Notes: a model not told the origin generated them from the sequence alone. A stretch of DNA of 54,208 nucleotides from an uncultured Myxococcales bacterium (GCA_964582775.1 CAZOTO010000004.1:1-54208); one strand, 5' to 3'; positions 1 to 54,208 are shown, counted from the first letter of the stretch. Program-made: numbers and translations.

Positions 1-141
1 TCGGACTCGCATGCCATCGGGCGCTGGCTGCGGCAGTTCGAGTCCGCGCAGCAGACCCGGCGCGAGCTCGCGCGCCGCAACCTCAATCCGCAGCTCGTCG
101 TCGAGGGTGTGCTCCTCGACCTGCGCGCCTCGATCGGCTAG
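1..141 (+). CDS. 3' end of an unidentified CDS truncated by the window edge
   Basis: Frame 1 is open from base 1 to TAG at 139-141 (SDSHAIGRWLRQFESAQQTRRELARRNLNPQLVVEGVLLDLRASIG*). It ends 10 nt before the TatD start. Too short to assign a family. Confidence 0.35.
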   Translation, partial: SDSHAIGRWLRQFESAQQTRRELARRNLNPQLVVEGVLLDLRASIG

Positions 142-151
142 CCCCTCCGTC

Positions 152-955
152 ATGCGACTGTTCGACAGCCACGCCCACATCGGCTCGCCGGATCTCTACG
201 CGGAGGCGCCGCGCCTGATCGAGCGCGCGCGGCAGGCGGGCGTCGAGGGCATCCTCGCCGTCGGTGCCGGCTACGGTCTCGAGCACAACGCGGGGGCACT
301 GGCACTGGCCAGGGAACACCGGGGGGTGTGGGCAACGGCAGGCGTCCACCCGCACGAGGCCGAGGACTGGGACGATCGCGCCAGGCGCGCGGTCTCGGGC
401 TGGCTCGGCCATCCGCGCGTCGTCGCCGTCGGCGAGTGCGGGCTCGACTACTGGTACGAGCACTCCCCGCGCGAGGCGCAGCGCGAATGTCTACGCGCGC
501 AGATCCGGATCGCCCGCGAGACGGGACTGCCGCTCGTGATCCACGTGCGACCGAGCCGCGGCGAACGCGATGCCTACGACGAGCTCTTGCGCATCCTCGA
601 CGAGGAGGGCGCCGAGCGGGCGGGCGGCGTGATCCACTGCTTCACCGGTGACCTCGCATTCGCGCGTGAGTGCCTGGCCCGCAGCTTCATGCTCTCGTTC
701 TCGGGCATCCTCACCTTCCGCAACACCGAGGACCTTCGCGCCGTCGCCAGGGAGACTCCGCTCGAGCGCACACTCATCGAGACCGACTCCCCGCTGCTCG
801 CGCCCGATCCCCATCGGGGGCGCCGCAACGAACCCGCCTTCGTCGTGCACGTCGCCGAGTGCCTGGCGGCGATCCACGGCGTCGACGCCGAGCGCGTGGC
901 CGAGATCACCGCGGGAAACACCTACCGGCTGTTCCGCATGGAGACCGAGCGATGA
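152..955 (+). CDS. tatD: TatD family metal-dependent hydrolase (DNase)
   Basis: The internal ATG at 152 of track ORF 11..955 gives MRLFDSHAHIG (TatD His-x-His start). GECGLDYWY, LVIHVR, IHCFTG and IETDSPLL motifs are present. The upstream 47 aa of the track ORF are Ser/Arg-rich and overlap the preceding CDS. Confidence 0.85.
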   Translation: MRLFDSHAHIGSPDLYAEAPRLIERARQAGVEGILAVGAGYGLEHNAGALALAREHRGVWATAGVHPHEAEDWDDRARRAVSGWLGHPRVVAVGECGLDYWYEHSPREAQRECLRAQIRIARETGLPLVIHVRPSRGERDAYDELLRILDEEGAERAGGVIHCFTGDLAFARECLARSFMLSFSGILTFRNTEDLRAVARETPLERTLIETDSPLLAPDPHRGRRNEPAFVVHVAECLAAIHGVDAERVAEITAGNTYRLFRMETER

Positions 956-1743
956 GGGACTTGCTCGATCTCGCCATGGACATCGCGCGCCAGGCCGGCG
1001 CGCTGCAGCGCGAGCGCTTTCGCGAGCCGCGCGTGATCCATACGAAGAGCAGCCCGATCGATCTCGTCACCGACGTGGATCACGCCTGCGACGCACTGAT
1101 CCTCGAGCGCATCCATCGCGCGCGCCCGGACGACGAGGTGCTCACCGAGGAGACCGGAACTCGCGAGGGCCGCGGCACGAACGGCGTGCGCTGGATCGTC
1201 GATCCACTCGACGGAACCACGAATTACGCCCATGGCTTCCCACACTTCGCGGTGTCGATTGGCATCGAGCTCCACGGCGAGGGCGCGGCGGGGGTCGTCT
1301 ACGACCCCATGCGCGACGAGATGTTCTCGGCGCTTCGCGGGCACGGCGCCTTCCTGAATGGCGAGCGCATCCGCGTGAGCGAGACCGCCGAGCTCGCGCG
1401 ATCCATGCTCGCCACCGGCTTTGCCTACGACGTGCACACCGCTCGCGCGAACAACATCGAACCGTTCGTCGGCTTCCTCAAGCGCGTGCAGGCGATCCGG
1501 CGCGCGGGAAGCGCCGCACTCGACCTCGCCTACGTCGCCGCCGGCCGCTTCGACGGCTTCTGGGAGCTGCACCTCGCGGCGTGGGACGTCGCCGCCGGAC
1601 TCGTGCTGCTCGCCGAGGCGGGCGGCCGCGCCACGAACTTCACCGGCGGCCCCGCTTCGAGCCGCAACCTGGTCGCCTCGAACGGCTTCGTGCACGACGC
1701 CATGATCGCCGTGCTCGCGGAATCCGACCCGGGCGTCGCGTAG
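952..1743 (+). CDS. suhB: Inositol monophosphatase family protein (SuhB-like)
   Basis: ATG at 952 overlaps the tatD stop (ATGA). Motifs seen: EETG, WIVDPLDGTTNY, and WDVAAG near the C-terminus. The start lies inside track ORF 670..1743. Confidence 0.85.
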   Translation: MRDLLDLAMDIARQAGALQRERFREPRVIHTKSSPIDLVTDVDHACDALILERIHRARPDDEVLTEETGTREGRGTNGVRWIVDPLDGTTNYAHGFPHFAVSIGIELHGEGAAGVVYDPMRDEMFSALRGHGAFLNGERIRVSETAELARSMLATGFAYDVHTARANNIEPFVGFLKRVQAIRRAGSAALDLAYVAAGRFDGFWELHLAAWDVAAGLVLLAEAGGRATNFTGGPASSRNLVASNGFVHDAMIAVLAESDPGVA

Positions 1744-1767
1744 CGCCGACGTCGGTGCGGCGATCGC

Positions 1768-3258
1768 CTATTCGCTCCGGTCGCCGGAAGCGTCGGTGGC
1801 GGCGGCCGAGCCCTCGCTCTTCGGCGAGAGCTCCACGAGCAACGCATCGTGTCCGAGGGGGACATCCTCGACGATGTCGGCCTTCACCCACCACAGCTCG
1901 GAGCCGGCCGACGAGCGCGCGGACACGCCCCTGCCCTCGACGAGATTGCCGAGCGCGAGCCAGCCGAGCTCCGCCCCGTGTGCGTCCCGTGCGACGACGC
2001 GCACGCTCGGCGGCTCGAGCCCGAGCGCCGCAGCGCGCGAGGAATCGGCCTCGATGCCGGTGGCATCAAGCGAGGCGATCGCAAAGAGGAGATCGTCCGC
2101 GAAGAGCGCCGGAAGGTCGACGGGCCGTCCGCTCGCGTCACGGGCCGTCCACTCTTCGACGGGAGCGGCGTCTTGCGCCTCGTCCGCCTTCGCGCGCGCG
2201 AGCACGTAGCGGCGATCCTCGCGCGGAAAGGCGAGCTCGATCTCGCGCACGGCGGACTCGTCGATCCGCGACACCTGTTTGTGCCGGTAGTCGAAAGGAT
2301 CGCGCGGCACGCCTTCGAGGAGCGGGGCGCGCACCTCGAACACGGGATGGGCAGCGTCCACCTGCAGGAAGACGTGGCCATCGGCGCGGCCGAAGGCCCA
2401 GCGCTGCTCGCCGGCGGCGGTCTCGAGCACGATCTCGACCTCGGGCGGGGCGAGCCCGAAGCGGGCTGGCGGGGCCGGCTCGTCCATGAAGTCGAGCGCG
2501 CGTGCGTGCGCCATCTCTCCGAGCAGCCGATCGATGCGTGCGGCATCCGCGCGCGCGCGGTTCGTCGAAACGGCGCCGTCGTCGACCCACCAGTCGTCGT
2601 CCGCCCGGCGCGCCGCGACCACGGGGCTTCCCTTTGCGCGCACGCGAAACCCCATCACGTCCCCGGCCTCGAGGTGCGCGATGCGCTTCTCGCGAAGCTC
2701 GAGCAGCGCCGGCCGCAGACGGATCGCCGTCGTGTTCGACACCGTGACGATGCGCTTCGGCGCCGACGCGAGCGCGGCGTACGTCGCATCCCCCACCGGC
2801 GCCTTCGTTCCCAGGTACACGCGCACGAGCTCGCGGTCGCCCGCGCGCGCCACCGCAGTCGCCCGCGCGTCCTCGTCCAGGCCGAAGATCGCCGTATCGT
2901 CGGCCGCGTCGTCGATGGTCGCGAGGGACGACAGATCGGCGAACGCATCGAGCACACGACGCACGGCGTCGGCATCCGCCGCGTACTCGATGGGCGCGGT
3001 AAGCCGCCACGCGGGGATGCGCGCGGGCATCGACGGCGACTCGCCCTCGGGCGGGTCCACGCGCTCGAGCCGGGCATGACCACCGCCTTCGAGCGGGAGC
3101 TCGAGTACGGTGACCTCGGAGGAATCGACCTGCACGAGCCGCTTCTCCGCAGCCCGCTGCGCCTCGCGCTCGGCCTCGCCGCGGATCTCGACGAGCCAGA
3201 TGTAGAGACCGAGCGCCGCGGCCAGGGCGAAGAGCGCGATCGTTCCACGGGCCTTCAC
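1768..3258 (-). CDS. DUF4340-like membrane-anchored protein, last gene of the ABC-2/GldG operon
   Basis: 496-aa ORF with GTG start at 3258 preceded by GGGAGG. One N-terminal TM helix (IALFALAAALGLYIWLV). The family call rests on its position after ATPase / ABC-2 permease / GldG-like genes and on general resemblance. Confidence 0.65.
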   Translation of the reverse strand: MKARGTIALFALAAALGLYIWLVEIRGEAEREAQRAAEKRLVQVDSSEVTVLELPLEGGGHARLERVDPPEGESPSMPARIPAWRLTAPIEYAADADAVRRVLDAFADLSSLATIDDAADDTAIFGLDEDARATAVARAGDRELVRVYLGTKAPVGDATYAALASAPKRIVTVSNTTAIRLRPALLELREKRIAHLEAGDVMGFRVRAKGSPVVAARRADDDWWVDDGAVSTNRARADAARIDRLLGEMAHARALDFMDEPAPPARFGLAPPEVEIVLETAAGEQRWAFGRADGHVFLQVDAAHPVFEVRAPLLEGVPRDPFDYRHKQVSRIDESAVREIELAFPREDRRYVLARAKADEAQDAAPVEEWTARDASGRPVDLPALFADDLLFAIASLDATGIEADSSRAAALGLEPPSVRVVARDAHGAELGWLALGNLVEGRGVSARSSAGSELWWVKADIVEDVPLGHDALLVELSPKSEGSAAATDASGDRSE

Positions 3259-3273
3259 GCGCGCCTCCCTCGC

Positions 3274-4851
3274 CTACACCGCGACCCTGCGCCGCCACCA
3301 GGTGAGGATGCCGAGCAGAACGATCGCCTCGGGCAGCACGAACAGCGCCGCGAAGCGGAAGTTCGCGAACTGCTGCTCGGACAGGCGGACCATCGAGGCG
3401 CGCGGCGTCTTGCGCTCGACGGTGACGAAGGCCTCCTCGCCCACCATCCAGCTCACCGTATTCAGCAGGAAGTCCGCGTTGTACAGCTCGGTCACGTAGC
3501 GGTTGCGCGCGAAGTCGGAGTCGCCGATCACGACGAGCCGGCCCTCGCGCTCGCCGCCGGCATTTCCTACATCCTGCGCGCCGTCGTCCTTCGCGACGCC
3601 GTCGCGCGGGAAGGTGCGGGCGACGGCAAGCGATACCGGTCCGACGCGATCCGCCGCGGGATCGAGCTGTACCTCGCGCCGCTCGGTGAACGCGGAGAGA
3701 TCCGTCTCGGCCCAGCTCTTCTCTGCCGTGCGCAAGAGCTCGATGGGCGCGGGCTCCACACCGGACGCGGGCCGGACCGAGCGCGCGATCGTGAACATCG
3801 TGGGCTGGGACGCGAGCTTCTCCGTGATCGGATGCGCACCGTACGAGGTCACGACGGGCTGCACGCCGAGCTGCGGCCCCGAGAAGAGCTGGATCTGCTC
3901 CTCGACGACCACGTCGTCCCCGACCTCGACGCCCCACGCGCGAAGCGGCTCCTCGAGCTTCGTCACCACGAGTGGATCGATCAGCACGAGCACGGAGCCG
4001 CCGCGGCGCAGAAAGGCGTCGAGCATCCGGATCTCGCGCTCGAACACGGAGTGGCTCGGTCCCGCGATCACCACCGCATCCGCATCCTCGGGAACGCCGT
4101 CCGCATTGGCGAGCAGCAGCTCCTCGACCTCGATGTTCTCGTCGCCGAGCGCGGTCGCGGCCGCGGTCATGCCCGAGGCCTGCTCGTCCTTCGGGCTCGC
4201 CTCGCCGTGCCCCGTCGTGAAGTAGACCTTGCGGCGGCTCGACAGCACGCTGCGGATCGCGCGGGTCACCTCTTCTTCGGTCACCTGCGCGAGCCGCACG
4301 GTTCCCTTCGCGGTGTCGCACGGCCCGCCGCACACGATCACCACGCCCTCGGAGCGGACCTCGTGCTTCGCAGCGAGATCGGGACGCCGATTCGGATCGA
4401 CGTAGCGCACGCGCACGCGCGGGCTCTCGTACGTGTAGGGCTCGAGCCGGCTGCGCGCCTCGAGCTCGTTGCCGCTCGTGTAGAAGGCGAGGATCTCGAT
4501 CTGCCCGTCGGAGGGGATCTGCGCGAGCACGTCGCGGCTGCCGCGGGCGAGCGAGTGGACCTTCGCCTCGGTCCAGTCCCAGTGCACGGGATGGCGCACG
4601 GAGAGCCACGCCACCATGCCGGTGATCCCCAGCACGACGGCCGTCTGCAGGATCGTGCTGCCCCCCCGTCGCCCCGCATCGCTCGCGAGGAACTCGCCCA
4701 GCTTCGCCGAGCTCTGCACGGCGGCCGCGACGAGCAGGCCGAGGCCCACGAGCAGATGAGCCCACACCGCCCACGGCGACACGCCGACCATGAGGCCGAC
4801 GACGCCGAAGAGGACGAGCACCGCGCCGATCGCAGCCCAAAGTGCACCCAC
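3274..4851 (-). CDS. GldG-like ABC-type transport auxiliary component
   Basis: 525 aa with GTG start. Has N-terminal TM helices, a large central soluble region and a C-terminal TM helix followed by WWRRR. It lies directly between the ABC-2 permease and the DUF4340-like gene. Confidence 0.7.
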   Translation of the reverse strand: MGALWAAIGAVLVLFGVVGLMVGVSPWAVWAHLLVGLGLLVAAAVQSSAKLGEFLASDAGRRGGSTILQTAVVLGITGMVAWLSVRHPVHWDWTEAKVHSLARGSRDVLAQIPSDGQIEILAFYTSGNELEARSRLEPYTYESPRVRVRYVDPNRRPDLAAKHEVRSEGVVIVCGGPCDTAKGTVRLAQVTEEEVTRAIRSVLSSRRKVYFTTGHGEASPKDEQASGMTAAATALGDENIEVEELLLANADGVPEDADAVVIAGPSHSVFEREIRMLDAFLRRGGSVLVLIDPLVVTKLEEPLRAWGVEVGDDVVVEEQIQLFSGPQLGVQPVVTSYGAHPITEKLASQPTMFTIARSVRPASGVEPAPIELLRTAEKSWAETDLSAFTERREVQLDPAADRVGPVSLAVARTFPRDGVAKDDGAQDVGNAGGEREGRLVVIGDSDFARNRYVTELYNADFLLNTVSWMVGEEAFVTVERKTPRASMVRLSEQQFANFRFAALFVLPEAIVLLGILTWWRRRVAV

Positions 4852-4860
4852 CGCGGGCTC

Positions 4861-5637
4861 CTAGCGCCAGCGCAGCGAGTCGATCGCTGCGCGCGCAAGA
4901 GACAGGAACACGACCACCATGGCGCCGAAGTAGACCCAATCCTCCGTGCGCACCTGCCCGCGGATGCCCTGCTCGTAATGCTGGCTCGTGCCCAGGTAGC
5001 CGAGCAGCGCCTTCAGGGTCTCGTTCGCGGTGCTCTCGCCGGCAAGATCGAGGATCACGAGCAGCAGCGCCGCCATGATCCCCACGACTCCCGCCACGAT
5101 CTGGCTGCGCGTGAGCGCGGAGACGAAGCAGCCGAGCGCGCCGAGACCGGCGCCGTAGAGGAAGAGCGTGAGCAGGCCCGCGAGCGTCTGCCACGGCTCC
5201 GGATCCCCATACAGGAAGAGCAGCGCGGGGAAGAAGGCGGTGAGCCCGACCAGGGCCCCCACCATGGCGAGCACCGCCAGGTACTTGCCGAGGACGATCT
5301 CGCCCACGGTGATGGGGCTGGTGAGCAGAAGCTCGATCGAGCCGGTCGCCCGCTCCTCGGCGAAAGCGCGCATGGTGAGCAGCGGAACGATCACCAGGAA
5401 CGCGAACACGAAGGTGTAGAGCGCCGGCGCGATCACGGCATCGTTCAGGTTCCACTCGGCGAGCAGATGCGTGAGCCCGTAGGCCTGCACCTGCTGCACG
5501 CGCATGAGGAACACGCCCAGGCTCGCGAAGAAGACGAAGCCCGCGAACACCAGATAGGCGGCGAGCAGCACATAGGCCACGGGCGTGGAGAACGCGGAAC
5601 GAAGCTCGCGCGCGGCAATGACCGGGACGTGCTTCAC
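4861..5637 (-). CDS. ABC-2 type transporter permease
   Basis: 258-aa hydrophobic C-terminal part of track ORF 4861..6540 (VKHVPVIAARELRSAFSTPVAY... EERATGSIELLLTSPI). The GTG at 5637 overlaps the ATPase stop (GTGA). The upstream part of the track ORF is Arg/Pro-rich and out of frame with the ATPase gene. Confidence 0.8.
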   Translation of the reverse strand: MKHVPVIAARELRSAFSTPVAYVLLAAYLVFAGFVFFASLGVFLMRVQQVQAYGLTHLLAEWNLNDAVIAPALYTFVFAFLVIVPLLTMRAFAEERATGSIELLLTSPITVGEIVLGKYLAVLAMVGALVGLTAFFPALLFLYGDPEPWQTLAGLLTLFLYGAGLGALGCFVSALTRSQIVAGVVGIMAALLLVILDLAGESTANETLKALLGYLGTSQHYEQGIRGQVRTEDWVYFGAMVVVFLSLARAAIDSLRWR

Positions 5638-6392
5638 GACGCGGCCTCCGCAGCCATGCGGCTGGCGGAACGGGCGCGCGCGGCACGATCCACCTCGCGC
5701 AGGAACACCTGCTCGAGCGTGCCGTCGCCGCGCACCTCGCCGAGCGGTCCGTCGAGACACATCTCCCCATAGGCGAGGATCAGCACGCGCTTGCAGATCG
5801 CCTCGACCTCGGCGAGCACGTGGGTGGAGAGGATGATCGTGCGGCCGTGGGTCTCGGCGAGCGATTGGATGAGCGCGCGGATCTCGGTGATCTGCGCGGG
5901 ATCGAGACCGGCGGTGGGTTCGTCGAGGACGAGCACTTCGGGCTCGTGCACGATCGCCTGCGCCAGGCCCACCCGCTGCCGGTAGCCCTTCGACAGCGTC
6001 CCGATCACGCGGCGGCGCACGTCGACGAGGCCGCACGCCGCGAGCGCGCGATCGACCTTCTCGCGCCGCACCGCCCGGGCAACGTCGTGCAGCGCCGCGG
6101 CGTACGCGACGTAGTCCTCGACCCGCATCTCCGGGTAGAGCGGCGGGATCTCCGGCAGGTACCCCACGGCCCGGCGCGCGGCGAGCGGTTCGCGCGCGAG
6201 ATCGAATCCCGCCACGGTGACACGCCCGCGCGTCGGCGGCAGGAAGCCGGTGAGCACCCGCATCGTCGTCGTCTTTCCCGCGCCGTTGGGGCCGAGGAAG
6301 CCGACGACCTCGCCCTTCTCGATCGAGAAGGAGACGTCGCGCACGGCCTCGAAGCTGCCGTAGCGCTTGCAAAGGCCATCCACTCGAATCAC
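5634..6392 (-). CDS. ABC transporter ATP-binding protein (ABC-2 subfamily)
   Basis: Walker A GPNGAGKTT, signature LSKGYRQR and Walker B VLVLDEP are present. GTG at 6392 gives the typical start (M)IRVDGLCKRYG, preceded by a G-rich tract. An in-frame ATG at 6434 is an alternative start. Confidence 0.85.
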   Translation of the reverse strand: MIRVDGLCKRYGSFEAVRDVSFSIEKGEVVGFLGPNGAGKTTTMRVLTGFLPPTRGRVTVAGFDLAREPLAARRAVGYLPEIPPLYPEMRVEDYVAYAAALHDVARAVRREKVDRALAACGLVDVRRRVIGTLSKGYRQRVGLAQAIVHEPEVLVLDEPTAGLDPAQITEIRALIQSLAETHGRTIILSTHVLAEVEAICKRVLILAYGEMCLDGPLGEVRGDGTLEQVFLREVDRAARARSASRMAAEAAS

Positions 6393-6567
6393 GTAGCGCC
6401 CCCCCGAGCCATCGTGCCCCCGCCGCCGTGCCATCCAGCGCTCCACCGGATGGGACGCGAAGCAAGGTACCGGCAGCGCCCGACGCGGGCAACGGGATGG
6501 AGCCGCGGCGCGGCCCCATGGGAGTGACTGGACGGCGCATCGTTCGTCCGAGACACGAGCGGGCGCA

Positions 6568-7398
6568 CTACCCTCGCCCCGGATCCAGACGGGCGCGGAG
6601 TGCGTCTCCGAGCAGGTGGAAGCCGAGCAGCGCGAGCAGGATCGCGAACGACGGAAACACGATCGCATGCGGATGGGAGCGCATCGCCACGAAGCCGTCG
6701 CTCGCGAGCACACCCCAGCTCGCGAACGGCGGCTGCACGCCCAAGCCGAGGAAGGAGAGCGTCGACTCCGCGAGGATCGCCGAGGGGATCCGCAGCGCCG
6801 CGGTCACCAGGATGGGCGCGGCGACGTTGGGGAGGATGTGCCGCCACAGGACGCGCATGGACGGTGCGCCGATCGCATGTGCGGCCTCGACCCACGGCTC
6901 CTCGCGAGCCTGCAGAACGAGGCCGCGCACGAGACGCGCCACGGAGACCCACCCCACGAGGCCGAGCGCCACCACCAACGCGGCCAAGCGGCGATACACG
7001 TCGGGAACGCCGGCGAGACCCGCCTGCAGCACCTCGGTGAGCAGGACGACGAGGAGCACGTCGGGCAGCGAATACGCGACATCGACCGCGCGCATGAGCC
7101 AGCCATCCACGCGCCCGCCGACGTAGCCCGACACGCCGCCGTACGCGATTCCCACCGCGAGCGCGAGCAGCGTCGAGCCCACGGCCACCACGAGCGAGAC
7201 CCGCGCGCCCGCGGCCAAGCGGGCGAAGAGATCGCGGCCGAGCGCGTCCGTGCCCATCCAGTGCTCGCGCGAGGGCGCCTCGAGCGCGCGCAGCGGATCC
7301 TGCGCGTCGAAGCGATGGCCGGACACGCGGTCACCCGCCGCCGCCATCGCGAGCAGCAGGACCACGACGCCCGCGCCGATCCATCCTGCGCGGCTCAT
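6568..7398 (-). CDS. Peptide/nickel ABC transporter permease (OppC/DppC-like)
   Basis: The last 276 aa of track ORF 6568..9579 start MSRAGWIGAGVVVLLLA. They carry the HWMGTDALGRD motif and the EAA-like loop (EAAHAIGAPSMRVLWRHILPN). The ATG at 7398 overlaps the upstream permease stop. Confidence 0.85.
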   Translation of the reverse strand: MSRAGWIGAGVVVLLLAMAAAGDRVSGHRFDAQDPLRALEAPSREHWMGTDALGRDLFARLAAGARVSLVVAVGSTLLALAVGIAYGGVSGYVGGRVDGWLMRAVDVAYSLPDVLLVVLLTEVLQAGLAGVPDVYRRLAALVVALGLVGWVSVARLVRGLVLQAREEPWVEAAHAIGAPSMRVLWRHILPNVAAPILVTAALRIPSAILAESTLSFLGLGVQPPFASWGVLASDGFVAMRSHPHAIVFPSFAILLALLGFHLLGDALRARLDPGRG

Positions 7399-8324
7399 CC
7401 GCGCGGCCGTCCCATGCGGATCCGCGGATCGATCCACGCGTAGAGGAGGTCGACGACGAGGTTCGCGGCCACGACAAGCGCGCAGTACACGAGGGTCACG
7501 CCGAGCACGAGCGGATGGTCGCGGTCGGTGACCGCGGTGACGAAGAAGCGGCCGATGCCGGGCACGGCGAAGATCTTCTCGACCACGAACGAGCCGGTGA
7601 GAAGGGTCGCGAGCAGCGGGCCGAAGTACGTCACGACCGCGAGCCAGGCGTTGCGCAGCACGTGGTGCAGGAACACGCGCGCCTCGCGCACCCCCTTCGC
7701 ACGCGCGGTGCGCACGAAGTCGAGGCGAGCCACCTCGATCACCGAGACGCGCGCGAGCTGCGCGATCGTGGCGAGCGGCAGCGCTGCAAGTGCGAGCGTG
7801 GGAAGCACCGCGTGCTCGGGTCCCTCCCACAGCCCCGCGGGGAAGGCGCCGAGCCGGAGCGCGAGCCCGTAGACGAGCGCCGCGGCGAGCACGAAGCTCG
7901 GCACGGAGATGCCGAGCACCGAAATCAGCATCACCGCGCGATCGAGTGCCGAGCCCGGCCGGCTTCCCGCCACCAGGCCCATCCCGATGCCACCCACGAG
8001 GGCGAGGCCGAGCGCGAGCGCGCCGAGCCCCGCCGACACGGGAAGCCCTTCGGCAATGATCTCCCTCACGTCGCGCCCGACGTACTTGTACGACGGTCCG
8101 AGGTCGCCGCGCACCAGGCCCGCGAGGTAGCGCGCGTACTGCTCGGCCAGCGGGCGATCGAGCGCGTAGCGCGCCTCGACGTTGCGGCGGATCTCGGGCG
8201 GCAGCGCCTTGTCGCGGTCGAAGGGCCCGCCCGGCAGGAAGCGCAGCAGCACGAACGTGATCGTCGCCACCGCGAGCAGGATCGCTGCGCCCTGGATCAC
8301 GCGAAGCCCCACGTAGCGAATCAT
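7395..8324 (-). CDS. Peptide/nickel ABC transporter permease (OppB/DppB-like)
   Basis: Starts MIRYVGLRVIQGAAILLAVATITFVLLRFLPGGP (canonical OppB N-terminus). Carries the TARAKGVRE loop. The ATG at 8324 overlaps the SBP stop (ATGA). Confidence 0.85.
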   Translation of the reverse strand: MIRYVGLRVIQGAAILLAVATITFVLLRFLPGGPFDRDKALPPEIRRNVEARYALDRPLAEQYARYLAGLVRGDLGPSYKYVGRDVREIIAEGLPVSAGLGALALGLALVGGIGMGLVAGSRPGSALDRAVMLISVLGISVPSFVLAAALVYGLALRLGAFPAGLWEGPEHAVLPTLALAALPLATIAQLARVSVIEVARLDFVRTARAKGVREARVFLHHVLRNAWLAVVTYFGPLLATLLTGSFVVEKIFAVPGIGRFFVTAVTDRDHPLVLGVTLVYCALVVAANLVVDLLYAWIDPRIRMGRPRG

Positions 8325-9922
8325 CGGACGCGCACCTCGTCGAGGAAGAGGAGGTCCATCGCGTTGGGCGCGAAGCCCTCGACGCGATCCGACACCGCGT
8401 AGTGATACGAGGCGACGAAGAGGGGAACGATCGGCACCTCTTCCTCGCACAGGATGCGCTGTGCATCATCGTAGAGCGCTCGACGCCGCGCGGGGTCGCG
8501 CTCGCGCGCGGCGCGCGCCACGAGCTCGTCGTAACGGGCGTCGCTCCAGCGGGTGAAGTTGTTCGCGCTGCCCGAGGTGAACAGGTCCATGAAGCTGTCG
8601 GGATCCGGATAGTCCGCGCCCCATCCCATGCGGAACACCGGCGGCGGATCCACCGCGAGCTCGCGCAGGAACGCCTTCCACTCGCGGCCCTCGAGCTCCA
8701 CGCGCACGCCGAGATGCTCCCGCCACTGCGCCTGGATGCGCTCGGCCACCAGTCGGTTCGTTTGATCCGCGTTGTACCCCACGCGGATCGGCGCGAGCTG
8801 CGCGGGATCGATCCCGGCCTCGGCGAGCAGCGCGCGCGCCCGCCCGGGATCGAAGCCGAGGCCGATCGCCGGATCGTGGTGCGGCATGCCCGGGGGGATC
8901 CAGCTCGTCGCAGGGATCTCGCCGCCGCGCAGGATCCGCGGCAGCTCCGAGCGATCGATCGCCATCGCGAACGCGCGGCGCACCCGCGCATCGTCGAACG
9001 GGGGCGACGAGACATCGAACCCGTAGTAGTAGCCGCGCAGCCCCGCCACCGTCCGGTGTCGGGATGTGCCTTCGTAGCGGCGGATCTCGAGCGGCGGCAG
9101 GCGCACGAGGTCGAGCCGGCCCTGCTCGAAGAGGGCGAGTGCGGTCGCCTCCTCGCCGACCATGTAGCCCACGATGCGGCGCACGCCGGGCGGACCCGCG
9201 TAGTAGGCAGGGTTGGCCCCGAGCGCGATGCGGTACTCGTGCCGCCACTGCTCCAGCCGGAACGGCCCGAGCGAGACGAGCCGGCCCGGATCCGTCCAGG
9301 CATCGCCGTGGGCCTCGATGCAATCGAGCCGCACGGGGTAGGTGACGGCGAAGGAGACCAGCGCGGGGAAGGAGACCAGCGCATCGACGAGCCGCACCTC
9401 GAGCGTGTGCGCATCGAGCGCGCGCACGCCCAAGGCGGAGGGATCGTCGAGCTCCCCTGCGTGGTAGGCGCGCGCATTCTCCACGTCGAACAGGAAGTAG
9501 GCGTACTCCGCGGCGGTCGCGGGTGCGAGCAGCCGCCGCCAGCCGTCCACGAAGTGCTCGGCGCGAAGCGCGACGCCATCGGTCCACACCACGTCGCGTC
9601 GCAGGTGGAAGGTGTACGTGCGGCCGTCGGGCGAGACGTCCCAGCGCTCCGCGAGCGCGGGCACGGGCCGCAGATCGGGTCCGAGCCGCGTGAGCCCTCG
9701 CATGAGCTGCTCGATCACCAGGAGCGACACGGTATCGGTGGCGAGGTTCCAGTCGAGCGTGGGTGGCTCGGTGCCGAGATTCAGCCGCAGCTCCCCCGGG
9801 GGCGGCTCGGCGGGTGCGCCGCAGCCGGGGATCGCGGCCATGGCGAGGAGGAGCGCAGCCATCGCTCGGCGCGCGCGGTGCCACCGGGCGTTGCAGGGCG
9901 GTACGGAGCGCGACGCTTCCAT
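8321..9922 (-). CDS. ABC transporter substrate-binding lipoprotein, family 5 (peptide/nickel)
   Basis: Family-5 SBP features are present (WTDG, GPFRLEQW, GWGADYPDPDSF). There is a signal peptide with a lipobox-like LAMAAIPGC. The start is taken at the ATG at 9922; 9862 is an alternative. Confidence 0.85.
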   Translation of the reverse strand: MEASRSVPPCNARWHRARRAMAALLLAMAAIPGCGAPAEPPPGELRLNLGTEPPTLDWNLATDTVSLLVIEQLMRGLTRLGPDLRPVPALAERWDVSPDGRTYTFHLRRDVVWTDGVALRAEHFVDGWRRLLAPATAAEYAYFLFDVENARAYHAGELDDPSALGVRALDAHTLEVRLVDALVSFPALVSFAVTYPVRLDCIEAHGDAWTDPGRLVSLGPFRLEQWRHEYRIALGANPAYYAGPPGVRRIVGYMVGEEATALALFEQGRLDLVRLPPLEIRRYEGTSRHRTVAGLRGYYYGFDVSSPPFDDARVRRAFAMAIDRSELPRILRGGEIPATSWIPPGMPHHDPAIGLGFDPGRARALLAEAGIDPAQLAPIRVGYNADQTNRLVAERIQAQWREHLGVRVELEGREWKAFLRELAVDPPPVFRMGWGADYPDPDSFMDLFTSGSANNFTRWSDARYDELVARAARERDPARRRALYDDAQRILCEEEVPIVPLFVASYHYAVSDRVEGFAPNAMDLLFLDEVRVR

Positions 9923-10011
9923 CGCGCGCACTCTACCCCACTGCCCGGCTTCGCGGTCCGTCCCGCACGGTGCGGCCTGTGAACCCACTCGAGCACGCTA
10001 CTCTCCGCGCG

Positions 10012-11100
10012 GTGAGAGTCGCAATCGTGATCGAGCGCTACGCGCCCGCGGCAGGAGGCGTCGAGGGGGTGGCACACGCTCTCGCCGCGGAGCTCGCGCG
10101 CCGGGGCCTGGCGCCGACGATCGTGTGCCGCGAGACGCGGGCCGAGCCGCCGCCGGGGGTGGCGCTCGAGGTCCTCGGCGCGATCTCGCGTTGGCAGCCG
10201 CTGCGCCTCGCATCGTTCTCGCGGCGCGCGCAAGCGGCCACGCGCGGGCGCTTCGACGTCGTTCACGGCTTCGCGCGCACGCGACACCAGGACATCTACC
10301 GAGCGGGCGGCGGCAGCCACGCCGCCTACCTCGAGAACGTGTACCACCACCCGCGCTTGCAGCGGCTCTCGCCTCGCCATTTCGCGATCCTCTCCATCGA
10401 AGAGGCCGTCTTCCGCGATCCGCACCAGATCATCCAGTGCAACTCTCAGCTCGTCGCCCGCGATCTCGCCGCACGCTACGCGATCGCACCGCAGCGGCTG
10501 GTGACGATCGTGAACGGCGTCGACACCGAGCGCTTCCATCCGCGCCTTCGCGAGGCCGACCGTGCGCGCGTGCGCGGCGAGCTCGGCCTCGACGGCGCCG
10601 TGGCCCTCTTCGTGGGCAGCGGGTTCGCGCGCAAGGGGCTCGACCGGGCGATCCGCGGGCTCGCGGCCTGCGGCGCGAAGGGGACGCTCGTGGTCGCGGG
10701 CCGGGGCGACTCCACGCCGTACGCGCGGCTCGCCCGCGAGCTCGGCATCGGGAACGCGGTGCGCTTCGCGGGCGAGCGCCACGACGTGGAGCGCTTGCAT
10801 GCGGCGGCGGATCTCTTCGTGCTGCCCACGCGCTACGACCCGTTCTCCAATGCGTGCCTCGAGGCGATGGCCTCGGGCCTCGCCGTCGCCACGACTCCGA
10901 CGAACGGGGCGGCCGAGCTCATCGAGCCCGGACGCTCCGGCTTCCTGTGCGACGAGGACTTCTCCCCGGCCTTCGCCCGACTCGCGGATCTGGAAGCGCT
11001 CGCCGCGATGGGCCGCGCGGCACGCGCCACTGCCGAGCGGCACACCTGGGCCGCGCACACCGACCGCGTGCTCGATCTCTACCGGCGGGTGGCGCGGTGA
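10012..11100 (+). CDS. Glycosyltransferase family 4 (WaaG/RfaG-like, LPS core)
   Basis: GTG at 10012 gives (M)RVAIVIERYAPAAGGVEGVA. The C-terminal GT-B EX7E region is present (PTRYDPFSNACLEAMASGLAV). The earlier part of track ORF 9763..11100 is unlikely to be coding. Confidence 0.8.
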   Translation: MRVAIVIERYAPAAGGVEGVAHALAAELARRGLAPTIVCRETRAEPPPGVALEVLGAISRWQPLRLASFSRRAQAATRGRFDVVHGFARTRHQDIYRAGGGSHAAYLENVYHHPRLQRLSPRHFAILSIEEAVFRDPHQIIQCNSQLVARDLAARYAIAPQRLVTIVNGVDTERFHPRLREADRARVRGELGLDGAVALFVGSGFARKGLDRAIRGLAACGAKGTLVVAGRGDSTPYARLARELGIGNAVRFAGERHDVERLHAAADLFVLPTRYDPFSNACLEAMASGLAVATTPTNGAAELIEPGRSGFLCDEDFSPAFARLADLEALAAMGRAARATAERHTWAAHTDRVLDLYRRVAR

Positions 11101-12356
11101 GGCACGACGAGCTCGCCCGCACGGCCGATGCCCTGCGCCGCGGAGAGACACCGGACGGTGTCGAGATCGTGAAGCGCAATCCGGTGCGCGTCGTGGCGCG
11201 GATCGGAGGCGCCGCGCTCAAGGTCTTCCTGCGCGCCTCGCGCACGCCCGCGCGCGAGGCGCGCGCTCTTGCACGCGCAGATGCACTCGGCGTACCCGTT
11301 CCGCGGCTCGTCGGCCACGGCGACGGCTGGATCGCCACCGCCTGGTGCGACGCGGGTCCCGCGCAGCGCGACGACCTCGCGCGCATCCTCCCCGTCGTCG
11401 CGCACATGCACGCGCGCGGCATGCTCCATCGCGACCTGCACCTGGGCAACCTCCTCGTGGGAGCCGAGGGGCCGATCCTGCTCGACGTACAGCGAAGCGC
11501 CTTCCTGCCGTGGATCCCCGGCTGGCTCGCGCGCTGGGAGCTCGGCTACCTGGCCTACTCGCTCGGCGAGCCCCTCCCCGCGTCGCTCGCGAACGCGCGC
11601 CGCTGGTGCGAGCGCCGCGCCCACACGCACTGGCGCAGCCGCACGAAGCGCTGCTGCAAGGAGAGCTCGGGCTTCACGGCCTTCTCCCACGGGGGCGCAA
11701 GCGGCTTCCGCCGCCGCGAGGCGGACCCGTCCGCCCTTCGCGCCGCGCTCGATGCGGCTGCCGGCGCAACACCGCTCAAGGTCGGCCTCTCGTCGCAGCT
11801 CGTGCGGCACGGCGCTTGGATCCTGAAGGAGCACGCATCACCGCGGCGGGCACGCGCGGCCTGGATCGGCGGGCATGGCCTCGAAGCGCGCGGCTTCGCG
11901 ACGGGACGGGCGCTCGCCTGGGCCGGGCGCTGGCTCGTGATGGAGGATGCGGGGCCCACGCTCATCGACTGGGTCGATGCGCAGTTCGCGCGTGCGGCGG
12001 ACGACGTCCGCCGCCAGATGGTCCTCGCTCTCGCGGATCTGCTGGCCGCCCTGCATCGACGCGGCGTCTACCACGCGGACCTCAAGGCGAACAACATCGC
12101 GTGGGCGCCGGGCGCAACGCCGCGGCTGCTCGACTACGGGCGCGTGCGCTTCGGCCGGCGCGTCGGATGGCGGCGGCGCGTGAAGAATCTGGCGCAGCTC
12201 AACGCCGCGCTTCCCGACACCGTCCCGTGCGCGCTGCGCGAGGTCGCCCTCGAGCGCTACCTCGCGACGAGCGGCTTCTGCGGGGATGCGGCGCGGCTCC
12301 GGCGAGACGTGATCGCGCTCAGCCTGCGGAGGCAGCACCGCTGGAGCGGATCGTGA
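11097..12356 (+). CDS. Lipopolysaccharide kinase (Kdo/WaaP) family protein with two kinase-like catalytic loops
   Basis: GTG at 11097 overlaps the GT4 stop (GTGA). Two catalytic-loop motifs are present, HRDLHLGNLL and HADLKANNI, each followed by an LLD-type motif. It corresponds to the last 420 aa of track ORF 9612..12356. Confidence 0.65.
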   Translation: MRHDELARTADALRRGETPDGVEIVKRNPVRVVARIGGAALKVFLRASRTPAREARALARADALGVPVPRLVGHGDGWIATAWCDAGPAQRDDLARILPVVAHMHARGMLHRDLHLGNLLVGAEGPILLDVQRSAFLPWIPGWLARWELGYLAYSLGEPLPASLANARRWCERRAHTHWRSRTKRCCKESSGFTAFSHGGASGFRRREADPSALRAALDAAAGATPLKVGLSSQLVRHGAWILKEHASPRRARAAWIGGHGLEARGFATGRALAWAGRWLVMEDAGPTLIDWVDAQFARAADDVRRQMVLALADLLAALHRRGVYHADLKANNIAWAPGATPRLLDYGRVRFGRRVGWRRRVKNLAQLNAALPDTVPCALREVALERYLATSGFCGDAARLRRDVIALSLRRQHRWSGS

Positions 12357-12639
12357 CCCACTTGTAGTACGAGCTTCCGAGCGAACCGGAGCTGCCGTCC
12401 TCGACCAGGAAGCGCGGCTTCGTGGGCGCGGTGGAGAGAATCGTCTGGAACGCCTCGATCTTCTTCGGCAGGTCCGCCTGGTTCGGGCTGTGGAAGATGA
12501 TGTCGATGCTCGGCTTCGTCGCCAGTACGTTCAGCACCAACGTGGCCAGCTGGAACAGCTTCTGCGGTCCCTCCATGCTCTCCACCGAGAAGCACGGAAC
12601 GGCGACGTCCTCCAAATCGAAACTGTACTCGACTCGCAT
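12319..12639 (-). CDS. Hypothetical protein (106 aa), no family recognised
   Basis: ATG at 12639 is preceded by GGAAGG. The amino-acid composition is balanced (K, I, F, N, Q present), unlike the GC artefact ORFs. GC is locally lower. The 3' end overlaps the convergent kinase gene by 38 nt. Confidence 0.55.
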   Translation of the reverse strand: MRVEYSFDLEDVAVPCFSVESMEGPQKLFQLATLVLNVLATKPSIDIIFHSPNQADLPKKIEAFQTILSTAPTKPRFLVEDGSSGSLGSSYYKWVTIRSSGAASAG

Positions 12640-12811
12640 GGGGCCCTTCCTTCGGCGACGGGGCGGCGCTCGATCGCACGCCGCGCCGTACTGTAGGGCA
12701 GATCGCCGCGCGGAGCAGTGGGCGGATCGGGTCGTGCAGCGGCTTCCGGCGGGCCGGCGACGGGAGTGCTACAACGAGAGCGGCCGCCCCCGGCGCCGCA
12801 GAGGCCGCGCG

Positions 12812-13246
12812 ATGCAGCTCACCACGTTCACCGACTACTCGTTCCGCGTGCTGATCTTCCTCGGGATCCACCGCGCCGAGCTCGTCTCCATCGCGCAGAT
12901 CTCCGAGGCCTACGGCATCTCGAAGAACCACCTGATGAAGGTGGTGCACCATCTGGGGCAGGTGGGCCTGATCGACACCGTGCGCGGCCGCGGCGGAGGC
13001 ATCCGGCTCGCCCACGCCCCCGAGCAGATCGGCCTCGGCGACGTGGTGCGCAAGACCGAGCCACACCTCGACATCGTGGAGTGCTTCGACCCGGAGAGGA
13101 CGGAGTGCGCAATCGTCCCCGCGTGCGCGCTCACCCGCGTGCTCGCGCACGCCCGTGACGCCTTCCTCGCGGTGCTCGACGACTACACGCTCGCGGATCT
13201 GATCCGCCCCAAGCGCCAGCTGCGGCAGCTCATCCCGCTCGGCTGA
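12812..13246 (+). CDS. Rrf2 family transcriptional regulator (NsrR/IscR-like)
   Basis: Starts MQLTTFTDYSFRVLIFLG, the typical Rrf2 N-terminal wHTH. Has a three-Cys cluster (ECFDPERTECAIVPAC) and the GGGIRLA motif. Confidence 0.85.
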   Translation: MQLTTFTDYSFRVLIFLGIHRAELVSIAQISEAYGISKNHLMKVVHHLGQVGLIDTVRGRGGGIRLAHAPEQIGLGDVVRKTEPHLDIVECFDPERTECAIVPACALTRVLAHARDAFLAVLDDYTLADLIRPKRQLRQLIPLG

Positions 13247-13261
13247 CCGCGGCGCCCCGCA

Positions 13262-14056
13262 TCACTCCAGACCGATCAGCTTCGTGAGCCCGTAGCGGTG
13301 GCCGGCCGTGTATCCGCCGTCGACCGCGATCGCCTGACCGCTCACGAACGAGGCGTCGTCCGAGGCGAGGAAGAAGGCGACGCTCGCCACCTCGTCCGCG
13401 CGCCCGAAGCGGCCGAGCTTGTGCTGGTCGCGGATCCCCTCGAGGAAGGGCGCAAGCGCCTCGGCCTGGAAGGTGGCGCGAAACAACGGTGTGTCGATGA
13501 AGCCCGGGCAGATGCAGTTCGCGCGGATGCCGAGCCGCCCGTAGTCCATGGCCAGGTTCTTGGTGAGGAGCACCACGCCGCCCTTCGAGGCGTTGTAGGT
13601 GCTTCCGCCCTCGCTGCCCTCGAGGCCTTCCACGCTCGCGACGGTAACGATGCTGCCCGAGCGCCGGGCCATCATCGGCGGCAGGGCGGCGCGCACACTG
13701 AGGAACGTCCCCTTCAGGTTCACGTTCTGCACCTCGTCCCACGCCTGCTCGGAAACCATGTGCACGGGACCGCCACCCGCGATGCCCGCCGCGGTCACGA
13801 GCACGTCGAGCCGCCCGTGCACGCGCACGACATCGGCGACCACGTCCTTCTGCGCCTTCGCATCGCACACGTCCGCCGCGAAGAAGCGCGAGCCCGGAGC
13901 GATCTGCGCCACCTCGTCCCACCCGGCGGCATCGCTGCGATCGAGCCCGATCACCGTGGCGCCCTCCCGGGCAAAGCGAAGCGCGCACGCCTGGCCGATG
14001 CCCGACGCCGCACCCGTGACGAGCGCCACCCTGCCCTGCAGACGATGAGCCTCCAT
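13262..14056 (-). CDS. SDR family oxidoreductase
   Basis: TGAASGIG cofactor motif is present. YNASK catalytic motif and PGFIDTP are also present. 264 aa. Confidence 0.85.
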   Translation of the reverse strand: MEAHRLQGRVALVTGAASGIGQACALRFAREGATVIGLDRSDAAGWDEVAQIAPGSRFFAADVCDAKAQKDVVADVVRVHGRLDVLVTAAGIAGGGPVHMVSEQAWDEVQNVNLKGTFLSVRAALPPMMARRSGSIVTVASVEGLEGSEGGSTYNASKGGVVLLTKNLAMDYGRLGIRANCICPGFIDTPLFRATFQAEALAPFLEGIRDQHKLGRFGRADEVASVAFFLASDDASFVSGQAIAVDGGYTAGHRYGLTKLIGLE

Positions 14057-14086
14057 CCGTCCTCCCGTTCGCAGCGCCTCCGCGCG

Positions 14087-15184
14087 CTACAGATCGATCA
14101 CCGTGCGGATGCCGCGGCCCTCGCGCATGTCCCGCGCGGCCTCGTTCACCTGTTCGAGCGGCCGGCGGCCGGTGATCAGCCCCTCGAGGTCGAGCCGCCC
14201 CGCGCGCCACAGCGACACGAAGCGGGGGATGTCGCGCACGGAGTTGCAGCTCCCGAGCAGCGAGCCCACGACCTTCTTCTCCGCCACCACGAGCATCACC
14301 CCGGGGGCGATCGTGATCGCCTGGTCGATCGGCGGCGCCCCCACGCATACCGTCGTGCCGCCCGCGCGCGTGGCCATCACACCCACGCTCACCAGGCTCG
14401 CCACGCCCGCGGTCTCGAAGGCATAGTCGACACCGATCCGTGTGAGGTCGCGGCAGGCGGAGACGACGTCGTCCTTCGCGGGATCGAGCACATCCGTCGC
14501 TCCGAAGCGCAGGGCAGCCTGGCGGCGCGATGCCACCGGATCGGAGACGATGACGCGAGAGGCGCCCGCGAGCCGCGCGCCCTGCACGGTCGACAGACCG
14601 ACGCCGCCGAGCCCCATCACGAGCACGGTGGCGCCCTCCTCCACGCGCGCGGTGTTGATCACCGCGCCGACGCCCGTCTGCACCGCGCAGCCGATCACGC
14701 AGGCCACGTGCAGAGGAACGTCGGAGGGAATCTTCACGGCGCCGGCCTCGGGCGTGAGCACGTACTCGGCGAACGCGCCCACGCCCAGGCCGCGGTACAC
14801 GCGCGCGCCCTTGCGCGAGAGCCCCGTCGTCCCGTCGAGGAACGAGTTCGAGGAGATCGACGACGCGTTCACGCACACGCCCGGCTCCCCGTGAAGACAG
14901 CCGTAGCAGCGGCCGCACGGCGGACAGGGCGTGAGCACCACCGAGTCGCCCACGGACAGGTCCTGCACGTCGGATCCCACCTCGACGACCACGCCCGCGG
15001 CCTCGTGTCCGACGACGATCGGCATCCCCGCAGGAAACGTCCCGTCGATCACCCCGAGATCGGAGTGGCACAGCCCGCAGTGCTTCACCGCGACGCGCAC
15101 CTGCCCCGGGCGCGGCGCCTCGATCTCGACATCGTCCACCACGTGAAGCGGTGTACCCGGAGCCTCGAGCAGTGCGGCCCTCAT
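14087..15184 (-). CDS. Zinc-dependent alcohol dehydrogenase family protein
   Basis: ATG at 15184 is preceded by GGAGGG. Motifs seen: CGLCHSD, GHEAAG, a structural zinc Cys cluster (CPPCGRCYGCLHG) and the GLGGVG Rossmann motif. Confidence 0.85.
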   Translation of the reverse strand: MRAALLEAPGTPLHVVDDVEIEAPRPGQVRVAVKHCGLCHSDLGVIDGTFPAGMPIVVGHEAAGVVVEVGSDVQDLSVGDSVVLTPCPPCGRCYGCLHGEPGVCVNASSISSNSFLDGTTGLSRKGARVYRGLGVGAFAEYVLTPEAGAVKIPSDVPLHVACVIGCAVQTGVGAVINTARVEEGATVLVMGLGGVGLSTVQGARLAGASRVIVSDPVASRRQAALRFGATDVLDPAKDDVVSACRDLTRIGVDYAFETAGVASLVSVGVMATRAGGTTVCVGAPPIDQAITIAPGVMLVVAEKKVVGSLLGSCNSVRDIPRFVSLWRAGRLDLEGLITGRRPLEQVNEAARDMREGRGIRTVIDL

Positions 15185-15305
15185 CGCGATCCCTCCCTCG
15201 GCAACAGTCCACATCGCGCGACCCAACCGGCCCCCCGATGCGCGAGTACGATAACATGTTTCCGATTCGGATCCGCCGACCCACCCGTGGGCAAAGGAGG
15301 AGCAC

Positions 15306-16301
15306 ATGACCCGATCGATCGCCCCGAGGAAGCTCGGCCCAGACGGCCCGGACGTGTGCCCGCTCGGCTTCGGCTGCGCAGTGCTCTCGCCCGGCTACTA
15401 CGAGCCGGTCGACGAGGCGACGGCGATCGACACCCTGCGCCATGCGATCGACCGCGGCGTGAACCTGATCGACACCTCGAACGTGTACGGCGTCGGTCAC
15501 AACGAGTCACTCGTGGGGCGCGCGATCGCCGGACGCCGCGAGAAGGTCGTGCTCGCCTCGAAGTTCGGTTGGGTGATCGACGACTCGCCCGGTGCGGCGG
15601 TGCACGTGAACTACCGCATGCCGGGAATCCGCGCGAACGGCCGCCCGGAGTACATCCGGCGGCAGATCGATGCGAGCCTGCAACGGCTCGGTGTCGACCA
15701 CCTCGACCTCTACTACCAGCATTTCCCCGACCCCGACACGCCCGTGGAGGAGACCGTGGGCGCGATGGCCGAGCTCGTGCGGGCCGGCAAGATCCTGCAC
15801 GTGGGGCTGTGCAACACCGATGCGGATCGGGTGCGGCGCGCCCACGCGATCCATCCGATCGCCGCGGTCGAGAACGAGTACTCGCTGTGGACGCGCACGC
15901 CGGAACACGAGCTGCTCGAGACGACCCGGGAGCTCGGCATCGCCTTCGTCCCGTGGTCGCCGCTCGGCTCGGGCTTCCTCGCCGCCGACATCCCCGCCGT
16001 TCCGGCGACGGACTTCCGCATCGTGCAGCCTCGCTTCGAGCCGGAGAACCTCGCGCGCAATGCGCAGCGCTTCGCACCGCTGCGACGCTTGGCAGGCGAG
16101 CTCGGCCTGACTCCGGCCCAGCTCGCGCTGGCGTGGCTGCTGCATCGCGGCGGGCACGTGATCCCCATTCCCGGCATGACGGCGCGCTGGCAGGTGGACC
16201 AGAACCTGGCGGCCGCCGAGATCGCGCTCGATGCCCACACCATGGAGGGCATCGACGAGCTCGCCCCTCTGGGCCTCGCTGCCGGGGGCGAGCTGATCTA
16301 G
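15306..16301 (+). CDS. Aldo/keto reductase
   Basis: 331 aa with typical AKR motifs: LGFGC, IDTSNVYG, VLASKFG, DLYYQH. AAGGAGGAG lies upstream of the ATG. Confidence 0.85.
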   Translation: MTRSIAPRKLGPDGPDVCPLGFGCAVLSPGYYEPVDEATAIDTLRHAIDRGVNLIDTSNVYGVGHNESLVGRAIAGRREKVVLASKFGWVIDDSPGAAVHVNYRMPGIRANGRPEYIRRQIDASLQRLGVDHLDLYYQHFPDPDTPVEETVGAMAELVRAGKILHVGLCNTDADRVRRAHAIHPIAAVENEYSLWTRTPEHELLETTRELGIAFVPWSPLGSGFLAADIPAVPATDFRIVQPRFEPENLARNAQRFAPLRRLAGELGLTPAQLALAWLLHRGGHVIPIPGMTARWQVDQNLAAAEIALDAHTMEGIDELAPLGLAAGGELI

Positions 16302-16343
16302 CTCGCATTTCTCACGAGGAGGTCGCCGAAGGGTGCGTGGGGC

Positions 16344-17669
16344 TCAGTGCCCGATCTCGCTCACGAGCTCCTCGCGCAGCGTGCGGCTCGCCTGCAGGAA
16401 GAGCAGCCCCGACACACCGCCGAACGCCGTCCCCAGCAGCAGCGAGTAGCGCACGGCCTCGGGCCCCACGCGATCGACGAGCAGATCGTTCATCCAGCCC
16501 ACGACGAACGGGCCCGCACCCATGCCGATCAGATTCAGCACGAACAGGTGGATCGCCGAAGCCGTCGCGCGCATGCGAAGCCGCACCAGCCCCTGCACCA
16601 TGGAAAGCATCGGTCCCACGTGCGCCGCACCGAGCAGATAGAACGGCAGGAACGAGAGCAGCGATGCCTTCGGGTCGCCGAAGAACAGGAAGCCGAGCGC
16701 GAACGGCACACCGGCGAGCGAGACGAACGCGGGCACGAAGGCATAGGCGCGCGGATCGCGCCGGCCGATCCGATCCGCCACCGCACCGCCGAGCAGCGCG
16801 CCGATCCCTCCACCCACACCGACGATGAGGCCGAGCCACAGGCCGATGTCGACGCGCTCCATGCCGTGCACGCGCGAGAAGAAGGTCGGCCCCCAGATGA
16901 GCACGCCGTAGCCGGAGAGCGACTGGCACGATGCCGCGGCGAGGATCCACAGGAACGTGCGTCGCGTCCGCAGGAAGCGGATCACATCGGACACGCTCTC
17001 GGTGGCGACGTCGGCGCGCCCGGCCTCGGAGAGGCCGCGGGGCAGCTCGCGCACGGTGAAGCGCACGATGAGCGCGAGGAGCAGACCCGGCGCACCCGCC
17101 ACGAAGAAGGCCGTCCGCCAGTCGAACCAGCGCTCGAGCCATCCACCGCCGAGCATGGCGATCATCGAACCGACGTAGATGCCCATTGCGTAGAAGCCGA
17201 GCGCCGCCCCCCGGCGCTCGGGCGGGAAGTAGTCCGAGATGAGCGAGTGCGCGGGTGGCGTACCCGCGGCCTCGCCGATGCCCACGCCCACCCGCGCGAG
17301 CGCGAGCTGGAGGAAGCTTCGCGCGAGACCCGAGGCGATCGTCATCGCGCTCCACAGCAGGAGGCCCACCGCGATGATCGTGCGCCGCGACGAACGATCG
17401 GCCCAGCGCGCCACGGGGATCCCCGCCAACGTGTAGAGCAGCGCAAATGCGAAGCCCGACAGGAAGCCCATCGCCGTGTCCGAGACACCGAGATCCTGCT
17501 GGATGGGCTCGAGCAGGATCGCGAGCACCTGGCGATCGATGAAGTTGAAGACGTAGACGACGAACAGGACGCCGAGCACGTAGCGCGCATATCCGGGCGA
17601 CACGGCCGCAGCGGCCGCAGCGGGCGCCGCCTCGCGGGCGCTCCCGGGCGTGGCGAGAGGCTGCGTCAC
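16344..17669 (-). CDS. MFS transporter
   Basis: 441-aa hydrophobic protein with the MFS loop motif (GIPVARWADRSSRR) and about 12 predicted TM stretches. The GTG at 17669 overlaps the stop of the upstream hybrid kinase gene (GTGA). Confidence 0.8.
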   Translation of the reverse strand: MTQPLATPGSAREAAPAAAAAAVSPGYARYVLGVLFVVYVFNFIDRQVLAILLEPIQQDLGVSDTAMGFLSGFAFALLYTLAGIPVARWADRSSRRTIIAVGLLLWSAMTIASGLARSFLQLALARVGVGIGEAAGTPPAHSLISDYFPPERRGAALGFYAMGIYVGSMIAMLGGGWLERWFDWRTAFFVAGAPGLLLALIVRFTVRELPRGLSEAGRADVATESVSDVIRFLRTRRTFLWILAAASCQSLSGYGVLIWGPTFFSRVHGMERVDIGLWLGLIVGVGGGIGALLGGAVADRIGRRDPRAYAFVPAFVSLAGVPFALGFLFFGDPKASLLSFLPFYLLGAAHVGPMLSMVQGLVRLRMRATASAIHLFVLNLIGMGAGPFVVGWMNDLLVDRVGPEAVRYSLLLGTAFGGVSGLLFLQASRTLREELVSEIGH

Positions 17670-19888
17670 CGTGGGTTCGTCTCCGCTCGCACCTGCGGCG
17701 CACGCACATCGGCACTCTCGCTCGGGTCTGCCGACAACACGCGGCGCACCTCGTCGAGGAGTTGCTCGGCCTGGAATGGCTTGCGCAGGAAGCCATCGAC
17801 GGGCGGTACGTCCTCGCCGCGATCGGCCGGCGGCGGATAGCCCGACACGAGCAGGACGCGAACGTCGGGCCGGAGCTTCTTCAGGCGGGCGGCGAGCTCG
17901 CCACCGCCGGTTCCCGGCATCACCACGTCGGAGAGCAGCAGATGGATGGGGCCCGGCTCGCGCGCCGTCGCGAGCAACGCCTCGCGTCCGCTGCGCGCCT
18001 CGATCACGCGGTAGCCACGCTGCTCGAGGATCTGGCGCACGAGCTTGCGCACGGAGTCGTCGTCCTCGGCGACGAGCACGGTCTCCGATGCCGCCGTCGC
18101 GGTGCCGCGGTCTCCTGCCGCCCCCGTCCGCCCCGTCTCGGCCGTCGGAAGGTAGAGGTGGAACGTCGTGCCGACGTCGAGCTTGCTCTCCACGCGGATC
18201 GCGCCGCCGAGCTGGCGCACGATCCCGTACACGATGGACAGGCCGAGACCCGTGCCGCGATCGCTTCGCTTCGTGGTGAAGAAGGGATCGAACGCGTGCG
18301 AGAGCGTCTCCTCGTCCATGCCGCAACCCGTGTCGGTCACGACGAGCCGCACATGCTCGCCCGCCGAGGAGAGGCCGAGCTCGGCGGCCTCCTCGGCACG
18401 CAGCGTGCGGTGCTCCGTGCGAAGCGTGAGCTTGCCACCCGAAGGCATGGCATCGGAGGCGTTCACCGCGAGGTTCATCACCACCTGTTGCAGCTGCGCA
18501 GGATCGGCGCGCACGAATCCCGCCCTGGGATCGAGCTCGATGCCGAGCTCGATGTGGGCGGCGAGCAAGCGGCCCAGCATCGCCTCGAGATCCTTCACCG
18601 CGTCGTTCGCCGCGACCGTGCGCGCACCGGCGCCGTGCGGCCGGCTGAAGGCGAGGAGCTGACGGGTGAGCGCGGTCGCACGCTCCACGGCGTGGCCGAT
18701 CTCCTCGACGTCGGCGCGGGAGGGATCGGACACCGCGAGCCGCGTGAGGAGCGAGTCGGAGTAGCCTCCGATCACCATGAGCAGGTTGTTGAAGTCGTGC
18801 GCGATCCCTCCGGCCAGCCGGCCCACGGCCTCCATCTTCTGGCTTTGCAGGAGCTGGGACTGGCTGTGGCGCAGCGCCTCCTCGCTGTGCTTGCGCCGCA
18901 ACGCATTGCCGAAGATCTCCGCCACCAGCACGAGCTGGCGGATCTCGGTCTCGGACCAGCTGCGCATCTCGCGCATGCGCTCGAAGTTGAGCGTGGTGAG
19001 GACCACCTCGCGGTTGCGCAAGGGGATGTTGAGGAAGGAGCGCACTCCGCGGCGCAGGAACGATCCGCGCTCCGCACACGCCTCGTCCGGAAGACGCGAT
19101 ACGTCGGGCACGTGCGAGATCGTGCCGGAGGCCACCTGGGACGACAGCCAGGCATAACGGCGACGCGCGATGCGGTAGCCCTCGTCGGCGGAAAGCGTGC
19201 GGCGCGCTCGCAGATCGCCGAAGGAGCGCGGCAGGCCGTGGAACTCCGCCACTCCGTCGAGCCCGTGCGGAAACACGTACAGGTACGCGCGATCCGCTCC
19301 CGCAAGCCGTGCCGCGAGATCGAGCACGTCGCGAACGCCCGCATCGACCTCGTCGCCGGAGAGCGTAAGCAGTCGGCGCGAGAGCTCCGCCAACCCGCGC
19401 TCGAAGTCCACCTGCCGGCGCAGCGCCTGCTCGAGCTCGCGGTGCGCGCTCGCATCGCGCACGATGCCGAGAACGCGCCGCTCACCGTCTCCCGTCGCGA
19501 AGGCGCGCGCACTGGCCTCCACCCAGCGCGTGCTTGCGTCGCGTGCGACGAGACGCATCGCATGCAGCGCCGGCCCCGGGCGCTCCTGCCAACGCGAGTC
19601 GCGCACGTCGACGAGAGCCTTGCGATACAGCTCGTGCTCCTCCGCGAGCAGGATCGCATAGGCGGGTCGACCGACGAGCTCCTCCGGTGTCCAGCCCAGC
19701 AGTCCCTCGACCGCGGGGCTCACGAAACGCATCACGTCGTCATCATCGAGCTCGATCAGGACGTCGCGCGTCCCCTCGGCGATGGCGCGATAGCGGATCT
19801 CGGCCTCGCGCAGGCGGGCGAGAGCAAGATCGTGCGAACCGGCGCAGACCGGCTCGCGCTCGGGACTCTGTGGGAGCATCCGGCTCAT
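17666..19888 (-). CDS. Hybrid sensor histidine kinase/response regulator (PAS-GAF-HisKA-HATPase-REC)
   Basis: H-box GGIAHDFNNLL, N-box MNLAVNASDAM and G-boxes DTGCGM / GTGLGLS are present. The C-terminal receiver has VLVAEDDD ... LLLSDVVMPG ... RKPF. The start is taken at the ATG at 19888 (MSRMLPQ). Confidence 0.85.
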   Translation of the reverse strand: MSRMLPQSPEREPVCAGSHDLALARLREAEIRYRAIAEGTRDVLIELDDDDVMRFVSPAVEGLLGWTPEELVGRPAYAILLAEEHELYRKALVDVRDSRWQERPGPALHAMRLVARDASTRWVEASARAFATGDGERRVLGIVRDASAHRELEQALRRQVDFERGLAELSRRLLTLSGDEVDAGVRDVLDLAARLAGADRAYLYVFPHGLDGVAEFHGLPRSFGDLRARRTLSADEGYRIARRRYAWLSSQVASGTISHVPDVSRLPDEACAERGSFLRRGVRSFLNIPLRNREVVLTTLNFERMREMRSWSETEIRQLVLVAEIFGNALRRKHSEEALRHSQSQLLQSQKMEAVGRLAGGIAHDFNNLLMVIGGYSDSLLTRLAVSDPSRADVEEIGHAVERATALTRQLLAFSRPHGAGARTVAANDAVKDLEAMLGRLLAAHIELGIELDPRAGFVRADPAQLQQVVMNLAVNASDAMPSGGKLTLRTEHRTLRAEEAAELGLSSAGEHVRLVVTDTGCGMDEETLSHAFDPFFTTKRSDRGTGLGLSIVYGIVRQLGGAIRVESKLDVGTTFHLYLPTAETGRTGAAGDRGTATAASETVLVAEDDDSVRKLVRQILEQRGYRVIEARSGREALLATAREPGPIHLLLSDVVMPGTGGGELAARLKKLRPDVRVLLVSGYPPPADRGEDVPPVDGFLRKPFQAEQLLDEVRRVLSADPSESADVRAPQVRAETNPR

Positions 19889-20143
19889 GCAGCGATTTCC
19901 ATCGGGGGATCGAAGCGGCGACCAGCGTAACGGCCGCTCGTACGCGCGCATCCCTGCCGAGCGGGACGCTATCACGTTTCGAGGCCCTCGGTCGCGCGAT
20001 TCGCGCGGTGAGACCCGTGCCCCATTCCGGGATTCGTTCGCGGCTTCCTGCTACGGTGGACACGCGCTTCCGCTATGACCCGACAGCGACGGCGGTGCTG
20101 TAATCGGTGACGGAAACGCGACCGGCGTGGAGAGGAGAACGAC

Positions 20144-21277
20144 ATGGGCCCCCTGCACGGACTCAAGATCATCGAGATCGCGGGCATCGGCCCCGGACCG
20201 TTCGCCGGGATGATGCTCTCGGACATGGGCGCCGAGGTGCTGCGCGTGGCTCGACCGGCCAGCGCGAGCTGGGGCAACGACGCGCTCGACCTGCTCAATC
20301 GCGGGCGCCGTTCGATCTCGGTGGACCTGAAGCACCCCGAGGCCCGCGGGCTGATCCTCGATCTGGTCGCGGGTGCGGACGGCCTGTTCGAGGGCTTCCG
20401 GCCCGGCGTGATGGAGAAGCTCGGCCTCGGCCCCGAGCCGTGCCTCGAGCGCAATCCACGCCTGGTCTACGGCCGGATGACGGGCTTCGGCCAGGACGGC
20501 CCCCTCGCCCACGCCGCCGGACACGACCTCAACTACATCGCGCTCGCCGGGGCTCTCGAGCACATGGGGCGACGGGGGCAACCCCCGACACCGCCGCTCA
20601 ACATCGTGGGCGACTTCGGCGGCGGCGGGCTCCTGCTGGCCTTCGGCATGGTGTGCGCGCTGCTCGAGCGCACGCGCTCCGGACGCGGGCAGGTGGTGGA
20701 TGCGGCCATGGTGGACGGTACGGCGACGTTGATGACGATCTTCCACGCCACGATCGCCGCCGGCGCCTGGAGCCCGGAGCGCGGCACGAACCTGCTCGAC
20801 TCCGGCGCCCACTTCTACGACGTGTACGAGACCTCCGACGGCAGGTACGTGTCGATCGGCGCGATCGAGCCGCAGTTCTACGCCGAGCTGTGTCGCCGAA
20901 TCGGGATCGATCCGGCCTCGCTCCCGCCGCAGATGGATCGCGCGAGCTGGCCCGTCGCAAAGGAGCGGCTCGCCGAGATCTTCCGCACGAGGACGCGCGA
21001 CGAGTGGTGCGCCCTGCTCGAAGGCACCGACGCGTGCTTCGCTCCGGTGCTGTCCATGGCGGAGGCTCCCCAACACCCGCACAACCGGGCACGCGGGACC
21101 TTCGTCGAGGTCGAGGGGGTCGTCCAGCCCCGCCCCGCCCCGCGCTTCAGCCGCACCGACTCCGGGATCTCGCGGCCGCCGGTCGCTCCGGGAGCGGACA
21201 CGGACGAGGCGCTGCGCGACTGGGGCATCGCCGTGGATCGCATCGCAGCACTGCGCACGGCGAAGGCGATCTACTGA
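20144..21277 (+). CDS. CoA transferase family III (CaiB/BaiF), alpha-methylacyl-CoA racemase-like
   Basis: Starts MGPLHGLKIIEIAGIGPGPFAGMMLSDMGAEV. Contains RPGVMEKLGLGP, GHDLNYIALAG and GDFGGGG. GAGAGGAG lies upstream of the start. Confidence 0.85.
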   Translation: MGPLHGLKIIEIAGIGPGPFAGMMLSDMGAEVLRVARPASASWGNDALDLLNRGRRSISVDLKHPEARGLILDLVAGADGLFEGFRPGVMEKLGLGPEPCLERNPRLVYGRMTGFGQDGPLAHAAGHDLNYIALAGALEHMGRRGQPPTPPLNIVGDFGGGGLLLAFGMVCALLERTRSGRGQVVDAAMVDGTATLMTIFHATIAAGAWSPERGTNLLDSGAHFYDVYETSDGRYVSIGAIEPQFYAELCRRIGIDPASLPPQMDRASWPVAKERLAEIFRTRTRDEWCALLEGTDACFAPVLSMAEAPQHPHNRARGTFVEVEGVVQPRPAPRFSRTDSGISRPPVAPGADTDEALRDWGIAVDRIAALRTAKAIY

Positions 21278-21392
21278 CGACGGCCGCGGCGCAGGTGATT
21301 CGGCCGGCGCTTCGGGATATGCTGGGCGCGGCCACCCCCCGTTCGGAGCTGGATTCGCCGAGACCCGGCGAAGGTCCGGCAGCGGGGACGCG

Positions 21393-22625
21393 ATGATCGA
21401 CGCGCTGCTCGGGTTCGGTCTCACCGACGCCATCGACATCGCCATCGGCTCGGCCCTGCTCTACGTAGGGCTGGTGCATCTGCGCCGCTCGCGCGCCGCG
21501 CTCGTGGCGCTCGGAGTCGCGCTCCTCGGCGCGCTGTACCTGGTCGCGCACGTGCTCGATCTGGCGCTCACGACGGGGCTGCTGCACGGGCTGTTCGCAG
21601 CGCTCGCGGTCGCCATCGTCGTCCTGTTCCAGGAGGAGCTGCGCCAGGGGCTCGAGGAGCTCGCCGCCTGGGTCGTGGGCCGGCGCGACGACCATCGCCC
21701 GCGGCTCGACTCCGCGGACGTGCTCGCCGCCGCGCTGCACCGCCTGGCCGCGAAGCGCGTGGGAGCGCTCGTCGTGCTCGCCGGCACCCAGAAGCTCGAC
21801 CGGCATCTGCAGGGCGCCGTCCCGCTGCGCGGCGTGGTGAGCGCCGAGCTGCTGGAGAGCCTGTTCGACCCAGGTTCTCCCGGTCACGACGGTGCCGTGG
21901 TGATCGAGGATCGCATCGTCGAGTGCTTCGGCGCCCGACTGCCGCTGTCGAAGAACACGCGACAGCTCGGGCGGGGAGGCACCCGGCACTGCGCGGCACT
22001 CGGGCTGTCGGAGCGAACCGACGCGCTCGTGCTCGTGGTGTCGGAGGAGCGGGGCTCCCTCTCGGTGGCACAGAGCGGGATGCTCGTCGAGGTCCCCACC
22101 GAGGCGGATCTCGCCGCGCGGATTCGCGCCTTCCATCGCGATCGCCGCCGGCTCGGACACTCGCAGCCGAGCTTCTCGCGATGGATGCGGTCGCATCGCC
22201 GCGAGAAGCTCGCCGCCGTCGGGCTCGCCTCGGCGTCCTGGCTCGCGCTCACCGTCGCCTCCCATCCCGTCTCGAAGACCTTCGACGTCCCCGTGCGCGT
22301 CGTCGGCCTACGCGACGGGTTGCGCATCGAGGCGCTCGATCCACCGTCGGTGCCCATCACCGTACGCGCCCCGCGCGCCGATCTCGCCCTGTCGGATCCC
22401 GGCGATCTCGCGCTCTCCCTCGATGCCTCGCAGGCTCGCTCCGCGGGCAGACGTACGCTCGAGATCCGCCGCGCGGACGTCCGTGCGCCCGAGGCGATGG
22501 AGGTCCTGTCCATCGCGCGTTCCACGGTGGAGCTATCGCTCGCGTCGATCTCGAAGGCGAAGATGGCGTCGAAGCCCGCCGTCGCCGCAGCCCCCTTGCC
22601 TCGACGGCGCGGCGCCCATCGATGA
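21393..22625 (+). CDS. cdaA: Diadenylate cyclase (CdaA-type DAC domain) fused to a C-terminal YbbR-like region
   Basis: N-terminal TM helices are followed by DAC motifs GALVVL, HDGAVVI and GTRHCAALGLSERTDALVLVVSEERGSLSVA. An extra TM (LAAVGLASASWLALTVA) follows, then about 100 aa with a YbbR-repeat-like pattern (FDVPVRVVGLRDGLRIEALDPPSVPITVRAP). Confidence 0.75.
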   Translation: MIDALLGFGLTDAIDIAIGSALLYVGLVHLRRSRAALVALGVALLGALYLVAHVLDLALTTGLLHGLFAALAVAIVVLFQEELRQGLEELAAWVVGRRDDHRPRLDSADVLAAALHRLAAKRVGALVVLAGTQKLDRHLQGAVPLRGVVSAELLESLFDPGSPGHDGAVVIEDRIVECFGARLPLSKNTRQLGRGGTRHCAALGLSERTDALVLVVSEERGSLSVAQSGMLVEVPTEADLAARIRAFHRDRRRLGHSQPSFSRWMRSHRREKLAAVGLASASWLALTVASHPVSKTFDVPVRVVGLRDGLRIEALDPPSVPITVRAPRADLALSDPGDLALSLDASQARSAGRRTLEIRRADVRAPEAMEVLSIARSTVELSLASISKAKMASKPAVAAAPLPRRRGAHR

Positions 22626-22638
22626 GAATGGGCGCGCG

Positions 22639-23403
22639 ATGAAGCTCTACTCATGGAACGTCAATGGCTATCGCGCCGCTTGGCGTGGCGGCTTCCTCGA
22701 TTGGCTGCGCGAGCGGGCGCCCGACGTCGTGTGCCTGCAGGAGACGAAGGTCCATCCGGAGCAGCTCGACGAGGAGAGGTTGCACCCGCTCGGCTACCGC
22801 TCGTACTGGCACAGTGCGCGCAAGCGCGGCTACAGCGGCGTCGCCACCCTGTGCAAGCGCGAGCCCGCCCGCGTCACCGAGGGGCTCGGCGTGCCCGCGT
22901 TCGACGACGAGGGACGCGTGCTCACCACGGAGATCGCCGACCTCGTGCTCGTGAATGCGTACTTCCCCAATAGCCAGCGCGACCATGCGCGGCTGCCGCA
23001 CAAGCTCGCCTTCTGCGACGCCATCCTTCAGCGGCTGGACGCATACCGGCAGGAGGGCCGTCACGTGATCCTGTGCGGCGACTACAACATCGCACATCGC
23101 CCGATCGACTTGGCGAACCCGAAGCAGAACGAGAGGAACGCGGGCTACCTGCCCGAGGAGCGGGCCTGGATGGACGAGCTCGAGGCCCACGGATGGATCG
23201 ACGCGTTCCGCCACGCGTGCGACGAGCCCGGTCACTACACGTGGTGGAGCTACCGGCCGGGCGTGCGCGAGCGCAACATCGGGTGGCGCATCGACTACTT
23301 CACGGTGAACCCACAGCTCGTTGCGCGCGTGGCGCGTGCCTTCATCGAGCCGCAGGTGATGGGATCGGATCACTGCCCGATCGGCCTCGAGATCCGCGGA
23401 TGA
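22639..23403 (+). CDS. xthA: Exodeoxyribonuclease III
   Basis: Starts MKLYSWNVNG. Contains CLQETK, NAYFPN, GDYNIAH, WWSYR and SDHCP, the full EEP/ExoIII motif set. Confidence 0.9.
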   Translation: MKLYSWNVNGYRAAWRGGFLDWLRERAPDVVCLQETKVHPEQLDEERLHPLGYRSYWHSARKRGYSGVATLCKREPARVTEGLGVPAFDDEGRVLTTEIADLVLVNAYFPNSQRDHARLPHKLAFCDAILQRLDAYRQEGRHVILCGDYNIAHRPIDLANPKQNERNAGYLPEERAWMDELEAHGWIDAFRHACDEPGHYTWWSYRPGVRERNIGWRIDYFTVNPQLVARVARAFIEPQVMGSDHCPIGLEIRG

Positions 23404-23447
23404 GCGCACGCATCGGAGCGAGACTCACGTGCTCCACGCACCCCGGG

Positions 23448-24329
23448 TCAGATGCCGCATCCCGAACGCTCGCCACCGGTGTCGTCTCCCGACGGCCGCA
23501 CCTGCAGCTTCGGTAGCTCGATCTGCACGCGCGAGCCCGGCGCAACCGACCGCGTGAGCCAGGCGTTGCCGCCGATCACCGAGCGGGCACCGATCACCGT
23601 GTCGCCCCCCAGGATGGTCGCGTTCGGATAGATCGTGACCTCGTCCTCGATCGTGGGATGGCGTTTCTGGCCGGCGTCGGCCCGGCCGTGCTTGTTCGAG
23701 AACGCTCCAAGCGTCACGCCGTGGTACATCTTCACGCGATTGCCGATCTCGCACGTCTCCCCGATCACCACCCCCGTTCCGTGATCGATGAAGAAGTGGC
23801 AGCCGATGCGAGCCCCCGGATGGATGTCGATGCCGGTGCGCGCGTGGGCTTCTTCGGACATGATTCGCGCCACCACCGGCTCGCCGAGCACGTAGAGCCG
23901 ATGCGCGATGCGATAGGTCGAGATGGCGTAGACGGAGGGATACGCCGCGATCACCTCCGAGATGCTCTGTGCGGCAGGGTCGCCCTGGAACGCCGCTTCG
24001 ACGTCCATCGCCAGGCACCGGCGGATCTCCGGCAGGCGATCGAGCAGCTCACTCGCCGTCGAAGGGCCGACGATCGCCGAGAGCAGTCCGTGCGCCACCT
24101 CGAGATCCGCCTCGAGTCGCTCGGCCGGGGTGCGCTCGAGCACGAGGGATTGCAAGCGGCCGAGCACCTCGATCACCCGCAACGGATCGGGGCAGCGCTC
24201 CTTCCGCGCGCAGGTGATGGCATCGTTTCCCTCCCGCAGGACGGCGAGCGCTCGGGCCACACGATCGATGGAATCGGGCAAGGGAGGAAGCTCCTCTTCG
24301 AGGGACGCGCTCCATCGGATGCCGCACAA
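23448..24329 (-). CDS. cysE: Serine O-acetyltransferase, long-N-terminus (EpsC-like) form
   Basis: Hexapeptide-repeat C-terminal half with IDIHPGARIG, FIDHGTGVVIGET and HGVTLG. The track start at 24329 is a TTG codon, so the exact start is uncertain. Confidence 0.8.
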   Translation of the reverse strand: MCGIRWSASLEEELPPLPDSIDRVARALAVLREGNDAITCARKERCPDPLRVIEVLGRLQSLVLERTPAERLEADLEVAHGLLSAIVGPSTASELLDRLPEIRRCLAMDVEAAFQGDPAAQSISEVIAAYPSVYAISTYRIAHRLYVLGEPVVARIMSEEAHARTGIDIHPGARIGCHFFIDHGTGVVIGETCEIGNRVKMYHGVTLGAFSNKHGRADAGQKRHPTIEDEVTIYPNATILGGDTVIGARSVIGGNAWLTRSVAPGSRVQIELPKLQVRPSGDDTGGERSGCGI

Positions 24330-24414
24330 ACCGCCGAGTTTCCAGGGGTTGGTCCCTGCGGTTGACGAGGGGCGCCACCGCCTCCCATATTCGCCCCGGA
24401 CGAGGGGGGAGAGC

Positions 24415-25311
24415 GTGACGATATTCAGCCACTCGCGGCTGTCGGCTTTCGAGAACTGCCCTCGTCAGTACCGCTACCGCTACATCGAGAAGATTCCCGT
24501 CGAGACCGAAGGCATCGAGGCATTCGTCGGCAAGCGCGTCCACGAGATCCTCGAGCGGCTCTACCACCACGTCGCCCGCCACCGCAAGCCGCCGAGCCTC
24601 GGCCAGGTGCTCGACCGCTTCCGCAAGGATTGGGACGTCGCATTCCACGATCGCATCCGCGTCGTGCGCGAGGAGACCACCGCCGACGAGTACCGGGAAC
24701 GCGGCGAGCGGGGCCTCACGAACTACTACCGCTCGAACTATCCGTTCGAGACCGGCGAGACGGTGGGGCTCGAGCGCGCGCTCTCCATCCAGCTCGACGA
24801 GAGCGGCCGCTATCGCATGAGAGGAATCGTCGATCGGATCGTGCGGCGCGGACCGGGCCGCTACGAGATCCACGACTACAAGACCGGAGCGTCGCTGCCA
24901 CCGCGGCGCATCTTCGAACGCGATCGACAGCTCGCGCTCTACCAGATCGGCCTCGAGCAGACCTTCGACGACGTGGAAGAGGTCGAGCTCGTCTGGCACT
25001 ACCTCACCTTCAACCGCACGTTCACCCAAACGCGAAGCCCGGAGCAGCTCACCGAGCTTCGCACCGGGACGATCGCGCTGATCGACACGATCGAATCCGC
25101 GACGGAGCACCCACCGCGCACGGGCCCGCTGTGCCGCTGGTGCGACTACAACGAGATCTGCGATGCGGGGCGGGACGCGGCACGGCGCGGCGCGCCGGAT
25201 GCGACAGCGACGGATCTCGCGGCGAACGCCGACGGCGGAGCTCTGCCGGGTCGCGGAGCCGCGGCGGGCGACGCCTCGCTCGCCGCCACCCAGCTCTCCT
25301 GGCTCGACTGA
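24415..25311 (+). CDS. PD-(D/E)XK nuclease family protein with Cas4/AddB-like Fe-S cysteine set
   Basis: GTG at 24415 is preceded by GAGGGGGGAGAG. It has an N-terminal Cys (FENCPRQY), RecB-type motifs GIVDRI ... YEIHDYKTG ... RQLALYQ, and a C-terminal CRWCDYNEIC. The Ala/Gly-rich tail may be disordered. Confidence 0.75.
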   Translation: MTIFSHSRLSAFENCPRQYRYRYIEKIPVETEGIEAFVGKRVHEILERLYHHVARHRKPPSLGQVLDRFRKDWDVAFHDRIRVVREETTADEYRERGERGLTNYYRSNYPFETGETVGLERALSIQLDESGRYRMRGIVDRIVRRGPGRYEIHDYKTGASLPPRRIFERDRQLALYQIGLEQTFDDVEEVELVWHYLTFNRTFTQTRSPEQLTELRTGTIALIDTIESATEHPPRTGPLCRWCDYNEICDAGRDAARRGAPDATATDLAANADGGALPGRGAAAGDASLAATQLSWLD

Positions 25312-25363
25312 GGATCGATCGGTCCACCGCCGAGCGGACGGCGACGCGGCGTTGACGCTGGCC

Positions 25364-25377
25364 GTCACCCGGGTGAC
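25364..25377. promoter_or_regulatory. Perfect 14-bp palindrome GTCACCCGGGTGAC, candidate enhancer (UAS) site
   Basis: Read directly from the sequence. It sits about 100 bp upstream of the sigma-54-like promoter in the nuclease/topoisomerase VI intergenic region. A few such palindromes are expected by chance in 54 kb. Confidence 0.3.
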
Positions 25378-25472
25378 ACCCCGCGCTCCCGAGCGATCCG
25401 GCGGCTCGGACACCGATCGAAAATTCCTTTTTACTTCGAATGGTTACCAGAACACCCTGCCCGGGACAGAAT

Positions 25473-25488
25473 TGGCACGCCGAGTGCT
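25473..25488 (+). promoter_or_regulatory. Candidate sigma-54 (-24/-12) promoter
   Basis: TGGCACGCCGAGTGCT has GG at 25474-25475 and GC at 25486-25487. This is the exact spacing of the TGGCACG-N4-TTGC consensus, with one mismatch in the -12 element (GTGC). It lies about 45 nt upstream of the ATG at 25533, and an AT-rich tract (25418-25436) lies between it and the palindrome. Confidence 0.55.
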
Positions 25489-25532
25489 TCGTCCCAGAGG
25501 CGAATTCCGACGGATGTCGGGAGGGGAAGACG

Positions 25533-25742
25533 ATGACTGTGCGAGCGGCCATTCGAATCGAGAACCTGGAGGGGTTGGCCCCTCAAGTCTCCGAGGTGAT
25601 CACACTCCTCGACCTCGTGGCGGCGGTCGCGGAATCCGCCGAGAACGACGACGAGGTCGTGGCGACGGTACGAAGCCTGATCAACAGCGGAAAGGTCGCG
25701 ATTGTCGGCAACTTCGGCGGAGCGGACGTCCGGGTGAGCTGA
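25533..25742 (+). CDS. Small acidic hypothetical protein (69 aa), first gene of the topoisomerase VI operon
   Basis: ATG at 25533 is preceded by GGGAGGGGAAG. Sequence: MTVRAAIRIENLEGLAPQVSEVITLLDLVAAVAESAENDDEVVATVRSLINSGKVAIVGNFGGADVRVS. It ends 36 nt before top6B. The longer track version from 25440 would overlap the promoter-like element. Confidence 0.55.
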   Translation: MTVRAAIRIENLEGLAPQVSEVITLLDLVAAVAESAENDDEVVATVRSLINSGKVAIVGNFGGADVRVS

Positions 25743-25778
25743 CGCTACCCTCCCCCCGCTCTCGGGGGGTGAGGATCG

Positions 25779-27539
25779 ATGAACCGACTGCAGCCGTCTC
25801 TGCCGTTCGACGACGTCGCACCTGCGGAGACCCGGGAAGCGGGCACGAAGAAGCGCGCCGCACCCTCGCGTGGACGGGACCCCAAGGCAGAGGACCCGAA
25901 GGCGAAGGCCGCGAAGACGCAGCCCCGAGGAGCGCAGCGCAGCACGGCCGAGAAGCCGCGCCGGGCCGTCCGCCCTGCGGGTCCGATGGCAGGCGAGGAG
26001 CTCGCCGCGAAGCAGCGCGAGATCTCGGTCTCCGAGTTCTTCGCCAAGAACCGGCACCTGCTCGGCTTCGACAATCCGGCGAAAGCACTCCTCACCACGG
26101 TGAAGGAGCTCGTGGACAACGCTCTCGATGCGGCCGACGAGGCCCGCATCCCCGCGCAGATCGAGATCCGCATCGACGCGATCGCCGAGAACCAGTTCCG
26201 CGTGCGCTGCACGGACAACGGCCCCGGCATCCCGGCCCGGAACGTTCCCAGCGTGTTCGGCAAGCTGCTCTACGGCTCGAAGTTCCACCGGCTGCGCATG
26301 AGCCGCGGACAGCAGGGCATCGGGGTGAGCGCTGCCGGCATGTACGGCCTGCTCACCACGGGACATCCCGTTCGCGTGATCTCGAAGACGGCGCGCAGCA
26401 GGGCGCACAGGTTCGAGATCGCGATCGACACCCTGAAGAACCAACCCGCGGTGAAGCGCGAGGAGGAGATCGACTGGGACCAGCCCCATGGAACGAGCGT
26501 CGAGATCGAGCTCGAGGCCGCCTATCGCAAGGGCCAGCACTCCGTGGACGCCTACGTGCAGCAGATCTCGCTGGCGAATCCGCATGCGCGGCTCACCTAC
26601 CTGCCGCCGACCCGCACGAGCGACGAGGAAGCCATCGCGTTCGAGGCGGTGACGGGCGAGCTGCCCCCGGAGACGCTCGAGATCAAGCCGCATCCGTACG
26701 GCGTGGAGCTCGGTGTCCTCATGCAGATGCTGCGTGAGTCCCACGCGAAGAACGTGGTCGGCTTCCTCACGGCCGAGTTCAGCCGCGTGTCGTCGCGCAC
26801 GGCCGAGGAGATCTGTGCGACGGCCCGCATCTCCTCCTCGCGACGGCCCAACGCGATGGCGCGCGCCGAGGCCGAGGCACTGCACAAGGGCATCGCCCAC
26901 ACCAAGATCATGGCTCCGCCCACCGACTGCATCGCGCCGATCGGCGAGGAGCTGCTGCAGAAGGCGCTGCTCTCCATCCACAGCGCGGAGTTCGCGACGG
27001 CGATCACCCGTCGCCCTTCGGTGTACCGCGGCAATCCGTTCCTGGTCGAGGCAGCGCTCGCCTACGGCTCGCCCCTCTCCGCCGACGATCCGGCCGTCTG
27101 CTACCGCTACGCGAACCGGGTTCCGCTGCAGTATCAGCTCGGCGCCTGCGCGATCACGAAGGCGGCGACATCCGTCGACTGGCGGGGCTATGGACTCAAC
27201 CAGCCCAAGGGGTCGCTTCCCGTCGGGCCGCTCGTGATCATGGTGCACATCGCCAGTGTATGGGTGCCGTTCACCTCCGAGTCGAAGGAGGCGATCGCAC
27301 ACTATCCGGAGATCGTTCGCGAGATCCGCCTCGCGCTCCAGGACTGCGGGCGCCGGCTCGCCACGCATATCCGGCGACGACGGCGCGACGCGGACGAGCT
27401 CAAGAAGCGAAGCTACATCCAGAAGTACATCCCCCACGTCGCGCAGGCGCTGCAGCAGATCCTGGGCTTGCCCGACGCGGAACGGGAGCAGACGATCACC
27501 ACGCTCACCGACGTGCTCGAGCGGAGCCGGAGCCTGTAG
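25779..27539 (+). CDS. top6B: DNA topoisomerase VI subunit B
   Basis: GHKL motifs are present: ELVDNALDA, DNGPGI, GQQGIG. So are ISVSEFFAKNRHLLGFDNP, typical of the Top6B N-terminus, and a transducer region. ATG at 25779 is preceded by GGTGAGGA. An in-frame ATG at 25986 (MAGEELAAKQREISV) is an alternative start that would remove the basic N-terminal tail. Confidence 0.9.
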   Translation: MNRLQPSLPFDDVAPAETREAGTKKRAAPSRGRDPKAEDPKAKAAKTQPRGAQRSTAEKPRRAVRPAGPMAGEELAAKQREISVSEFFAKNRHLLGFDNPAKALLTTVKELVDNALDAADEARIPAQIEIRIDAIAENQFRVRCTDNGPGIPARNVPSVFGKLLYGSKFHRLRMSRGQQGIGVSAAGMYGLLTTGHPVRVISKTARSRAHRFEIAIDTLKNQPAVKREEEIDWDQPHGTSVEIELEAAYRKGQHSVDAYVQQISLANPHARLTYLPPTRTSDEEAIAFEAVTGELPPETLEIKPHPYGVELGVLMQMLRESHAKNVVGFLTAEFSRVSSRTAEEICATARISSSRRPNAMARAEAEALHKGIAHTKIMAPPTDCIAPIGEELLQKALLSIHSAEFATAITRRPSVYRGNPFLVEAALAYGSPLSADDPAVCYRYANRVPLQYQLGACAITKAATSVDWRGYGLNQPKGSLPVGPLVIMVHIASVWVPFTSESKEAIAHYPEIVREIRLALQDCGRRLATHIRRRRRDADELKKRSYIQKYIPHVAQALQQILGLPDAEREQTITTLTDVLERSRSL

Positions 27540-28750
27540 TGGCCACGCGCAAGAAGGCGACGACGAAGAAGACGACGGGGGCCGCAACGGCCACGAAGCA
27601 AGCCGCGAGCGCTGCGCCCGAGCGAGGAAGCTCCGCGCGCAAGCCGGGACCGGGCGCCACGGACGAGCAGACCATCGTCGCCATCGACGGCACCGCCCGT
27701 CGCGTGTACGAAACGATTCGCAAGCGGCAGAAGCCGGGCCTGTCGTTTCCCGTGCGTGCCCTCTCCAACGTCTCGTATCACCAGAAACGCGGCTATCTGG
27801 AGATCGGATCGCAGAAGAAGGAGCGCACGCTATCGGTGAACACGGTGAAGAGCTTCGCCCAGACGCTTCGCATGATGGCGCTGTCCAAGGAGCTGGTGAG
27901 CAACAACGACTTCGCCACGAAGCGGGAGGCCTACTACATCTCGAAGAACTGGGGCGACGCGAAGTTCGACGAACAGGTCGAGTCGGACACTGCAATGGAC
28001 GACATCGAGGCGCTGTTCAGCGTGGACCGGATCAACCGCGAGCAGCTGCGATTCTTCCCCGAGGAGCACGGAGGATCGGTATCGGGCCCTCTCGTGGTGA
28101 TCGACCGCGACGCGACAGGGCGGCTCACGCGCATCGACTGCACGAACTTCGGAACGGGCGCCTACTCCGTTCCGTCCTCGGTCGAGCAGCTCGAGTTCGA
28201 GACCGATGCGGAGTTCGTCCTGCTGATCGAGACGGGCGGCATGTTCCAGCGCCTGCAATCGCATCGCTTCTGGGAGACTCGCAACTGCATCCTCGTCGAG
28301 ATGGGAGGCGTGCCTACCCGGGCCGTGCGCCGCTTCGTGCGCCGCTTGGCCGACGAGAAGCGACTGCCGATCTACGCGTTCGTCGACTGCGATCCGTACG
28401 GGATCGCCAACATCTACCGCACGCTCAAGGTGGGGTCGGGCTCCGCAGCCCACGTGAACCAGTTCTTCTGCGTACCCAGTGCACGGTTCCTCGGCGTGAC
28501 ACCACAGGACATCGTCGACTACGAGCTCCCCACGCATCCCCTGAAGGACGTGGACGTGAAGCGGGCGAAGGACGCTCTGAAGAACGATCCCTTCTTCCAG
28601 AGCCACCCCCAGTGGAGAAAGGCCATCGATCAGCTGCTGTCGATGGGCGTTCGCGCGGAGCAGCAGGCGCTCGCGATGTGGGGGCTCAACTACGTGATCG
28701 ACGAATACCTGCCGCAGAAGCTCGCGCACCCCGAGCGATTCCTGCCCTGA
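27539..28750 (+). CDS. top6A: DNA topoisomerase VI subunit A (Spo11 family)
   Basis: GTG at 27539 overlaps the top6B TAG (TAGTG). It has a catalytic-Tyr region (KREAYYISKNW), a Toprim Glu (LLIETGGMFQRL) and the DxD motif (FVDCDPYGIANIY). A basic Lys/Thr/Ala-rich N-terminal tail is present. Confidence 0.9.
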   Translation: MATRKKATTKKTTGAATATKQAASAAPERGSSARKPGPGATDEQTIVAIDGTARRVYETIRKRQKPGLSFPVRALSNVSYHQKRGYLEIGSQKKERTLSVNTVKSFAQTLRMMALSKELVSNNDFATKREAYYISKNWGDAKFDEQVESDTAMDDIEALFSVDRINREQLRFFPEEHGGSVSGPLVVIDRDATGRLTRIDCTNFGTGAYSVPSSVEQLEFETDAEFVLLIETGGMFQRLQSHRFWETRNCILVEMGGVPTRAVRRFVRRLADEKRLPIYAFVDCDPYGIANIYRTLKVGSGSAAHVNQFFCVPSARFLGVTPQDIVDYELPTHPLKDVDVKRAKDALKNDPFFQSHPQWRKAIDQLLSMGVRAEQQALAMWGLNYVIDEYLPQKLAHPERFLP

Positions 28751-28783
28751 ACGTCGGGCGACGGCGCGACGGCGCTGCTGCGC

Positions 28784-29953
28784 TCACAGGATCCGCATTG
28801 CCTCGGTGAGTGCGATCGTCACGTGGTACACGCTCGTGGCGTTCATGTGCCCGGACACGACCCGACCGTTCCGATCGAGATGCTCGTGCCAGCCGCCGAG
28901 CCCGGGCACGCGATAGCGGGCCACACAGCGCTCGAGCGCCGAGATCATCCCCGCGCGGTCGCCGAGCACGGCGCGCGCCTGCGCGTGCTCGAGCTGGGGC
29001 CAGAGGCGCTTGCTCGCAATCGTCACGCGGCCACCCGGCTCCACCTGATCGAACACACCGCCATCCGCGTCGATGCCGTGCGTCGCGGCGAAGTCGAAGA
29101 GCGCCCGTGCCGCATCGAGCACCCCCGCGTCCGCTGCCGCCGTGGCGTACTCGTGCAGCAGCCACACCCACTCGAAGTGATGTCCGGGTTCGACCTCGTC
29201 TCCCTGCGGCGGCGGAGCCGCCGACCAGTCCGCACGGAAATGCTCACGCAGGCAACACTCGCGAGCGGAGTAGAAACGGCCATCGAACAGTGCCACGATG
29301 CGTGCAGCCTCGGCGAGCCATCCTCCCTGTGGCTCCTGCGAATGGAGGGCGAGAAAGGCCTCGAGGAGGTGCATGTGGGGATTCTGGCGACGCAATCCGG
29401 TGTCGGGCTCCCATGTCTCGCTCGCGCCCTCGAAGAAGCCGCCGAAGCGGCGATCCGCGAGCCGATGCCGCAGCAGATCGAAGGTCTTCCGGGCGATGCG
29501 CAGCGCCTCGGCCTCTGCGGTCGCCGCGTGGTAGTGCGCGAGCGCGAACAGCACGAACGCGTGGGCGTAGAGATCCTTGCGGCGATCTTCGGGAGAACGA
29601 TCGTGGGAGACCGTGAGGAAGAATCCCCCGTGGCGGCGATCGAGAAAGGCATCGATCAGGAATTCGAGCCCACGATGCGCGGCCGCGAGCGCCCAGTCGT
29701 CCCGCTCGAGGCCCTTGCCGCTACGCGCCCCGGTGCCCAGGCGCGCGGCGATGCTCATCGCGTAGATCTGCCGCGCCTGCACGAGCAGGCGTTTCGATGG
29801 ATCGGGCACGGGCCGCAGGTCGTAGCCGAGGCGATTGTGGAATCCGCCTCGCTCCCAGTCGGTTCCACGTTCCACCCACAGGGGCAGCAGCTCCGCGGTG
29901 AGGATCCGCTGGATCGCCCCTTTCGAGCTGAGATCCGCATCCAACACGATCAC
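28784..29953 (-). CDS. AGE family epimerase/isomerase (N-acylglucosamine 2-epimerase / mannose-6-phosphate isomerase-like)
   Basis: 389 aa with an alpha/alpha-barrel repeat pattern: GGFHNRL, RLLVQARQIY, HAFVLFALA, NPHMHLLEAF, GHHFEWVWLL, RLWPQLE. Confidence 0.75.
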   Translation of the reverse strand: MIVLDADLSSKGAIQRILTAELLPLWVERGTDWERGGFHNRLGYDLRPVPDPSKRLLVQARQIYAMSIAARLGTGARSGKGLERDDWALAAAHRGLEFLIDAFLDRRHGGFFLTVSHDRSPEDRRKDLYAHAFVLFALAHYHAATAEAEALRIARKTFDLLRHRLADRRFGGFFEGASETWEPDTGLRRQNPHMHLLEAFLALHSQEPQGGWLAEAARIVALFDGRFYSARECCLREHFRADWSAAPPPQGDEVEPGHHFEWVWLLHEYATAAADAGVLDAARALFDFAATHGIDADGGVFDQVEPGGRVTIASKRLWPQLEHAQARAVLGDRAGMISALERCVARYRVPGLGGWHEHLDRNGRVVSGHMNATSVYHVTIALTEAMRIL

Positions 29954-29980
29954 CTTCCTGCCGGCGGACGGGTGCGCGGT

Positions 29981-30472
29981 TCAACGAGGGATCGGAACCG
30001 AAGCCTTCGCCTTGCCCGCGCGCTGGCACGCCTTGCAGAAGCCGTAGAGGTGCAGCCGATGGCTCGCGAGCTGATAGCCGTGATCCTTTACGACGCGCAC
30101 CTGCTCGTGCTCGATGAGATCGTTCTGGAACTCGATGATCTCGCCGCATCCGAGGCAGATGAGGTGATCGTGATGGCAATTCTCGTGCTCGTAGAGCGTG
30201 ATGCCTTCGCGAAACGTGTGGGCATGCGCAATTCCCGCCTCGACGAAGAGCTTGAGCGCTCGATACACGGTGGCGGCACCGATCTGCGGATGCTCCTTGC
30301 GCACTCGCTCGTAGAGGGCCTCGCTCGTCACGTGCCCGCGCTGCTCGAGGAAAGCATCGAGGATGACCTGACGCTGCCACGTATGCTTGAGCCCGTGGCG
30401 AGCCAGGTGCTCGTCGAGAAGCCTCTGTGGCTCGTCTCGCGACAGCGTTCGGTCGGAAAAGCTCTCGCCCAT
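29981..30472 (-). CDS. Fur family transcriptional regulator
   Basis: 163 aa from the ATG at 30472. Motifs seen: TWQRQVIL, ATVYRAL, HHDHLICLGCG and CKAC (two CxxC pairs). The start lies 10 nt after the ptsP stop. Confidence 0.85.
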   Translation of the reverse strand: MGESFSDRTLSRDEPQRLLDEHLARHGLKHTWQRQVILDAFLEQRGHVTSEALYERVRKEHPQIGAATVYRALKLFVEAGIAHAHTFREGITLYEHENCHHDHLICLGCGEIIEFQNDLIEHEQVRVVKDHGYQLASHRLHLYGFCKACQRAGKAKASVPIPR

Positions 30473-30482
30473 GGCGGCTACG

Positions 30483-32879
30483 CTATCGGCGGCCCCCACC
30501 CCTGTCAACGAGACGAGGGGCGAGCAGCTGCTGCAGGTACCCGCCGAGAACGCGATCCTCGAGCAGGCCGAGATCCGCGAGCGCGCGGCGGAGCTCGATG
30601 CGCACGTCGCTTCCGCTCGCACACGCGGCGACCTCCGAGGCGAGCGCTCGAACCGCACCGTCGCGCATGGCGCGAACCATCCGCCGCACGACGAGCATGT
30701 TGAAGGGCGACATGGAGAGCTCCCGCACGCCCATTCCGATCAGGATCGGTACCGCAAGCGGGTTCGCCGCGAACTCTCCGCAGACCGAGCAGGGGATGCC
30801 CGCCTTCGCCGCAGCAGCGGTCACCAGGCGGATCTGCCGCAGAACGGCGGGATGGAGCGGATCGTAGAGGCTCGCCACCCGCTCGTTCTCGCGATCCGTC
30901 GCCAGGGTGTACTGCACCAGATCGTTCGTCCCGATGGAGAAGAAATCGCAGCGGCGGGCCAAGTGATCGGCAACCGCCACTGCGGCCGGTGTCTCGATCA
31001 TGACACCGAGCGGCGTCGGCTCCCGATCTCCGAGCTCCCGCTGCGCGTCGTCGACCAGCACACGCGAAGCCTCGAGCTCCTCGACCGAGGTGACCATCGG
31101 CAGGAGGATGCGCAGGTTGCCCTTCGAGTTGGCGCGCAGGACCGCGCGGACTTGTGCGCGAAACACGTCGGGCCGATCGAGCAGCAGGCGGATCGACCTC
31201 CAGCCGAGCTGCGGATTCGCCTCGCGCACCGTTTCACCGGGCAGCGCCTTGTCTCCGCCCAGATCGAACATGCGAACGACGACGACCTCGGGTGCGAGCT
31301 CCTCCGCGACCCGTTGGTAGATCCGCACCTGCTCGTCCTCGTCGGGAAAGCCGCGCTGCGAGAGCACGAGCATCTCCGTGCGGAACAGGCCCACCCCACA
31401 GGCTCCGTAGCGGCGCAGGATCTCGATGTCGTTCGGTCCCCCGATGTTGGCCGACAGGCGGATCCTCGTGCCATCGAGCGTCTCGCTCGGGAGGGCAGAC
31501 CGCTGTACGAAGCGCTCGCGGTAGCGCTCGAAGAGCGCTACGTGCTGGCGATGATCCACGAGCTGTGCATGCGTGGGATTGACGACGACGACGCCCTCGA
31601 CGCCGTCCACGATGATCTCGTCGTCGGGCCGCACCGCGTCGAGCAGATGGAACAGACCGGTGACCGCGGGAATCTCGAGCGATCGCGCGAAGATCGCCGC
31701 GTGGCTCGTGGGGCCGCCGTGCACGGTGGCCATGCCGGCGATCTTCTCGGTCTGCAGCAAGGCGAAGTCGCTCGGCGAGATCGTCTCGGCCACGACGATC
31801 ACGCCGTCACGCAGCGGCGGATTGTGCTGCCGCACCCCGACGAGCTCGCCCACGGCGCGGCGCACCACGTCCTCGAGATCGATCGCACGCTCGCGGATCG
31901 CGGGATCCTTGGCAGAGGCGAACAACGCCTGGTATTCGCGCATCACCTCGACGAGCGCGCGCACTCCGTTGCCGTGCTCCTCGACGCGGGCAACCAGGCG
32001 AGCCCGGAACACGTGATCCTCGAGGATCATGATGTGCGCGGTAAACACGTCCGCGAAGGGCTCCCCAAGGCGGCTGCCGGCCTCGGAGCGAAGATTCGCG
32101 AGCTGGCGAATCGTCTCGCGCAGCGCCCGGGACAGTGCACGCTGCTCCGCCCGCTTCGATCGCGAGGGCTCGTACTCGACCCGCTCGAGGTCGAGCGTCG
32201 GGACGTGGAGGTGCACGTGACCGAGCGCGAAGCCCGGGGCGTTCGCAATCCCGCGCAGCACGAGCCCCGAGCGCTCGGAGCGGCCCTCGCCCGCGTCGAT
32301 GGATCCCGATCGCCGCGCCCGGCTTCGCGCCTCGTCCGCCGGTTCCGCTTCGTGTGTCCGCTCCTCCTCCGCACGGGCGGCGCGATCGAGCAGCCGGGCG
32401 TTCAGCACGATCGACCCCACCTGGGCGGCGATCATTTCGAGCAGCTCGATCTGCTCGGTTGGGAACACGCGCCGGCGAGCCGTGCGGACCGTGAGGACGC
32501 CGACCGGGAGCCCGCGCACGACGAGCGGGACGGCGAGCAGACCGCGATAGCGCTTCTCACCCGACTCCGGGAACACGAGCACGCGCGGATCGAGCTCGGC
32601 ATCCTCCACGGCGATCGGACGGCGCGCCGACAGGCAGGCGCCCGCGATGCCCTGCCCCACGCGGATGCGGATGCGGCCGATCGCCTCCGGATTCAGGCCT
32701 TTCGTCGCCTGCAGCACGAGCGTCTCGCCGTCCTCGTCGAGCAGATAGATCGAGCATGCACTCGCTCGCATCCATCGCGCCACCAGGCGCACGACGTTCC
32801 AGAGCGTCTCCTCGAGAGCATGACTGCGCTGGAGGAGCCATCCAATGTCGCGCAGCAGCTCGGCCGAATCCCTCCCCAC
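30483..32879 (-). CDS. ptsP: GAF domain-containing phosphoenolpyruvate-protein phosphotransferase (EI-Ntr)
   Basis: N-terminal GAF domain followed by Enzyme I motifs: GGPTSHAAI (phospho-His), GLFRTE, IGTNDLVQY and CGE near the C-terminus. 798 aa. Confidence 0.9.
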   Translation of the reverse strand: MGRDSAELLRDIGWLLQRSHALEETLWNVVRLVARWMRASACSIYLLDEDGETLVLQATKGLNPEAIGRIRIRVGQGIAGACLSARRPIAVEDAELDPRVLVFPESGEKRYRGLLAVPLVVRGLPVGVLTVRTARRRVFPTEQIELLEMIAAQVGSIVLNARLLDRAARAEEERTHEAEPADEARSRARRSGSIDAGEGRSERSGLVLRGIANAPGFALGHVHLHVPTLDLERVEYEPSRSKRAEQRALSRALRETIRQLANLRSEAGSRLGEPFADVFTAHIMILEDHVFRARLVARVEEHGNGVRALVEVMREYQALFASAKDPAIRERAIDLEDVVRRAVGELVGVRQHNPPLRDGVIVVAETISPSDFALLQTEKIAGMATVHGGPTSHAAIFARSLEIPAVTGLFHLLDAVRPDDEIIVDGVEGVVVVNPTHAQLVDHRQHVALFERYRERFVQRSALPSETLDGTRIRLSANIGGPNDIEILRRYGACGVGLFRTEMLVLSQRGFPDEDEQVRIYQRVAEELAPEVVVVRMFDLGGDKALPGETVREANPQLGWRSIRLLLDRPDVFRAQVRAVLRANSKGNLRILLPMVTSVEELEASRVLVDDAQRELGDREPTPLGVMIETPAAVAVADHLARRCDFFSIGTNDLVQYTLATDRENERVASLYDPLHPAVLRQIRLVTAAAAKAGIPCSVCGEFAANPLAVPILIGMGVRELSMSPFNMLVVRRMVRAMRDGAVRALASEVAACASGSDVRIELRRALADLGLLEDRVLGGYLQQLLAPRLVDRGGGRR

Positions 32880-32980
32880 GGCGTGGGCAGTCTAGCGCCC
32901 GCGAAAAGAACACGGCACGTCCCAGCGGACGTGCCGTGCGTCGCGGCGGGGAACACCGCCGCCGGATTCCCCCTGCGCGC

Positions 32981-33214
32981 TCAGTCGAGGAACACCTGAT
33001 CCTTGTCCTCGAAACGCATGCCGAGTGCGAGGAGGATCTTGCGCTTCGTATCCATGCGGCAGTTCATGCCCTTCTCGACCGAGTGAATGGTCCGAAGCGC
33101 CACCCGGGCCCGCCGAGCCAGCTGCGCCTGCGTCATGAGACGATCCTCGCGGATCTCGCGAACCCGGTTGCGCTTGCGCGCGGATCCATCCTGCAAGTCG
33201 TTCGTGTGCTCCAT
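32981..33214 (-). CDS. XRE family helix-turn-helix protein
   Basis: ATG at 33214 is preceded by GGGAGGAG. Contains MTQAQLARRARVALRTIHSVEKG, a classic HTH_3 pattern. 77 aa. Confidence 0.7.
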   Translation of the reverse strand: MEHTNDLQDGSARKRNRVREIREDRLMTQAQLARRARVALRTIHSVEKGMNCRMDTKRKILLALGMRFEDKDQVFLD

Positions 33215-33398
33215 TCCCCGGAGCTCCTCCCGGCTGGGGCCGCCCACCCTCTCGCGGCAGCCCTGGTGCGTGGTCACCCGCAACGATCGGGACCGCGGAC
33301 GCGATTCTTTAGGCATGGCCGACCCTTAGCCTCGGTACGCGCGGCGGAGGAGCGCACGATTTGCGATGGTTCTGCGCTACCGTGCGGCGGCGGCTTTC

Positions 33399-33414
33399 CG
33401 GCACCGCACGTGCA
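33399..33414 (+). promoter_or_regulatory. Weak sigma-54-like -24/-12 element
   Basis: CGGCACCGCACGTGCA has GG and GC at the consensus spacing but mismatches both flanking T positions. It lies 78 nt upstream of the ATG at 33492. Confidence 0.2.
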
Positions 33415-33491
33415 GGGAAGCGCACGGGGTCTCCCCGAGCGGGACTGCGGAGCGAAACGGGGGGACCAGGCAGGGAGTCTCGAACGGGCGG

Positions 33492-36176
33492 ATGCAAGAC
33501 GAGCCACCGGGACCGGACGAGAGACGACAGGGCGGACGCACTGCGAGACTCCTGCGCTGGCTCACGGTGCTGGGGCTCGTCGCAGCCCTCGTCGCGGGAT
33601 TCATGGCCCTGCTACGCCGCGCCGCTCCGGCCACGCAGTTCCTCGCGGGCGCGCTGTCCCGTGTCCTCGATCGACCGGTGGAGATCGACGAGGCCCGGGT
33701 ACACATCGGCACGACCGTGGAGATCACCCTTCGCGGAGTCCGGGTCCTCGATTCCGAAGCCCCCGGCAATCCGCCCCTCTTCGAGGTCGAACGCGCCGAC
33801 GCGCATCAATCGTGGCCGCGGCTGCTCGCGGGGCAGATCGTTCCGGTCGAGTGGAAGATGGAGCGTCCCGTGCTGCGATGGCGAGAAGGCTCCCGAGGGG
33901 GATCGCGCAACTTCGACATTCCGCGGGCGAGCGTGAGGATCACCGATGGTCGCATCGAGTGGACCCGCCCCGGTGCGCGCGTCCCCCTCGTGGTCGAGGA
34001 CCTCGCGGTCGACGTCCGGCCCGTGGGCTTCGCGCGCGACATCGGCGGCCGGGTCGCGGGACGCGTCCACGAGGGGACGCGACTGCTCGGCCAGCTCGAT
34101 CTCGAGCTCCGGGGCTGGATCGACGATCTCGCCCTTCACGGCGACCTCGTGGACGTCGACCTCTCGCTCCTGCCCGCGGCGCCGCTCTCCCTCCGCGGCC
34201 GGGCCCGGGGGAGCATCGCGCTGCGCCAGCGCGATGCGACCGTCGAGGCCCAGGCCGACCTCAGCGCGGAGGCGATGGAGATCATCGTCCCGGGCATCGA
34301 TCGCACCCTGGCTCCCGAGGAGAGTCGCGCCCGGCTCGCCGCCACCTGGCGGCCGGACGAGCTCGACCTGCGCATCGATTCCCTCGTGATCGACGATCTA
34401 CGCGCCCAGGGGGACGTGCACCTGCGCACGGGCGAGAAGGGGCGCCTTCGCGCCAGCCTGCGTGCCGAGCCGTTCGAGCCGGCGAAGTCGCGCACGCGCA
34501 TCGATCCCCTGCGGCTACTCGCGCTGCGCTTCGCCACCTTCGAGCGCATCGATCGTGGCATCGAGGCGGGACGGGTCGAGGACCTGCGCGTCGACGTCGA
34601 CGTCGCGCTCGACCGCCTGGCACGGGTGCTGTCGTTCCAGACGCGCCCCGCTGCGTCGGAGCTCTCGCTCTATCTGCGCGCGCGCGACGGCGTGTTCCGC
34701 CCGGACCCGGACACATCGGCGCTCGAGCGGATTCGCGGCGAGCTCGGCATCCGCGGCAACGTGATCGAGGCCCAGCGCATCGAGATCGAGAGGGATGGCA
34801 AGCCGCTGCCCCGCATCGATGTGCGCATCGATGGCATGGATCGACTCACCCACCTGCCCCGGGAAGAGCGCAAGATTCCCCGGGGACCGGGAGCCTCGCT
34901 CGATGGGCTCGATGCCACCGCAGCGTCGTTCACCCGCTCCAACGGTGAGCCCGCAGCCGAGATCGGCCTGCGCGTGCGCGATGCCGAGATGTACTACACG
35001 CCGCTGCTGCTGCCCCTGCGCGACGCTTCGGCGCGGCTTCGCTTCCCCCCGGGCCAGATCGTGATCGAGGAGGGCCATGGCGTATTCGGCGGCGCACCCG
35101 CTCGCTTCGGGTTCGTGTGGGATCGCGCGAAGTCGCACATCACCGTCGACGTCACGTATCTCGACGGCGAAGCTCCGGCCCCACCCCCCGGCTGGGCCGT
35201 TCCGGACGGCCGGGAAGGGCCGCGCTTCTGGCTGGGCGGCTCGGTCGAGATGGACCGGCTGCCCCTGGGTCCGTGGACGGCGAACGAAGTGACCGCCCGG
35301 GCGAGAGCCACGGGATCGGAGATCGAGCTCACCGAGGTCCGGGGCGTCGCGGCCGGAGGAAGCCTCGCTGCACACGGAACGGTGTCGATCGCCGACCGCA
35401 GCGGCGGCACCTACGGTTTCGACCTCGAGATCGAGGACGCCGACGCTGGCCCGAGCCTCGAACCCTTCTACGGTGCGGATGCGATCACGGGCCAGCTCGG
35501 GGTGCGAGGACGCGTCGAGGGCAGACTCGTCCCGGAGTGGAGCTTCGCGCGCGAGGGGAGCGCCGCGCTCTCGCTGCGCGCTCGCCAGGGCACCCTCACG
35601 AAGCTTCCCGTGCTCGTCGTGCTCGCACGCCTGCCCTCTCTGCAGGGCGTCCGGGGCCTCCTCGGGCGCCCCCTGCCCTACGACGACATCGACGTCGAGC
35701 TCGAGCTCGCCGAGGGGCGTCTGGGGGTACGGGACTTCCGCCTGCTCGGCCCGGAGCTGCGCATCCTCGCAGGTGGCCACATCACGCTCACTTCGAAGCC
35801 GCCCGAAGCAGACATGCTCGTCGCCCTGCTCTTCCTCGAGACCGTCGATCGCGTGATCGGCTCGCTGCCCATCGTGCGCAACCTCATGCTCGGAAAGGAC
35901 GAGAACCTGATCGGGCTCTACCTTCGGCTCACGGGACCCTGGGCCGAACCGCAGGCCAGCATCGTCGCACCCGGAGCGATGCAGACGGCGATCGATTGGG
36001 CGACCACCATCGTCGGAGGCAGCATCAAGCAGCTTCTGCGGCTGAATCCGTTCGGGTCGCGTTCACAGACATCGCCCCCGACGGCCGAGCCTCCGACGCC
36101 ACCCTCCCCCGACGCCACCGCGGAACCCGAGGACAACGATGAAGACCCCTCTCCGAGCCAAGGACAAGATCCGTAG
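33492..36176 (+). CDS. AsmA-like / large envelope-spanning protein with N-terminal membrane anchor
   Basis: The start is taken at the ATG at 33492 (MQDEPPG). It has one TM helix (LLRWLTVLGLVAALVAGFMALL), a long beta-rich repetitive body, and a C-terminal region (LTGPWAEPQASIVAPGAM) resembling the AsmA/YhdP C-terminus. The tail is Pro/Asp/Glu-rich. Confidence 0.55.
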   Translation: MQDEPPGPDERRQGGRTARLLRWLTVLGLVAALVAGFMALLRRAAPATQFLAGALSRVLDRPVEIDEARVHIGTTVEITLRGVRVLDSEAPGNPPLFEVERADAHQSWPRLLAGQIVPVEWKMERPVLRWREGSRGGSRNFDIPRASVRITDGRIEWTRPGARVPLVVEDLAVDVRPVGFARDIGGRVAGRVHEGTRLLGQLDLELRGWIDDLALHGDLVDVDLSLLPAAPLSLRGRARGSIALRQRDATVEAQADLSAEAMEIIVPGIDRTLAPEESRARLAATWRPDELDLRIDSLVIDDLRAQGDVHLRTGEKGRLRASLRAEPFEPAKSRTRIDPLRLLALRFATFERIDRGIEAGRVEDLRVDVDVALDRLARVLSFQTRPAASELSLYLRARDGVFRPDPDTSALERIRGELGIRGNVIEAQRIEIERDGKPLPRIDVRIDGMDRLTHLPREERKIPRGPGASLDGLDATAASFTRSNGEPAAEIGLRVRDAEMYYTPLLLPLRDASARLRFPPGQIVIEEGHGVFGGAPARFGFVWDRAKSHITVDVTYLDGEAPAPPPGWAVPDGREGPRFWLGGSVEMDRLPLGPWTANEVTARARATGSEIELTEVRGVAAGGSLAAHGTVSIADRSGGTYGFDLEIEDADAGPSLEPFYGADAITGQLGVRGRVEGRLVPEWSFAREGSAALSLRARQGTLTKLPVLVVLARLPSLQGVRGLLGRPLPYDDIDVELELAEGRLGVRDFRLLGPELRILAGGHITLTSKPPEADMLVALLFLETVDRVIGSLPIVRNLMLGKDENLIGLYLRLTGPWAEPQASIVAPGAMQTAIDWATTIVGGSIKQLLRLNPFGSRSQTSPPTAEPPTPPSPDATAEPEDNDEDPSPSQGQDP

Positions 36177-36633
36177 CCGGCGCGCCCTGCGCGCATTGAT
36201 CACCGCGCACCGCCGGCGCGGCGAGCGCGTGGTGTTCACGAGCGGCTGCTTCGATCTGCTGCACGTGGGGCACCTGCGCGCCTTCGAGCAAGCGCGCGCG
36301 CTCGGCGACGTGCTCGTGGTGGGCGTGAATCGCGATCGGCGCGTGCGCGAGCTCAAGGGATCGCATCGGCCCATCGTGCCCGAGAGCCAGCGGGCCGAGG
36401 TCGTCGCGGGGCTCGCCGTCGTGGACTACGTGACGCTCTTCGACGAAGACACACCCGTCGAGCTGATCCTCGAGCTCGCGCCCGACGTGGTATGCAAGGG
36501 TGGCGAGTACCGCGGCGCGAATCCGCCAGAGAAGACCGCGATCGAATCCCTGGGCGGGCGCTTCGCGCTCCTGCGCCAGATTCCCGGTGTGCGTACGACG
36601 CGGATCGTCGAGCGGATGCAGCGCCGCCGTTAG
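36139..36633 (+). CDS. hldC: D-glycero-beta-D-manno-heptose 1-phosphate adenylyltransferase (stand-alone RfaE domain II)
   Basis: Cytidylyltransferase motifs are present: VVFTSGCFDLLHVGH and RTTRIVERM. 164 aa. It overlaps the 3' end of the AsmA-like gene by 38 nt. Confidence 0.8.
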   Translation: MKTPLRAKDKIRSRRALRALITAHRRRGERVVFTSGCFDLLHVGHLRAFEQARALGDVLVVGVNRDRRVRELKGSHRPIVPESQRAEVVAGLAVVDYVTLFDEDTPVELILELAPDVVCKGGEYRGANPPEKTAIESLGGRFALLRQIPGVRTTRIVERMQRRR

Positions 36634-37250
36634 CTTCGCGCGACCGGCTCTGCACGCTGCGCGGCCCGCAGCGCGTCGATGTCCTCGGGACGGTTCAGGT
36701 TGCGCAACGAGAGCAGCTCCGGATCCACCGCACGCAGATCCCTGGCCGGGACGAGCAGCGTGTCGCACGCGCGGAGCAGCGCCTGCAGGGACAGCTCCCC
36801 GCGTGCGATACGCCGCTCGATCTCGGGCACGAGGCTCGGCCGGTACACGGCGAGGAGTGGCTCCGGGCCACGATCGCTCATGGGTGCCACGATCTCGGGG
36901 CCGCCGTCCCTCGGCACGAGGGAGAGGAGCGCGAGCACGACTCGCGGCTCGATCCGTGGCAGGTCACAGGCGGCGATCACCATCGCATCCGCCTCGCAAG
37001 CCCGGAGCGCTGCGCAGATCCCGATGAGCGGTGCGCGTTCGGCGTGGCGATCCTCGATGCGCTCGAAGCCGAGGTCGAGATGCCCCTCGGGCCGGCAGAC
37101 GATGCGCACGCGCGCGAGACACGTGCCCAGCGCACGAGCCACGCGATCGACGAGCGGCGTCCCGTCGAGATCGAGGGTGGCCTTGTCGCGTCCCATGCGC
37201 CTCGAGGCGCCTCCGACGAGCACGGCGGCCTCGACGTGCTCGATCCTCAC
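36630..37250 (-). CDS. mobA: Molybdenum cofactor guanylyltransferase
   Basis: GTG at 37250 overlaps the moeA stop (GTGA). Contains AAVLVGGASRRMGRDKA, the MobA signature LAGGxxxRMGxDK, and the ACDLP motif. Confidence 0.8.
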   Translation of the reverse strand: MRIEHVEAAVLVGGASRRMGRDKATLDLDGTPLVDRVARALGTCLARVRIVCRPEGHLDLGFERIEDRHAERAPLIGICAALRACEADAMVIAACDLPRIEPRVVLALLSLVPRDGGPEIVAPMSDRGPEPLLAVYRPSLVPEIERRIARGELSLQALLRACDTLLVPARDLRAVDPELLSLRNLNRPEDIDALRAAQRAEPVARS

Positions 37251-38506
37251 GCGCCGGGCTCTCCCCGAGCGTCGTCGCGATCGAGCCGCTGCACGTGGAT
37301 CGGGCTGCCCGGATCGATGCGGCGCGCCTCCGCCGGAAGGATCGCGAGCGCGTCCGCCCGCACCATCGACAGCAACACGCCCGAGCTCTGGTCGCCGGTG
37401 AGGAACGCGTAGCGCTCGCCCTCGCGCTCCTCGATGCGCACGCGCGCGAACACGGTGCGCCCGGGCTTCTTCTCGTAGCCATCGACGAAGATCGCCGTCT
37501 CGACGGGCCGAAACACGTTTCGGTGTCGCATCATGCGCAGCAGCGCGGGCCGCACGAACTGCTCGAAGGTGACGAGCGTGGACACGGGATTGCCGGGCAG
37601 ACCGAACACGGGCTTGCCCTCGACCATCACGAACGCGAGCGGCGCCCCGGGCTGCATCCGCACCCGCCACAGCCGCATGCGGCCCCCGAGCTCCCCGAGC
37701 ACCTGTTTGATCCAGTCGCGATCTCCCACGGACACGCCGCCGGTGGACACGACCGCGTCGCACGCGAGCGCCTGCTGGAAGCGCGCGCGAATCGCATCCG
37801 GCTCGTCGGGGGCGATGCCGAGGTACACGGGCTCCGCACCGATCGCCCGAAGGGCCGCCACGAGCGCGTAGGAGTTCGAGGTCACGATCCGCCCCGCCGA
37901 GCCGCCCAGCTCCTCGGGCTCGACGAGCTCATCGCCCGTGGCGAGGATCGCCACGCGCGGCCGCACGGACACCCGCACGCTCGCCCGGCCGATCGCGGCG
38001 AGCATGCCCACGAGCGCGGGGCCGATTCGCGTACCGGGCGAGGCGATCGGCGTGCCGGGACGGACATCCGCGCCCGCGCGGCGGATGTTGAGCCCTTCGG
38101 AGGCCGGCACGAGCACCGTCACGCGATCCCCCTCCGCCCTCGTATCCTCGACCCGGACCACGGCGTCCGCACCCTCGGGAATGGCCGCACCCGTCATGAT
38201 GCGGGCGGCTTCGCCCGGGCCGAGCCGACGGGTGCTCGCGCGTCCGGCGGGAAGCTCCTCGACGACGCGAAGCTCGGCGGGCGCACGCGCGGCGTCCTCG
38301 GCGCGCACTGCGAAGCCGTCCATCGCGGAGTTGTCCGCAGGCGGGATGGAGACACCGGAGTGGATCGCCTCGACGAGCACCCGTCCCTGCGCATGGAACA
38401 GCCCGACGACCTCGTCGCCCAGGGGACGCACGGAGCCGAGCACGATGTCGCGCGCCTCGTTGACGCTCACTGCGGTCCGCTCGGGCGTGGGATCGGCCTC
38501 GCGCAT
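37247..38506 (-). CDS. moeA: Molybdopterin molybdenumtransferase
   Basis: ATG at 38506 is preceded by GGGAGGAAGAAGG. Motifs seen: NSAMDGFAV, TGDEL, STGGVSVGDRD and GLPGNPVS. Confidence 0.85.
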   Translation of the reverse strand: MREADPTPERTAVSVNEARDIVLGSVRPLGDEVVGLFHAQGRVLVEAIHSGVSIPPADNSAMDGFAVRAEDAARAPAELRVVEELPAGRASTRRLGPGEAARIMTGAAIPEGADAVVRVEDTRAEGDRVTVLVPASEGLNIRRAGADVRPGTPIASPGTRIGPALVGMLAAIGRASVRVSVRPRVAILATGDELVEPEELGGSAGRIVTSNSYALVAALRAIGAEPVYLGIAPDEPDAIRARFQQALACDAVVSTGGVSVGDRDWIKQVLGELGGRMRLWRVRMQPGAPLAFVMVEGKPVFGLPGNPVSTLVTFEQFVRPALLRMMRHRNVFRPVETAIFVDGYEKKPGRTVFARVRIEEREGERYAFLTGDQSSGVLLSMVRADALAILPAEARRIDPGSPIHVQRLDRDDARGEPGA

Positions 38507-38569
38507 CCTTCTTCCTCCCGGTAGAGTGCCCAATCAATAGGCAACTCTGGCAGGACACGGAAGCGCCCC

Positions 38570-39651
38570 ATGAGCACGAGCTTCGAACGCCTGGACGCCA
38601 TCGTGGGCTCGCTGCAGGTCGGGATCCTGGCCGTGGACGGTGACGGTGCCGTGCAGCTGCAGAATCCCGAGGCGAGCCGGATCCTCGGCGTGTCGTCCGA
38701 GATCACGCTGGGTCGGCCCCTCGCGCTGGCGCTCGGCGCCGACCATCCCGCCGTGCCGTTGCTCGAGCGCGCGCGTCGCACGGAGCGCCCCGTCTCGGCC
38801 CACGCATGCACGCTTCCCTCCCGGTTCGGCGCGGAGCCGCTCGTGGTCGACCTCGCAGCGGCGCCCATCGGTCCCGAGGACGAGAGCGCAGGGGCGGTCC
38901 TTACGCTTCGCGATCGAACGATCGGACGCGAGCTCGAATCCCTCGTCGACCAGCGCACGCGATCCGAGGTGTTCGCGCACCTGGCATCGGGAATCGCGCA
39001 CGAGCTGGGGAATCCCCTCGGTGGCATTCGCGGCGCTGCGGAGCTGCTGCTCGGCAAGCTCCAGGATCCGGCGCTCCGACGCTACCCGGAGCTCATCTGC
39101 GCGGAGACGGACCGCATGCGCCGCCTGCTACGGGATCTCGCGGAGCTCACACCGGGGGGATCCCTGCAGCCGCAGCCGACGAACGTGCACCGCGTGCTCG
39201 ACGACATCCTCGAGCTCCAGCGCCAGGCGTCGGGTTGGAGCGAGATCGACGTGCGACGCGAATACGATCCGAGCATTCCCGAGATCGAGCTCGATCCCGA
39301 CCGCATGACCCAGGTGTTCCTCAACCTGATCCGCAACGCCGTACAGTCCATGCCCCAGGGAGGCACGCTCACGATTCGCACCCGTGTCGAGTCGACCTAC
39401 CAGATCTCTCCCGAGTCGCCGCTGCCTTCGAACATGGTGCGCATCGACATCGAGGACACGGGCAAGGGGATCGCCGAGGAGCACCTCCCTCACATCTTCA
39501 CGCCGTTCTTCACGGGCCGCCCCGAGGGGACGGGTCTCGGACTTCCCATCGCCGAGCACTGGACGGTGCGGCACGGCGGTAGCCTGCAGGTAACGAGCCG
39601 AACCGGCGAGGGCACACGGGCACGCGTGCTCCTGCCCTTGCGAAGGCGGAC

Positions 39652-39655
<4 letters not shown>
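38570..39655 (+). CDS. NtrB-like sensor histidine kinase (PAS-HisKA-HATPase, cytoplasmic)
   Basis: H-box SGIAHELGNPLGGIRG, N-box LNLIRNAVQSM, G-boxes DTGKGI and GTGLGL. No TM segment seen. It overlaps the downstream regulator gene by 4 nt. Confidence 0.8.
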
Positions 39656-41094
<1,439 letters not shown>

Positions 41095-41101
41095 GCGTCG
41101 C

Positions 41102-41776
41102 ATGTTCGCGGAGACCGGATTCCGCGACAAGCAGGCGGCTCTCGCGCGTCTGCGGGGCGTGTACGCGATCGCGGACGACGATCCGCGCTGGCCCCACCCC
41201 GTGCGCGTGCAGATCGAGGCCGCGATCGCCGGCGGCGCCCACGCCGTGCAGATCCGGCTGAAGCACACGACGGATCGCGACGCCGTGGAGCTCGCGCGCT
41301 GGGCGGTGCGCCACGCGCGGCCACGCGGCGTGCTCGTGATCGTGAACGATCGCTTCGATCTGGCAGACCTCGCCGACGCGGATGGCGTGCACCTCGGCCA
41401 GGACGATGCTCCTCCGGATCTCGTTCCCGACGAGATCCGCGCGCGGCGAATCATCGGACGATCGACACACGACGAGGATCAGGTGCGCCGCAGCCTCGAC
41501 GAGCCCGTGGATTACGTGGCCTTCGGGCCCATCTTTGTCACGTCCTCGAAGGAGAGCGCATACGCGCCACGAGGACTCGATCGCTTGCGCGACGCCGTTC
41601 GCATCGCGCATCGGCCCGTGGTCGCGATCGGTGGTATCGACCTCGAGAGAATCGACGGAATCGCGCGCACGGGAGCTCGCGCGGCCGCGGTGATCTCGGC
41701 GATCGCGGCCGCGAAGAACCCCACGCAAGCGACGCGATCGCTCGCAGAGCGCTTCGCTGCGGCCACCGGACACTAG
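41102..41776 (+). CDS. thiE: Thiamine-phosphate synthase
   Basis: Motifs seen: VQIRLK, VNDRFDLA, DGVHLGQDD, DYVAFGPIF and AIGGI. Confidence 0.85.
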   Translation: MFAETGFRDKQAALARLRGVYAIADDDPRWPHPVRVQIEAAIAGGAHAVQIRLKHTTDRDAVELARWAVRHARPRGVLVIVNDRFDLADLADADGVHLGQDDAPPDLVPDEIRARRIIGRSTHDEDQVRRSLDEPVDYVAFGPIFVTSSKESAYAPRGLDRLRDAVRIAHRPVVAIGGIDLERIDGIARTGARAAAVISAIAAAKNPTQATRSLAERFAAATGH

Positions 41777-41777
41777 C

Positions 41778-43028
41778 GTGGAGCGGTGGGTGGGGCTTCT
41801 CGGCATTGCGACCCTGCTCGGTGTCGCCTATGCCTCGTCGACGAATCGACGCGCCATCGTCTGGCGGCCGATCTGGGTCGCGCTCCTGCTGCAGCTCTCG
41901 CTCGCGTGGATCGCGCTGCGAACTCCCGTGGGCACCGAGGCGTTTCGCCTGGCAAACCTGGCCGCAGCGGCTTTCATCTCGGCGGCCGACGCCGGCATCG
42001 ACTTCCTCTTCGGGCGATGGCCCGAGGCGATCATGGGCGCGAGCGGCGAGCCAGTGCACGTTCCCTACTCGTTTGCGGTCCGCGTCCTGCCCATTCTCGT
42101 GTTCATGAGCAGCGTGTTCTCGGTGCTCTTCCACTTCGAGATCCTGCCGCGCATCGTCTCGTTGCTCGCGCGGTCGCTGCGTCACGTGATGAGGATCAGC
42201 GGCGCCGAGTCGCTGGCGACCATCGCGAATGTCTTCCTAGGAATGACCGAGGCGCCTCTCATGATCCGACCGTACATGGACCGGCTCACCCGCAGCGAGC
42301 TGTTCTGCGTGATGACGGCAGGGCTCGCAACCGTCGCCGGCACCGTGCTCGTCGCCTACATGGGCATGGTGGGGCCCGAATTCGCCGGGCATCTCGCCGT
42401 CGCGGGCTTCCTGTCCGCGCCCGCTGCCATCGCCATTGCGAAGATCATGGTTCCGGAGGAGGGCGTCCCGGAGTCGCTCGGGCATGCGCGCATCCACTTT
42501 CCGCGCGAGACGGTGAACGCGATCGATGCCGCGGCGAGTGGCGCCATCGTGGGGGTGCAGCTCGCGATCCAGATCGGGGCGATGCTGATCGCTTTCGTCG
42601 CGATCGTGTACATGATCGACGCGGGCGTCGCCCGCATCGGAGCTGCCTTCGGCTTCTCGGACGCGAGCCTTGCAAGCCTGCTCGGCCGCGCCTTGGCGCC
42701 GCTCGCGTGGCTACTCGGTGTGCGCTGGGAGGACGCCGCCTCGGTGGGGCAGCTGCTCGGAGTGAAGACCGTGCTGAACGAGTTCCTCGCGTTCCAGATG
42801 CTCTCCGAGGGGAAGGACTCGCTTGCTCCCCGCTCCGTCGTGATCGCGAGCTACGCGCTGTGTGGCTTCGCCAACCTGGGATCGCTCGCGATCCTGATCG
42901 GAGGACTCGGAGGCATCGCACCCGGCCGGCGCCACGACGTGGCGCGCGACTCCGTGCGTGCGCTCGTCGCAGGATCCCTCGCCACCTTCCTCACGGGGGC
43001 CGTGGCGGGGATCCTGTTCCGCGGCTGA
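41778..43028 (+). CDS. nupC: NupC/NupG family concentrative nucleoside transporter
   Basis: GTG start 1 nt after the thiE stop. Polytopic 416-aa protein with GAESLATIANVFLGMTEAPL, NEFLAF and ALCGFANLGS motifs. Confidence 0.85.
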   Translation: MERWVGLLGIATLLGVAYASSTNRRAIVWRPIWVALLLQLSLAWIALRTPVGTEAFRLANLAAAAFISAADAGIDFLFGRWPEAIMGASGEPVHVPYSFAVRVLPILVFMSSVFSVLFHFEILPRIVSLLARSLRHVMRISGAESLATIANVFLGMTEAPLMIRPYMDRLTRSELFCVMTAGLATVAGTVLVAYMGMVGPEFAGHLAVAGFLSAPAAIAIAKIMVPEEGVPESLGHARIHFPRETVNAIDAAASGAIVGVQLAIQIGAMLIAFVAIVYMIDAGVARIGAAFGFSDASLASLLGRALAPLAWLLGVRWEDAASVGQLLGVKTVLNEFLAFQMLSEGKDSLAPRSVVIASYALCGFANLGSLAILIGGLGGIAPGRRHDVARDSVRALVAGSLATFLTGAVAGILFRG

Positions 43029-43067
43029 TCGGAGCGGCCACTCCCGTAGTGTGCGGCCGCGGCCGGC

Positions 43068-44873
43068 TCAGACCTTGAACTGACCCACCAAGCCGTTCAG
43101 CGCGCTCGCGAAGCGGGAGATCTCCTGCGAGGTCTCGTGCACTTGGCTCGCGTCCACCGCGGACTCCGACGCCGCGTCACGCACGCCGTCGATGTTGCCC
43201 GATACCTCGCGCGCACCGGAGGCGGCCTGCGCCACGTTCTGCGTGATGTCTGCGATGCGTGCTGCCATCTCGGCAGCGTTGCGTGCGACATCGCGCGACG
43301 CAGTTCCGGCCTCTGCGATGATCTGGTTCACGCGCTTGATCATGGCGGCCGACTCCGACATCGAAGAGTTGGCCCGCGCCGCGGCCTCGGACTGCCCCTC
43401 GACGGACTTCGCGATCTCGCCGCTGATCGAGTTGAGCTCGCTCAGCACCTCGATGATCGCCTTGATCGAGCTCACGGTCTGCCCGGTGTACGACTGCATC
43501 TCCGAGATTCGCGTCTCGATCTGCTTGGTCGCATTCGTCGTCTCGCGCGCGAGCTCCTTCACCTCGTTCGCGACGACCGCGAAGCCGCGCCCTGCCTCGC
43601 CTGCGCTCGCCGCCTCGATCGTCGCGTTGAGCGAGAGCAGATTCGTCTGGTCGGCCACGTCGCGAATGAGCTCGAGTACCGCGCCGCTGGCCTGCGCGCT
43701 CTCGGAGAGCTCCTTCATCAGACTCTCGACGGGGCGCGCGTTGTCGACTCCCTTTCGGCTCACCTGTGCCGCCTGCTCCGTGTTCGACAGGATGCTCGAG
43801 AGACCCCCGGAGATGCGCCGGATCTCGTCTTCGACACGTGCGGCCGCCTCGACGACCGCCGCGGTGTCCTTCACGACGGACTCCATGCTGACGCTCATCT
43901 CCTCCGACGCGCCCGCCACGGCGTCCACGCTGGACTTCGCCTCGCGTGCGGCCTCGGACACGACATCGACGTTGCGAGCCATCTCGCTCGTGCGGACTGC
44001 GACCGCGGATGCTCGCTGCGTCACCCGCTCGGCATTGGAGGTCAGGCGATCCGAGAGCGTGGACAGCTGGACGGATGTGCCGGCGAGCGTCTCCGCGTTG
44101 CGGGCGACCTCCCGAACGATGCCGTGCAGCTTGGCCACGAAGGCGTTGAAGTGTCGCGCGAGACGGCCGATCTCGTCCTGGCTCTCGACCGAGAGGCGGA
44201 AGGTGAAATCTCCCGCGCCGCTCTCCAGATCCTTCATCGCATCGGCCACGCGCTCGATCGGTCCCGCGATCGAGCTTCCGACGAAGTAGCCGAGACCCGC
44301 GATCAGCACGAAGGCGACGAGCGACGCGACGATCGACGTCCATTGGTTCGCCGTCACGTACCCGCGCAGGGATTTCTCCGAGAACTCGATCGTCACGAGG
44401 CCCTGCAGCTTCGATCCGGAGTACACGGGCTGCGTCACGACGAGGACCTCCCGGTCCCTGTCGCGCTCGATGCGGGTATGGCGGTCCGCGACGGACGACG
44501 CCGACCGCGCCGACTCGTCCTGGTAGCCGTCGAGGCGCTTGCCCGTGTCGTCGTAGACGGACACCCGGATCACCTCGATCTTGGAGACGTTCTCTCCGCT
44601 CTCTCGCCCCGATCGATTCGCCTTCTGCCCCTTGCCCGCCAGATTCTCGATCGCCGTCGCGAGGATCTGCTCACCGCCGAAACCGAGCGAATCGTACGCG
44701 GGCTCGATGTTGGCTGCGAAGAGCTCCGCGATGCTCGCCGATGCCTCCGACATCAGGTCCTCGCCCATCTTCGAGGCCTGTCGCGGAAAGAACAAGCTCA
44801 TGAAGGCGGCGAAGACGACGCCGACGGACACCATGTAGACGATGATGCGAAGCTTGATGGTGAGATTCTGCAC
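43068..44873 (-). CDS. Methyl-accepting chemotaxis protein (two TM, about 150-aa periplasmic region, HAMP, MA domain)
   Basis: Has a HAMP domain ([23 protein letters not shown] ... [11 protein letters not shown]) and the highly conserved signalling hairpin ([35 protein letters not shown]). Confidence 0.9.
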
Positions 44874-44903
44874 GCGCGGCTCCCTCCCCTGACCGGATCC
44901 GAA

Positions 44904-45440
44904 CTACTTCACCTTCTTGGCGATCTTCAGGATGTTCGGATTCCAGGAGATCCCCTCGGCGTCCGAGGCCTGGAGGTTCAGCAGAATCTTCGGCTTGTTC
45001 GCCTCGACACCGACGCCGAGCGAGATGCCGTTCTCGACGTAGCTCGCCACATTGGTGGTGCTGAGCACCTTGGCGCCCTGTGCGTACTTCGACGCCGCAG
45101 CGGGATCGCAGCTCGGACCGCAGAACAGAACCGTCGGCTTCACGGTCGGCGGCATCGCATCGACCTTCACCACCTGGCTCACGGAGAGCGACGACTCCTT
45201 GGAAATGGCCTGGCCCTTGAGCTGGCTGAACGCGTCGAACGCGGCGTCGGAGCCATGCACCCCGACGACGATGCCGCCGCCAGCGCGCGACGGGAGACCC
45301 TCGTCCATCGCGAGCACCTTCACGATGATCTTCGCAGCAAGTGCCGGATCCACATCGGCTCCCGCCGGGGCACCGCTCGCCTGGATGCAGATCGAGCCGC
45401 TCACCACCAGCGCCGCCATCCACTTACTCGTATGCCTCAT
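44904..45440 (-). CDS. Secreted YfiR-like (DUF4154) protein
   Basis: 178 aa with a signal peptide (MAALVVSGSICIQASGA). The C-terminal pattern (GISLGVGVEANKPKILLNLQASDAEGISWNPNILKIAKKV) resembles the DUF4154/YfiR family end. The gene sits between a TonB-dependent receptor and a signalling protein, as is typical for DUF4154. Confidence 0.55.
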   Translation of the reverse strand: MRHTSKWMAALVVSGSICIQASGAPAGADVDPALAAKIIVKVLAMDEGLPSRAGGGIVVGVHGSDAAFDAFSQLKGQAISKESSLSVSQVVKVDAMPPTVKPTVLFCGPSCDPAAASKYAQGAKVLSTTNVASYVENGISLGVGVEANKPKILLNLQASDAEGISWNPNILKIAKKVK

Positions 45441-45536
45441 CTGCCCGCCCTTTCCGCACTTCGTTCGTCAGCAGCACATCGGCTGCAGTCTGGTTTTCGG
45501 TCGCGTGCCATCGGTTTTTAACCGTAGGAATGAAGA

Positions 45537-45562
45537 GGGTCCCGGGGCTCCCCCCGGGATCC
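45537..45562 (-). terminator. GC-rich hairpin immediately after the TonB-dependent receptor stop (attenuator or partial terminator)
   Basis: GGGTCCCGGGG-CTCC-CCCCGGGATCC forms 8 bp, one mismatch, then 2 bp. It is followed on the transcribed strand by CUCUUCAUUCC, a weak U-tract. Confidence 0.3.
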
Positions 45563-45565
45563 CCC

Positions 45566-47620
45566 TCAGAACGCCCAGCGCACCTGCCCGTAGACGTTGC
45601 GCTGCACCTCGACCTGCTGGATCTCCGGCGGCCAGATGTAGTCGCCGCGGAACTCGGAATGGCGGCGGTCGAAGAGGTCCTGGACCCCGACGGCGACCTC
45701 CAGTCTCTCGCAGGGCTTCCAGCCCAGGCGCAGATCCGTCCGCCAGTGCGAGCCGATCCGGTAGGAGCCGAAGGCGTCCTTGAACGCACGCCGCCCCGTG
45801 TAGTAGAGGCCCAGATCGAGCTCGATCTGCTCCGTCACGTTCAGATACGAATGCAGCTGCATCTGATGGCGCGGCGTCTTGCCCTCGAGGCCCATGTTCC
45901 GGCGCATGCCGCGCTCCTGCACGCGCTGGCCGGTCCACGATCCGGTGAGCCTCCAGTCGTTCCGAACCTGCCAGGTCGCCTCGACCTCGGCACCGTAGAC
46001 GCGAGCCTCCGAGCGATTGTCGAAGGTGAGCGAGGTGGGGCTCAGCGGGGTGTCGGTCGTGATCATGTTGTCGTAGTCGTTGAAGAAGAGCGCGCTGTCG
46101 ATGCTGACCTTCGATGAAGGCTGAACGCGGTAGCCGATCTCGTAGGCAAGCATCACCTCGGCCCCGAGATCTTCGTCCCCCACGATCGTGAATGGCGCAT
46201 AGAGCCCTGGAGCCACGGGGATGGCCGCAGCGATCAAGTCGATGTCACGGTCTGCACGAGTCGGCGTGCGAACGGACCGCGAGACCGAGGCCCACACCTG
46301 GTTCCAGTCGTTGGGTGTCCAGAGCATGCGCGCGCTCGGCTGCAGCTCCCATCCCGTGATGTCGTTCCACTCGACCTTCGAGCCCACGGTGGCCGTGAGG
46401 AGCTCGGGAACGAGGACGTGCTCGAGCTGCCCGAATCCACTCCAGATCACCTCGCGCCGGTTCTCCTTCCGGAAAGAGAGGCCGGGTGCGCCCTCGTCGG
46501 TCCGGCTGTCGTTCTGCCTCCAGCCAAGTCCCCAGAGGAAGTCGTCCGCATCCGCGAGCTTCCAGTTGTGCTGCAGGGTGAGATCCATGGTCCTTCGCGT
46601 CTCGCCGACCTGGAAGGTGTCCGACCTCTCGACATCGACGTAGCCAGCCAGCTCGATGGACTGATCCTCATCGAGCTTGCGCGTCCAATCGAAGTTGCCG
46701 TTGCCCCCCCAGTTCTCGTGCTGGCCATGCACGACGCTCTGTCCGGCAAGGAATCCTGGAATCATGGGGTGCAGTGCGTACGAGAAGTTCGAGGTGCGGA
46801 GATCCTGCTGGAAATAGCTGCCGGTGAACGTCACCTGATCCCGCTCCGACGGCGTCCAGTCGAGCCGCGTGTGTGCGGTGCCCACTCGACCTTGATTCGA
46901 GGACGCATCGTGCTCGCCCCTGCGCAGCGTGTGGTCGCGATCGAGATATCCGATCGAGACGCGATAGCCGAGCGTCTCGCCCACCTTGCCCCCGTGACGA
47001 AGCGTTCCGAAGGCGTGCTCTTCGGTGCCGGCGCCCGGGCTCACGAGCGTGCCCTGCGTGTCCTCCGTGGACTTCGTGAGGATGTTGATCACGCCGTTCA
47101 CGGCATTCGCACCCCACACGGTGGCGCCGGGGCCGCGGATCACCTCGATCCGCTCGATGTCCTCGATCGGAACGTGGAGGGACTCCCACTTCACCCCGCC
47201 GAAGGTCGGCGTGTATACGCTGCGGCCGTCCACCATGACGAGCAGCTTGTTCGAGTACTGCTGCTCCATGCCGCGGATGCTGATGGCGTACTCGGTGGCC
47301 GAGACGCGCGCCACGTTCACGCCAGGAGCCAGGCGCAGGATCTCGGGAATGCTGTGCAGGCCGGAGCGGCGGATCGTGTCGTCCGTGATCACATGGATCG
47401 CAGACGCCGTCTCCGACAGGCGCTGCGCCTTCTTCGAGACCGATGTCACCTCTGTGTTCAGTAGATCCTCGAGCGTGATCTCCGTGATGGCAGAGGCCGT
47501 GTCCAGATCCTTCGCCTCGACCGGTGCCCCCCCGAGACCGAGCGCCCATCCGAGAAGAGCGGCACCGATTGCGCCGCGCGCACGCATGCTCCCCACCGCG
47601 GGGGCATTCCTTCGCTTCAT
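45566..47620 (-). CDS. TonB-dependent receptor
   Basis: ATG at 47620 is preceded by GGAGGGAG. It has a signal peptide, a plug domain (IPEILRLAPGVNV ... IERIEVIRGPGATVWGANAVNGVINI) and a beta-barrel ending in a terminal aromatic residue (RWAF). The upstream 300 aa of track ORF 45566..48526 are antisense to asd. Confidence 0.85.
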   Translation of the reverse strand: MKRRNAPAVGSMRARGAIGAALLGWALGLGGAPVEAKDLDTASAITEITLEDLLNTEVTSVSKKAQRLSETASAIHVITDDTIRRSGLHSIPEILRLAPGVNVARVSATEYAISIRGMEQQYSNKLLVMVDGRSVYTPTFGGVKWESLHVPIEDIERIEVIRGPGATVWGANAVNGVINILTKSTEDTQGTLVSPGAGTEEHAFGTLRHGGKVGETLGYRVSIGYLDRDHTLRRGEHDASSNQGRVGTAHTRLDWTPSERDQVTFTGSYFQQDLRTSNFSYALHPMIPGFLAGQSVVHGQHENWGGNGNFDWTRKLDEDQSIELAGYVDVERSDTFQVGETRRTMDLTLQHNWKLADADDFLWGLGWRQNDSRTDEGAPGLSFRKENRREVIWSGFGQLEHVLVPELLTATVGSKVEWNDITGWELQPSARMLWTPNDWNQVWASVSRSVRTPTRADRDIDLIAAAIPVAPGLYAPFTIVGDEDLGAEVMLAYEIGYRVQPSSKVSIDSALFFNDYDNMITTDTPLSPTSLTFDNRSEARVYGAEVEATWQVRNDWRLTGSWTGQRVQERGMRRNMGLEGKTPRHQMQLHSYLNVTEQIELDLGLYYTGRRAFKDAFGSYRIGSHWRTDLRLGWKPCERLEVAVGVQDLFDRRHSEFRGDYIWPPEIQQVEVQRNVYGQVRWAF

Positions 47621-47927
47621 GTCTCCCTCCACTTCCGAAGCGGGGCGGGTCCGTGGCAGGCGGCCCGCCGCATCCAGGCGCAGCTTCTCGGCGCGAGGAG
47701 CGGATTCCTTAGCCTGCGAGCCGTTCGCGTCCGCTGGACCCTTGGCCGTGGGCAAGGCTGACGATACGATCCCTCCCTGTCGCAACACGGGCCGCTCGAA
47801 GGGGCGCCCGGGTTGGATCACACCCGGCACGACCGGGGTGCCCCCGAACCACCCGGCTTTCGCGTTCGCGAACGAGCCGGGGCAGAGGCCGAGCCTCCGG
47901 ATCGAAGCGCCGGCGAGGAAGTGGATC

Positions 47928-48956
47928 ATGGCAGGAGCGAACGAACGAGGACGAAGGGTCGCCATTGCGGGGGCGACCGGCGCGGTGGGAGAGGTGCTCC
48001 TGCGCATCCTCGAGGAGCGAAACTTTCCAGTGTCGGAGCTGCGGCCGCTGGCGAGCGAGCGCTCCGCGGGCACGTCGATCGAGTTCCGGGGCGAGCGCAT
48101 CCCCGTGCAGGCCGCTCGGCCCGAGGCCTTCGAGGATGTGGACTTCGTCTTCTTCGCAGCAACCGGGGAGCTGTCGAAGACGCTCGCTCCCGAGGTCGTC
48201 CGCCACGGTGGCATCGCCATCGACAAATCGGGTACCTGGCGCATGAACGACGACGTCCCACTCGTCGTCCCCGAGGTGAACGGTGCCGATGTGGAGAAGC
48301 ACAAGGGCATCCTGTCCTGTCCGAACTGCACGACGATCCCGTTCGTCATGTGCCTGAAGGCGCTCCACGACGCAGCGGGCGTGCGCAGTGCCGTGGTCAC
48401 CACGCTGCAGGCCGTGAGTGGCGCAGGACTTCCAGGCATCGAGGAGCTCGAGGCCCAGCAGAACGCGATCCACGATGGGAAGCCCATCCCTGCGCCGGCG
48501 AAATTCGTGGCACAGATCGCGAACAACGTGGTGCCGCTGTGCGAGACGCTACGCGACGACGGCTACTCCACCGAGGAGGTGAAGCTGCTCTTCGAGTCGC
48601 GCAAGATCCTCGGGATGCCCGATCTCGAGGTCACGATGACGTGCGTGCGCGTACCCGTGCCGGTCGGACACGCCGCATCCATCCTCGTCGAGACACAGCG
48701 GCCCCTCGGGGCGGAGGCGGCCCGGGCCGCCCTCGCGTCCTTCCCGGGAATCCAGGTTGTCGACGATGTGGCCCACGCCCGGTTCCCGACCCCCGCAGAC
48801 GTCGCCGGGAAGGACGCCGTGCTCGTCGGGCGCATCCGAAAGGATCTCGGCAGCGATCGCCTCTGGCTTTGGGAGGTCGGTGACAATCTGCGCAAGGGAG
48901 CCGCGACGAATGCCGTTCAGATCGCGGAAGAGCTGATCCGGCGGGGCCTGCGGTAG
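47928..48956 (+). CDS. asd: Aspartate-semialdehyde dehydrogenase
   Basis: Motifs seen: VAIAGATGAVG, the active-site SCPNCTT, QAVSGAG, and GDNLRKGAA near the C-terminus. Confidence 0.9.
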   Translation: MAGANERGRRVAIAGATGAVGEVLLRILEERNFPVSELRPLASERSAGTSIEFRGERIPVQAARPEAFEDVDFVFFAATGELSKTLAPEVVRHGGIAIDKSGTWRMNDDVPLVVPEVNGADVEKHKGILSCPNCTTIPFVMCLKALHDAAGVRSAVVTTLQAVSGAGLPGIEELEAQQNAIHDGKPIPAPAKFVAQIANNVVPLCETLRDDGYSTEEVKLLFESRKILGMPDLEVTMTCVRVPVPVGHAASILVETQRPLGAEAARAALASFPGIQVVDDVAHARFPTPADVAGKDAVLVGRIRKDLGSDRLWLWEVGDNLRKGAATNAVQIAEELIRRGLR

Positions 48957-48996
48957 CGCATCCGTCGGATGGCGGTCCGATCGGTATACTCGCGCC

Positions 48997-49911
48997 ATGT
49001 CCGCATCGCCCGAACTCGACGTCGCCCCTCCGGGTCCGACGGGATCCAGCGCTCCCGCCGGACTCGCTCCCGCGAGTCCGGCGGGAGCGCTTGCTCGTGC
49101 GCTCACCTGGATCTGGCCGGCTCTGCTCGTGCTCGCCTTCGCGCCGACCGTAGGCTGGCTCTGGGAGCGCTGGACGCTCAGCGTCTGGTACAACGGCCAC
49201 GGTCTGTTCATGCCGTTCATCGTGGCGTACCTGGTGTGGGAGGATCTTCGCGACGATCCGAACCGCGAGGCTGCCGCGTCGCCCTGGGGATTCCTCTTCC
49301 TCGTCTCGGGGCTCGGCCTGCTCGTCCTCGACAGCGCCATCCGCAGCCAACTCCTGGCCGCGATCGGACTCGTCGTCTGCCTACCGGGTCTCTCGCTGCT
49401 CCTTCTCGGCAGCACGCGGACCCGCCGGCTCGCGTTCCCGCTGATCATCGCGGCCTTCATGCTGCCGATCCCGGCGGGATTCCTCTCCTCGGTGTACCTC
49501 GGCCTGCGCGAGATCACGGCTTGGGGAACGGCACACATCGTCCCGCTCCTCGGCATTCCGATCCTGCGTGACGGAACCATGCTCCTCACGCCGCGCAGTC
49601 CCGTCCAGGTGGCCGACGCATGCAGCGGCTTCTCGACCCTGTACGCGGCGGTCACCACCGCACTGATCCTCTCGCATTTGAGCCCGTCTTGGCGCCGCAG
49701 GGTCGCGCTGCTCGCGAGCTCGGTCGTGCTGGCGCTCGCCTGCAACATCGTGCGCGTCACGATCCTCGTCCTGATCATCCACCTCTGGGGCGTCGAGCCG
49801 CTCGAGACGAAGCTGCACGAGGGCTCGGGCGTGGCGACGTTCTTGGTGGTCATCGCGGCGCTCTTCGCCATCGCGGGCCGCGAGACGCTCACGGGGAAAC
49901 GGTCCGCGTGA
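48997..49911 (+). CDS. Exosortase family protein (EpsH/Xrt-like)
   Basis: Polytopic 304-aa protein with the conserved exosortase residues in context: DACSGF (Cys), ACNIVRV (Asn/Arg), LHEGSG (His). Confidence 0.8.
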   Translation: MSASPELDVAPPGPTGSSAPAGLAPASPAGALARALTWIWPALLVLAFAPTVGWLWERWTLSVWYNGHGLFMPFIVAYLVWEDLRDDPNREAAASPWGFLFLVSGLGLLVLDSAIRSQLLAAIGLVVCLPGLSLLLLGSTRTRRLAFPLIIAAFMLPIPAGFLSSVYLGLREITAWGTAHIVPLLGIPILRDGTMLLTPRSPVQVADACSGFSTLYAAVTTALILSHLSPSWRRRVALLASSVVLALACNIVRVTILVLIIHLWGVEPLETKLHEGSGVATFLVVIAALFAIAGRETLTGKRSA

Positions 49912-50549
49912 CGTTGCTGTCGAATCGCTACGCCCTCGGCCTCACCGTCGTGCTCGCGCTCGCCTCGATTCCGGTCGTACTCCACTCCTACGTCGGCTAC
50001 CGGTTCGACGACTGCGCACACCCGACGGTGTTGGTACCGAACGCCCCGGATGGGGCACTCGAGGAGCGCGGTGACTTCCTCCGGAGCACCTTCGCAGCCT
50101 CGCAGCTGCGACGAGGAGTGCACCGGCCCGCGGGAAGTCGCATCGCGCTTCACCACGCCACCGTCCGATCCTACGACCCGAAGCGGCTCTACTATCGACC
50201 CGACCACTACCTGGCGGAGAATCGCAAACCCGAGGGGCGCGATCTCGAGATCCTCGAGGTCGAAGGAGCCCGGTTACCGGTATTCCGGCCGCGTTTCCCC
50301 CGACCGACACCCATCAGCCCAGTGACAATCGCCGCTTACCTGTTGGTCTATCGAGGCGAGCCCGTGGCACGGCCGATCCACGCGCAGCTTCGGTCCGCCC
50401 TCCCGCAGGCGCTCACGGGCGCCTCGCCGATGACGCTCTTCTTCGCCTGGGCCGAGGTCTCGCCTGCGGACACCGAAGAGGCAGAGGCGCGTCTTCGCGA
50501 GTGGATCTCCCGACAATGGGTCCGCTACCACGAGATCTGCACGCCGTGA
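49908..50549 (+). CDS. EpsI-like exosortase-associated protein
   Basis: GTG at 49908 overlaps the exosortase stop (GTGA). It has one N-terminal TM helix followed by a soluble domain of about 190 aa. The call rests on its position and size relative to the exosortase and on general resemblance. Confidence 0.5.
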   Translation: MTLLSNRYALGLTVVLALASIPVVLHSYVGYRFDDCAHPTVLVPNAPDGALEERGDFLRSTFAASQLRRGVHRPAGSRIALHHATVRSYDPKRLYYRPDHYLAENRKPEGRDLEILEVEGARLPVFRPRFPRPTPISPVTIAAYLLVYRGEPVARPIHAQLRSALPQALTGASPMTLFFAWAEVSPADTEEAEARLREWISRQWVRYHEICTP

Positions 50550-52564
50550 GCAGACCACGCCCGCGTGCGGGGGGCTGGTCCAGCGTGTGGCTCGGATGGC
50601 TCGGCGCCTGCGCGCTCGTTCTCACCTGCATCGAGGCGTTCCTGCTCGAGTACCGGGGACACCTGTTCACGGGTGGATTCCTGGCTGCCTACAGGCTGGA
50701 ATCCCCGGCCGCGGTCGCCGCATTCCTGTCGGGCTCGCTCGTGATCGATGCCGCGGCGATCCTCGGCGCCTGGGCCGTCGCGTTGCCGATGTTCGCCCGA
50801 TCGAGGCTCGGTCCGTTGCAGCGGATGGCCATCGCCGCGCTGCTGGGCCTCGTGGCTCCCGTGACGGCCGACTTCGTCCGCTATCACATCCACAAAGTGA
50901 TGGGGGATCTGCTCGACGTCGACCTGATCTTCGCACTTGCGGGGAACGTCCCCCTCGAGATCCTCGCGCAGAGCAGCAGCCACCTGCTGTCGGCCGGGCT
51001 CGTGCTCGTCGGTGCCGTCGTACTCGCCCTTCTCCTCGTTCGATCGCTGCGTCTGGCAGAGAGGCGGGGGACACCCTGGACCGCCGCGACGCAGTGGCCA
51101 GCAACCGCGACGCTCTGGTTCTCGTTCGCAGGGGCACTCGTTGCCGCGATCGCATCGCTGGCCGCAAGCTGCCTCGACGACGGTCCAGTCTGCTTCGGGC
51201 TGCGCAGGAAGCCCGCGGGTGCGGCGCTTGCGCGCCTCGTCGAGACCGCCACGGACGTCGACCGCGACGGCTACGGGTGGCTCTCCGAGCCACCGGATCA
51301 CGCACCCTTCGACGCAGGTCGTCACCCCTACGCGATCGATCTGCCCGCGAATGGAATCGACGAGAACGGAGTGGGCGGCGATCACCCTGCGGGGATCGAG
51401 CTTCCACCGGAACCAATGGATGCCCCGCCCTTCGCGCATCGCCCGCACGTCCTGCTCGTCTTCCTAGAGAGCTTTCGCGCAGACGTGATCGAGTGGAACG
51501 TCGGCGAACGCGAGGTGACGCCATTCTTGCGACGGCTCGCGCGCGAGGGTGCCTCTTCGCAAGCGGCCTACACGTCGACCCCGTTCACGAACCCCGCGCG
51601 GGCGCAGCTCCTCGGCGGACGCCTCGTCCCCTTTCCGGGGCAAACCACGATGATCGACGACTTCAAGGCGAACGGCTACACCGTCGCGTGGTTCTCGGCC
51701 CAGGACGATTCGTTCGGAAACTCCGAGCCGCTGCTCGGGGTCGACCGGGCCGACGTCTTCTACGATGCGCGCAAGGACGCCCACCTGCGGTCGTCCCGGT
51801 TCACGACGCCGGGAAGCCTCTCGGTGAGCTGGAAGCTCTTGAATCAGCGCCTCCTCGACTTCCTGCGGGAGCACGACCCGGCGCAGCCGCTCTTTCTCTA
51901 CGCGAACTATCACGACACGCATTTCCCCTATCACCACGACGAGCTCGATCGCATCCTGGACATCGATCCGCTTCCCCGCCATCGCATCGTCGCCGAGGAG
52001 CGCGCGCGGGTGCGCGAGACGTACGCCAACGCGGCCGCCAACGTGGATCGCGCGATCGAGGCGCTCGTCGAGGAGTGGCGTCGGCGACTCGGCGGGGAGC
52101 CATCCATCGTGATCGTGACGGGAGACCATGGCGAGGCGCTCTACGAGCATGGTTACCTGGGACACGGCGCGCGGCTCGACGCCGAGCAGAGCCGGGTACC
52201 GCTCGTCCTGCACGGGATGACGGGCGACGTTGCGGAGCCGGTCGTTCTCTCCGACGTGCGAGGAATCCTCCAGCGTGCGCTCGTCTCTCCCGGCCGGACG
52301 CCCGCTCGCTTCGTCGGCGACCCCCAGCGGCAAGTCCTGCAATACACACCGAGCATCTCGACGCCACGCCTGGTGGTGCTTCGCGGAATCGACGAGACCC
52401 TCTCCATCGATCTGCGGCGGCGCACGGCGACGATCGGGGATGGGCGGGGGGAGCGCCCGATTCCCTTCGAAGAGCCCGATCGGGAGCGATTCTTCGAGGC
52501 CATCCACCGGTGGGAAGCCGCACAACGCACCGCCGCAGAGCGCGACGCGATCCGATCGGATTGA
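50546..52564 (+). CDS. Membrane-anchored sulfatase-like (alkaline phosphatase superfamily, LTA synthase / phosphotransferase-like) protein
   Basis: GTG at 50546 overlaps the EpsI-like stop (GTGA); 50501 is an alternative start. It has several N-terminal TM helices followed by a soluble domain with VLLVFLESFRAD and IVIVTGDHGEALYEHGYLGHG, the metal-binding motifs of the sulfatase fold. Confidence 0.7.
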   Translation: MSRPRPRAGGWSSVWLGWLGACALVLTCIEAFLLEYRGHLFTGGFLAAYRLESPAAVAAFLSGSLVIDAAAILGAWAVALPMFARSRLGPLQRMAIAALLGLVAPVTADFVRYHIHKVMGDLLDVDLIFALAGNVPLEILAQSSSHLLSAGLVLVGAVVLALLLVRSLRLAERRGTPWTAATQWPATATLWFSFAGALVAAIASLAASCLDDGPVCFGLRRKPAGAALARLVETATDVDRDGYGWLSEPPDHAPFDAGRHPYAIDLPANGIDENGVGGDHPAGIELPPEPMDAPPFAHRPHVLLVFLESFRADVIEWNVGEREVTPFLRRLAREGASSQAAYTSTPFTNPARAQLLGGRLVPFPGQTTMIDDFKANGYTVAWFSAQDDSFGNSEPLLGVDRADVFYDARKDAHLRSSRFTTPGSLSVSWKLLNQRLLDFLREHDPAQPLFLYANYHDTHFPYHHDELDRILDIDPLPRHRIVAEERARVRETYANAAANVDRAIEALVEEWRRRLGGEPSIVIVTGDHGEALYEHGYLGHGARLDAEQSRVPLVLHGMTGDVAEPVVLSDVRGILQRALVSPGRTPARFVGDPQRQVLQYTPSISTPRLVVLRGIDETLSIDLRRRTATIGDGRGERPIPFEEPDRERFFEAIHRWEAAQRTAAERDAIRSD

Positions 52565-52596
52565 TCTGCAGCACGTCGCGGACGAAGGAGCGGCCG

Positions 52597-53478
52597 CTAC
52601 GCGTGCGTTTCCTCCGAGCGCGGGGAAACCGGCTCCTCGAGCAGCCAGCTGTGATTCCAGTAGAGAACTTCGAAGCCGAGCTGTTCGTAGAGCCTTCGCG
52701 CCGGCAGGTTCCCCTCGTCACAGAAGAGAGTCACCGTGGGTCGATACTCGAGGAGCTTGTCGAGCATGGCGGACAGCCCGCGCCGCGCATGGCCGCGGTG
52801 CCGAAGGTCGTGCGGGGTCATCACGCCGCCGATCTGGATCACGTGCTCGTTCTCCGCTCCGACGTGCATCTGGAAGGCGATACGCCCCCCCTCTCGAACC
52901 ACCCACCAGCGGCGCTCGCGGATGTCGCGCCGATGACGCGCGACGAAACCCGCGCGATCCGCCGCACGACGATCGTCTTCGAGATCCTCGATGTGCTGTG
53001 CCGCGCTGTTCTCGACGATCTCGTCGAGATCGCTTTCGCGCGCAGGCTCGATGCGAACCTCGTCGGGTCGACGGCCACTCCGCCCGAAACCGGCGCGATC
53101 GAGCACGTACACCGGCTCGCGTCGATCCCACCGCAGAGGGGATGCGTACGGCCGGTAGGCAGCCCAGAACGGCTCCATCACATCGACCGCCCCGACGAGG
53201 TGCCGGGGACGAAGAGGAGCCATGGCGGCAGCCACTGCCAGCGGCGCATGCGCGTCGGCGTTGCGCACCTCGAGGACCGTTCCTCCCATCGGCCCGATGA
53301 GGAGGATCCCCTCCATGCGCGCCCCTGCGAAGTAACCGAAGAAGCCGGGGACGCGACCGAGCGCACCCGCCGAGATCGCGTAATCGAGGAAGAGGTTGTG
53401 CAGGGGCCGGGGCCGCACGAGCCGCAGCGCCTCTGCGGTATCGTCGGGTCCCAGGCTGCGCACCGTCCCCGTCGTCAT
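52597..53478 (-). CDS. GNAT family N-acetyltransferase (two-domain)
   Basis: The C-terminal half has the acetyl-CoA binding pattern (IGGVMTPHDLRHRGHARRGLSAML) and ARRLYEQLGF. 293 aa. Confidence 0.75.
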   Translation of the reverse strand: MTTGTVRSLGPDDTAEALRLVRPRPLHNLFLDYAISAGALGRVPGFFGYFAGARMEGILLIGPMGGTVLEVRNADAHAPLAVAAAMAPLRPRHLVGAVDVMEPFWAAYRPYASPLRWDRREPVYVLDRAGFGRSGRRPDEVRIEPARESDLDEIVENSAAQHIEDLEDDRRAADRAGFVARHRRDIRERRWWVVREGGRIAFQMHVGAENEHVIQIGGVMTPHDLRHRGHARRGLSAMLDKLLEYRPTVTLFCDEGNLPARRLYEQLGFEVLYWNHSWLLEEPVSPRSEETHA

Positions 53479-53550
53479 CGCCGACAGCCTACCTGACTCC
53501 CCTCCGCTTCGGGGATCGGGCCGACAGGACGCAGCACTCGTGCCGATCGC

Positions 53551-54208
53551 TCAACTTCTCGCGTAGTGCGAGCGGCGCTTCACGACGAGCTCGCGCTCGA
53601 GCGAGAAGATCTCCACCTCGCGCTCGTCCGGCCCCGGGCTCTCGATCTTGTGGCCACGCAGGAGCACACCGACGATGCCGAGATCCTCGCGTCCCGGACA
53701 GTCGCGCGTGGACACGATCTCGGTCGACGCGAATACGGTGTCGCCCGTGAAGATCGGCGCGGTGTGGCGACCCGTGCGGTATACGAGATCGCCGAGGCTG
53801 TTGTCCGCCACGTCCGCGCTCGACAATCCGAGGCAGAGGGCGAACGGGATGCCGCCGTACACGACCAGGCGTCCCCCCAGGTAGCGACCGGGATCGCGGT
53901 CGATCATCGCCTGGTTGCAGTGAACCTGTGCGGTGTTGTCGAGCATCCCGGTGAGGAAGACGTGCTCGTCGGTCACCACGCGCCCGCGGGAGTGCTCGAT
54001 CGTATCGCCCTCTCGAAAGTCCTCGAAGTACGTGTCTGCGCTCGTGAGGTGTGCGAGATCGTCGTAGCGCGCCGTCGCGTCGTACGGCGGAAGCTCGAGT
54101 GTCACGTCGACGGCGGAAGGCTCGATCTCACCCTCGTCGAGGACCGCCGCGACCTCGCGCTTGAAGACCTGCACCTTGCGCTGGTAGGCGACCACCACCT
54201 GCCCGGTC
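53551..54208 (-). CDS. MaoC family dehydratase (mesaconyl-CoA / 2-methylfumaryl-CoA hydratase-like), 5' end outside the window
   Basis: Hotdog-fold motifs are present: YFEDFREGDTIEH, TDEHVFLTGMLDNTAQVHCN and PIFTGDTVFASTEIV. The frame stays open to the window edge, so the track start at 54198 is probably not the true start. Confidence 0.75.
   Translation of the reverse strand, partial: TGQVVVAYQRKVQVFKREVAAVLDEGEIEPSAVDVTLELPPYDATARYDDLAHLTSADTYFEDFREGDTIEHSRGRVVTDEHVFLTGMLDNTAQVHCNQAMIDRDPGRYLGGRLVVYGGIPFALCLGLSSADVADNSLGDLVYRTGRHTAPIFTGDTVFASTEIVSTRDCPGREDLGIVGVLLRGHKIESPGPDEREVEIFSLERELVVKRRSHYARS

Follow-up and report, generated by a model that had tools for sequence, protein, structure and literature searches.

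A resident DNA topoisomerase VI locus in a Myxococcota-like bacterium, with bacterial additions that include a possible clamp-docking peptide

What does a complete DNA topoisomerase VI (Topo VI) do in a bacterium, and how has the enzyme been fitted to such a host? In Topo VI, an ATP-driven clamp formed by subunit B captures one duplex; the two A-subunit tyrosines open a transient double-strand break, through which that duplex is passed, the outcome being relaxation of supercoils and, preferentially, decatenation. The question is raised by a stretch of 54,208 nucleotides from an uncultured Myxococcales bacterium (hereafter the window), in which a first-pass annotation had placed the genes for both subunits between positions 25,533 and 28,750. 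This interval is very probably a three-gene operon, small69-top6B-top6A, resident in a Myxococcota-like bacterium of high GC content and encoding a functional A2B2 type IIB topoisomerase.

A complete Topo VI in a bacterium is an already documented situation. The enzyme has been catalogued in 17 bacterial families, three of them in Myxococcota, with Anaeromyxobacteraceae, Vulgatibacteraceae, Polyangiaceae, Pirellulaceae and Thermoguttaceae among the hosts and Planctomycetota among the documented phyla (Allen & Maxwell 2024, PMC11302465). In our scans it turned up in dozens of Planctomycetota MAGs, and more than 100 protein clusters are close to the Topo VI of the window, several of them labelled Myxococcota bacterium. 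The first-pass description of bacterial Topo VI as sporadic and largely unstudied gives too little credit to this knowledge, even if the enzyme has been little studied in bacteria. Four added features at the present locus are without an earlier report that we could find: an N-terminal motif, basic tails, a small upstream gene and a sigma-54-type promoter receive no mention in PMC11302465, and a literature search returned no paper in which Topo VI is connected to DnaN, to clamp binding or to sigma-54. Such bacterial-only additions, including a possible clamp-docking peptide, suggest how Topo VI was fitted into bacterial DNA replication.

Gene boundaries and enzyme core

Both subunits are intact, being encoded by adjacent open reading frames on the + strand in which every motif cited in the first-pass annotation was found (Table 1). 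At the top6B/top6A junction, CTGTAGTGGCC, the TAG stop (27537-27539) and the GTG start (27539-27541) have one base in common, at position 27539, which bears out the proposed TAGTG overlap; relatives have the equivalent TGATG. The left edge given for Topo VI was wrong: position 25533 begins a separate, conserved gene, here called small69, and a gap of 36 nt lies between its stop and the top6B start according to the ORF calls.

Table 1. Features of the topoisomerase VI locus, in positions of the window
Feature	Position	Strand	Remarks
15-bp palindrome TGACGCTGGCCGTCA	25353..25367	+	TGACG-N5-CGTCA; candidate UAS for a sigma-54 enhancer-binding protein; single match in window
Sigma-54-type -24/-12 element TGGCACGCCGAGTGCT	25473..25488	+	GG 25474-25475, GC 25486-25487
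small69	25533..25742	+	69 aa; ATG start, TGA stop; first cistron of the probable operon
C-rich/G-rich hairpin in 36-nt gap	25749..25774	+	3' arm overlaps top6B Shine-Dalgarno (GGGGGGTGAGGA)
top6B, Topo VI subunit B	25779..27539	+	586 aa; ATG start, TAG stop
Top6B Q5-P-S-L-P-F10	25791..25808	+	beta-clamp-binding-motif-like peptide; extreme N-terminus, translation confirmed
Top6B residues 11-72	25809..25994	+	disordered basic low-complexity linker; joins motif to GHKL core
top6A, Topo VI subunit A	27539..28750	+	403 aa; GTG start
Top6A residues 1-45	27539..27673	+	Lys/Thr/Ala-rich basic tail (M/V-ATRKKATTKK...); pI 10.6
Top6A catalytic Tyr133	27935-27937	+	KREAYY, second Tyr
Top6A Toprim Glu231	28229-28231	+	IETGG
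Top6A Asp283/Asp285	28385-28393	+	DCDPYG

Top6B consists of GHKL ATPase, H2TH and transducer domains. Its N-box, G1 and G2 motifs (ELVDNALDA, residues 110-118; DNGPGI, 146-151; GQQGIG, 177-182) align with those of M. mazei and S. shibatae, and the switch lysine K503 lies in SESKEAI, aligned with SESKDAI and SAGKESI. The protein matches Pfam Topo-VIb_trans (5e-58, 195.8 bits against a cut-off of 24) and HATPase_c (3.8e-12, 47 bits against 26) as well as NCBIfam NF003218 (662 bits against 274) and TIGR01052 (515 against 381). Its alignment with PDB chain 2q2e_B (2e-139) is unbroken over residues 72-562 and so takes in the H2TH segment; it ends at residue 494 of the 621 in the chain, of which it covers residues 6-494, and the Ig-like C-terminal domain is absent from Top6B.

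Top6A consists of 5Y-CAP/winged-helix, all-beta and Toprim domains, recognised by Pfam TP6A_N (1.5e-15, 57 bits against a cut-off of 26), Topo_VI_alpha (9.5e-18, over its cut-off) and TOP6A-Spo11_Toprim (4.8e-59, 199.6 bits against 24). Against M. jannaschii Top6A (PDB 1d3y; 1.1e-114, 56% identity over 304 aa), Y133 of KREAYY (residues 128-133) falls on the second REAYY tyrosine, which we take to be Tyr103, and E231 of IETGG (230-234) and D283/D285 of DCDPYG (283-288) align with AIETSG and TDGDPYG. Top6A stays under every NCBIfam equivalog cut-off, the best being NF003337 (471 bits against 675) and all six PRK04342 sub-models falling below; these are narrow, lineage-specific archaeal sub-models, and the shortfall touches automatic naming, not family membership. 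Taken together, the Pfam, NCBIfam and PDB results assign the two proteins firmly to Topo VI, as genuine subunits in which, judged by sequence, no catalytic residue is missing. In subunits, domain order and catalytic residues they are like archaeal Topo VI (M. mazei 2Q2E, S. shibatae 2ZBK, M. jannaschii 1D3Y), except that M. mazei Top6B has the Ig-like domain; the bacterial enzymes of PMC11302465 likewise do without it.

N-terminal additions to the two subunits

Compared with archaeal Topo VI, the enzyme of this bacterial host has about 70 more N-terminal residues on Top6B, disordered and basic and with a clamp-like peptide first, and an additional Lys-rich N-terminal tail on Top6A. Residues 1-72 of Top6B have a K+R fraction of 0.24 and a pI of 11.2, and AF2 pLDDT is below 50 for residues 1-82. 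Archaeal Top6B homologues lack an N-terminal extension. Among Top6B relatives the linker differs in both length and sequence, and the N-terminal motif is retained: counted as Q-x-[ST]-[LF]-[AP]-F or QxxLF within the first 25 residues, it is present in 74/106 close homologues that have the extension (shuffles, mean 0.10), beginning at residue 4-6 in 63 of these 74. At Planctomycetota and other loci the peptide was found in 17/40 cases by a strict and 27/40 by a loose count (shuffles 0.11 and 0.17). Some sister lineages are without it (L001, L002, L067, L070 and L071, and also proteins starting MSKNAAARKR...), and it must therefore be dispensable for some lineages.

Known clamp-binding motifs include QL[SD]LF/QxxLF, QLSLPL of E. 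coli Hda, 4-QFKLPL-9 of Caulobacter HdaA and QTSMAF of Pol III epsilon. QPSLPF has Q1, L4 and F6, yet meets neither canonical consensus exactly, with Pro at position 2 and Phe instead of Leu at position 6; the homologue variants QRSLPL, QGLLF, QQSLF and QESFAF fit better. As in the clamp clients Hda and HdaA, a short Gln-anchored hydrophobic peptide stands within the first 10 residues, on a flexible segment. We know of no report of a type II topoisomerase acting as a clamp client by means of a peptide like this. We propose, tentatively, that QPSLPF on its disordered basic linker of some 70 residues would tether Topo VI to DnaN clamps, at or behind the replication fork.

The conserved Q-x-S-[LF]-[AP]-F of Top6B could also be a genuine short linear motif for a partner other than the beta clamp, for example Top6A, a protease adaptor or some other protein of the replisome or of segregation. 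This is a possibility of some weight, if a doubtful one, as clamp binding is argued from resemblance only and from a peptide that departs from the textbook consensus, and as Planctomycetota often show P-[TS]-L-F-D without the Gln. However, Gln-less xxxLF variants are known for DnaE3, and the conserved positions (Q at 1, a hydrophobic residue at 4, an aromatic residue or Leu at 5 or 6) are those that matter for clamp binding. Moreover, QESFAF, QQSFAF and QRSLPL are near-copies of the epsilon and Hda peptides, the N-terminal site on a disordered tail agrees with Hda and HdaA, and the motif was seen in bacterial homologues only and in none of the archaeal ones.

Nearly all bacterial Top6A homologues start with MA-x-(R/K)KK and carry a tail of 25-70 aa with about 34% K+R, in the place of which archaeal homologues have 6-20 ordinary residues. 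Whether such a Lys-rich tail would supply extra non-specific DNA affinity is, in our estimate, an even call. Plant Topo VI, with RHL1 and BIN4, likewise combines an A2B2 core with extra DNA-binding capacity and partners; in the window, by contrast, the additional basic stretches are part of the subunits, and the sole candidate partner is the acidic product of small69, which has no relation to RHL1 or BIN4.

The small upstream gene and its probable promoter

The -24/-12 element TGGCACGCCGAGTGCT is the sole match to TGGCAC-N5-KTGCW in 54 kb, where 0.06 would be expected; it has one mismatch to TGGCAC-N5-TTGCW (G for T before GC) and exact -24/-12 spacing, and predicts a transcription start near 25498-25500. 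All loci with a small-ORF homologue (11/11) have an equivalent element, 12-70 nt before that ORF, and none was found upstream of top6B in loci lacking the ORF. In 8 related loci a palindrome of the TGACR-N5-YGTCA type, such as TGACGCTGGCCGTCA, precedes the -24 element at a constant distance of 105-109 nt, and across these loci the distance from promoter to ATG ranges from 12 to 70 nt. An NtrC-family sigma-54 activator (bEBP) is encoded in the window at 39583..41094, which suggests that the organism uses sigma-54; neither rpoN nor dnaN is among the genes of the window. Transcription would probably start at this sigma-54 promoter with its upstream palindrome, and hence require an enhancer-binding activator. 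For a decatenase that may be essential, control by sigma-54 would be out of the ordinary.

The product of small69 is acidic (pI 4.3). The gene has a GC3 of 0.81 and a GC2 of 0.41, and dN/dS against near relatives is 0.05-0.18. No match was obtained in Pfam or PADLOC, and NCBIfam gave a single non-significant one (E 0.18, 10 bits); the AF2 model has a beta-alpha-alpha-beta-beta core (pLDDT 78-89), for which a Foldseek search of the PDB returned nothing at E <1. The gene is found directly upstream of top6B in L001, L061-63, L065 and L067-69. The gap between the two genes measures 33-40 nt in six loci (the window, L061/L062, L063, L065, L067 and L069), whereas it is 74 nt in L001 and, as called, 186 nt in L068. 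The gap hairpin has a predicted fold energy of -21.3 kcal/mol, with a z of only -1.8, and an equivalent is predicted in 6 loci. Its 5' half, TGACGCTACCCTCC, is invariant in 6 diverged loci; the hairpin is conserved, yet without covariation. By this arrangement small69 would be co-transcribed with top6B and translationally linked to it by a hairpin overlapping the top6B Shine-Dalgarno sequence, and the product of small69 may be a partner or regulator of Topo VI.

That small69 with its sigma-54 promoter is a regulated small gene in its own right, with top6BA merely adjacent, functionally untied and driven by an unrecognised promoter of its own, seems to us rather unlikely. The link is not obligatory, since in L002 an insertion of about 4 kb separates small69 from top6B and in L064 the homologue keeps its promoter in front of a different gene; small69 is missing, too, at the Topo VI loci of Planctomycetota and at some Myxococcota-like ones (L070, L071). 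Against independence stand the narrow range of the gap in six loci and the sequence of the gap, which is better conserved than coding wobble positions and is predicted to pair with the top6B Shine-Dalgarno. Neither a terminator-like site nor a sigma-70-like promoter was seen in the gap, and the arrangement is kept across the divergence of Top6B, down to about 65-75% identity.

Function, residence and descent

Topo VI-bearing Myxococcota have been reported to be without Topo IV (PMC11302465), which makes replication-linked decatenation the likeliest job of the enzyme; we infer that it rather likely serves in decatenation and relaxation linked to replication, alongside gyrase. A repurposed nuclease, be it a Spo11/Top6BL-like break maker, a defence nuclease of the Wadjet JetD/MksG type or a Topo VIII/Mini-A mobile-element protein, is very improbable. 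Defence systems and mobile elements have indeed co-opted Toprim/5Y-CAP proteins (PMC7671362, PMC10123090), a Cas4-like nuclease is encoded upstream, and the Toprim part of Top6A gives weak PADLOC matches to JetD. At 24 bits, however, these are negligible next to Toprim and PDB matches of 200 and 387 bits, and no JetABC or MksBEF genes lie nearby. Top6B has a complete ATP site, transducer and switch lysine and matches archaeal equivalog models above their cut-offs. The Toprim and 5Y-CAP fold is common to Top6A, Topo VIII/Mini-A and JetD/MksG (PMC7671362), but the latter proteins are only remotely similar, reside on plasmids or defence islands and are fused (Topo VIII being a single protein) or, like Mini-A, without a B partner, whereas here A and B are separate adjacent genes of a canonical, chromosomal and syntenic locus in a conserved housekeeping neighbourhood.

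The names and composition given earlier for the flanks hold: xth (317 bits against a cut-off of 99), an EpsC/CysE-type serine acetyltransferase (154 against 150), a PTS enzyme I with an N-terminal GAF domain and a Fur-family protein surround the locus, whose GC content (0.66-0.68) agrees with that across the window (0.65-0.74). The contig carries bacterial genes for a sigma-54 activator, a TonB-dependent receptor, ABC transporters, PTS EI-Ntr, an exosortase and xthA. The order xthA, acetyltransferase, PD-(D/E)XK nuclease, small ORF, top6B, top6A, epimerase, fur, YhdP, MoeA, histidine kinase, bEBP recurs in at least five independent assemblies from different samples (L065/L066 from Logan; L067, 2.26 Mb; L068, 2.9 Mb; L069), two of them Mb-scale contigs, and this recurrence excludes contamination and chimerism. 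Bacterial flanks, host-like codon usage and GC3, and shared gene order thus uphold the first-pass view of a resident bacterial locus. Topo VI is archetypally archaeal, Top6A is as close to the M. jannaschii protein as given above and local GC is slightly lower than in the left half of the window, but archaeal contamination, a chimeric assembly or a very recent horizontally acquired island is refuted for practical purposes by the flanks, the synteny and a GC3 (0.90 in top6B, 0.88 in the top6A core) equal to that of neighbouring genes, with no integrase, transposase, tRNA or repeats flanking the locus within the window and with hundreds of bacterial relatives in a clade separate from archaea.

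The best database matches are at 96% for Top6A and 95% for Top6B, in a lineage known only from metagenomes, and the closest named relatives are Myxococcota MAGs. In a neighbour-joining tree the Topo VI of the window falls into one bacterial clade with Planctomycetota and Acidobacteriota; DPANN archaea are the sister group of this clade, and M. jannaschii branches just outside. This placement agrees with the published clusters adjacent to Methanococcales and DPANN: the bacterial enzymes of PMC11302465, which have Myxococcota among their host phyla, likewise form a clade nested in archaeal Topo VI near these two groups.

Gene content and family assignment

Three consecutive ORFs at 25.5-28.8 kb carry the coding signature of the ~69% GC genome (see table). 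The interval which the first-pass annotation had assigned to the two topoisomerase VI (Topo VI) genes opens at the ATG of a small ORF, here termed small69, and not at top6B. The one-base overlap between the TAG stop of top6B and the GTG start of top6A was read correctly, and the six catalytic and ATPase motifs quoted were all found where expected upon translation.

Features of the window discussed in the text
Feature	Position	Strand	Basis
PD-(D/E)XK nuclease, Cas4/AddB-like	24367..25311	+	Pfam PDDEXK_1 2e-33; PADLOC Cas4 3e-13
Palindrome, candidate activator site	25353..25367		TGACG-N5-CGTCA type
Predicted -24/-12 (sigma-54) element, TGGCACGCCGAGTGCT	25473..25488		One mismatch to consensus
small69, 69 aa	25533..25742	+	ORF call, coding signature
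top6B, 586 aa	25779..27539	+	ORF call, coding signature
top6A, 403 aa, GTG start	27539..28750	+	ORF call, coding signature
PAS histidine kinase and NtrC-family sigma-54 response regulator	38525..41094	+	
TonB-dependent receptor	45566..48562	-	
Exosortase, EpsH family	48937..49911	+	2.8e-55

Profile and structure-database searches bear out the proposed family membership, matches in Pfam, NCBIfam (for Top6B) and the PDB placing both proteins in Topo VI. Top6B matches Topo-VIb_trans (5e-58) and HATPase_c, and exceeds the cut-offs of the NCBIfam equivalogs NF003218 (662 bits, cut-off 274) and TIGR01052 (515 bits, cut-off 381). Its residues 72-562 match Methanosarcina mazei Top6B (2q2e_B, 2e-139), with the N-box, G1 and G2 motifs and the switch lysine K503 aligned. 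Since this alignment ends at residue 494/621 of 2q2e_B, the Ig-like C-terminal domain is absent, in agreement with earlier reports of bacterial Topo VI-B lacking it (PMC11302465). Top6A scores above cut-off for TP6A_N, Topo_VI_alpha and TOP6A-Spo11_Toprim and matches Methanocaldococcus jannaschii Top6A (1d3y, 1.1e-114, 56% identity over 304 residues), with Tyr133, Glu231 and Asp283/Asp285 in register with the catalytic residues. It falls below the strict cut-offs of all six NCBIfam Top6A equivalog sub-models (best 471 bits vs 675), which bears on automatic naming, not on family membership. For Top6A, PADLOC yielded only JetD matches of 24 bits; this and the separate A and B genes speak against Topo VIII, Mini-A or a nuclease of defence systems. 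The locus very probably encodes a functional Topo VI.

The NCBIfam Top6A equivalog models bear the odd title "DNA topoisomerase IV subunit A", and close Top6A relatives in NCBI (proteins P0018, P0079 and P0087) are misleadingly named in the same way. With such titles, surveys could overlook bacterial Topo VI or count too many Topo IV. Many Top6B representatives (P0255, P0257, P0258, P0264, P0272 and others) reach 1000 residues or more and align with the query in two separate segments; the break, near query residues 170-185, falls in the G2-box region, the pattern expected of intein insertions in the ATP-binding site.

Genomic setting and ancestry

Elsewhere in the window the gene content is that of a typical Gram-negative bacterium, and includes ABC transporters, a hybrid histidine kinase, a methyl-accepting chemotaxis protein, a TonB-dependent receptor, TatD, xthA, an EpsC/CysE-type acetyltransferase, a Fur-family protein, GAF-PtsP, a YhdP-like protein, MoeA and an exosortase. 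Rfam gathering and tRNA scans of the whole window gave no matches, and thus no RNA markers or integration sites; nor do mobile-element genes flank the Topo VI locus in the window. In a collection of 5.8 billion proteins the closest Top6A is 96% identical, and more than 100 Top6A clusters lie above 70% identity, several of them named "Myxococcota bacterium"; Top6B shows the same pattern. The order xthA, acetyltransferase (-), PD-(D/E)XK nuclease, small ORF, top6B, top6A, epimerase (-), fur (-), followed by HTH, YhdP, MoeA, histidine kinase and sigma-54 enhancer-binding protein (bEBP) genes, recurs on two Logan assemblies, two ENA contigs (2.26 and 2.9 Mb) and one JGI contig, the Mb-scale relatives being ERZ28763718 ctg125309 and ERZ21271453 contig_34430. 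This common gene order on five other contigs excludes contamination, chimeric assembly and recent acquisition as an island. With its bacterial neighbours, it upholds the earlier reading of a resident bacterial locus, of which there can be next to no doubt.

A rough neighbour-joining tree groups the window Top6A with those of Planctomycetota and Acidobacteriota in a single bacterial clade, to which DPANN archaea are sister; M. jannaschii branches just outside, and M. mazei is remote. The tree fits the transfer from archaea to bacteria, near Methanococcales and DPANN, that has been described (PMC11302465). Several "Methanosarcinales" binchicken MAG contigs group with the DPANN sequences in the tree. 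The locus L002 (CAXMOC010000023.1), labelled Opitutales, has a Top6A 74% identical to that of the window and the same gene order as L001, from a Myxococcota MAG (ComM/Mg-chelatase, small69, top6B, top6A, rfbA, rfbC, then ApbE and fur), and its label is probably a binning error. The taxonomic placement of the window rests on the names borne by the nearest MAG proteins and on synteny.

The enzyme is commoner in bacteria than the first-pass annotation had supposed. Topo VI has been listed in 17 bacterial families, among them the Anaeromyxobacteraceae, Vulgatibacteraceae and Polyangiaceae of the Myxococcota and several families of Planctomycetota (Allen & Maxwell 2024, PMC11302465), and a scan of species-representative genomes gave many matches, those listed being mostly Planctomycetota and none of them above 74% identity. 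The bearing groups have gyrase without Topo IV; Topo VI has been proposed as their decatenase, its bacterial role being said still to be established (PMC11302465). Neither gyrase nor Topo IV genes were found in the 54 kb of the window, to which this search was confined. Given the published families, the bare presence of Topo VI in this bacterium is not new, and the worth of the locus lies in bacterial-specific features found by comparison.

Terminal extensions and a possible link to the sliding clamp

The features described below turn the question of what an archaeal-type type II topoisomerase does in the bacteria that retain it, and why it is retained, into specific experiments: a clamp-binding-like peptide, basic tails, a candidate partner protein and a predicted sigma-54 promoter with a candidate activator site can all be tested. 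We tentatively propose that Topo VI, having passed from archaea into bacteria, was adapted to the replisome of its new hosts. An N-terminal peptide binding the beta-clamp (DnaN), carried on a long basic tether, would have been added to the B subunit, and a Lys-rich tail to the A subunit. The enzyme would then be a DnaN client, decatenating and relaxing DNA at or just behind the fork in place of Topo IV, and in the Myxococcota lineage of the window would have been put under a sigma-54/bEBP switch with a dedicated 69-aa partner.

Almost all bacterial Top6A begin with MA-x-(R/K)-K-K and carry a tail of 25-70 residues, about one third Lys+Arg, whereas archaeal Top6A lacks a Lys-rich N-terminal tail. 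Lysine-repeat tails occur on other bacterial DNA enzymes, and by analogy the tail may raise the affinity of Top6A for DNA. Topo VI from M. mazei is weak and distributive, and the plant enzyme depends on the DNA-binding partners RHL1 and BIN4 (PMC11302465).

The window Top6B is ~70 residues longer at the N-terminus than its archaeal counterparts. The extension is basic (pI 11.2), and residues 1-82 are predicted to be disordered (AF2, pLDDT <50) next to a confidently folded core. It opens M-N-R-L-Q5-P-S-L-P-F10-D-D and includes the clamp-like motif QPSLPF (N-terminal peptide MNRLQPSLPFDDVA). Relatives differ widely in how long the extension is and in its sequence, while its first few residues are kept, with QQTLPF, QQSLPF, QRSLPL, QPRLPF, QGLLF, QQSLF, QESFAF, QETFAF or QQSFAF as counterparts and variants such as QLSLL, QLVLV and QPALSL in more distant representatives (50% identity). 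The motif was scored as Q-x-x-[LM]-F or Q-x-x-[LFM]-x-[FL] inside the first 25 residues of 106 gene-called close homologues with extensions of at least 25 residues. It is present in 74, beginning at residue 4-6 in 63 of these; composition-preserving shuffles gave 0.10 on average and at most 2. Across an independent set of 40 loci, mostly of Planctomycetota, Q..LF or Q..LPF occurs in 17 (shuffles 0.11), and 27 are reached when [ST]LF[DEG] is allowed as well (shuffles 0.17). In every case the motif lies a few residues 3' of the start codon. The archaeal loci compared have no such extension at all, and the motif is missing from some sister lineages.

The sliding-clamp-binding consensus is QL[S/D]LF or QxxLF, positions 1, 4 and 5 being critical; hexapeptide forms (Hda QLSLPL, Pol III epsilon QTSMAF) and the xxxLF variants of DnaE3 are also known (PMC12309361). 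In Caulobacter HdaA, 4-QFKLPL-9 is required for reaching the replisome (PMC3836487). The motif is N-terminal in Hda and HdaA, as in Top6B. As sequences, the Top6B peptides correspond to this bacterial motif, QPSLPF being a non-canonical variant of the consensus. Binding of Top6B to the clamp is a serious possibility, if somewhat short of a probable one; in full-text searches, no paper was found that connects Topo VI with DnaN or a clamp-binding motif. Such a link, if true, would clearly exemplify how a short linear motif can adapt a DNA enzyme gained by horizontal transfer to the replisome of its host, and would explain how Topo VI can substitute for Topo IV.

In one Planctomycetota subclade (loci L031, L033, L035, L045 and L059) Top6B is almost without extension, starting about ...ATRKKHSTA, and has no clamp-like motif, and the Lys-rich tail of Top6A is kept. 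In several Planctomycetota loci (L008, L018, L020) top6B and top6A are 2.5-5.6 kb apart.

The small upstream gene and its probable promoter

The codon composition of small69 (GC3 0.81 vs GC2 0.41), its dN/dS of 0.05-0.18 against near relatives and an invariant core, TLLDLV...E(V/I)(V/I)AT(V/I)...SG...G.F, mark it as a real gene. The product is acidic (pI 4.3), forms no more than 13 sequence clusters in the large protein collection, and has no significant match in Pfam, NCBIfam or PADLOC. Foldseek comparison of its AF2 model with the PDB gave no interpretable fold match (best E 1.5), leaving a histone-fold or winged-helix reading unsupported.

A profile search of the compared loci found homologues in 11 besides the window (those named being L001, L002, L061-L065 and L067-L069), directly 5' of top6B in all but two. 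In L002 an insertion of ~4 kb separates the genes, and in L064, a short contig, a distant homologue (1827..2155, GC 74%) is followed by an unrelated small ORF, not top6B. The gene is absent from Planctomycetota loci and from two other Myxococcota-like loci (L070, L071). Six loci have a gap to top6B of 33-40 nt, L001 and L068 a longer one; the gap is unusually conserved, TGACGCTACCCTCC being invariant across six loci. It is predicted to fold as a C-rich/G-rich hairpin with the top6B Shine-Dalgarno sequence as its 3' arm, the gap sequences being too conserved for covariation to be judged. This hairpin and the top6B/top6A overlap suggest that the three cistrons are translationally linked. A role of small69 as partner or regulator of Topo VI would be compatible with these data; that it is merely a neighbour of top6BA is the less likely alternative.

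The -24/-12 element lies 44 nt 5' of small69 and is the sole such site in the window (0.06 expected). All 11 related loci have an equivalent element 5' of the small gene, amid poorly conserved intergenic DNA; in loci without small69 it is absent 5' of top6B. In eight loci a palindrome of the type found in the window, where it has no second copy, lies 105-109 nt 5' of the element whatever the promoter-to-ATG distance, a geometry that would be expected of a bEBP site. Transcription of the small69 operon from a sigma-54 promoter, with a predicted start near 25498-25500, is probable, and expression of Topo VI in this lineage would then be conditional on an activator. The L064 homologue has a perfect element, TGGCACCCCGATTGCT, 21 nt upstream, indicating that the small69 family is sigma-54-linked in itself and does not always accompany Topo VI. 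Literature searches found nothing on the control of Topo VI by sigma-54. Scanning 24.2-29.2 kb for sigma-70 promoters and intrinsic terminators turned up nothing informative, the one promoter-like match being 5' of the nuclease gene.

That nuclease, just 5' of the sigma-54 region, has a C-terminal Cys cluster (CRWCDYNEIC) and is found at the same place in L061, L063, L065 and L067-L069; the window holds no CRISPR array or cas genes. It was rejected as an operon member because the sigma-54 region separates it from small69 and it is absent from L001 and L002.

The kinase/NtrC-family pair lies ~10 kb 3' of Topo VI, in conserved synteny, both in the window and in the 2.9-Mb relative (L068, 19009..21236), and the regulator, encoded at 39583..41094 in the window, could be the activator of the operon promoter. 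Matches of the window bEBP include a PEP-CTERM-type regulator signature, which together with the exosortase, adjoined by the TonB-dependent receptor gene, suggests that this organism may have a PEP-CTERM/exosortase system.
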